DNA of 64,000 bases from Auanema rhodensis. Its lineage: Eukaryota > Animalia > Nematoda. The DNA is taken from positions 16,120,001 through 16,184,000 of the forward strand of contig OZ059899.1 in assembly GCA_964057225.1 (NCBI GenBank), written 5' to 3'. Within the stretch, counting starts at the first letter, position 1, and each line of letters opens with the position of its first letter. The position numbers and the translations under genes are program-made. Shown one piece after another: positions 1 through 64,000 of the stretch. The notes beneath the pieces are model-generated. The model had not been told where the DNA came from. It saw nothing but the letters and a program-made list of their open reading frames with translations, and did not search any database.

Positions 1-10158: not shown

Positions 10159-11016
10159 TTATTTCATATTTTTAACATGCAATGTAACAACTGTAGAACC
10201 ATAATTAAATTGCATAGGACGACCAAATTCATCTAAAATTTCAATACGTATGGTATCGAGTGTTTGTCTAGTGATTGGTACATAACGAATAGGATTAAAT
10301 GTTTTGGCAATCATTTTACCAAATTCAGTAGGAGGTGGTACAGGCAAACATGCAAGTAAATTAGCTTTCACATTACCAAGAATGGAATATTCTACAATAT
10401 CACAATATATATACATTGTATTAATGTTATTTGAAAAATCAATGGGACGCCTGGCTATTATTGTATCGTTGATGTTTTTATTTTCAAAACCAAGAAAATA
10501 TGCAAAATCATCACCAAGCGTTGCATTCATTAATAGTCGCTTGCTTGTTACAAACTCTATGCGCTGCAATGTTTTGTTAAACTGAAATGTGGCGTCTGCG
10601 AGCATTTCCTCCACTAGCTTAGCCTCAGCCTGGCGATTATTATACCATTTTTTTACATCTTCATCTTTATCTATTAAACTTTTTATACGTGCTTCTTCCT
10701 CAGCGCCAAGAGGCTTTGTATTGTTGGCGATAAATGATTCTCTTCCAGCATTGATTCCGCGTATTATTTCATCACCATTTGCATAGTTGCCTTTAGGCAA
10801 GTGTAGAATAAATTTTCTATTGGAAAAACGTAGTGTATAAGATAAATCTTTTTGAACATTTAATATAGAACAAGGAAAAATGATGTCTGTCAGCCCAATG
10901 CAATATCTATTATTGCGTAGCCTTAGTGTTTCAGGTAATCTGGTAAGAAACACTGATGATGTATTACTTTTTTCAGAGTCAACTGATGATGGAAGAGTAA
11001 TGTAAAAATCATCCAT
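10159..11016 (-). CDS. Minor capsid/penton protein (single jelly-roll, Polinton PX), 285 aa
   Basis: FYITLPS N-terminus, MYIYCDIVEYSILG, IRIEILDEFGRP..F....VVTLH C-terminus. Confidence 0.87.
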   Translation of the reverse strand: MDDFYITLPSSVDSEKSNTSSVFLTRLPETLRLRNNRYCIGLTDIIFPCSILNVQKDLSYTLRFSNRKFILHLPKGNYANGDEIIRGINAGRESFIANNTKPLGAEEEARIKSLIDKDEDVKKWYNNRQAEAKLVEEMLADATFQFNKTLQRIEFVTSKRLLMNATLGDDFAYFLGFENKNINDTIIARRPIDFSNNINTMYIYCDIVEYSILGNVKANLLACLPVPPPTEFGKMIAKTFNPIRYVPITRQTLDTIRIEILDEFGRPMQFNYGSTVVTLHVKNMK

Positions 11017-11095
11017 GACAAACCACCACTTGATACGTGTACACTATTGCAAATGAAATCATTTGCATTTTAGGTACATTTACGAGTGGTTGATT

Positions 11096-11743
11096 ATGGT
11101 TTTCAGCTTCAAACTACCCAGTCAGACAACTGTAATAGGTGCTACCCAATGCGGTAAAACAACCCTCATAAAGCACATATGTGAAAATACTGAAAAGTTT
11201 TTCAACGTCCCCATTGATAGAATATTCTGGTTCAGTCAATGTGGGTCATCGTCAGGTGTACCAATAAATGATGAGCGTTTAATAATTATTCAAGGGCCGC
11301 CTGATCCTGATTTGATAAAAGAACAAAAGGGAGTAAATACTATACTAGTGCTGGATGATTTGATGAACTTTTTTTCATCGAATAAAGCAGCAAAGGAATT
11401 ACTCAACAACATTTTTACAGTATGGGCTCATCACTGGAATTTGGCAGTGTTTAATCTTGTGCAAGCGGCATTTCAACTGGACAGGACCAGTCGAATCAAT
11501 AGTACATATATAATACTGATGAAAAGTCATTCAGATATATTACAAATACGTAATTGTCTGCAGCAATTATTTGGGCCACGTTTCAAAAATGCTCTAGAGG
11601 CGTATGATGATGCAATGTCTACTCCCTATAGTCATTTACTGATTGACAATCATCCTTTAACAAGTGAGAAGCAGCGTATACTATCTGATATAACAGCGGA
11701 GAACCCTATTGTTTATGTTGCCAGAAATGTGTTTAGTGTTTAA
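11096..11743 (+). CDS. A32/FtsK-like genome-packaging ATPase
   Basis: Walker A GATQCGKT, Walker B ILVLDD, RINSTYI and PYSHLLID motifs. Confidence 0.93.
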   Translation: MVFSFKLPSQTTVIGATQCGKTTLIKHICENTEKFFNVPIDRIFWFSQCGSSSGVPINDERLIIIQGPPDPDLIKEQKGVNTILVLDDLMNFFSSNKAAKELLNNIFTVWAHHWNLAVFNLVQAAFQLDRTSRINSTYIILMKSHSDILQIRNCLQQLFGPRFKNALEAYDDAMSTPYSHLLIDNHPLTSEKQRILSDITAENPIVYVARNVFSV

Positions 11744-11755
11744 AGTGCTTGTTCA

Positions 11756-12064
11756 ATGAGTGGTCGTATTTTGTCAAATTTCAACTTTTTGTCTTCTTGC
11801 GCCAAAACTCCTTGTTCTGTTTCCTCATTTTCTTTTGCACAAATTGAAATTATTGTTGAAATTGTATTTAATATTGTGAAAAATAATAATTTTCTTTTAA
11901 CTAACAAGGAATATAAAACCCTCTTGCCCATATCTTCATTATTACGTCAAATAGCTTTGATACGCACACCGGAAAAGGCTAAATCATTATTGGCAACGCT
12001 TTCACACAAACAATTGAAAACAATAGTTACATGTGGTATTGCCTATTTTGGTTTTAAATCATGA
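11756..12064 (+). CDS. Small Polinton hypothetical protein, 102 aa
   Basis: ATG ORF packed between the ATPase and the next gene (ATGA overlap); IVEIVFNIVKNNNFLL resembles the small helical ORF common in Polintons. Confidence 0.6.
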   Translation: MSGRILSNFNFLSSCAKTPCSVSSFSFAQIEIIVEIVFNIVKNNNFLLTNKEYKTLLPISSLLRQIALIRTPEKAKSLLATLSHKQLKTIVTCGIAYFGFKS

Positions 12065-12777
12065 AGCTCAACCATAAATATCGACTAATTCCTGTCGACG
12101 AGGAAACAATTAATATAGACAAGTTTGATGCAGAGCTCAAGCTTTTACGAGAAAATAGAGCTATACCCGACTATAAAAAGGCTGAACTATACGAAGACTT
12201 GATTGCTCGTCTCAAAAACTATAGAGAAAGTATAGATGCGCCCATATCAGTACAAGTGGAAAATGCTGATCCACCTCTATTGCCAGAATACAAGTTGCCA
12301 AGAAAGTATAACAATTTGTGGGAGAAATTTCCAGAGGTGCGCACAAACAAGAATAACCAACTTGTGATTAATAATGAGGCTGTACCAAACACGAATATTA
12401 CAAAAATTTTAGATTTTGTATTGGATAAAACAAAAACGGAGCCCAATGGATTTTCAGTCTTGTCAAAGTTTTTAGCCAGTAAAGGCGTACCAAGTTCTAA
12501 CAAGAAACAAACTAGAAGAGAGTCGGCTGACAATGATTCAGTTGACGTTGTAACTAGAGCTGAACCGGCTGTTACAGACTTGGACTCTACTATATTACCT
12601 AGAACGCCTCGTCATCGTAAAGCTGTTATTCGATATTCACCATCACCGGTTCGTACACTCAAAAGTAAAAGGTCAAAGACTTTTGATACTGCCGCCGAAT
12701 CATATTACACACCACAAGAAGGAGACTCACAGAATGGCCAAGGTCGTAAAAGGTTCTACATTAGATTATGGAAATGA
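12061..12777 (+). CDS. Polinton hypothetical (PZ/core-like) protein, 238 aa
   Basis: KYRLIP N-terminus, Ser/Arg/Pro-rich C-half, ends QNGQGRKRFYIRLWK. Confidence 0.72.
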   Translation: MKLNHKYRLIPVDEETINIDKFDAELKLLRENRAIPDYKKAELYEDLIARLKNYRESIDAPISVQVENADPPLLPEYKLPRKYNNLWEKFPEVRTNKNNQLVINNEAVPNTNITKILDFVLDKTKTEPNGFSVLSKFLASKGVPSSNKKQTRRESADNDSVDVVTRAEPAVTDLDSTILPRTPRHRKAVIRYSPSPVRTLKSKRSKTFDTAAESYYTPQEGDSQNGQGRKRFYIRLWK

Positions 12778-13801
12778 TATTTTGGCGAGCATTTATTACG
12801 ATATAAAACACCCAGCTTCATATACATCAGCCAAGAATTTATTATCGCAAGCACGAAAACATGGCATTTCAAAGGTACAAGTTGATGATTTTTTGCAAGA
12901 TTCTGAAACTTTTACACGACATAAACCAACCAGAATGCGTATGCAGACTAGAAAGACTAGAGGATGTGGTCGATTTCTAACAGTGCAAGCAGATTTGGTT
13001 GATATGCAAAAATATAAAAAATTAAACGACGGCTATGCTTACATGTTGACCATGATTGATGTTTATACACGCATGTTATATGTTAGGCCTTTGAAAACTA
13101 AAGGTGGTATAGAGGTTGCTAGTGCATTTGAAAGTTTATTCAAGAATTTTATACCAATTCAGTTGATTACTGATAATGGCACAGAGTTTTATAATAGTCA
13201 TTGTGAAAAACTATTCAAAAAGTTTGCCATACTGCACGGATCTACAAGTTCACCACAAAAGGCTGCAATGGTGGAGCGAGCAAATAGAACTTTAAAAACA
13301 CGCATGATGAAATATCTCTATTACAAGAATAATCATCGATGGATTGATATCCTAGATGATTTGGTTGAAGGAATAAACAAATCTTATAACCGCTCTATAA
13401 AAATGCGGCCCATTGATGTTAAAGCAAATATATTCATTGAAGAATATGCATCAGCTGTTAAAAGCCGCTTTAAAATTGGTGATACTGTTCGCATAAGCAA
13501 AAATAGGCGTACTTTTGAAAAAAGCTACGAGTCTGGATATACAATGGAGCTATTCACAATTGATGAGGTTGTAACCGGAAACCCAACCGTGTATAAACTT
13601 GTAGATTATAATGGTGAACGTATAAAGGGAATATTCTACGAACCTGAACTTGTCTTGGCTACTAATAAAAGTAACAAGTACTATATAGAAAAAGTTTTAA
13701 AAGAGCGTACTCGAAGCGGTAAACGTCAAGTATTTGTAAAATGGAGTGGATATCCCGACAACTTTAATGAATGGATAGATGCAGAAAATTTAAATGTATA
13801 A
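12734..13801 (+). CDS. Retroviral-like (rve, DDE) integrase with C-terminal chromodomain
   Basis: QADLVD / TDNGTEF / VERANRT catalytic D-D-E; YYIEKVLKER...VFVKWSGYPDNFNEWI chromodomain. Confidence 0.96.
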   Translation: MAKVVKGSTLDYGNDILASIYYDIKHPASYTSAKNLLSQARKHGISKVQVDDFLQDSETFTRHKPTRMRMQTRKTRGCGRFLTVQADLVDMQKYKKLNDGYAYMLTMIDVYTRMLYVRPLKTKGGIEVASAFESLFKNFIPIQLITDNGTEFYNSHCEKLFKKFAILHGSTSSPQKAAMVERANRTLKTRMMKYLYYKNNHRWIDILDDLVEGINKSYNRSIKMRPIDVKANIFIEEYASAVKSRFKIGDTVRISKNRRTFEKSYESGYTMELFTIDEVVTGNPTVYKLVDYNGERIKGIFYEPELVLATNKSNKYYIEKVLKERTRSGKRQVFVKWSGYPDNFNEWIDAENLNV

Positions 13802-14099
13802 TTTTTCAATGTTATAAACAATTGTAATTATAATAAATGATTTATTTGATATATCGCATAATGTAACAATAAAAAACCAGCAAAATACAAACAACAATTC
13901 AACCTGGAAAAAAAAAAAAAATGTAGACTATTCAAATTTTCAAATTCTTACCAGTTGGTTGATCATTCGTCCTCAATTGATGAGCCATTGATGGATAATC
14001 GCAAGAGCTGGAAAAAAAAATGTTACGGCTGAGAATATAAAAATGCCACATAACAAAACAAGAATAAAACGCCAATTGTACTATTTGTGCTTGTTGTAG

Positions 14100-14684
14100 T
14101 CAAAATGAAGGATCAAAGCGGATAAACATGTTCAGGTTGAGTGCTTCTGGACTTAGTTTAAAGTAGAATACATTCTGCTTATAACCAAAAGTCTTTACAG
14201 TAGCCTCATCTGCATATATAACAATATAGCCCATATTGTTCAACAATTGCTTGCACGTCATGGTGTTATAAGAGCGCATCTAAAAAATGATAAAATTGAA
14301 AATAAATAAATATGCAAGCTTACATTAATAGAGAACTTTTCGGGCTTATAGTGACGAAATTCCTTCAAAAGACCCAACGCATCATTCCTTCCTCTACACT
14401 TTATACAGAGGCTGAAACAGTGATACTCGTCTATAACCTGCAATGATTCCCTACAAGTTTTGCAGAGACAAATTGGTCTCATTAATACACTCCTTGGTGG
14501 AGTGCTCTCTCTCAGAATCTCCATCTGCTTTATTGGTGAATCTAAATTAAAGATTTAAAAAATACAAGTTAAGGTTCATACCAAAACTTGTAAAATTTGG
14601 AGCTGGTGTGGGTGGTCGTGGTACTTCAGGTTCAGGCGATTTGCGCACCACATTTGTCACATCAGCAAGTACAGCACGCTTCAT
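14100..14684 (-). CDS. Spliced orphan protein (~166 aa, 3 exons) with N-terminal D-box-like motif, CDK consensus sites and Cys-rich domain
   Basis: Exons 14684-14582, 14541-14324, 14279-14100 with 40- and 44-nt GT-AG introns give an open frame: MKRAVLADVTNVVRKSPEPEVPRPPTPAPNFTSFDSPIKQMEILRESTPPR...CLCKTC...HCFSLCIKC...FIRFDPSF. Confidence 0.75.
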
Positions 14685-15312
14685 TTCCGCTAAAGATCCA
14701 ACTTTCTAAAATATAAGGCAAACTTGCAGAGAGGAGCAGTCTATGGCGATTGGCAAAGAGTGGCAGGAGATGGTGAAACGTCGGATCCTCGGATAGTTGG
14801 CAGAGCTGAAATGTAAATGTAGCAAAATTGCCAACCTTTTATACAAAGATTTTTGTAAAGTACAACCCATTGTGTTACAATCAAGTTTGCTGATGAAATT
14901 CTTTTATTAATTAGATTTTACAGCATATTTATGCAGATATACTCATCTCATCGACAGTTGCCAGCAGTTGGCGCACTCTGAACCTGTAAACAATCTGCAT
15001 ATTATTTTTACATCTCTTTAAACATTATTGTTTACCGTTTGTGCCATAAACAACAGCCATCTCTGTAAAACATTTAGGCTTTTTAAACTTTGCTTAATAG
15101 CTCATATATTATTCATAGTATGCTTTTACACCCATATTGTAGCACAAAACATATGACTGCCAACGTTTTATATGTGAAAATATTTCATTCTTTAATATTT
15201 ACCAATGATTATATTACGAAACTAAAACTTTTGAAATGTTAAAATGATTATCCTATATTTAGACCCCCACAGTGCAGTTATTACTGTTTATTAACCATCG
15301 ATATGCGTGGCG

Positions 15313-16239
15313 TTGAGGTCAGCGCAACTGTTTGTTAATCTTATTGTATTTACCTTCAATGTGTGCTCTATAGAGTTATTGTATTGTTATATTAGTAAAA
15401 TAAAGTTTAAAACTAATCTTTTCTTTTAATTTGAAACTTTTACTTGTTAGAATAAATATAATTAATAACAATTTGTAATTTCAAAAATTAATAATTTAAT
15501 GTCGTTCTTATCGAATTAACCTTCGATATGTGTTCCATTGAATTTTGTATTTCATATCGTTCTTATCGAATTAACCTTCGATATGTGTTCCATTGAATTA
15601 CCCATAACAAGTACGGTGAACAAAATTATCTACATGCAAAAATTTTATTGATCTTTAAAAATACAAATAAAATAGTACAAACACAATACAATAAAAAATA
15701 AACAAAATAAGTAAACAAACATTATTAATAAATATAATAAAGAAATAAAGAAATAAATAAAATTTAAAAACAAATTTATATATTTAAAATTTAAATATAA
15801 TTTATATATAAAATTTAAAGTTTAAATATAATTTATATATATAAAATTTAAATATAATTTAATCATTTAAAGTTTAAATAAAATTTATATATATATATAA
15901 AATTTAAATATAATTTAAATATTTAAAATTTTTATTTTTATTTTTACTTAATATATTTAAAAATAATTGAAAATATATACATACATTTGGAAAAGCATAT
16001 TTAAATTTGATTTAAATTTGATTAAAAAAATCATGCTTTAAATCATGACTTTTATATTTAAAAAAGGAAAATCCATGAACCATGATCCTAAAATATGATT
16101 TTAACAGCTGACGCTCAAAAATATGTTTTTGACAGCTGACGCGCCCCAAAAGTATGTTTTTAGCAGCTGACGCCCCCAAAAGTATGTTTTTGACAGCTGT
16201 TTGGGGGCGTGGTTAGTAAATTTTGCACGGCTCTCTACT
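15313..16239 (-). repeat. Right terminal inverted repeat (~930 bp; only ~1.7 copies of the 55-bp unit at 15502-15599)
   Basis: Reverse complement of 533-1583. Confidence 0.93.
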
Positions 16240-16245
16240 CTCGGC
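16240..16245. repeat. Right 6-bp TSD CTCGGC
   Basis: Identical to 527-532. Confidence 0.96.
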
Positions 16246-16349
16246 CATCTCACCATGATGTGACTATTTCTGTCGTATGTTATATTTGAATTTGATCATC
16301 GCAGTAGGGTAAAAACAATTCTAGCTACGTTGGAATGTCAAAAAATATC

Positions 16350-16431
16350 TGATGAGAGTGGGATTCGAACCCACGCCTACGAAGAGACTGGTGACTAAAA
16401 CCAGCGCCTTAGACCGCCCGGCCATCTTACC
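16350..16431 (-). tRNA. tRNA-Leu(TAG)-like variant (possible pseudogene)
   Basis: Loop TTTAGTC (position 37 T), D-loop, variable-arm and acceptor-stem substitutions; B-box intact. Confidence 0.6.
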
Positions 16432-16552
16432 ATGATGTGACTATTTCTGTCGTATGTTATATTTGAATTTCATAGTAGTAGTAGGGTAAAAACAATGTTA
16501 GTAGTAGTAGGGTAAAAACAATGTTAGCAACGTTGGAATGCCAAAAAATATC

Positions 16553-16634
16553 TGATGAGAGTGGGATTCGAACCCACGCCTCCGAAGAGACTGGTGCCTT
16601 AAACCAGCGCCTTAGACCGCTCGGCCATCTCACC
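16553..16634 (-). tRNA. tRNA-Leu(AAG)
   Basis: Identical to 283-364. Confidence 0.96.
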
Positions 16635-16729
16635 ATGATGTGACTATTTCTGTTGTATGCTATATTCGAATTTCATCATCGCAGTAGGGTAAAAACAATT
16701 TTAGCTAAGTTGGAATGCCAAAAAATATC

Positions 16730-16811
16730 TGATGAGAGTGGGATTCGAACCCACGCCTCCGAAGAGACTGGTGCCTTAAACCAGCGCCTTAGACCGCTCG
16801 GCCATCTCACC
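16730..16811 (-). tRNA. tRNA-Leu(AAG)
   Basis: Identical to 283-364. Confidence 0.96.
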
Positions 16812-16906
16812 ATGATGTGACTATTTCTGTCGTATGTTATATTTGAATTTGATCATCGCAGTAGGGTAAAAACAATTCTAGCTACGTTGGAATGTCAAAA
16901 AATATC

Positions 16907-16988
16907 TGATGAGAGTGGGATTCGAACCCACGCCTCCGAAGAGACTGGTGCCTAAAACCAGCGCCTTAGACCGCTCGGCCGTGTCACC
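16907..16988 (-). tRNA. tRNA-Leu(TAG) variant with altered 5' end (GGTGACACGG)
   Basis: Loop TTTAGGC; U8 to C and acceptor-stem mismatch. Confidence 0.65.
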
Positions 16989-17083
16989 ATGATGTGACTA
17001 TTTCTGTCGTATGTTATATTTGAATTTGATCATCGCAGTAGTGTAAAAACAATTCTAGCTACGTTGGAATGTCAAAAAATATC

Positions 17084-17165
17084 TGATAAGAGTGGGATTC
17101 GAACCCACGCCTCCGAAGAGACTGGTGCCTTAAACCAGCGCCTTAGACCGCTCGGCCATCTCACC
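17084..17165 (-). tRNA. tRNA-Leu(AAG), one acceptor-stem substitution
   Basis: tgataagag instead of tgatgagag. Confidence 0.88.
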
Positions 17166-17260
17166 ATGATGTGACTACTTCTGTTGTATGCTATATTCGA
17201 ATTTGATCATCGCAGTAGGGTAAAAACAATTTTAGCTAAGTTGGAATGTCAAAAAATATC

Positions 17261-17342
17261 TGATGAGAGTGGGATTCGAACCCACGCCTCCGAAGAGACT
17301 GGTGCCTTAAACCAGCGCCTTAGACCGCTCGGCCATCTCACC
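17261..17342 (-). tRNA. tRNA-Leu(AAG)
   Basis: Identical to 283-364. Confidence 0.96.
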
Positions 17343-17437
17343 ATGATGTGACTATTTCTGTCGTATGTTATATTTGAATTTGATCATCGCAGTAGGGTAA
17401 AAACAATTTTAGCTAAGTTGGAATGCCAAAAAATATC

Positions 17438-18176
17438 TGATGAGAGTGGGATTCGAACCCACGCCTCCGAAGAGACTGGTGCTTTTAACCAGCGCCTTAG
17501 ACCGCTCGGCCACTATGGAGCTCATTTTAGTGCAAAAAATTATCTCTATCGTCGTATAGGATTACGGTAGCCTTCTATTTCTATTATATTTCTACTTATT
17601 CCTTGTTTTTCGTTGTTTATTCACCTAATTTCTCTGTTTCTCATGAATATTTTTCTAATTCATCGTTACTTTTATCTTACAATATGGAAAAAATAATTAT
17701 ATTTGAAGTTATTTCTGTCGTCGGCTATGATAAAGTCCGAATCTTTATCAGTGTTGTCAAAAACTGAATATATGTTTTCTCGAGGAGTATAGAACTTGCC
17801 GACTTCCAGCTTCGGCTTCATGTCTGTTTTCTGCAGTTCTCCTCTTTGAACACTGAGAAGACTTGTACGGCTTCTTGTGCGGCTGCCGACACAAGCGTCA
17901 CTGCTGGTATCGGACGGGTAAAAATCTGGGCAAGCCAATGAGAATTTTTTGGCCACCTTTGTAGGACTCTTGGTTTCGAAAAACCGAGAGTGGTGAACTA
18001 CGTGTGGCACGTTGACGTAAGGTGCGTAAGATTGTTTTAGATGTGTGTTAGGAAGAGAGAGAGTTTCAAGAGCAAAAGGACAGGCGTGCTTCGCTGGGCG
18101 ATGCGGAAGGTATATCAGAAGGATTTTTTTCCAACAGTCTCTTCGGAGCAGCCTCAGATCGCTCGGCCATCTCACC
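17438..18176 (-). pseudogene. tRNA-Leu copy interrupted by a ~640-bp insert (17513-18150); anticodon loop mutated to TAAAAGC
   Basis: tRNA stops at ...CTCGGCCA 17512 and resumes GCCTCAGATCGCTCGGCCATCTCACC at 18151. Confidence 0.88.
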
Positions 18177-18271
18177 ATGATGTGACTATTTCTGTCGTAT
18201 GTTATATTTAAATTTGATCATAGCAGTAGGGTAAAAACAATTTTAGCTACGTTGGAATATCAAAAATAATC

Positions 18272-18353
18272 TGATGAGAGTGGGATTCCAACCCACGCCT
18301 ACGAAGAGACTGGTGCCTAAAACCAGCGCCTTAGACCGCCCGGCCATCTCACC
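18272..18353 (-). pseudogene. tRNA-Leu(TAG)-like copy with mutated B-box
   Basis: Same TTGGA B-box, variable-arm and D-loop changes as 106-187. Confidence 0.72.
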
Positions 18354-18448
18354 ATGATGTGACTATTTCTGTCGTATGTTATATTTGAATTTCATCATAG
18401 TAGTAGGGTAAAAACAATGTTAGCAACGTTGGAATGCCAAAAAATATC

Positions 18449-18530
18449 TGTTGAGAGTGGGATTCGAACCCACGCCTCCGAAGAGACTGGTGCCTTAAAC
18501 CAGCGCCTTAGACCGCTCGGCCATCTCACC
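18449..18530 (-). tRNA. tRNA-Leu(AAG), one acceptor-stem substitution
   Basis: tgttgagag variant. Confidence 0.85.
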
Positions 18531-18625
18531 ATGATGTGACTATTTCTGTCGTATGCTATATTCGAATTTGATCATCGCAGTAGGGTAAAAACAATTTTAG
18601 CTAAGTTGGAATGCCAAAAAATATC

Positions 18626-18707
18626 TGATGAGAGTGGGATTCGAACCCACGCCTCCGAAGAGACTGGTGCCTAAAACCAGCGCCTTAGACCGCTCGGCCG
18701 TGTCACC
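18626..18707 (-). tRNA. tRNA-Leu(TAG) variant with altered 5' end
   Basis: Same variant as 16907-16988. Confidence 0.65.
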
Positions 18708-18802
18708 ATGATGTGACTATTTCTGTCGTATGTTATATTTGAATTTGATCATCGCAGTAGTGTAAAATCAATTCTAGCTACGTTGGAATGTCAAAAAATA
18801 TC

Positions 18803-18884
18803 TGATGAGAGTGGGATTCGAACCCACGCCTCCGAAGAGACTGGTGCCTTAAACCAGCGCCTTAGACCGCTCGGCCATCTCACC
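18803..18884 (-). tRNA. tRNA-Leu(AAG)
   Basis: Identical to 283-364. Confidence 0.96.
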
Positions 18885-18925
18885 ATGATGTGACTACTTC
18901 TGTTGTATGCTATATTCGAATTTAA

Positions 18926-19201
18926 TGGTGCCTAAAACCAGCGCTTTTACGAAATCATAACCGTAGGTCAAACATTTGAATTTCCCGATAATTTGTGTTT
19001 TCGCATAAGAGTTTGAAATATCTGAATTTCCCGCTAATTTGTTGTTTTTCATTAACAATATGGGTGAATGTGATTGGGTCGGACGGTGTACTTGTAGAAT
19101 GGGTGCTTGTGAATTGATAACCGTGGGTTACTGAATGTGTACCCACTTGGTCATAAATAGTTGGGTCAATGTAGAATTGCCGACCGCTCGGCCATCTCAC
19201 C
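18926..19201 (-). pseudogene. Terminal tRNA-Leu(TAG) remnant split by a ~235-bp insert
   Basis: TGGTGCCTAAAACCAGCGC at ~18926-18944 and GACCGCTCGGCCATCTCACC at 19182-19201. Confidence 0.8.
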
Positions 19202-19661
19202 ATTACGAGATTTTTTCTCGGCTTATGTTATATTTGAATTCTCTATTTTAATGTTCTAAGGTTAAAAACATATTCGTTGCAGGTTTTCAGGCAATAAGAT
19301 AATTCTAAATAATTTTAAGAATATGATTGAAAGACAATATTTATTTATAGTATCCGGAGGGAAGAAAGAGATAAGAAATAGATTTTTAAAACTTACGAAT
19401 ACATATTAACAAGAAATAATAAATTGAAATATAAAAGCAAACTTATTGGGCGACGAGCTTAAAATACCAGTTCCCGAGCGTACGCGCTAGAATTTGACAT
19501 GTTAATGAAAACAGTTGCACATAAATCTTATTAATTATTATAATATACCCGTCAATTGTATGTTTTGAAATTGACCTATAATTTTACGTACGAGGAAACG
19601 ACTAAATGGGCTAATGATCAGTATGGGAAATGCTTAGAAAGCTTGGGGCAATATGAAAATT

Positions 19662-22600
19662 TTAAGATAATGGTATACTAATGCAATTTCGACATGCTTG
19701 ATTTAATCTTATTGTCATTTGTTTGAAGTTTCTAAGATTTCCAGCTTCTCTGAACATTGCAGCTATGATCGGAGAATCGCCATGGCCTTCGGCATTTATC
19801 ACCTCTCTGTAATGACCTTATAAATATACAAATACTTTCAAGAAAAAAACCTTGTTTCTTGGCTGTAAAATCTCACGAAAAATTGTAAACTTTCTGCTAA
19901 TAACTCGACTGTATTGCGAGCAATCTCAGATTGTATTCTCGCGAAAATGGTCTAAAGAAACAACTTATCAGAAAAGCTACAACAAACTACCTTAACAAGT
20001 TGAGGTCCATTAGTTGCTAGTAATTGTTTTGGTTTTTCATCACCATATGATGTAGTTTGAGATGTCAGGGTAGCTAAAATTTGTGCTGCTAATTTCACAC
20101 AAGATGGCTCTTGCGAGGTGAGCAATAAATTTCCACATAGTGATATAGCACTTGAAATCGCAATACATAGTTGGTCTTCATTCATCTTCAACAATTTCCA
20201 ATTTTTTTTAACTACCTTCAACATAAGGAAATAATTAAGAAAACGAAATAAAGAGCAAACGTGATATTCTAATCCTAGCCATTCTTCTATTTCTCCGTGT
20301 GAAATATTCTTTTCGAATACTAAAAACCATTGGGCAATAACTGTGCAAAGATTAGAGGACAGCTCTCTGATATCAGAATACACCTAAAATATTAAAAATT
20401 ATATTCGTATATAAGACAAATAGATACAAACCAGAACACAACTTTTTGCAAGAGAGCATGAGGCAACAGAATTAGAAAAAAGAGAAGTCTCTATCACTTC
20501 GGAAACGAATGGAAAAACTTTCATCAAATCAGCTGGCGAAAGATTGCCGATTGCAGCTCGAATAGCTTCACAGACTTTGTCGCCAATAGTTCGACAGGAG
20601 CCTTGATCAGAAAGTAACTTTCGGAAAACAGGAATTGCTTGTTCAAAAATATGTACAATTACAGAATCATCCGTAGAGGCTGAATAACAAAAAACTATAA
20701 CTGAGAATAAGAATAAAAGTTTTACCTGATTTTTTATTATGCAATGTTGAGAAAAGACAAGAGAATATCTGAATTTGAAACAGAGTTTCTTCTTCTTTCT
20801 GAGTTATACAATCAGTAGCCGTCAAGGAATTCACATGCGGAGATATCATGCGATTAACAATATCCTGAAAGAGCAAAATAATAAGAAGTTTTTCTTTGAA
20901 AATACTCACAATAATTGTACCAGATGGTTTCAAAGACAGGAAGTATCCAATACATTTTAATGCTCTCATACGTACAGATACTGAATTTCTTTCATTCATA
21001 AAACAAGAAAAACATCGTTCGGAAATATGCTCTCCAACAGCCTAGAGCGAGAATTATTAGTAAGCTATAAATGCAAAAAAAAAATGAATATACCATTAAA
21101 CAGTCTGATCTACTCTCAGCAAACTTTTCTAATGCCATCAATGCTTCTTCAATAACGTTAGGGTTATTCATGGCGGATACGATCAGACGAAGAGCATGAG
21201 TTTCCAAGTCAATAGCCTAAACTACGAAATATGCTACATGAAACTAATTCAAATTACATTTGGATGATCTTGAATGAGATGAGATAAGTTGTCCAGAACT
21301 TTCATCATTGAACAAAGTAACATGTTGGAATGAGGTGTTCCAGATGTTTCAGAAAACTGAGAGCAAAGTTCCAAGCATTTACATATTGGATCATAATTCT
21401 CTTCAGATAAATAATCAGCTACTAGATACCATAAGTAAAGAACAGCTTCGGCTCTCAAAGGATAATGAAAGTAACATCAAATAAATTATAAACCTACTTG
21501 CAAACATCTCGACTCGCTACAGTTTCTTCTAGTGTTTGATTCAGAAAATTCAATGTGGCATTACCACCAGCAATATAGTATGCATCGATTGATACTTCGC
21601 TCCTATTCAAACGGTACCTAAAAGAAGGAATCTTGATTGAATTTTAAAATATCATATTATTACGCTAAGAATTGGTCCCGTTTTTCATGATCCATGGAAT
21701 CAAATGTTGCTGGAGACGGAAACGACAACTTTGTTACGGAAGATGCGAGAACATTGGCATAGTATTCACTTACTGAGCTTATCACCTTTGAAATAAATGT
21801 TACTTGATATTTACTTCTACAGCATCTTACAGCTTGAGCTCTGTCCTCCATTAAACATTCTCGCAATGTTGTCCAAAATACTGATGGTAAATCAGATATA
21901 CATTCGTCAACAGGATAGTTGCCTCCCCAGCCAGATAGAGTCGCAAAAAGTTGACAAATTTCTCTGCAAGTACAGTCTAAACATTAAATTAATTAAAGCA
22001 AGTTTGTGATATACTCTAAATGCGTTGATTTATTCAGACGTGCATATCGTATCAATGTTGGAACAGCGCGTTCTGCAAGTGTACATACTGCGGCAACTAA
22101 AGAAACAGCTTCTTCGCTATCACCCTCTTCTCTCAGCTCACTAGCTATTTTCTAAAATAAACATAATTATATCCAAGAAAACATCTAAACGATTACATGA
22201 GAAGCTACTCGAGTGATATAGCTACAGATATCTAAAACTAATTGCTCTAACGTCCCAAGCTCGTCATTTGTAGCGAGTATATTCAGCATGTTAGTCAAAG
22301 CCGCACTATAAATTAAATTTTGAAACAATAATGATATCTTGAACATACTTATCTTCGGACACAGCTACGAATACTACAGACAGAACATTTGTCCATTGTT
22401 GAAGTCCTACTCCAGGAAGTTGTATCCATTGTTCAACACATTCAACAGCAGCCTGTCTCGTAGAAGGAGAAGCATCAGGAGCACCCATTACAATGGTAAT
22501 TATATTAATTATATCCTAAACAATGAATTAACTATATACCGATAAACGCAACACCTCCGATATACGATGCAACTCTGTTTTCAGAATACTTCTTTGTGTT

Positions 22601-23466
22601 AGTGGCATTTTGATATTTGAAAACTCGGCAGCAACTTCAGTTAGAACTCTAAAATACAATTTGTGAATTAAGCAATTGTTTTTCGCAGTTTTTTATGCTT
22701 ATACGAGCAAACACTAAGTAAGCATTAACATGATAACACGTTATATTGCTGTGTGGATATTACTACATTTTTGAATAACCATGTATTTTGAGTGTTTTTC
22801 TAACTATATAAAATCAAAAAAAATTTCCAAAACTAAATTTGTTCATATAAGTTGAAATGAAGAAATTTGCCACTTATATATAAATTTAAACCTTAATAGA
22901 AGCTCTGGAGTTGCTGCCCATTTATTCGTCAAATCTTGAACAGGTTGCGGCCACACATCAGGAATACTATATAGCGCTAGGAGAGCCAAAGTAGACGACA
23001 ACTTAAATCGAAGCTAGATGAAAAATGAATATATTGATCTTACCTTGTTAGTAACAGATTGCATTTGAACTCTAGAAGATGCCGTCAAATTATTAACAAG
23101 AAATGTTTTCAAGTTCTCCATCTTAAGAACATAATTACGGATTCAATCAAATAGTCAAGATATACCAAGGTTTGGTTAGCAATGCATCCTTCAGATCTTT
23201 CCCGAACAGTTTCATAGAGTGAAATAGCTCCGAAGTATTGAACATGAGAACTGTTGCTACGATCCATCATGTGAATGCACATCGAAATGGTTTCTTCACA
23301 AGAAAACACTATAAAGACACAATGAAAATTTACTAAATTAAAATAACGCACCAAGCTTAAACTGGCATAGAATTCTATCTAATTGTTGTCGTCTTTCCTG
23401 ACCAACATTAGAGTAAAACTCATTTACATACGAAACTATTTCGTGGGCATTTATTTGGCCATCCAT
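19662..23466 (-). CDS. Importin-13/transportin-SR-like karyopherin-beta (multi-exon)
   Basis: MDGQINAHEIVSYVNEFYS..., HVQYFGAISLY, VWPQPVQDL, AAVECVEQWIQLPG, MRAEAVLY; HEAT-repeat character; boundaries approximate. Confidence 0.7.
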
Positions 23467-23680
23467 GGCCGTTCTAGTGTACAAACACTCTGAATAGTAA
23501 AATGAAAGAAGAATAAAGCAGAATTGATAAATATACAATGAGAAGAGGAACTCCAGACCTCATCGAAAAAAAAACAAAAATAAATAAAATCTGCATTATA
23601 ACAACGATTATTAAACAAAAATAAAACGAATAATTCAGATCAGATATAGGCGAGATTCAACAATAAAATACACACTTTTC

Positions 23681-26600
23681 TTATATACGGATAGTTCTTA
23701 TTTGCTGATCTAATGTCCCTTGTATGTTAGCTTCCAAACAATCTCGTATATGATCGCAACAAAGCTCAGCATGAAGACGCATAACATGATCCTCATCTTG
23801 CTGCCAAATCCAAACAAGCCATCTACGTAAATCACGAAGAGAATCACTACATATCTGAATTAACAACTGTGAAAAGTTAAATTATACTTTAAAAAACCGT
23901 TATGAGTGACGAGTCGCAAGATCGGATATATTGTCTCAATAGAAGAATAGCAGATCTACGTATTAACTTTGATTCGGTCGGTCTAGTAGCCGTACTAATA
24001 ATATCGTAAATCTGAAAATCCAGAACACATTAAATTTCAATATGAATAGAAAACCTCAATAAAATATTTGCTAATTTGGCGACCTCTACAAGCTAAGACT
24101 AAATCAGAAAACACAGTAAATGCACTAGCTCTGGTGACATCATGCCCCACAATCATTTCTTTAATAAAAACCCGTGCGCAATCATCTAGATATAGAGTAG
24201 CAGCATCACCTTAACATATTTATTTTTAATTTGAAAAACATAATATAAAAACTGACCCATAACTTTGAAAACTTTACCCATTGCACAAGCAAGATGACTT
24301 CTCATGACTACATCTAATGTTTGTTCCTGATTATAAAAATTTGAAAACTGAAAATTCAAAAATGAACATACCTCTTCAGACATTTTTTCCATCTTGACTT
24401 TATCTGTAGCAACTAATTCAAGCAAAATTGTCAGATACTTCGGATGATAAGAAGCTATTTCGGCTAAGGCATTTATGGCATTGAGGTACACATACGAATC
24501 TTCATGAATCAAATACTCTTAAAATATTTAGTAAAATAGCAATAAATTAAATATAATAATAACATACTCTTCACAGCATCCAGAATCCATTTATCTATAT
24601 CGACAACAACTTCTCGCTCTCTTCTTCGAATTCCTTGAGCAATTCTCAAAAGTGCATGGCCCAATAAAGCAGGCTCATCGGATGACAGCGTTCTTCTTAT
24701 TTCTTTTCCAACAGTTCTGAATCAGTTAATACTTAATTAAGTAAATTGTTCATGGATTTTACTCTGTTTTCATAGATTTCTTCGGTTTAGCCTCAGGCAC
24801 AGCAGGAGTTGGAGTGTACTCTATTTTTTCTCCAGTCATCATCTCGACTATCTTGACTAAATCATGAGCTTGTTCTTTAATAACGGACATATCCGGAGTC
24901 CTAGATTGTATTTGCGCAAAATAAGAAAGTTCACAAGCAAGTTGCCTGACAGAAGTACTAGCCTAGAAAAATATAAGCTTATTAGAATAACGACAAATGA
25001 TCACCTCGTCACAAAATGCCTCTGCAGTTATAATGGAAGAAGCTAAGCCTATCGCCATTTTAACAGAATTAATTCTTAATTGAAACATTTTAGAATTTTC
25101 ATTCAAATCTGAGCAATCTATTCTGTTAATAACATCGAATTGGGCAGCGGTACGTTCCGCCTTGTCGAAGCTAGCACGACAAGAAATAAGAACAATCTGG
25201 CAAATTTAAACGACATAAAGCAAGTTGTAAAGAAGGCTAGTACCTTTACAAACTTCATTATAGATTGCAAAATGGTTGAATCAGATCCATCAATCTCATA
25301 CTGACTAATCTGTTCAAAACAGAATGTTGCAAGCAAATGTGATGTGAATTGTGACCAATCTATGTGCCGATTTTCATAAAAAGATGAATAAGAAATCATA
25401 CCACCATTAATATCTGGCTTTTCTAGTGCTACAAATCTCGGACTTTCATGAGTAGAGTCTAAACAACTCCAAGAGCCTACACTTTCACATAATACATCTA
25501 TGATTAGTTTAGCCCCATCATCTTTGCTTTGGCACTGAAGTATGTTATCGAGATAAATAGAATAAATTTAAGTTTTAAAACTTTTATAAGTTGAATAACA
25601 GATTCCAGCCTTGCCATAGCTGACAACTCATCGTTTTCCTCCGGTTTGAATTCAATACTAATATTATTAACAGCTTCAGAATCTTAAAAATTAACGTTAA
25701 TTTTTAGTCTAACACCAAAATTTTTTCAACTGTTTTACCTTCTGAATCTTCCTCTTCAACAACAACGACAAGTTTTTTTTGTTTAGAACATTTTAAGTTA
25801 TAATTACCAATATGATTATCTCGAACAAAGTTCATTAGAAATTGTCCCTGAAAAAAATTATACTTGAAGCTTGAAAAATAACGCGAAAACCTTATTTTCC
25901 ACTAATTCAATTGTAAAATTCAGATAGGCTTTTATTTGATTTGTAATATTAACGAAATCATCTGTCGGGTCCTTCATATTGCAAGCACTTGCTAATAAAC
26001 AAAGAAATAATGGTAAAGCCTGGAATAAAATAAGTATTCAAACGAAGAAAATTATGAACTAACTTGAACAAAACGAGATGTACGACTAATAACTTTCGGA
26101 CAATACCTCTTATCACAAAAAATTGCTAAAACTGATAAAGCAGAAGATAGTTCAGAATCCCATTCTTTTTTAGGAGATTGGATTTCCATTATTAGCTGAA
26201 ATAAAAAAAAACAATTGTTGATAATAAAAGAATTATTACCTCCCATGGTTTGAAAACAGGATCCAAAAAGTATAAGCTGCACTTACTTGGGGTTCGGGCA
26301 TCAAACTGATCAGCAAAGTAACTGAACAACAATCCCATTCCATTATCGGGATAAATTTTTTTCTATATAGGACAATAAAATATTTTTAAAGAAAATGAAG
26401 TCACCGATGTAATAGACATAAGCTGTTGAACAATATTAATATAATATTTGTTTTTCTTCTGACTAAATGGAGGCGTAGCTAATTGTTTCCCAACAAAACT
26501 CAAGAGAAAAGAGTTATCCCAAAATCGGTCACCTACAATTAAAATTATGTCAATATTAAAATTTAATTAAAACACGTACACAACTCTAGGTATGCATCTA

Positions 26601-27752
26601 AGGTATGTCGAAGGCCATTTTCTGATATCAGAATTTCGCTTAACTTTCTACCCAATGATCCCTACATATGAGTAAACTAAGAAAACTAATAAAAGAAAAA
26701 GAACACTTACAGTGAACCATTGAGGAGGCGACACTAACAGATCTGTATGTTTCATTAATTCCATCATCACTGAAATATGAAGCTTCTTCGGAAGTTCTTC
26801 ATATAGCTTTTCATAGTACAATTTGATTTCATCGGGCATGCCGCCTATATGTATAAGCTAAACAAACAAAAAACAGTTAAAATAATTTCAAATTGAGAAC
26901 CTGCTCATAGCAACAAATTATATCATGAAGATAAAACTTGATGAGTTCTGTTTTAACAGCTTTGTTGCACTCCAGTAAAGATTTGAAACCAGCGAGGGCA
27001 ATTGTGAGCTTCAAATGTTATTAATATTTAAAAATAAAATTAAACAAGAATATACCTGTTCACGCTGAAATTTAATATCACTAGTTAATCCCTTCCAAGT
27101 TTTTATAAAATCTGATCGTTTTTGAACAGCTATGCCGACACCTGATAACATATCACTTAATTAATAACATATAAATTGAATTAACATGCCATCATCCAAG
27201 AAAGGTAAACATTGTGTCAACAAATAAAATTGAATAGAAGAAGCTATAACAACTATTTGCTGAACTGATAAAATTGTAAATTCATCCCCTTCACGATTAC
27301 CATCTCTGAGTAGTACGAGAGTAGTTGTGAGCTTAAAATGAATATATGTACATATTTATTTAAGAGCATGAAGAAAAATGCCTTACCCTATCATATATAA
27401 CATTTAAAATTCGAGCATAACGAACTCTAGAGTCATTAAGCACATCACATTCAGGCAACGATGTATCAACTTCGAATGCAGAAGCAAACCAACCCGATAT
27501 AGAACAGTCAGTTAGTATATACTGAGCAAAAAAAATTTTTTTATGATGATTTAAAAAAAAAACCTGCTGGAAAGCTTTTAAACTGGCCCCTATGGGATCT
27601 AAGCGAAACTCTTTTGCTGGTGCATCTAGAGTCAAATTATTTATTAAAGATTATGAAGTTTATTTACCATCTATCGTAGTAATTTTCGTTAGTAATTCTA
27701 TAGATTTCGATATATATTCTGTTTTCTTTTGTGATGACACTTCAGAAGTCAT
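23681..27752 (-). CDS. TANGO6/Rtp1-like ARM/HEAT protein (multi-exon)
   Basis: C-terminal HEDSYVYLNAINALAE and DEDHVMRLHAELC motifs typical of Rtp1/TANGO6; boundaries approximate. Confidence 0.72.
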
Positions 27753-30493
27753 TGTTCTGAAGAAAATATAACTTTTCTTTCTTATTTTTGAAAAATGGAA
27801 CGGCTAAAACATAATCGAAACAGGTTTTCTATTGGAACAGATTATAAATTAAGCACTGAAGGCGATCAAAAATATAAATTCTAAAATCCAGAATATTTTC
27901 TTAAAACCATAAATTAATTTAAATATCATTGTAAATTATATCCTGAATACTGGTATTTAGCTAGTGTGTTAAAAGTCTCGCAACGATAGGAGCGCATTTT
28001 AAATATGACGTCATAAGAAGACATTGTGTCGCTATGGTTTCCTCAACTCTTCGGTTCGTTTCCTTTTTTTGTAAATATTCAATGTAATGTAAACTTTTTA
28101 AGTATAAATGTTTTTTTCGTTCATTGTTTTCTGACCTTCTTATATCATTTTGTCCCGCCCATCTTTTCATTTTATGTTTTCTGTGAAATGCGTTCGGTTG
28201 TGTGTGAAAGTGTTAGAAACATTTCGCTTCAGTTTTTCAAATAACATAGAACCCTATTCGATTTTCCAATTAGCATTTCTTTTTTTAATGTCAAAGCCGT
28301 TTCTCAGCTTCATCTTTTCTGTTAATGATTTATATTTATAATATAGCTATAAGAAGCTGATCTCTTATCATACGACTATCGTATATTTGAAACTCTTTAT
28401 CAACGCATGTCAACAGCAACTCATTTGGTGAATTTAATAGTGATACAACGTGCAATTATGTGTCATAGTTTCATGCTCCAGCTTTGCCTGGCACACGATC
28501 GATAGGTCTCTGCACTGCGCCTTAGAGTGATAATGAATTTTTTAGTCCTTTCACATCCCATGTGTTCCTACATTTTTTTCTAAAGTCTATCATATTCGAA
28601 GGTTATGATTTACTTTTCTTATAAATGAGTTTTAGTTATCTTTCTTATATAGGAAATTATTCTAGCGTGTGTGTTCTTGCTCACATTTTATGCTTGGTTG
28701 CTAATTATCGTGTAGTAGAATCGATGTGGACTAGCTTACCTGCTTTATCCATCTCAGATCTCAACGCTCATCCGGTTAGCTGTTCGCTGACGATTGTGAC
28801 CAATATCTATCTTGCTGTCTTCGTGTAAATCTTCTCGCTGATAGTCCCTAGATATGTTCAATATTGCGAACATAATTTTTCACAACAGTTACACTGTGGA
28901 TATCAGTAGAATTTTGCTCGAAAATATATTTTTCTGTGTATATATGTTTGTATGTGTATGCACGACTGCTGTGCATAAGGCTTGACAAAGCACTGGTGCA
29001 TATTACAATACATCTTTTTCATTATAGAGTTGCAAAAAACCCGTAAAATATGCCTGTCTCGAAAAAAAATCGATTTTTAAAGGGTATAACAAGCAAATAC
29101 TTTCGTATTTCAACAAATTATTTTCTAAGTTATTTTCTGTAAGTTTAAAGGTAATTAATTTATACAATTTTTGTTGTTTCACTGAGTTTTTTCTTTGCTT
29201 CACGAGGCCTTAACTCCACATCACAGCCAATTTTGTATGTAATTTATTCTCATAATGTTACACCTTTATCCTGAAACTAATACTTCGATAAAAAGAAAAC
29301 TAACATAGTGAAAGAATTGATTATCGTCAGGATTGCTAATGTAATATCGGCTATTCTCTTAGTTTTATCGAATCTAAACAGATTATTATATTATATGATC
29401 AAATTTGCGCAACCGATATGGCTTATGCATGAAATAGTGAATTTTGTTTAGTTTTGAATTCAACCACTGTCGGAAAACAGATCTTTACTTAATTGTAAAA
29501 GTTTTCATGTTTTTTGTTTAAAACGAGTTGACTTATGCTTTTTATATCTTATAATATGTACCTGTACAGTGTAGTACATTTCTTGATGTTTTTTCTTCTA
29601 AAAACCGCAAGCTAATTCTAAATTATCTACCGTTGAAGTTACATTTCAATTCCCTAATCTTATTTTTTTTACAATCATATCTGTTCATGTTTCATGAGTT
29701 GTAATGCTTCATCTTTTTAAATCGCTTAGCTTTTACTTTTTGCATCGAAATAGCCAAGGGTTAAAAAAAACGGAGAAAGTCTGCGCAAATCGGCAGAAAG
29801 GGCGGAGTTTTCATTAACGGGAAGTAAGAAGAATCCCCCTTCCCGGTGAGTTTTCTTATCGCAAACCCGGCAAATTGTTTTTTTCTTTTAATATATCAGC
29901 TATGAGCTTTATTTTCAACTTTAGATAAGTCAAGAAAGTTAATTTTCAAGATGTCGATGATGTTGCTCCTTCTATTGATTTTTTTCCAAATTAACTTTAT
30001 TATAATAACTTTTTCATTTAACTTCTGTTTCTTAACTAAACTGAACACGTTTTATAAACTGATTCAAAATTTTAAGGTTCAGGTTTGCCAACCAATCAGG
30101 TGCCAGTGTGGGACGTGTGTCAACTCCATTTTCATAAATTCTAATCTATCTTTCTAACATACAATTAGTTCTATCTTTTCGCAGAAGTTTGGTTATATAC
30201 TCTTCATCAACTCACGATTTTCCTCGTGAATTTTCGCTTTATTTCAGCTTGCTACTAACCAATCTAAGCTGAGTTGTGATAACTTATCATTTGCGTATTA
30301 TACACTATTATTTTTTTCATAACGTCTTTGTAATATATGTATTCACCATTCTTGTTATTATGTCTGTTTATTTGTTTCTATTTGTTTTCATTCTTCGGAT
30401 TAACTTTTTGATTCACGAATTATCACATATTGCTAGTTTTAGGTCGCATTCGGTGGCTCCTAGTTTTGTCTAGTTTCATTTTTGTAAGCTGTA

Positions 30494-31695
30494 ATGATAA
30501 TTAAAGAATAGTAAGTTGATTTTTCTTATTGGCAATCTCATGATCGGTTATTTTGTAAAAAACTCGCATATTTTCCAGTCGGATCGTTCTCCCCTTCACT
30601 GTTGAAGAATATCAGGTTGGACAACTGTGGTCGGTTGCTGAAGCATCGAAAGCTGAAACAGGTGGCGGAGAAGGTGTAGAGGTACTTTATCTTTAATGAG
30701 ATTAAAGTTCAAACAAGTACTTGTACTTATAGGTTTTGAGAAACGAGCCATTTAATGATGTTCCTCTCCTAGGAGGACAATATAGTAAGGGTCAATACAC
30801 CCACAAGATTTATCATTTACAATCGTATGTTATTACTTTTAATTTTAATCTATTTTTTGATATTTTCAGAAAAGTGCCATCCATTATCCGTAAAATTGCC
30901 CCAAAAGGATCTCTTGCTATTCATGAGGAGGCTTGGAATGCATACCCGTATTGCAAAACTGTTCTTACAGTATGCATATATAATTAAATGATAATGTGAA
31001 AAACTGTTATAGAATCCTGATTACATGAAAGATGCTTTCTTCGTTAAAGTAGAGACAATTCATCTTCCTGATCGTGGAACTACTGAGAATGTAAGTGAAA
31101 TTTGATAATCTTTGTTCATACGTTTTCACTTAGGCTCATAACCTTGATTCTGCCACCTTAGCTAAGAGATCAGTTGTTCACATTGATATCGCTAACGATT
31201 CAGAACATTTGAATTCTGCTGATATTAAACCCGAAACAACACCTTCTAGGTTCAGAAGCACAAACACGGGAAGGTTTTGTTGTTCATAGCTTTACAATAA
31301 ATTAGTTTGCATTGTTTCCAGAGGCCCTCTTGCATCCAATTGGCGAGACAGTTGCCAACCTGTTATGTGTGCCTACAAATTGGTTACTGTACATTTCAAA
31401 TGGTTTGGTCTACAAAGCATGGTCGAGAGCTATACCCACACAGTAAAGCTTCTAATAACAAATACCTAAACGCTTATATTGTTTTAGCAATACCCACGTC
31501 TGTTTTCGAAGTTTCATCGTGAGGTCTTTTGTTGGATTGATCAGTGGCATGGCTTAACCATGGCTGACATTCGTGCCATTGAAGATAAAGCTCAACGTGA
31601 ATTAGAGGAACAGAGAAAGAATGGACAGGTGAATCAGAATCTAGTTTACATTGCTGAGATAAGTATTTTAGGTTCGAGGAATGACCGCCGGTTAA
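30494..31695 (+). CDS. Class I phosphatidylinositol transfer protein (multi-exon)
   Basis: [73 protein letters not shown]. Confidence 0.95.
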
Positions 31696-33758
31696 AATGT
31701 TTTCATGAGCTTTCACTTCTTAATTATTTTATCCTCCCCGTGAGACTTTCCATGTTTCCTTTTTTTTTTTTTTTAAGATTTTTATCTCCCTCTCTCTGTT
31801 TCATTCTCTCACTTTTGTTCAAAGACGGTAGAAGTTTAGTCATTTTTGACGTTGAGTTCATCTCGTTTATTCCTAGTGCAATTTTGTGATTTGTCGAGTA
31901 CTTCTAACTATATAATGTTATAGTTAGATAAATATAATTATAAGATAGATAAATGATGCCTACCAGGCTATTTATTATATATTTTCATTGATTATATGAC
32001 TTAAACACCAAAACGATCGATTTAATGAGAGGCACGGGAGAGAATATCGTGAAGAGCATATTGAATCTTTTCTCTCCCTTATTACTTATGGCTACCGATT
32101 TCCACTCTATAGATAGTTAATATAGTAAAAAATATATGATTTGTATTATTCTTTGCTCTTATTTCTTGAATTGAACTATGAAGACAGTTTGATTTCATTG
32201 GTTGAAGTTAACAAAGCAACAGAGGCTCGCAACTTTTCTAAAAGCACCTGACTGAACAAGTGTGTAAGAAATCAAAATTACATTTCTGATGAATATAACA
32301 TGAAAATGGAATTAGGAATTCATTTCAGTAAAACTTTTAGTCTATATATTTTGCAGTTTGAAGTTATAATTAAAATGAAGACTTGTGTTTCGGATGTACC
32401 GTTCGAAATAGGCTTCTTCTATTCAAGGCTTCGAATTATGTTCAGTGTGATATTACTAAAGAAGCATTAGTATGAAATTCAAAGTTTCATGTTGAGCAAC
32501 TCGAAAATGAATGATCAACCTAATGAATGATTCATTATGAGAATGTTAATTAATCTTTTTTTGTTAAAATGGCTACAAAAATCTCGTTTTCGAAAAGGAA
32601 TGGTTTCATATTTTGTTTCTGAAATTTCAAAATTATGTTTTGTATAGCTGTTCACAGGTTATTCTTATACACAACTATCTCGTGAAGAAAGTAGAATATT
32701 TCGATGAACGCTAGAAATGTGGATGATGTTTGGTACGAGAAGTAGATATCAGGAATTGAACACAATTGGCATTTGTCAAGCTTAATTTACTGAGAATGAG
32801 AATGAAGGAGACATATAAAGAGAAAGAGGCTATGTCAAATCGACGTTACTTTAGAATTGACTGGCGAGCAGAAATAATCGGATTATGGAATTAATAATAG
32901 AATTATCATTTTTTCCTAAAGTGGTCGTGCTTACTACTATCCGTTAAGTTATGTAACTTTTCTCTCTTTCTCTTTTTTTTTGTTTTATCTTCCTACTAGC
33001 CATCGTTATGAATGTGCCATAAGATTAATAGCAAACTTTATAAGATTTGCTTTAGTAAATTAGTTATATATATATACTTTGTGTATATATATTTATATAT
33101 CAGGAAATAAAATAGTTTGGCCACCGAGATAATACGAATCTGGATTTTCAGTGGCAAAAACAATTAGATGTTTGGCTTTGGGACATTGGATAAGATAACA
33201 TTTTTTTTCCTTTTTCTTGTTTTTTCGTTGGAATTTAATGTCTGCTAACAAATCTTTTCCAAATTTGTTATCCTTCATTCGGTTGAGTATCAGAAAAATT
33301 GAGATAATATGGACAAGGTTGGAGAGATTCAAATAGCTATCATCCTTAAGTTGCTCAATATCTACATTCATGCAAGCGTCTGAATCTTTCTTCACTCATC
33401 TTACCCTCCTTGTACTTCTCTACAAGGATCTGTGGCTGTTCTTTTGTGTGTATAACATATGGTTGTATTAAACATGTGTATGATATGTCATCAGAGCAAA
33501 AAATAGCATCTGAATGCATCGTGAAATGGGGTGTAAGTATCACATATGCAATATATTTTTACTTTTCATCTACCCGTATTCGTACTATATTTGTCTTTCG
33601 TTAGAAGGAGGGAAAAATCAGGAGACGGACAAGTTGCATAACTAATAAGTCGTTAACGTATAAGGTTACATCCACAGGTATATAACCATGAAGCTTAATT
33701 GGCTTTGGAGTGAACAAACTCTTCGTTACTCGTCCAATATCTATACAGCAACCTCAAT

Positions 33759-36700
33759 ATGGGTAAGATTATTTTTATTAAGTTTCTGGTTATTGTAATC
33801 AATTTGTCATTGTATTATTAGAGATTGATCGCAATGTTGTAGGCCGAAGTCAAGTAGCTACCATGCCATGCCAAGTCTGTGGCGATCGTTCATATGGCAG
33901 ACACTATGGCTTATGGACATGTGATGGCTGTTCATGTTTTTTCAAACGTTCAGTCCGTAAAAACATTCAATATTCGTGTATCTGTATGTTTTATCCAATT
34001 AATTTACAAATAATCTTTATCATTTTTCATTTCTTTCATTTGCTTCTTTCAGCTGGTTTGGATAACTGTGTGATCGATAAAACTCGTCGTAACTGGTGTC
34101 CAGCTTGTCGCTTAGCCAAATGCTTTCGTCTAAATATGAATTCACAAGGTACATTCTTCAAAAAAAGTTGGTAAGACTAGTTTCAAAAACAATAAATTTC
34201 GTTTTTCATATTAAAACAATATGCAATTTTACCTCTTTCAATGTTTAATTGTATATACAGTTACATATATCTACATTCCCTCTCCCTCTTTTTCTTTTTA
34301 TCATCAACTTTGGCTTCATAATTCTTTTTTGTCGATTAAACTTAAAACGTTACATACTTCTAACAAGGGATCGTGTTAGAAAATTAGGTTTTTTTTAGGA
34401 AAAAACATAACAAAGAAGAATAAGATAAAGTAACTTTTTCGAATTTTGAATATTCTTTTGTATGGGGAACAATTCGTGATTTTAAATTTCTTTCGATGAT
34501 AATCCCTATTTACTTTACGTATATTATGGGAAAAACAGTATTTCATACTACTGAAGTTAGAAACTTGACAAACTCGACTTATAAATTAGAAAAACATTGT
34601 TTCAGAGTGAGGATAAGCTTTAAGATTGAGAGAAAATGATTGTTTAGAAGTTTCTAAAAAAGAAAATTTAAATAGGAATGATCATTATAGTTATTACATC
34701 TTCAATCTTTCTTGAAAAATTGAAAGGTGTATAACTGAATGAAAGTGGGCAGCTTTTTAGAAAAATGGGGAGGGGAATTGAACAGCTTGTGCTTATGGGC
34801 GTAGTTGACATCTACATATTCTATTAACTATATTAATATAATTAAATGAACAGAAAGAACAGACATACGCATGTTTACTGCATGATATAAATTTATTGAA
34901 ATTTATTTCTCTGGTTACAGCTGTACAACGAGAACGGGGACCCCGTAAGCATTATATGAAGATGAATTCACACAATCACCATAACAATCATCGTCAACAT
35001 CATCATCATCAGATAGAAAGGTCTTCAGTGGATGAGCTAAGCAACAGCAGTGAGCTGATGTTTAATAATGGTTCACCAACGTCATCACTAGTCACCACGT
35101 CGACAACGACGACAACTTCGGCTTCAACATCAAATGCAGATAAAATAAGTATGTGCTATATGTACATCACATCATGGAATTATGAAAGAAACCTGCAACA
35201 CTCTGTTGTTATTTCAGTAGCTGTTGATGCTTTGTTTGTAGCCATGTTACACGCTTGTAATAGCTCTGTTTTATTAGCTTTTACATCACTTCATGATAGA
35301 AAGGTATGCGCTTTATTTAGATAATTAATTACATGATCATATAGTTAATAGAAAAAAAAAAGAATAAAAGAAAGAAAGAAAGAAAGATGTGCTTGAATTA
35401 TAGAAGGAAAAGAATAGATAAAAACATGAAAGTTGAGTAAAAGATAGGCAAAAGACATGATGGAACATCAGAAGATGCATATAGGAGCTTTGGTTTTTGA
35501 CGCAAATTCATTTGTCATGCAATGCTCTCTCTATATAATAGCAATCCGATTGAGAAAAGGCGAGAGATCGAGTGAAGAGAAAGAGTCGAGATATGAAAAG
35601 AATATAGGAGAACATTTTTGGTAATTAGAATGAAGAAAGGTATAAAAGAAAAAAACTCCACTTCCCTCCCCTCCGCTTAAAATATAATATACGTATTGAC
35701 TATATGATATACTTATTATTTGCTATGTATATATTAATATATAAAGATACATATATATATAATACATACATACATATCCATACATACATATACATCTAAA
35801 TTTATATAAAAACTAAAACAAAAAACATTTCAAACCGAATATGAATGATGATGAAGATGGCTTATTTTCTTCATCGTCTCTACACACATACACACTCTCT
35901 CTCTCTTTTTTCTCTTTCTCTCTATGTCTTTCCTTTTTTCAGGCAAAAAGTATGAAGAGAGGGGGGGGGGGGCAAACAAAAAAATGGAAGAAAAAACCTG
36001 ACTCAAGCACACAAATCACATCATGTTTTCATTCAACAACAACGCACAAAAACATCCGATTACAAGTGATAGAAATGAACTAAAAAGTCAAAAAAATAAG
36101 AAAGAAAATCTTTAAATGGGCAGAATCGTTCACGCTGTTTTTTGGGATTTTCAAAAGAGAAAAACAAAAAAAACAGAACTTGTTGATGTTTGGTTTGTGG
36201 TAGGGTTCGAGAAAAAACATTGTAATGAAATGCTTAATTACATGCTAATACATTTATAATTAAAATATAATTTTTTAAGGCTATTCTCTGTCGTCAATAT
36301 GGAATATTTTTTGATTTTTTGCTTGCAACCAGTAGAGAGCAGTTACTTAAATCTTATTCGGTAATAAGAAAATATTATGGCTGAAGGAATTGATATTCAT
36401 TTTTTTAAATTTTAGGATGATTTTCCAATGGATATAGATGTGGATTTAGATACAGAAGAAATACGACTAGTTATATGTATGATTTTCTGTCGATTAGGTT
36501 AATATAATTTATAATAATTATTCTTTTTTTTTCTAATATTATTAAAGGTGAACGAGAAAATAAGTTGGCATTTGCATCACCATTATTACCAGTATATGCA
36601 CATTGGCTTTTACAATACAGCAAATCACAAGAAAAGGTATTACAATATATATATATAAATATATAATATAAAATTAATATAATTATTATAGATTAATACA

Positions 36701-36835
36701 TTATCAAAATTATTAGATTGGTTATTCATACAAAATGAGAACAGAAATATAATTGTAACAAGGCGAATGTGTATATCTCCAATAACATTAATTGAGCATT
36801 TTTTTGATCAAGTTTCTACAAATAATAATTTATGA
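33759..36835 (+). CDS. nhr-239: NR2E-family nuclear hormone receptor, NHR-239/Hr83-like
   Basis: [28 protein letters not shown] (CDGCSC P-box), [22 protein letters not shown]; degenerate short LBD exons. Confidence 0.78.
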
Positions 36836-37057
36836 AATGTATAATAAAAATATATTTTTAAGTATTTTATGAATTTTAATAAATATTATGAAAAAAACAT
36901 ATAAATATACATAACGACCGTTCTTCATATGACAATTTAATAATGAAAATATATTGAATAGTATAATTAGCATAATTACACGCTAGATTTAAAAAAGTTC
37001 ACGTGAAAATGAGAAAATTCAAAATTCACGCAAATAAAATTTATTATTTAAAAAAAT

Positions 37058-38506
37058 ATGAAAGGTGTTTGTATTATCGGTTTTATATTATTTTTATATA
37101 AAATAGAAATAATTAATTCGTCTATGGAAGGTATATATTGTTTATAAAAACGTAATCAGTAGAATATATATTATTTGATTAAGATATATGTGATTTAATT
37201 ATATTTTTTTCAGAAAATGATGAATGGCCATTGTATAGAACGTAATATTATCATTTTTTTTTATTTTAAACTTTTTTTTTCGCATAGTTAACTATCTTAA
37301 TGATTTCATATTTATATGTTAGTTTATAGTTATGTTAAACCTTCAATACTTCGTAAAACAGAATTACCTCTTCATGATGCAGTTATAAAGCTATATGGTA
37401 TAAGCAAAAAATCGTCGTTCAATCTTGTTTGTAATCCATATATGATGCATAATACAAGTTAAGATTATAATATATTTTTTATATTATATATTACTTATGA
37501 TTATTTATATATTATTATATTTTAGTGTAATTTTTCCAATATTTGAACGATTAAAACCATTAGTTAAGAGAGGAAGTTATTGGGATATGATTAAGAATAA
37601 TTCACTAGTTATTTATTTCAGTTAGTTTTTTTTTTGAATAAATATTTAAATTAATTAAAATACATAATTTAGAAGCACGTGATAAATCATATGAGATGCC
37701 TACTCCTTACCGACAAGGCTCTTTTAATCAATTAGATCAAAAAGCACATATTACAGCTACATTTACATTTCCACTTAAGCTGTTTGATGAAGATCTTGAT
37801 CCAATTACAATAGACCGTGAGTTTTTAACTTATATATATATATATATATAGTTTATATTCATATTTAGATGACATTGGAATTAATGATTGTAGTTTTAAC
37901 ATTATGTTTGATTTCTTGAATAAGGTTAGTGATTAAACATTACTATTTGTTTTTAAAATGATTGAAGCTAATCAGTAAATGTAACAAACTTAGCTATAAA
38001 TTCTTAAATTTATAATTAAAAGTTCTAAATATGCCTTTAGAAAATTGATATTACTTCGAGTGATATAAACACCGGAATTCCTTTGAACTCAAGTTTAGAA
38101 ACAACGTTCGCATATTCAATTGAATTCAATACAGATGTTGAATCAATAGAAACATCATTTGTACTTGAAAGAAGATATAATGATTCATTCGAAAAGAATT
38201 ATGCTTTCATTGGTCGAGTAAGTTGTTTAATCATTTTCGTTTTCAAATTTTTGTTTTGAATTTCAATATGTTGGTTTGTTGTAGGTTTCAAAAAGCTTTC
38301 CCATTCAAGATACAGAATATCCAAAAGAAGAAAAATTTACAGAAGACATACCATTATTGGAGACAACAGTCTTTCGTGACATGTTATTAGCTTCTCTTGT
38401 TATTACACTGTAAGTTACTATCCATTTGTATATTTAAAATAATTATATTATTTATAGTTTTCTCTGCTTTTTAACTATAACAGGATTTGCTGGATATTTC
38501 TTATAA
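37058..38506 (+). CDS. Unknown protein with signal peptide and C-terminal hydrophobic anchor (multi-exon)
   Basis: MKGVCIIGFILFLY... start, regular ~45-nt GT-AG introns, hydrophobic last exons. Confidence 0.55.
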
Positions 38507-38935
38507 AATACAAAGATATATTATATTAAAGTAAATTGTTCAATTTTTCAATTGTCTTGACTTCTCAAGAGAGAAAAAAAAGAATAAAAAGGAAAAAAAA
38601 TAAGTGATGATTGAAGATATGTTTAAAACATTTCAAATATTATATTCATTTGAATATATATATTATTTACATCTTTGTTACTTAAAATAGTTGCTAACTG
38701 TAGCTGTTTATCTTGTTTTTATTGAAATTTTCAGCTTTTCCATCTGCTATTAATGATAACCTTAGAGCTGTATCTTCAGGCTACATACAGCTTATCAGTT
38801 TATTGTTTATTTATATAGTTAACAGATGTAATTATGAATTATTTATATTGTTATTCTGTTTTACATTTTTTTAATCTTTTATCCTGCTTTTCATTAGTTT
38901 TATTCGAAATTTTCTGCTTGAATTAATTTCTGATT

Positions 38936-40100
38936 ATGGAAGGATGTCCGAAATTTGTTGAATATCCTCCTAAATGGTACGTCCCAGTGCATTACATTAT
39001 TGGAATTATAACTATACCTCTTGCTATTTATACATATATTATAATAAATAAGGTTCATATAACACATATGGATAAACAATATATCAAATATATGCATTTA
39101 TTTCATTTATGGGTTAGTGCAGCTTCATTACATAACAATTTCTGTGTATGTTACGTCTTCTTATCAATGTTTTTCTTCTACAAATGAAAATTTATAGATG
39201 ATTATTAACTATATGCCTGCTATGCTTTCTTTTGCTCTAGGATTTTTATCGATTAATCCAATTGTCGATTTTCTCATTGGCTGCCTTCTAAAAAATTATA
39301 TAATCACATTTGGTTCTGTGTTGGCTTTACATCGCTTATTTCTCTGTATGTACGGTCAAAATATACCAAAATATTCACAGATTATTGTTATATGTTATGT
39401 GATACTGGGTGCTACTGTCTATCCAGCTTTTTTAATTCGTATCAGCTTATATTATAATCAAAATATGGCTAATACCAAACTGCTAAAGGTTACAATCGCA
39501 AGTTCTAACTGTGATACTATCAAAATTTCAGTTATGTCCACAGTTTTTTCCAATCGCTAGTCAATATCCGGTGATGTTTAGTATTTCTCCCGAATTATCA
39601 ACAGCTCCTGTAGCATTAGGTGTTGTATGTATAGTAATGGGAGTTGGATCAACTGCTTTTCTCTACTTTTCTCATAGTTATTTGAAAAAAAATTCTATGA
39701 ATCTTAGTGAAAAAGCAAAAAAAATACACCTAAAGTTACTATTTATTCTGATGATACAGGTTAGAAAGTTTAAATCCCTTTTTTAACAAATTTTTTTGTT
39801 GTAAGATCGCAGTACCAACTGTTTTGCATATAGTACCAGGTATTATTGTTGGATATATCTATAATTATAGAATAACTCTACCATTAGGTAACATAAACAA
39901 ATCTAAAATTTCATTTTTTAACTAATATTCTATAGTATTTCCACTATGTGTATGGAGTTTTGGATCATTTGATGCAATTATCAATGGCTTTATATTACTT
40001 TATTATAATCCACCATATAAAGCTCGGGTAAAATATGAGTTAAGTTCACTATTGTGCAATGTGAAACGAACATCTTCGATTGTATCGACGATATCAAGAT
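38936..40100 (+). CDS. Serpentine 7TM chemoreceptor (Srh/Sri-like)
   Basis: HYIIGIITIPL TM1, NLSEKAKKIHLKLLFILMIQ-IAVP, NPPYKARV. Confidence 0.75.
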
Positions 40101-40466
40101 CTGGTGTAAGCATGATCTAGATAAACATTTATATGTTATAATAAATCAATTTCAAATATGTAGACTATTACATTAAAAAAACCTGTCACCGGTTCTATCT
40201 TTAGATTAAGAAAAAAGCTAAGATGCGATTGAAAATATGTTTAAATCGAATCAAGTTCATGGGAGAGTGAGCAAATTGTTTATATATACTCGACACCCTC
40301 ATTCGGTAAACTCTGATTTTTGAAAGGCATAGAAAAGGTTAAATAAAGTTGAATAATGGACATCGATAATACAGAAGATCTTTTGTTAAGTTGGAGTTTG
40401 GCGAAGTTTTCTCAAGTTCGGCTAGAATTCAAATTAATATGTAACAGAAAAAAAAGCAAAAATTTC

Positions 40467-40548
40467 TGATGAGAGTGGGATTCGAACCCACGCCTCCGAA
40501 GAGACTGGTGCCTTAAACCAGCGCCTTAGACCGCTCGGCCATCTCACC
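40467..40548 (-). tRNA. Solo tRNA-Leu(AAG)
   Basis: Identical to the array consensus but with unrelated flanks; T-run terminator. Confidence 0.97.
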
Positions 40549-41129
40549 ACATTCATCTTTATGATGGTGAAGTTGATAAACAAACCACAGAATATGCACC
40601 ATGGAAAAAAGTTTCCCAGTTTTATCACCTAAGGCAGTGCTTGTGAATCATCTATCCCAGCCTGCCTCTCTGTCTCTGCCTCTGTTATACTCAGCCCGCC
40701 TATTGCGTGCGTTTCCGCATACGGCTTTGTTTCTTAGTCGCAGTCTCACGACGACCGACCAGACTGTCCATATCTTAACGATAACATATTATTCATTGAT
40801 CTCGAATCTACTACGAAATCCTAACAGAAGATCTATAAAGCTTGCAAAATCTTCATGTTGATCAGCTTGTTTTCTTAAGCGACTGTACTATTGATTACCC
40901 TGTTATCGCTAGGAGCAAAATGTTAAATACTGTGCTTCAATTTCATATATCAGCACATGACATCTGAAATTGACGCCCCTTATTGATGAGCAATATACTT
41001 ATATGTCTTCTCAAACATATGTAATTTTGATGTGTTTCCAAGTTGTCGCTCATTCGAATTCAATTAATCTTCTTATTCTCATATCCTATAAGCCGCTCAC
41101 CTAAATAAATGTTGTTGCTGTTGTTAGGT

Positions 41130-43386
41130 ATGCCGTCCTCGCCTGCTCCAATACCACCACCCAGGAAAAATCGTCTGACAGGAAAGGACATTTCTAAACC
41201 GATTGATTGTGTGTTCGTAACTATGAATTTTTTGTAATTTATCAATTAAAAACAAAACAATTCTAAAAAAAATCAATATTTGAAATATAAAAATGTATAT
41301 TATAGTCATTTCTTGCACGTTGGACCTGAATTGAAGTCTGAGGATGTAAAGAATGCTATCAAAAAGGAATCATTGGTTTGTTACTGCATTAAATTATATC
41401 GTAATATATATATATAAATATGTTTAGCAACAAATATTAAGCCGAACTGGGCATCCAAATGCTACTTCAACATCTCCTAAACTAACTCCAACCGCAAGAG
41501 ATGCTCCTCCCGATGTAAGCTTAACTATTGTAACTATAATCTGATATATTTTAACAGTTTGATGCACCAAAATATGGACTTGTAGACAGTAATGAAGATA
41601 ATCGCCAATCTGTCAGTTCAGAAGATTATCAATGTATTGGTAATTGGAAGCCATCTGAGGTTAAACGTTATTTCGTAATGCTCAAATCGCTAGAATTCCA
41701 TAATTTTTAGCAACAAGAAAAAGCAAAAATCAACTATGCTAATTTAGAACCCGTTCATGGATATGAGAATATCGAACGCAAGTATAGCTCTTTCTTCTTT
41801 TAATTGTTCATACACACAAATCAATTTCAGGCCTTTTACTAAAAGAACTGCACCACCACCTCCACCTTCTCAGGATGTTAAACCAGCCTTATCAGTAGTA
41901 ATATCGCCAACATCACTGAATGAGTCTGACGAAACGCCAGTTATGAGAACGTTTTATTAAATATATTGATATGAAATGACGTATTGATTAAGGCAGCGAC
42001 CAAATCAACCTATACTGGAGTTGCAGAAGCCCATCAGAACTCCACAACGTATAGAAATGCATACCCTCTCCCCCGTGAGTGCAAATGTATTAATTCAATT
42101 CGATTCTATAAAACTGAAAAAAGAGAAGATACAAAAGAATAATAAGATTGTAACGAAACTAAAACAATGTTGAATAATATCAAAAATAAGTTAAATCATA
42201 AGCACTCTCTCATACATACGTATGCATTTCAATTTATATTGTTTGTATAGGATAATTTTATAACCCAGATACATAACAAAACTCTATATCACTTGAGAAG
42301 TTTTCATTCAAAACCATAATTCATTTTTTTCCAGGAAATTGAACGTCCAAATCGTCTTAATGGCTCTGGAATTCTTGGATTGAATGATAGTATTCCGTTG
42401 CGATCTATATCACCGTCTCCACTTCTATCGACGAGAAGCTCGAAATCTCATAATAGCATGAGTAATGACATGTCTACAACCTCTACAAGCTCTAGTCAGG
42501 GAATATTCACACCACAAAAGTCTGCCCCAAAGCGAGTTAGAGCTCCGCTTCCCCCAGCATTTGCTCAACTAGCTAATGAAGCTCAACAAGTTGTGATTGC
42601 GCGGCACAGTGCCGAAGAACTTCAACAGAGCGAATATTTGAAAAATGAAAACTACAAGAGCAAAAGTGAAAGTTGTATGGAAAATGAAGTTCCACAGGAG
42701 GATCGTATTTTGCCCGTCATAGAGGAAACAGAAGATGACAAAATCAGTGAAAGAGGACGAGAAGAGCCAGTACCTGTTATCCAAAACACTATTGTGAGTT
42801 TTATTTGAAATTTTATTTGAAATCCGCTGCTGAAAACAATAGAAACAACCGATTCGGTGCAAAAGGGTAATTCAATTGGCCCAATCGGTTGTTTCTCGTG
42901 GGTTGTTTCACGTGGGTTGTTTCACGTGGGCCAATTGAATTACCCTTTTGCACCGAATCGGTTGTTTCACGTGGTTTCGATTTCCACGTACGTCGAGACT
43001 GCAACCTAATATTCTAATTAAGCTTATTTCATCCATGTGAACTAAGATGCTTGCAATATATTTATAAACAGACAGTACTTATTAAACCTATTAAACCTTT
43101 TTCAGGATGCTCAAGTTGTTAAACCGGTAACTTCTCAAGTTCCTCCACCTATTCCTAAACCTCGTACAAGAGTATCTGTAAATTGTATTAGTGAAAATAA
43201 ACAAAAACATTTTCAGACTTCAATTTCAACTCCTGTTGGTGATGTCCCATCACGAAACGATGTTCAAATCGAAAAGGTAAGAACTGGAAATCTCTATCCA
43301 TATAATGAAACAACTTGTAGCTAGTAATAGCTGATACTCATGAAAATGATGAAGAAGAAGCGGATATTACGGTTCTCAGGTTGTAA
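41130..43386 (+). CDS. CRIB-motif, proline-rich disordered protein (putative Cdc42/Rac effector, multi-exon)
   Basis: Spliced ISKPIDCV/HFLHVG matches CRIB (ISxPxxxxHxxHVG); PPPR, APPPPP, PLPP, PPPIPKPR motifs. Confidence 0.65.
42842..42968. repeat. Intronic perfect 41-bp inverted repeat with internal 14-bp tandem repeats (MITE-like)
   Basis: 42842-42882 is the exact reverse complement of 42928-42968; GGTTGTTTC(A/T)CGTG x3 between the arms. Confidence 0.88.
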
Positions 43387-43608
43387 AATAAACATTTCTT
43401 TCTAAAACATTTATTATAATTATAAAACTATATCACTGATAAAACTATCTGTTGAACTCTTACTAATTACACATATTATATGATTATAAAATTATAAAAA
43501 AAGTAAAAGTACATACATATTAGCTTGGGTTATAGCAAGAATGAGCAAGTAAAATGTTACTCGTCGTAAAAAATTATTATAAATGCATGATGCAAAATGA
43601 GAAAAGAG

Positions 43609-49183
<5,575 letters not shown>

Positions 49184-50576
49184 CGTAACGGTTATATTCT
49201 TCTCAATGTTGTTTCAACTGATGAACAAACCTAAAAGTAACTGAACTTAGAAATATTTGAAGATAAAAGTTCAACAACTATTAGGAAAAGCTTCAAAAGA
49301 ATCAAAAAATAAACAATGTCTAAGTTCTAATATCAACAATAGAGACCAGCACCATATAAACGACATACTATGACAAAATAAAAAACTATATCAAGCACCT
49401 TAACTTTTAAACGGACCAATCTAATTATCAGAAATTAGTTATATACTGATATCAGGGAAAAATGCAACCGCACTACCCATATAGTAAATAAAAATAAAAA
49501 AATGCGGAAATAATCATTTGGCGCCAAATGGTAAAATAAATGATTGAACTCATGGTTTATTGATCATTAACCAACTGAGCAGTTTATGTAGCTTCAATGT
49601 GTGTTCCAATTTTTGAGGGAGAACAAAGAAAAAAATGTAGGTCCCCGAAAATCCTACTCCTTTTCCTAGCAACGAGTATCGATAAAGGATTGAAGCTTCT
49701 AACTAATTGCTCTCAATCAATGTGAGCTAAACTACAACTATTCGTATTTTGGACAAAAGAAATTTCGATATGGGAAAAATATGAAAATAAAAGAGAATAA
49801 AGTGTATTGATTGGCAAAATCAATGTATTTGATATAGTTAAGTTAAAATTGATGGGTGAGCTGCTGTTGTGGCTACTCTGTTCAGGCAACTAGGGGTCAC
49901 GACTGACGGTTGGATATAGGGCAGCTGCATGTTATTGATTTCTCTACATCAGCGTACGTGCAGAAGTTGAACGAAATATGAGGAGCAATTGGATTTTATA
50001 AAGAAAAGAAAAGATTGAACGCTGATGTACATGAGCAAGGAACTAAGAGTTTCGCGGGATCTCATGAGTGTGCTTCATTGGCTGACTATTGGCTAGTACA
50101 ACTGATTTTCCTTTCTTTTAAAAAGTATTGATTCCATAAAATCTTGAGTTGGTATCCCTCTCGGTTGTGTATGTTGTTCATCAAATAGGCAGACAGGCTT
50201 TCTTTGTAAGATCTTTTCTGTGTTCTTCCAGCAATTCGGATCATTTATATCATCAACCGCCAACAAATTTTGAAAAGTTGGAGCTTGTCAAGAGAAATCG
50301 CAGAAAATTGATTATAGTTTGATTGGAAATGAATAATTGAGAGAAAAGAAAGAAAGACTCAAATGCTTCATGATGAACAATACGTAAATGTCAATGATGG
50401 TCCCCAAAATTTGCAAAATTCGATAACGTTTATGACAATTCAGCATTTTGACAGCTGACAACTTCGAGCTTATGCTCATTGTATGGATAGAGACTATAAA
50501 AGTTGCTGATTCACTTCTTTGAATATCGTATACTCATTTGTCCGTCTTCAAGACTTGCAAACGTCCATGTTTTATA

Positions 50577-51067
50577 GAAGTACAAACTTTGCAACATTGT
50601 TTTTATGTATTTGTTTGAATCGGCTTGGTGTAGCTGATAAGCAGTTGCATGAGCATGATGTAGTAGAATCTCACGAAATTGACGGAGGTACTTGTTTATG
50701 TTATTACAGAAGCTTTCAATGCCATTTTTAGATATTGTCGACTTTTTTGGAATTCCACAATTTCCAAGATATAATCCAGCCCCAGTTTCTCGAGATAAAG
50801 ACTGTTCATTAGATCGGCTTCGTAAGCTGATGCACAAAGTGATCGCACGTTGTATAAGCATAACTAATGTTTCATCCAATGTTTCAGAGTATGACTGATA
50901 ATGTACGTGAAACTAAACAGAATATTCATACAAATATAGGCTCAATGGATGGTGGAACATGGTCAATCATATGTGCTGAATGTAACTTTAGTTATATGGC
51001 ACATGCTCAAGATTATTGTATTCATTCGAGATACAACATTACATGTCTGGTATTTCGACAAGATTAA
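50577..51067 (+). CDS. Ground-like (hedgehog-related grl) secreted protein; 5' end uncertain
   Basis: DCSLDRLRKLMHK/SMTDN...GGTWSIICAECNFSYMAHAQDYC......TCLVF fits the ground-like domain pattern. Confidence 0.8.
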
Positions 51068-54000
51068 CAACAACTTGTTGTTTTGCATATTTAAAACAGA
51101 AACCCTTATTTATGTTTAAAGAAGATTTTTTTGTTTGACTCAGTTGTTCTTCATGAACTATGAAGAACATTCGGAGATAGAGATCTAATGGTGTAGCCTA
51201 TGCATACGTGGTTAGTTCAGACTCTTATCTCAAGTCACCCCATTTGTATTGGATATACCTCCCCTAGTTTCATCTTCTTCCGTGTTAATTTTCAAAAAAT
51301 CAATAAATATTCTTGTATACCAAGCGTGTTTTTCATTGAAATTATTAATAAATTGGATAATTATTCAAAATTCTGCCTTATAAAACATCAACTTACAAGC
51401 CGTTGGGGCTTCGAAAGCATCGGGCAGTCAGTCACTTAGTCTTGATAGCTATCACAATAGTCTTCATCCGGATTTACTTATGTCGTACTGCTCAATCTTT
51501 TTTTCCAATCAGGTTAGTTCTTATCCTTTCTCATGATATTACACATATTAAATTAATTTAACAGTAATTCATTGTTAAAAACAATTCGTTTACCAGTTTT
51601 TCAGTTATTTTTAGTTTATTAAAAGGAAATATAATTACTTTTAGGTCAATAGAATCTGAAGAAGATAGAGAAACAACATTTTTTTATTTATTATCCTCAT
51701 TTGATGAAGAATTGGTAAGTACATGGATACAATCAAGAAATTAATGAATTTTTTGAAAATTTCCTCTATTTTTCTCTTCCAAACAATAATTTTGATCTCA
51801 GCTCAACTGCACTTTTAATACTTGGTTACATGGTGTAGAAAACTATTTCGTATTTTCTACGTATAAGCCAAGCATTGAAAACATCAAGAATCGAACGTTT
51901 TATCAGAAATTTCAAAAGTTTGACTATTGGAATCGCATAAGGTTGGTCAAAATCATAAAATAAACCATTGAGAATAATTATGGCATCTGCCCCCCTCAGT
52001 TACAATTTGAAATTATGAATGAAAACAGTACTTTAGGTCTCAATCCCGTTTTGTAGGCCAGTTTTTGGTGAGCCATAATGGAAATGAACCCGATTGGTAC
52101 GTGTTCTCTTCCGATAATACTTTCATATCAATCAAAGAGATGAAACTAGTAAGCAATATTAACGTTATATAATCTCTATGTACAAATGTGTTTATACATA
52201 TTTATATTTAGTCATGATTTTCTAAATGGCTAATCCCTTTTTAGGAACTATCCTATTCTGACAGCTCTTACGCTTATTATTCGACGATTGCTAAGGTTGG
52301 TTCCTGCATACATACACATGTGTATGCCTTGCTTAAATGGCTTCAACAAATTTTTTCAAATTCTATTAAATCAGGCAAAAAAGGTCAACAACCAATGAAC
52401 AGCATGTAGGAGCTTGCGAAGGCGAGCAAGTTTAGTTTGACTTTTTTTGCAGTAAAACTTGTTCATAAGCCACGTGTTGGCGGTCCTTTTGAATTATTTT
52501 CATATGCGTGAACATATTGAGCGGTTGTTTGTCCCTTTTTGCCACTTCTTCAGTAGTGTTTTGCTTCAGTTGAAGAATGAGCTTGTTTGTGTCTTCAACA
52601 CCATCAGTAGTGCAAAAGTGCTAAGTACTTACTTTTTTAAGAACAATGAAGAAAAAACAGAGCTTGACGTTTCATCTTCGATCCCTGTCACAATCTTAAG
52701 CCGTGGAGCATTTTCATTGCTGATGAAGCAGATTAGAAGCCATTCACCAGGTCCCTCTTAATTCTCAGTCAAATAATCCGAGACAATTATGAGGTTTAGG
52801 CTGTGAAGTTACTGGTAATTTGAAAAATTGTCTTGAGACTGGTATAGATTTACATCTGCAACAAGATTCGAATAATGATGACAGGTGAATTATAGCGATA
52901 ATAAACACATGTATATTTTGTCATATCTGTTACTTTGATAAGCTTGGTCTCCACCTTGTGATCATTATTAGATTTATTTCAGATTCCTAACCCTTAATAG
53001 GCATTTCGAAGTGGGAGAAATGAATAGATTTAAAAAGCGAAATGGAGGCAATTATTTCGATTCTGCTCAGGTAATATTTACAAAGAATAGAAGATTCCGT
53101 TCGGATTAAGCCTAATACCTTGTCGTCACAAAACGATTATATCATTTGAAAAGCATCTTCGTTTTCTTTCACTTTCTTTTACAAAGAACTTTCAGACTTT
53201 CACAAACCTAAGCCCCCAGCTGATTAGTTTCCACAATCTAACATGTTCTGATATGACAATAATTGATGTACTTATAAGAAAAGTGAAAGTTTAGATATAA
53301 TGTCTTGTATTATTGTTTCAAAATTGCAATCAATTAAAAATAAAAGAAAAAAATTTTAATTCATTAGCTGAAAAGTATATATTATATATATATATATATC
53401 TCATATATATTTATAAAATGCATTATAATAGTGCTCTTTGATTCAGAAGACCAACAAACAAAAAAAAATAGACTCTTTCAAATGCAAATTAACAAAAAGA
53501 TATGCAGTTAGGTGGTTTCTTGAGTATTGGATGTAAGTTTTTAAGTTTCGTAACCACCTCTACTAGCAAATATAAACGTTACTCTGAAGAATTCTGGGAT
53601 TGAATGTGAAGAAGTATATAATTGAAATATGATCAGGCAAATGATGAGAGGTCGTGAAATGGCAGAAGCTTTCTAGAATCTTAACCTTCTCACTAGAACG
53701 AAAGTTTAAGGTAACAAAAACAATATACTCTGGAAATATGTACAAAAATTAAAACTTATAATAGTACACAACGCGGACGAAACCTGAATGTAAGAAGAAA
53801 TTGCTCTATCACGCATTTTTAGTAAAGATTAATTTGAATAGTCTTGAGAAGATCTGAGTGTCAGATTTAGCGGCATAAACTAGCGCGTTTCTAAAGATAA
53901 ACGAGAAAGATGGTTCGACTAATCAGTTGAAATCACATGGTGGACACCAAAATTTGGACGAGACCGGCTCGTTGCTCACCTACTCTATGTCTATGTATGT

Positions 54001-54210
54001 AAGCGGGCGCTAAACTTATCATCAAGGCCAAAACGTATAAAAAGACTATGAATGATACGGAATGAAGATAGAAAACGGAACGTAAAATAAATAATCTACA
54101 CGGGGCAAAAAATAAGAAAAAAAAAGGAGAAAAACCATAATCAAGTTGGTCAAAAATGGTTGTACAGTGATAGTATAGTCATAACTGATTTTAAAGTTTT
54201 TGAACCTTGT

Positions 54211-56135
54211 TTACATCTTATTACGTTTCAAAGCCATCCCGTTTGCAATGGGTAGGCCATTTATCAGCTGCGGAGCATGGGGAATGTACATAGCTCCATG
54301 AGATGGAGACGACAAAATATCAACCTGAAAAGGTTCAATGAAACCAATTCCACATAAAAAGATACTACCCCAACAGGAGAATCTGATCTGAGATTCGTTC
54401 CAAGCATTGCACCTTTTAGGCAAACACAACGAAGCTCTCTTTCACGGAGTAGAGCTTTAAGATTTTCCAATTCTCGGCATAAAACCTGATTTCTTGTCTG
54501 TAACACCAAAAGTTAATTAAAATAGCACTTAATTATTATACCGATAACTGAGCTTTATCTTGTTCAAGGTTATGCACTCGAGTGATCATGTCATCATGCT
54601 CCTCCTTCTTCCGCTTACGGTATCGAACCGCAGCGGCCTTATTCCGTTCCAGAATCGTCATCCTACGAAAAAAGAACGATAGCGTATACTTAAGCACACC
54701 AATTACCTCCTATCATCTTGCGGTAAGTCTGCATTCAATGGTGCTCTTCCGCGACCGCGACCTCTTCCAGTCCCTGAAGGTGTGCTTCCACCAGTTGGAG
54801 GAGAAGCATCACTGAAAACATACGAAATAAAGATTTCAGAATATATCCTCACATTCTCGACCTTCGGTCATCTAAAGACATTAAACTCGTTGTTCCAGCG
54901 ATAGATACAGTTGGTATATTAGAACTACAAATCGAATCATCGGCAAAAACCTAATGATAATAAATTTATCGATCACTTTTGAGCAGGTTGTACCTTCTGA
55001 GAAATAAGAGGCTTAACATCGCGAGGATCGTATAAAGGATCTGCTTGGTGTAGAGTTAGTAAATTTGGCTGAGAAGAGAGAGATATATCTGAACTGGCAG
55101 GCGACCTTTTGCTAAAATTTATAATTTCCCTTGTTTAAAGATTCAATGATCATACTCTGAGGAAGGATCTCGAGCAGGAACAGATGCTTGTTGCTGAGGG
55201 GAATGACTAGGACTAATACCAACAACGGATGGCGGCGCTAGTAGACCTCCGCTCGTTGATGGATTGCTTGATGGACTAGAAGAAATAGCAATACCAATGA
55301 CTCCAGCTGAATTAGGAGCTGATCCAGGCGCAAGAGAAGAGAATATTGAAGCCAAATCGGGACTAAATATTTATAATGTCCGAAGAACCGTTAATAACGA
55401 ATGACTCACTTGCTTAAATAATTAATGGTATGCAAACGATCTGAGTGCATGTCGAGAACTGTATTCAAAACATCTGCTGTACGAGGGGCTTGATTAACAT
55501 CGACCGAGTTGCCATGATCTTTCATCTTAAATTAATTAATCTCAATTGTTTTCAGTTGTAAGATTACAGTCGTACCTTGTCTAGCAATTTAGAGATATCA
55601 GCAGTACTTAAATTCTCATTTACGCCGTCCACTTCCGTTCTCAGGATATTAATGTTAGAAAAGATGCCTGGTGATTCGGATAGGGAAGAGGGAATTTTAA
55701 GAAGGGACATCCCTAAACAATTAGATGAAGGATGTGACAGGAACATCATAATGCTCACCTGAGTTATTAGTACTTGGTAAACTGATTGATGAAGGTGCAA
55801 GTCCATTAGCTTCGAGAGTTCCGGCAGATATTCGGCGATTTGCTTCAGCAAATTTCGCTTCAAATGGATTAACCGATAAACATTTATGCATCAGCTCAGC
55901 TGTGGAAGGAAATTCTAAAACGCATTTATGAAAACCTTAAAACAATGATTAAAAAAACCTCCATTAGGGGTAGCACCACCGAGTGCACGTTGCATACTAG
56001 TGTCTGTATCCGGCGAATTAGTGGCAAGATGGACTTTCTGATAAGATAGTCTGATTAAAAATCAATTCCAAAAGGTGGTACCTTTTTTGTTTGAGGAGCA
56101 TCTGGCAGTCCGTTCGTTGTACCAACGGACGACAT
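54211..56135 (-). CDS. atf-7: bZIP transcription factor of the ATF2/ATF7 family
   Basis: [23 protein letters not shown]...[10 protein letters not shown]...RCVCLKG; [11 protein letters not shown] upstream. Confidence 0.88.
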
Positions 56136-56429
56136 TTTACTTATCATCTGCTAGGAAAGTTATTAACATGTCATGCTCTGCAACATTAGAATATTCAAAT
56201 AAAAGTTCATGATACTGTTGGAAAGTAATCGATATATTGCCCCGATAAAACGGTGTATTACGAATGTTGACTTAGAAATATTGAGCAATTATCTTAATTC
56301 AACAAAAAAAAAAGCTGAAGGCAACTTAAACAAAAAAAGTTAACAACGTGTGATAACATTAAACGAGACCGCAAAGCACTCAGGTGTAAAACAGATCAAA
56401 CGGTAAAAAAGCACTAAAGCAAGATTGAT

Positions 56430-59253
56430 TTAATGGGCATGTCCAGCTTCGTCATCGGGTACTCTAACATCATCAATCTTGAGAATCATACGAACAACCT
56501 TAAAACATTTTATGAGATTTGCGTAAAACAGATCTTGATCGCACCTGTGTAGCGAGAGAGATTTGTTCCTTCTTAGACAAGAGTGTTTCAATGACCTTCT
56601 GCTCCCTCATGTCGTTGGTTCCAGAGAAAGTAGCGTCAATACCAAGACGTGGATTCTTTTGGGCCAATTGTTTAGCCTAAAAATCCAATTAATGTTATCC
56701 AATTTGTGATTTGACACACCTTCAGGTCAGTGATGGCATCAATTGGAGATAATCCACTATTCTCAGCCAAAGCCATTGGAATAGCCTCAAGAGCATCAGC
56801 AAAGGCACGGAAAGAATATTGTTCAAGTCCTTCGATCTGGAAAAAAATACATGCAGTGCAAAAAATTGCAGATTCAATCAAAGTTTGGGAATATTCACAC
56901 AATACACACCTTATCAGCTTCGGCAGCAACTTCGAGAGCGCATGCAACTTCAGCAGCTCCACCACCATAAACAATTCTGTCATCTCTGACTAAATTGCGA
57001 ATGACGCACAAAGCATCATGAAGAGATCTCTTGGCTTCATCAATAATCATTTTATTTCCTCCTCGGATCATGATGGTAACAGCCTTCATGTTGGGGCATT
57101 GCTCGATGGAGAGCATTTCATCACGAGCAGTTCCGAAGGTAATTTCGCGTACAAGTCCAGCACTACCCAGCTTTTGTTCTGTGAGTTCCTCAAATCTGGA
57201 TAAAGACCTGTTTATAGCTATTAGTTTTAAAACCGTACCTTGGTACAATTCTTCCATTTGTGGCAATAGCAAGAAGTTCAATTTCTGGCCCTCCTACCCA
57301 TCGGACAGCAGGGAGCTTATGGTGATGTAAAAGATGATTAGCTTCGTCGTCGAATCCCCATTGGCAAATGGCAAGAGTAGCTCCACTAGCTTTAACCTAT
57401 AAAACCTTTGTTGAAAAACATAAACATTTGAAAAACTTACTTGTTGGATCATTTTCTCGAAGGTTTCTCTCTCATATTCTCTAAGCTTCTTGAAATCTTC
57501 AGTAGAGGTGATATCAAGCTTATGCTTGGTCTTTGGCTTGGGGGGCTCAAATGGACAAGTGAGAATGGCGACCTAAATCAACAATTACTTTGGGCAATTG
57601 CGAAGTTAAACAAACCTTAGCATTCTTGATTTCCTTGGGCATTTGGGGATGAGACATGGTTTTATCGATAACAATTCCCTTCACAAGCTGTGAATCCTCA
57701 AGGCGTCCTCCAACCTTTCCTTGCATCTTAATCAACTCGAAGTTGACATCACGCTTTTCAAGATCAGCAACTGATAAAACAGCATCTACAGCGATTTCAG
57801 CAAATTGACGAATTGAGCGATTTACACTTTAAAAAATATGATCATCTATGTTCAGATAGGTTTACATACATCTTAGATCCAAGGGAAGTCTGAGCAGTTT
57901 CTACGAGTCTTTCTCTATTTTGAACTGGGAAATTGTCAGCGATAGAGTCAAGAGTCTCCAAAGCCTACAAAGAAAACATTCAACAAATGTTTCTTCAGAT
58001 AATTACAAACCTTCTTGCAAGCCAAATCGAATCCATCAGCAATCTTAATAGGATGAATTCCCTTGTCAATGAGGTGTTCAGCTTCCTCTAAAAGAGCTCC
58101 GGCGAGAACTGAAAAAAATATTCATATGAAAAAGAAAACAAAAAAAATGAAGGGGAGAAAGAGCACAATAGGAAAGCAGCTGCATAATAGTTCGCAGAAC
58201 TGGCATAATCCTCTGCGCACACAAAATCGATAGCGTAGAAGCATAGAGAAAAAATGCGAGCAACCCACTCCGCGGGGAAAAGCTACACATCGTTGGACAA
58301 ACAATAAACCCTCAAATTAACAAAATTAACAATTAGTAACCAAATAGCTGATAGGCTGAGAAACACTTATTTTGAAAGTATCATGTATCAAAACATAAAC
58401 AAATGTTCTAGACCAAGATTGGGAAAGGTGTAGCATGTGAGAAAATCCTCACGGAATTTGGATAGAATCAACGGCTAAATCCATGATTCCCTCAAGAATT
58501 GGAATTAGCTTAATCTATGTTATTAACAAGAAATGGAATATTTAATATCCATTACAGCAACATAATCTAGGGTTTCGGAGCAAATACTGCAACAAAATTT
58601 CAGCGCCGCATGGTGACAAAAGAAAGAAATGCTAGTTAGAGCAAAATAAACGTTGATCATTGTCAATCAAAAAAAAACATCAATATATACTTAATCTTAA
58701 CTTATATGATTAATGTCATAAAGTCAAAAGAAGAGTGCAAATAACAAGTACTCAAATATTTTAAACAGAATAAGCCCAATACTAGTTTAAAAATGATACA
58801 AAGGCAAACACGTACCGACTACTCCAGTGGTTCCATCTCCAATTTCAGCATCTTGGGATTTGCTCAACTCAACCATTAACTTGGCAACATGGTGTTGGAC
58901 GTCCATTTTCTCCATGATGGTAGCACCATCGTTTGAGATTGTGACTTCACCGTCAGGGGAAACCTAGATAGAGGAATTGAAATTGAGTCATGGTGTGCAA
59001 TCTAACCAGCATTTTGTCCAATCCACGGGGTCCCAAGGAGGTTTTCAAAGTGTTGGCAACAGCCCTGGCGGCCATGATGTGTGTCTGAAACAATTAGATA
59101 CTTATTGGAACCCTAACGAGTCAGCTATCTTGAAGCATTCAATCGTACCTTTAAAGCTTCTACACCAGTCAGACGTTTCTGGTTTTCTTGATCCCTCATC
59201 AAGATGAACGGCTGTCCATACTCGTCGAAGATTAATTGAGCGGATGCCGCCAT
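56430..59253 (-). CDS. cct-5: Chaperonin CCT/TRiC epsilon subunit
   Basis: [50 protein letters not shown]. Confidence 0.97.
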
Positions 59254-59460
59254 GTTTGAAAGGAAAAAACCACCTGAATATGAAAAACAATTAAAATACG
59301 CATCAGAGACGACCGTTCCGCGCATAGTTAGACGAAAAATAATTTTTTTTTGGCTCAGGCGTGAAGGATAAACATGGCAAACCGAGTGTATATAAAATAA
59401 ATAAATTTGGAGGAACAATTGCCAAAGAAACAATCATACAAGATAAAATCAATTTTAGCC

Positions 59461-59473
59461 TTCTCGAATATTT
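59461..59473. promoter_or_regulatory. Possible heat-shock element upstream of cct-5
   Basis: TTCtcGAAtaTTT (alternating nGAAn with one mismatch) ~200 bp upstream of a chaperonin ATG. Confidence 0.3.
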
Positions 59474-59841
59474 GACGTCATTTGCTACAGCACCCCCGTG
59501 TTTTCGTGCTAGGACCAATTTTCTCTCGCCATACTATTTCCATTAACGCGCTCTTCTAGAGTTATCTTTTACTACGCAACCTCTTTTAATATTCTTACAT
59601 GCACTATGAAATTCTTCAATTGAAAAGAAATTGGAAAAAAAATTATTTTATTGAAAAAAGTTTATTCACACTGAACAACAAAACCTGAGGGTAAAACGAA
59701 AAGACTTTTGTATTACACATATTTCAAAACCTATATTATCAAAAACACATTAGCAAAGAAAAATATAAATAGAAAAATTAATGGGTCAATTATGGCACAA
59801 GATTCATTAAAACTAAAAAAATTAATTTAGGACTAAATTAA

Positions 59842-61348
59842 TTATTTCCGATCAAACGGGTTCTCCTTAACAACGACATTCTCTTGCTCAGTAAGAGCCA
59901 ACTCAAGTAGTTCAGATAATAGGTAAGGATCTGAAGAACGTAGTTCTCTCCATTTCTGAAATTTAAATAATTGACCAATAACTGAATTCACAAACATCAG
60001 TTGATTTAATTGCCGAACGATGTTGTAAGAAGAAATGCAATATATAAGTATGTAAGGTTTCATCTTGAATATCATATACAAGCTTAAAGATATCTAAAAC
60101 TGTGTCAACTGTTATTTTTTTACAAATCATGCACAGACAGACCGACGTTAGTTCTCGAACTAGTAATCTATAATATGATCGTTAAATTATTCATACCAGG
60201 AAGATGTAAAACCTGTCTGTTGCATAAATTAAGTCAGTAGATACATCCTCTTCGGAGGGTAGTTGTCCGCAATATATGTATTTCAGTATAATAGTCATTA
60301 TGGCAGAGTCAATATCCAATTTGACCTAAAAAATGAACTAAAAACTTTACATTTCTCCATTGATGCAACTTTTTTGCATTGTGGTTGACTTCGGAACATT
60401 GCTGCGAAAAATTCGGCGTGTTGGTAAAGAATTATTTTATGAACACGGAAAGCATCTCCTGAAGCTTCTATCACAAAATCACAAAGTTCGCCACTTTCCA
60501 AAAATGGTGAAAAATTATCTGAATGACGAACACAATGAAAATACATAAACTTAAATATGACGAACCATTAAATTTTTTAGGAGTAAAGACTGGAATAGCA
60601 ACTGCTGTACTTTCAGGATCGACCATTTCTGTGATAGCCTCAAAATAGAAATTTTACTGAACTTAGCGATACGGGGGCAAACCAATTTTTTAGAATATAT
60701 TGTTATTTCAACTTTGAAAGTAAAAACATCATTTGGTAAATAGGTAGCGGGAGAGGACTGCAAGCGTATAAAGGATGATTGAATTAAACTAGCATTAACT
60801 ACCAAAACTGCACTCGTTGATATTAGTCTACTAGCTGATAATATCGAATTTCGTTGGACTGTGATAATTTCATTTGATATTGCACATTTGTAAGTGGAAG
60901 CAACAAGTAAGATTTTATATTGCACTGATATCCTTATATGATCCTCTGGGCATTCTGGAAAATCTGAAAGTTGAAATTTTTTCGAAAGAATTAGTTGTAT
61001 ATACTTTTAATAACAAGATATGCTCCCAGATGCTCCTCAGCCATTTCTATAACTCCACTTGGAAAAAATTTTAATTGGAACTCGTAACCACCATCGCCGA
61101 AAAGCCTATATATCGAGTAAAAGTTAATTAAAACAAGCAAATTCTTACGCGCTCTCCAAGTGCTGTCCAGGGGGAAACATTTCACGCTGACCATGAAATT
61201 CAGAAATGCACCAGACATGATGAACTAAAATTTTTTTTGAAGAACTTCGTGAACTTGATAAATGATGAGGTGATCTAAACGGAGTCGATTAGAGATCTCA
61301 ATCAAAACATTCCTACCCTCCCGTAAAAGATGCCTCTTCCTCGAACAT
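59842..61348 (-). CDS. MATH/BTB (SPOP-like) protein (multi-exon)
   Basis: SGELCDFVIEASGDAFRVHKIILYQHAEFFAAMF (BTB); upstream YEFQLKFFPSG, YLPNDVFTFKVEI (MATH-like). Confidence 0.8.
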
Positions 61349-61751
61349 CCTACAAAAAACATTTTTTTTTGCAAAAATTAAACTTGCTATACAGTATTAT
61401 GGGAAAATCCCAAACAATTCAAGATACTCATTCACCAACATGCTGATGGAGCTCCTTTAAGGGGCATGATAAAAGAAAAATTTTAACATTGAACCTCGAT
61501 AGAAAACAATTCCATTCTCTCCAACGTTATATCTACATGTTACACGACACATAAGGTATACAAACCAGATGCACACCAAAAATTAAATGCTCAAAACTTG
61601 AACATTGGGATTAGACAAAATCAAAATATTCACCGAATATCAAATACTGCTTTATGAATATTAGTAAGAAAGCTTTTGAGTTAAGGAATTAGTGAAGTAA
61701 ACTAGAATAACGTAGGCATAATACCATGCAAATGATACTGTAGTGTTCTTT

Positions 61752-63757
61752 CTAACTCCGACATCTTTGCATCAGCTGCATCTGACACAGTCTAAAACAA
61801 TGTTTCTATTATAACTATAAGTACTGATACATACTTTCTCAGCATCCAGGATACTAGTAACTTTCTGAGCCATAGTGATAAGGGTATCTTCGAATGTTAG
61901 TTTTCGTAACCGAATTTCTTCTTCCAGCTTTTCCACTTCGCGCTCAGCTTCCTCAATTTTCTGAGACAAACACAGTAATGGTCAAACTTAAAAGAACATG
62001 CCTGATCAAACTTGTTTGCATCTCTCAGGTAATTTTCAATAGACTCCTTTTCATTTTCATAGTTATCTATAAAAAAAGAAAAAACCAATCAATAGGATAG
62101 AATAGAATATAAATTAGAATTGCCATTTTTAGAAATGATATGTTGTCTTTCTTTCTTTTGATCTTCTCTACATCTCTCTCTATTAATTTCCTTCCTTTTC
62201 AACGTTCGCTTACAGTCGGTCATCTTTTCAGTCTCTACACTGATCTGCGTTCTGCAAAATCATATCTTGAGATGTTTTAAGTCATAACCAACTCAATAGA
62301 GCGTATTTTCTGTCGAAGGGAATCGATACATTTTTCCATTCTTTCTTTAGCGATCTCAATATCATGACCAGTACGCAGTAATAAATTTTTTACTTTTCCC
62401 GACACCAATGCTTGCATTTCTCTGAAACAAGTGAAAAAACATGGGTTACTTTCATGTTCTTACTTAATATCTTTAGGGTTAATATCTTCCTCAATGTCAT
62501 CTGAAAATTCCTGTCTATGCATAAGAACCATGCTAACAAGTTCAGAGAAGCGAGAGGACAACTGAATACATTAAATGGAAGAAATAAATATTTTATATAC
62601 TAACCTGTGCGAAAGCCTGGTTTTCCACAGGATGTAATGACCAACGTTCTTTACAAACACTTTCTATATCACTCTGAAGCTGTCTAAGCAACACACGATT
62701 CTAAAAAATATTTATAAAGAAAATTCGAGTATTTCATACTGATTCATATTCAGACATCATCTGGCGAGCACACTCTCCTTGCAGGCCAGTTCCACGCTCC
62801 TGTTCGAGCATAGCATCTTTTGCATTTTGATGTTTTTTCTTCAACTCATCCATTTCCCCTTTCACTTCATCAACAGCTACTACCAATCCTTCCTAAAACG
62901 CAGAGGTACCCATATCGGAGTTATAAGTCTTACTCTTTCTTCGGAGAGACAAGCATATGAAGCCGTTAAAGCCTCAATATAACTACTAGCTTTTCTTATA
63001 TCATCGTCAACTTTGTTGAGATCTTCCACTAACTTATTTTCTGTCCCTGTCTAGATAATGAATAGTCTAAGGTTGACAAAATATATAATATAAGATACGT
63101 CTCGTTCGATTTCATCATTTTCTTTGCGGATGGATTCCAATGCGTCCTCAGCTGCTCTTAGCTGCCCGGCAATGTCCTCTTGAGTTTCAAACCATTGCCC
63201 TAACTCTAATTGATCCTCTGAAACATGAAAGCTTCACAATCAGAGTGATGAACAAAACTAACGATCAGAAAAAACAGCTCCTTTATTAGCACAAGATTCT
63301 TTAAATTTAGTTTGAAACCATGAATATCTAACCTACAAATTAACTTAAATACCAGATAACTGTCATTTTTTTATACCGCTCCAATATTTCCATTACTATT
63401 ATCACCACTTAATAAGATTTGGGGACCTACAACTTCTTCTAATGATTTGATAGCCTAATACAAGTAAGGTGAGTACATGAAAGATAAATCATATTCCCAC
63501 ATTCACCAAATCAATCAGCCAAGCTAGAGCATGTAATAAATAGTGCCAATTATGAGAGGCTCCGATAGGTTGAAGATAACTAGGTTTAATAGGAAAGGGA
63601 TAACTGAGAAAGTTGAATAACCGTGGAACCTGAGATATTTAATCAAGCGATAATTCAAAGTAGAGCTAACCTCTTCCAAAACTTTTTTATCGCCAAGAGC
63701 GTAATTAGGACTAATACATTCATAAATAACTTCTACTAAATATATAAAGTCCTTCAT
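61752..63757 (-). CDS. Coiled-coil protein, possibly divergent intermediate-filament-like (multi-exon; ends uncertain)
   Basis: Heptad-rich exons (KIEEAEREVEKLEEEIRLRK); STLNYRLIKYL weakly resembles IF coil 1A. Confidence 0.45.
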
Positions 63758-64000
63758 GGTTGGTCTCGTAACTTGAGAGGGATTTATGCCTTCCTATATC
63801 AGCTATAGGAAAGTCGGATTATCAGAAAAAAACAAACCTCTCCTTCTATTTGTGTAACAAACTCAATAATTTTTTTAATATATTCTTGCTGTTTATGCTT
63901 ATCACTAGTATCTACCTAAACTAAGTAGTTATGTTGTAACCGTAATTTACATTTACAACATACTCTTGTGGGATTAGCGGGCTGTTTGAACACAGACATA

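Follow-up and report, generated by a model that had tools for sequence, protein, structure and literature searches.

A transcribed and spliced Maverick gene of Auanema rhodensis with a putative N-terminal D-box and an exitron-like intron

Which protein is made from the small gene next to the right terminal inverted repeat (TIR) of a Maverick element in Auanema rhodensis, and could a destruction box (D-box)-like motif near its N-terminus place it under the control of the host APC/C? A transcribed, spliced Maverick gene in worms with a putative cell-cycle degron that can be tested bears on what activates endogenous Mavericks. The initial annotation of the stretch of DNA analysed here (the window, 64,000 nucleotides) had described a hidden spliced gene of which the ORF track shows the middle exon only. 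This is correct: the middle exon appears in the track as an ORF of 88 aa (14258-14524), and a protein starting with MKRAVLADVTN is indeed encoded from position 14684 on the minus strand.

The carrier is a Maverick/Polinton element of 15.7 kb (533-16239) with AG-rich termini and TIRs of about 1 kb. The TIR arms lie at 533-1594 and 15302-16239, and their outermost 216 nt are 100% complementary. The element is flanked by an identical 6-bp target site duplication (TSD; 5-8 bp is expected for Mavericks), and carries pPolB, integrase, ATPase, protease and capsid-like ORFs. Pfam matched pPolB and the integrase-chromodomain protein; the matches of the adenain-like protease and of the ATPase were weak. 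The ORFs 7141-8475 and 10159-11016 match Polinton-like loci of our tblastn set, and from their size and position we read them as the major and the minor capsid protein, respectively. The integrase-chromodomain gene (12734-13801, plus strand; Pfam rve and Chromo) is the convergent neighbour of the gene studied here. Among named relatives of the integrase, that of Auanema sp. JU1783 is the nearest, with an alignment that covers 59% of the query at 69% identity; Caenorhabditis comes next. From the intact TSD and the identity of the terminal 216 nt, the element looks recently inserted. Nematode Mavericks with a fusogen are described in the portion of the literature covered here, whereas the ORF list of 533-16239 contains no ORF of fusogen size.

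The gene (ATG at 14684, stop codon at 14100-14102, minus strand) lies in a 1.5-kb interval that extends from the integrase stop at 13801 to the inner end of the right TIR near 15302, and is read inward from this TIR, as had been proposed. Our RNA evidence consists of contigs of five runs. X1-X4 belong to one study, the source of all splice joints, while X5, from a second study, covers 13999-14146 only, has no joint, and was not taken as supporting evidence. The contigs reveal four GT-AG introns, three in the coding sequence and one in the 3' UTR, all on the minus strand. Coding exon 1 (14582-14684, aa 1-34), which is covered by contigs of X1, X2 and X4, encodes the D-box-like motif and a Pro-rich linker. 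It is followed by intron 1 (14542-14581; 40 nt, 20% GC; joint in X1 and X4) and by the constant part of exon 2 (14455-14541, aa 35-63), which encodes SPIK, TPPR, C59 and C61. The exitron-like intron 2 (14412-14454; 43 nt, 42% GC; joint in X1 and X2) has no in-frame stop. Exon 3 (14324-14411) encodes C80, C83 and H98 of a long protein form and holds the stop codon of a short one (14403-14401). After intron 3 (14280-14323; 44 nt, 18% GC; joint in X1, X2 and X3) comes the coding part of exon 4 (14100-14279), a stretch of 59 aa that starts with an ATG and is covered in X1, X2, X3 and partly in X5. The 3' UTR intron 4 (13904-13951; 48 nt) has its joint in X1 only, and a polyA-like signal is found in the sequence at 13846.

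Both introns of the initial annotation (14581-14542 and 14323-14280) are thus present as joints in RNA, but the third coding intron, 14454-14412, had been overlooked. Since introns 1 and 3 are spliced in RNA, the gene is transcribed, including its first exon. The data support a transcribed, spliced accessory gene of the Maverick.

A TATA-like box (14837-14843, minus strand) that precedes the ATG by about 155 nt is a candidate promoter. The 5' ends of the contigs lie at 14749 in X1 and X2 and at 14797 in X4. The X3 contig reaches 14884, beyond the TATA-like box, so the box stays a presumed promoter and the contigs do not fix the start site. An upstream ORF of 54 codons (14709-14870, minus strand) in the same frame starts upstream of the TATA-like box, within the X3 contig, and ends just 5' of the main ATG. 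The hexamer TGCCAA occurs four times in 14685-15300, upstream of the gene (shuffle P 5e-5 for a motif chosen after the fact), and once in the left arm, at 1744; it resembles an NFI half-site.

The only coding difference listed between RNA and DNA, at 14649, is found in three runs, is synonymous and lies outside the D-box-like motif; the transcripts may therefore stem from a different allele or copy in which this motif is preserved. Further differences between RNA contigs and the window occur at 5208-5226, 8155, 8224, 13998, 14012 and 14750. These differences suggest that other copies or alleles of the element are present in the sequenced worms. Contig depths at the gene are 3-7, although contigs are a poor measure of expression, and the patchy cover seen here is also found on other genes of the element.

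A gene in this position could be host-derived cargo. In nematode Mavericks, intron-bearing wasp proteases and krma kinases lie between TIR and integrase (Widen et al., 10.1101/2022.07.12.499685). Our gene would then have been captured from a nematode genome, its D-box would be a legacy of its earlier role in that host, and the target of the protein would be the host and not Maverick replication; it could, for instance, be a selfish element. It shares with this cargo the slot between TIR and integrase, short host-type introns, transcription and poor conservation, while transcription of core Maverick genes was not detected in that study. It differs in that neither homology to a known protein nor a host paralogue was found, the latter in the 64-kb window and in the protein collections searched. 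The slot is also shorter and not GC-rich: it measures about 1.5 kb with 34.5% GC (13001-15000), compared with 34-40% for the core genes, whereas the published cargo regions are 2-5 kb long and of high GC. Introns are no marker of cargo here, since short GT-AG candidates are also present in the polB region, and the patchy contig cover extends to other element genes. The D-box-like motif and the exitron are features of our gene which are absent from the cargo features described by Widen et al. in the text available. On balance we regard a captured host gene as unlikely.

Surveys that filter on long ORFs would overlook such a spliced gene. Jeong et al. (PMC10748475) apply this filter and, in the sections available, label additional ORFs merely as uncharacterized; one supplementary file of that paper gave 0 matches for two 6-residue motifs.

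The fate of intron 2 decides which protein is made. When it is retained, the ORF encodes 166 aa; when it is spliced, the ORF encodes 66 aa. Splicing deletes codons 64-78, and with them C64, H75 and C76, and shifts the frame so that C80 and C83 are lost as well. The CxCxxC...HCxxxCxxC pattern that had been reported (C59, C61, C64, H75, C76, C80 and C83) is therefore real in the long form but missing from the short one. Likewise, the 166-aa protein that had been predicted exists as an ORF with intron 2 retained, but two of the three informative runs (X1 and X2) show the 66-aa form. The only contig that spans all coding junctions, record 2 of X1, encodes 66 aa without the Cys/His pattern. In the remaining informative run, X4, intron 1 is spliced and the contig then stops after the first 29 nt of intron 2 (14426-14541; our rule for bridging is 31 nt). 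This hints at the 166-aa form, and a partly processed pre-mRNA would give the same picture. No contig of runs X1-X5 crosses the entire retained exitron. Assembled contigs lose rare variants, so the proportions of the splice forms are not readable from them.

Intron 2 has the properties of an exitron as defined in PMC4484396: canonical splice sites within coding sequence, no stop codon if retained, and a GC content above that of ordinary introns (42% compared with 18-21% for the other three introns of the gene). According to the same source, exitrons whose length is not a multiple of three give altered C-termini or NMD-sensitive mRNA. Introners are reported in dinoflagellate Polinton-like elements (PMC12166617). 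In shuffles, the chance of an open frame through the exitron, exon 3 and exon 4 was 0.33 x 0.09 x 0.0146, or about 4e-4. Together with the GC content of intron 2 and its lack of an in-frame stop, this makes the 166-aa long form the likely selected one. Two other products of the region were rejected. A second open frame of exon 2, joining exon 3 after exitron splicing, fails since the acceptor of intron 1 puts a stop at the junction, and its 84-nt open stretch is expected by chance with P 0.14. Skipping of exon 2 yields, from the sequence, the same early stop.

A similar layout is known from HPV E6/E6*I (PMC5795458). There too an intron lies inside a zinc-motif ORF; once it is spliced out the frame changes, and what remains is a short N-terminal product with a partial zinc motif. 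The ATG-led ORF of 59 aa that begins 77 nt past the early stop of our short form parallels E7 after E6*I in that description; this is an analogy of layout only and not a sequence similarity.

The D-box-like motif occupies aa 3-11 (14652-14678, minus strand). The published extended D-box is RxxLx[D/E][hydrophobic]xN[N/S] (PMC5717348), and our motif agrees with it at five of the six specified positions, with P10 unmatched. The match to the D-box consensus near the N-terminus, as originally proposed, exceeds chance: when the N-terminal 62 residues were shuffled 100,000 times, we obtained P = 3.1e-4. As controls we used 832 ORFs (206,107 aa) from 101 unrelated loci. The pattern RxxLx[DE][ILVMF]xN matched once in the 206,107 aa and within the first 40 aa in none of the 832 ORFs; a D-box near an ATG was found once in the 101 loci, in an ORF of 23 aa. 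An element proteome of 4,000 aa would be expected to contain about 0.04 matches, so that picking the motif post hoc weakens the signal without removing it. In the six-frame translation of the 64-kb window a similar pattern occurs at two of 127,996 positions, one of which is our motif, and the looser RxxLxx[IVL]xN at ten. Among reviewed C. elegans proteins, the likewise looser RxxLxx[IV]xN is present in 51 of 3,334 (PMC3315528). A match to the motif is in general a weak predictor.

The motif could be a chance product of a decaying gene, with an unused D-box and an exitron that reflects cryptic mis-splicing of an orphan ORF no longer under selection. The post hoc choice from a 64-kb window, at the expected rate given above, the frameshifted form in two of the three informative runs and the lack of relatives in any collection searched fit this. 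However, the motif belongs to a real spliced gene and occupies residues 3-11, within a Pro-rich stretch, while no control ORF has it within the first 40 aa. The long frame is intact, at the small chance calculated above, in an element that looks young. We therefore think it improbable that the motif is a mere accident.

Lysines are found near the motif at positions 2, 15 and 39, exon 1 is Pro-rich, and aa 36-53 have a pLDDT below 50 in the single-sequence model. The full CDK sites that had been noted are present, SPIK at aa 36-39 and TPPR at aa 48-51, but given the composition they are weak evidence: compared with shuffles, the four S/T-P sites have P = 0.066 and the two full sites P = 0.027. 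B-type cyclins and C. elegans FZR-1 and CYE-1, which are APC/C substrates, also carry an extended D-box, in a disordered N-terminus where lysines and S/T-P sites are close by. In contrast to them, our protein, with its putative degron, has no cyclin or other known domain and belongs to a mobile element.

A D-box can also serve a protein that blocks the APC/C. The long form could be an Emi1-like inhibitor, the 66-aa form an Acm1-type pseudosubstrate, or both, and the block of APC/C-FZR-1 would keep cells in an S-phase-like state. The long form has a D-box, a linker of about 48 aa and the Cys/His cluster in this order, similar to the D-box, linker and ZBR of Emi1 (PMC5717348). Blocking of the APC/C is documented for other viruses, namely by PACR and Apoptin (PMC6252338). 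The short form retains the D-box and the CDK-like sites, has few lysines and is, like Acm1, a short D-box peptide that is presumably disordered. Unlike Emi1/Emi2, however, our protein has no LRRL-type C-terminal tail and no ZBR/IBR family match; its Cys/His piece has no Pfam match at E up to 10. Of the Acm1 motifs, the KEN box is missing from the protein and the ABBA motif from its N-terminal part. One loose ABBA-like regex match, located in exon 4 where a strand is predicted, was rejected as it does not fit the published consensus. Known inhibitors combine several motifs, while a single D-box is the usual design of a substrate, and contig depths of 3-7, poor as they are as a measure, do not suggest abundance at the level of a decoy. 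We consider an inhibitor or decoy quite unlikely.

The small accessory proteins of adintoviruses and Polintons called Oncoids (Starrett et al., PMC8502044) resemble our protein in size, in a paired CxxC (C61-C64 and C80-C83, in our long form only) and in carrying cell-cycle short linear motifs. Those described there have LxCxE and a CK2 site and typically lie upstream of polB. Our gene lies at the opposite end of the element, is spliced and encodes a candidate APC/C degron, and none of its three protein pieces contains the LxCxE Rb-binding motif ([LI]xCx[DE]). We do not class it as an Oncoid since it lacks LxCxE and has an atypical position. By the features tested, the protein is not a member of the Oncoid, Emi1 or Acm1 family.

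Homology searches were made with single-exon pieces of 34-72 aa, which limits their sensitivity. In a word search against longer proteins, the 72-aa middle piece gave one candidate and the 59-aa last exon two, none of them at E up to 10. The sole phmmer match among 1.84 billion representatives (P0124) was the translation of a tandem repeat and was rejected. ESM Atlas returned nameless matches of 0.91-0.92 with low recognition for one piece and none for the other. PHROGs gave two weak matches, to the Pro-rich exon, the best E among PDB sequences was 0.2, and IMG/VR had no match. Using tblastn with the three pieces, we found no homologue in any of the 101 integrase-bearing loci (101/101 searched), which is a weak test as these loci are distant (integrase identity 30-43%). 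Its best values, E 0.025 for the Pro-rich piece and E 0.066 in a distant Polinton (L059), within an unrelated ORF, were both rejected.

The piece from exon 4 is predicted to form a small alpha/beta unit (AlphaFold single-sequence pLDDT 81.6, pTM 0.49), and the single-sequence model of the middle piece has a pLDDT of 58. Foldseek searches with the last exon against PDB, and with both pieces against BFVD, gave no match with E < 0.001. The wide VIA fold search gave a best Z of 3.1 for the low-confidence model of the middle piece and no Z of at least 2 for the last exon. Neither fold search speaks to the absence or novelty of a fold.

Degradation of the protein by the APC/C is plausible. The reading that we prefer is that the N-terminal D-box makes the 166-aa form a substrate of the host APC/C, and that the exitron is an off-switch which cuts the protein to 66 aa; we hold this to be quite possible, if short of probable. 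The D-box in the presumably disordered N-terminus, with lysines close by, would bind FZY-1/FZR-1, and this binding would lead to destruction of the protein when cells enter meiosis and, after mitosis, from its exit until the end of G1. The germline of C. elegans keeps APC/C-FZR-1 low in its stem cells; at the onset of meiosis it is high and destroys proteins with D-box and KEN motifs (PMC12124362). With such a profile the D-box would limit the protein to germline progenitors and cells in S/G2, so that it would accumulate only where the APC/C is off. These are the cells in which a self-replicating, integrating element would gain most. The Cys/His cluster would bind zinc and, together with the C-terminal unit, form the effector part. 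Since the early stop that follows exitron splicing lies upstream of two introns, this splicing probably reduces how much of the long form is made in ordinary worms. The original proposal that the protein times replication of the element to S/G2 or meiosis is speculative.

In a variant that we find rather doubtful, the Maverick would encode an early regulator of its own, gated by the cell cycle, and the exitron would toggle between two products, a D-box/zinc protein of 166 aa and a D-box peptide of 66 aa. One of the two would engage APC/C-FZY-1/FZR-1 and thereby confine or trigger the activity of the element in germline progenitors.

We found no link between Polintons and the APC/C in the open-access literature. 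If the degron works, it would tie a Polinton to the host APC/C, and it can be assayed directly in C. elegans. If the splice-switched, APC/C-coupled reading is true, this would be the first such link and would give a handle on the waking of dormant Mavericks. If the motif is due to chance, an orphan accessory gene with an exitron would be left, which is of modest interest.

Other parts of the element deserve mention. The left arm and polB region (1700-7140, plus strand) contains 13 short AT-rich GT-AG candidate stretches, of which about seven are distinct and plausible and several lie near frame switches. None of these candidate introns is bridged by any RNA contig. The candidates suggest that the pPolB gene may have introns; the core genes of the C. 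plicata Maverick are called intronless by Widen et al. (10.1101/2022.07.12.499685). An exon-like, AG/GT-flanked stretch at 1954-2076 (plus strand), without contig cover in runs X1-X5, encodes a basic patch and a hydrophobic motif with an acidic tail. The latter resembles a SUMO-interacting motif. This stretch could belong to polB as a 5' exon, or form a small gene of its own that mirrors the one studied here.

In the middle of the element, a C2H2 zinc-finger ORF (9689-10153, plus strand) has a Pfam score below the cut-off and is covered by RNA contigs in X1, X2 and X4; it is possibly a second expressed regulator of the element. It has a weak tblastn match in the distant Polinton L059, where the matching sequence adjoins polB. 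In the same Polinton, two ORFs adjoin the integrase (5260-7400), one IAP/BIR-like and one PC4-like by their translations.
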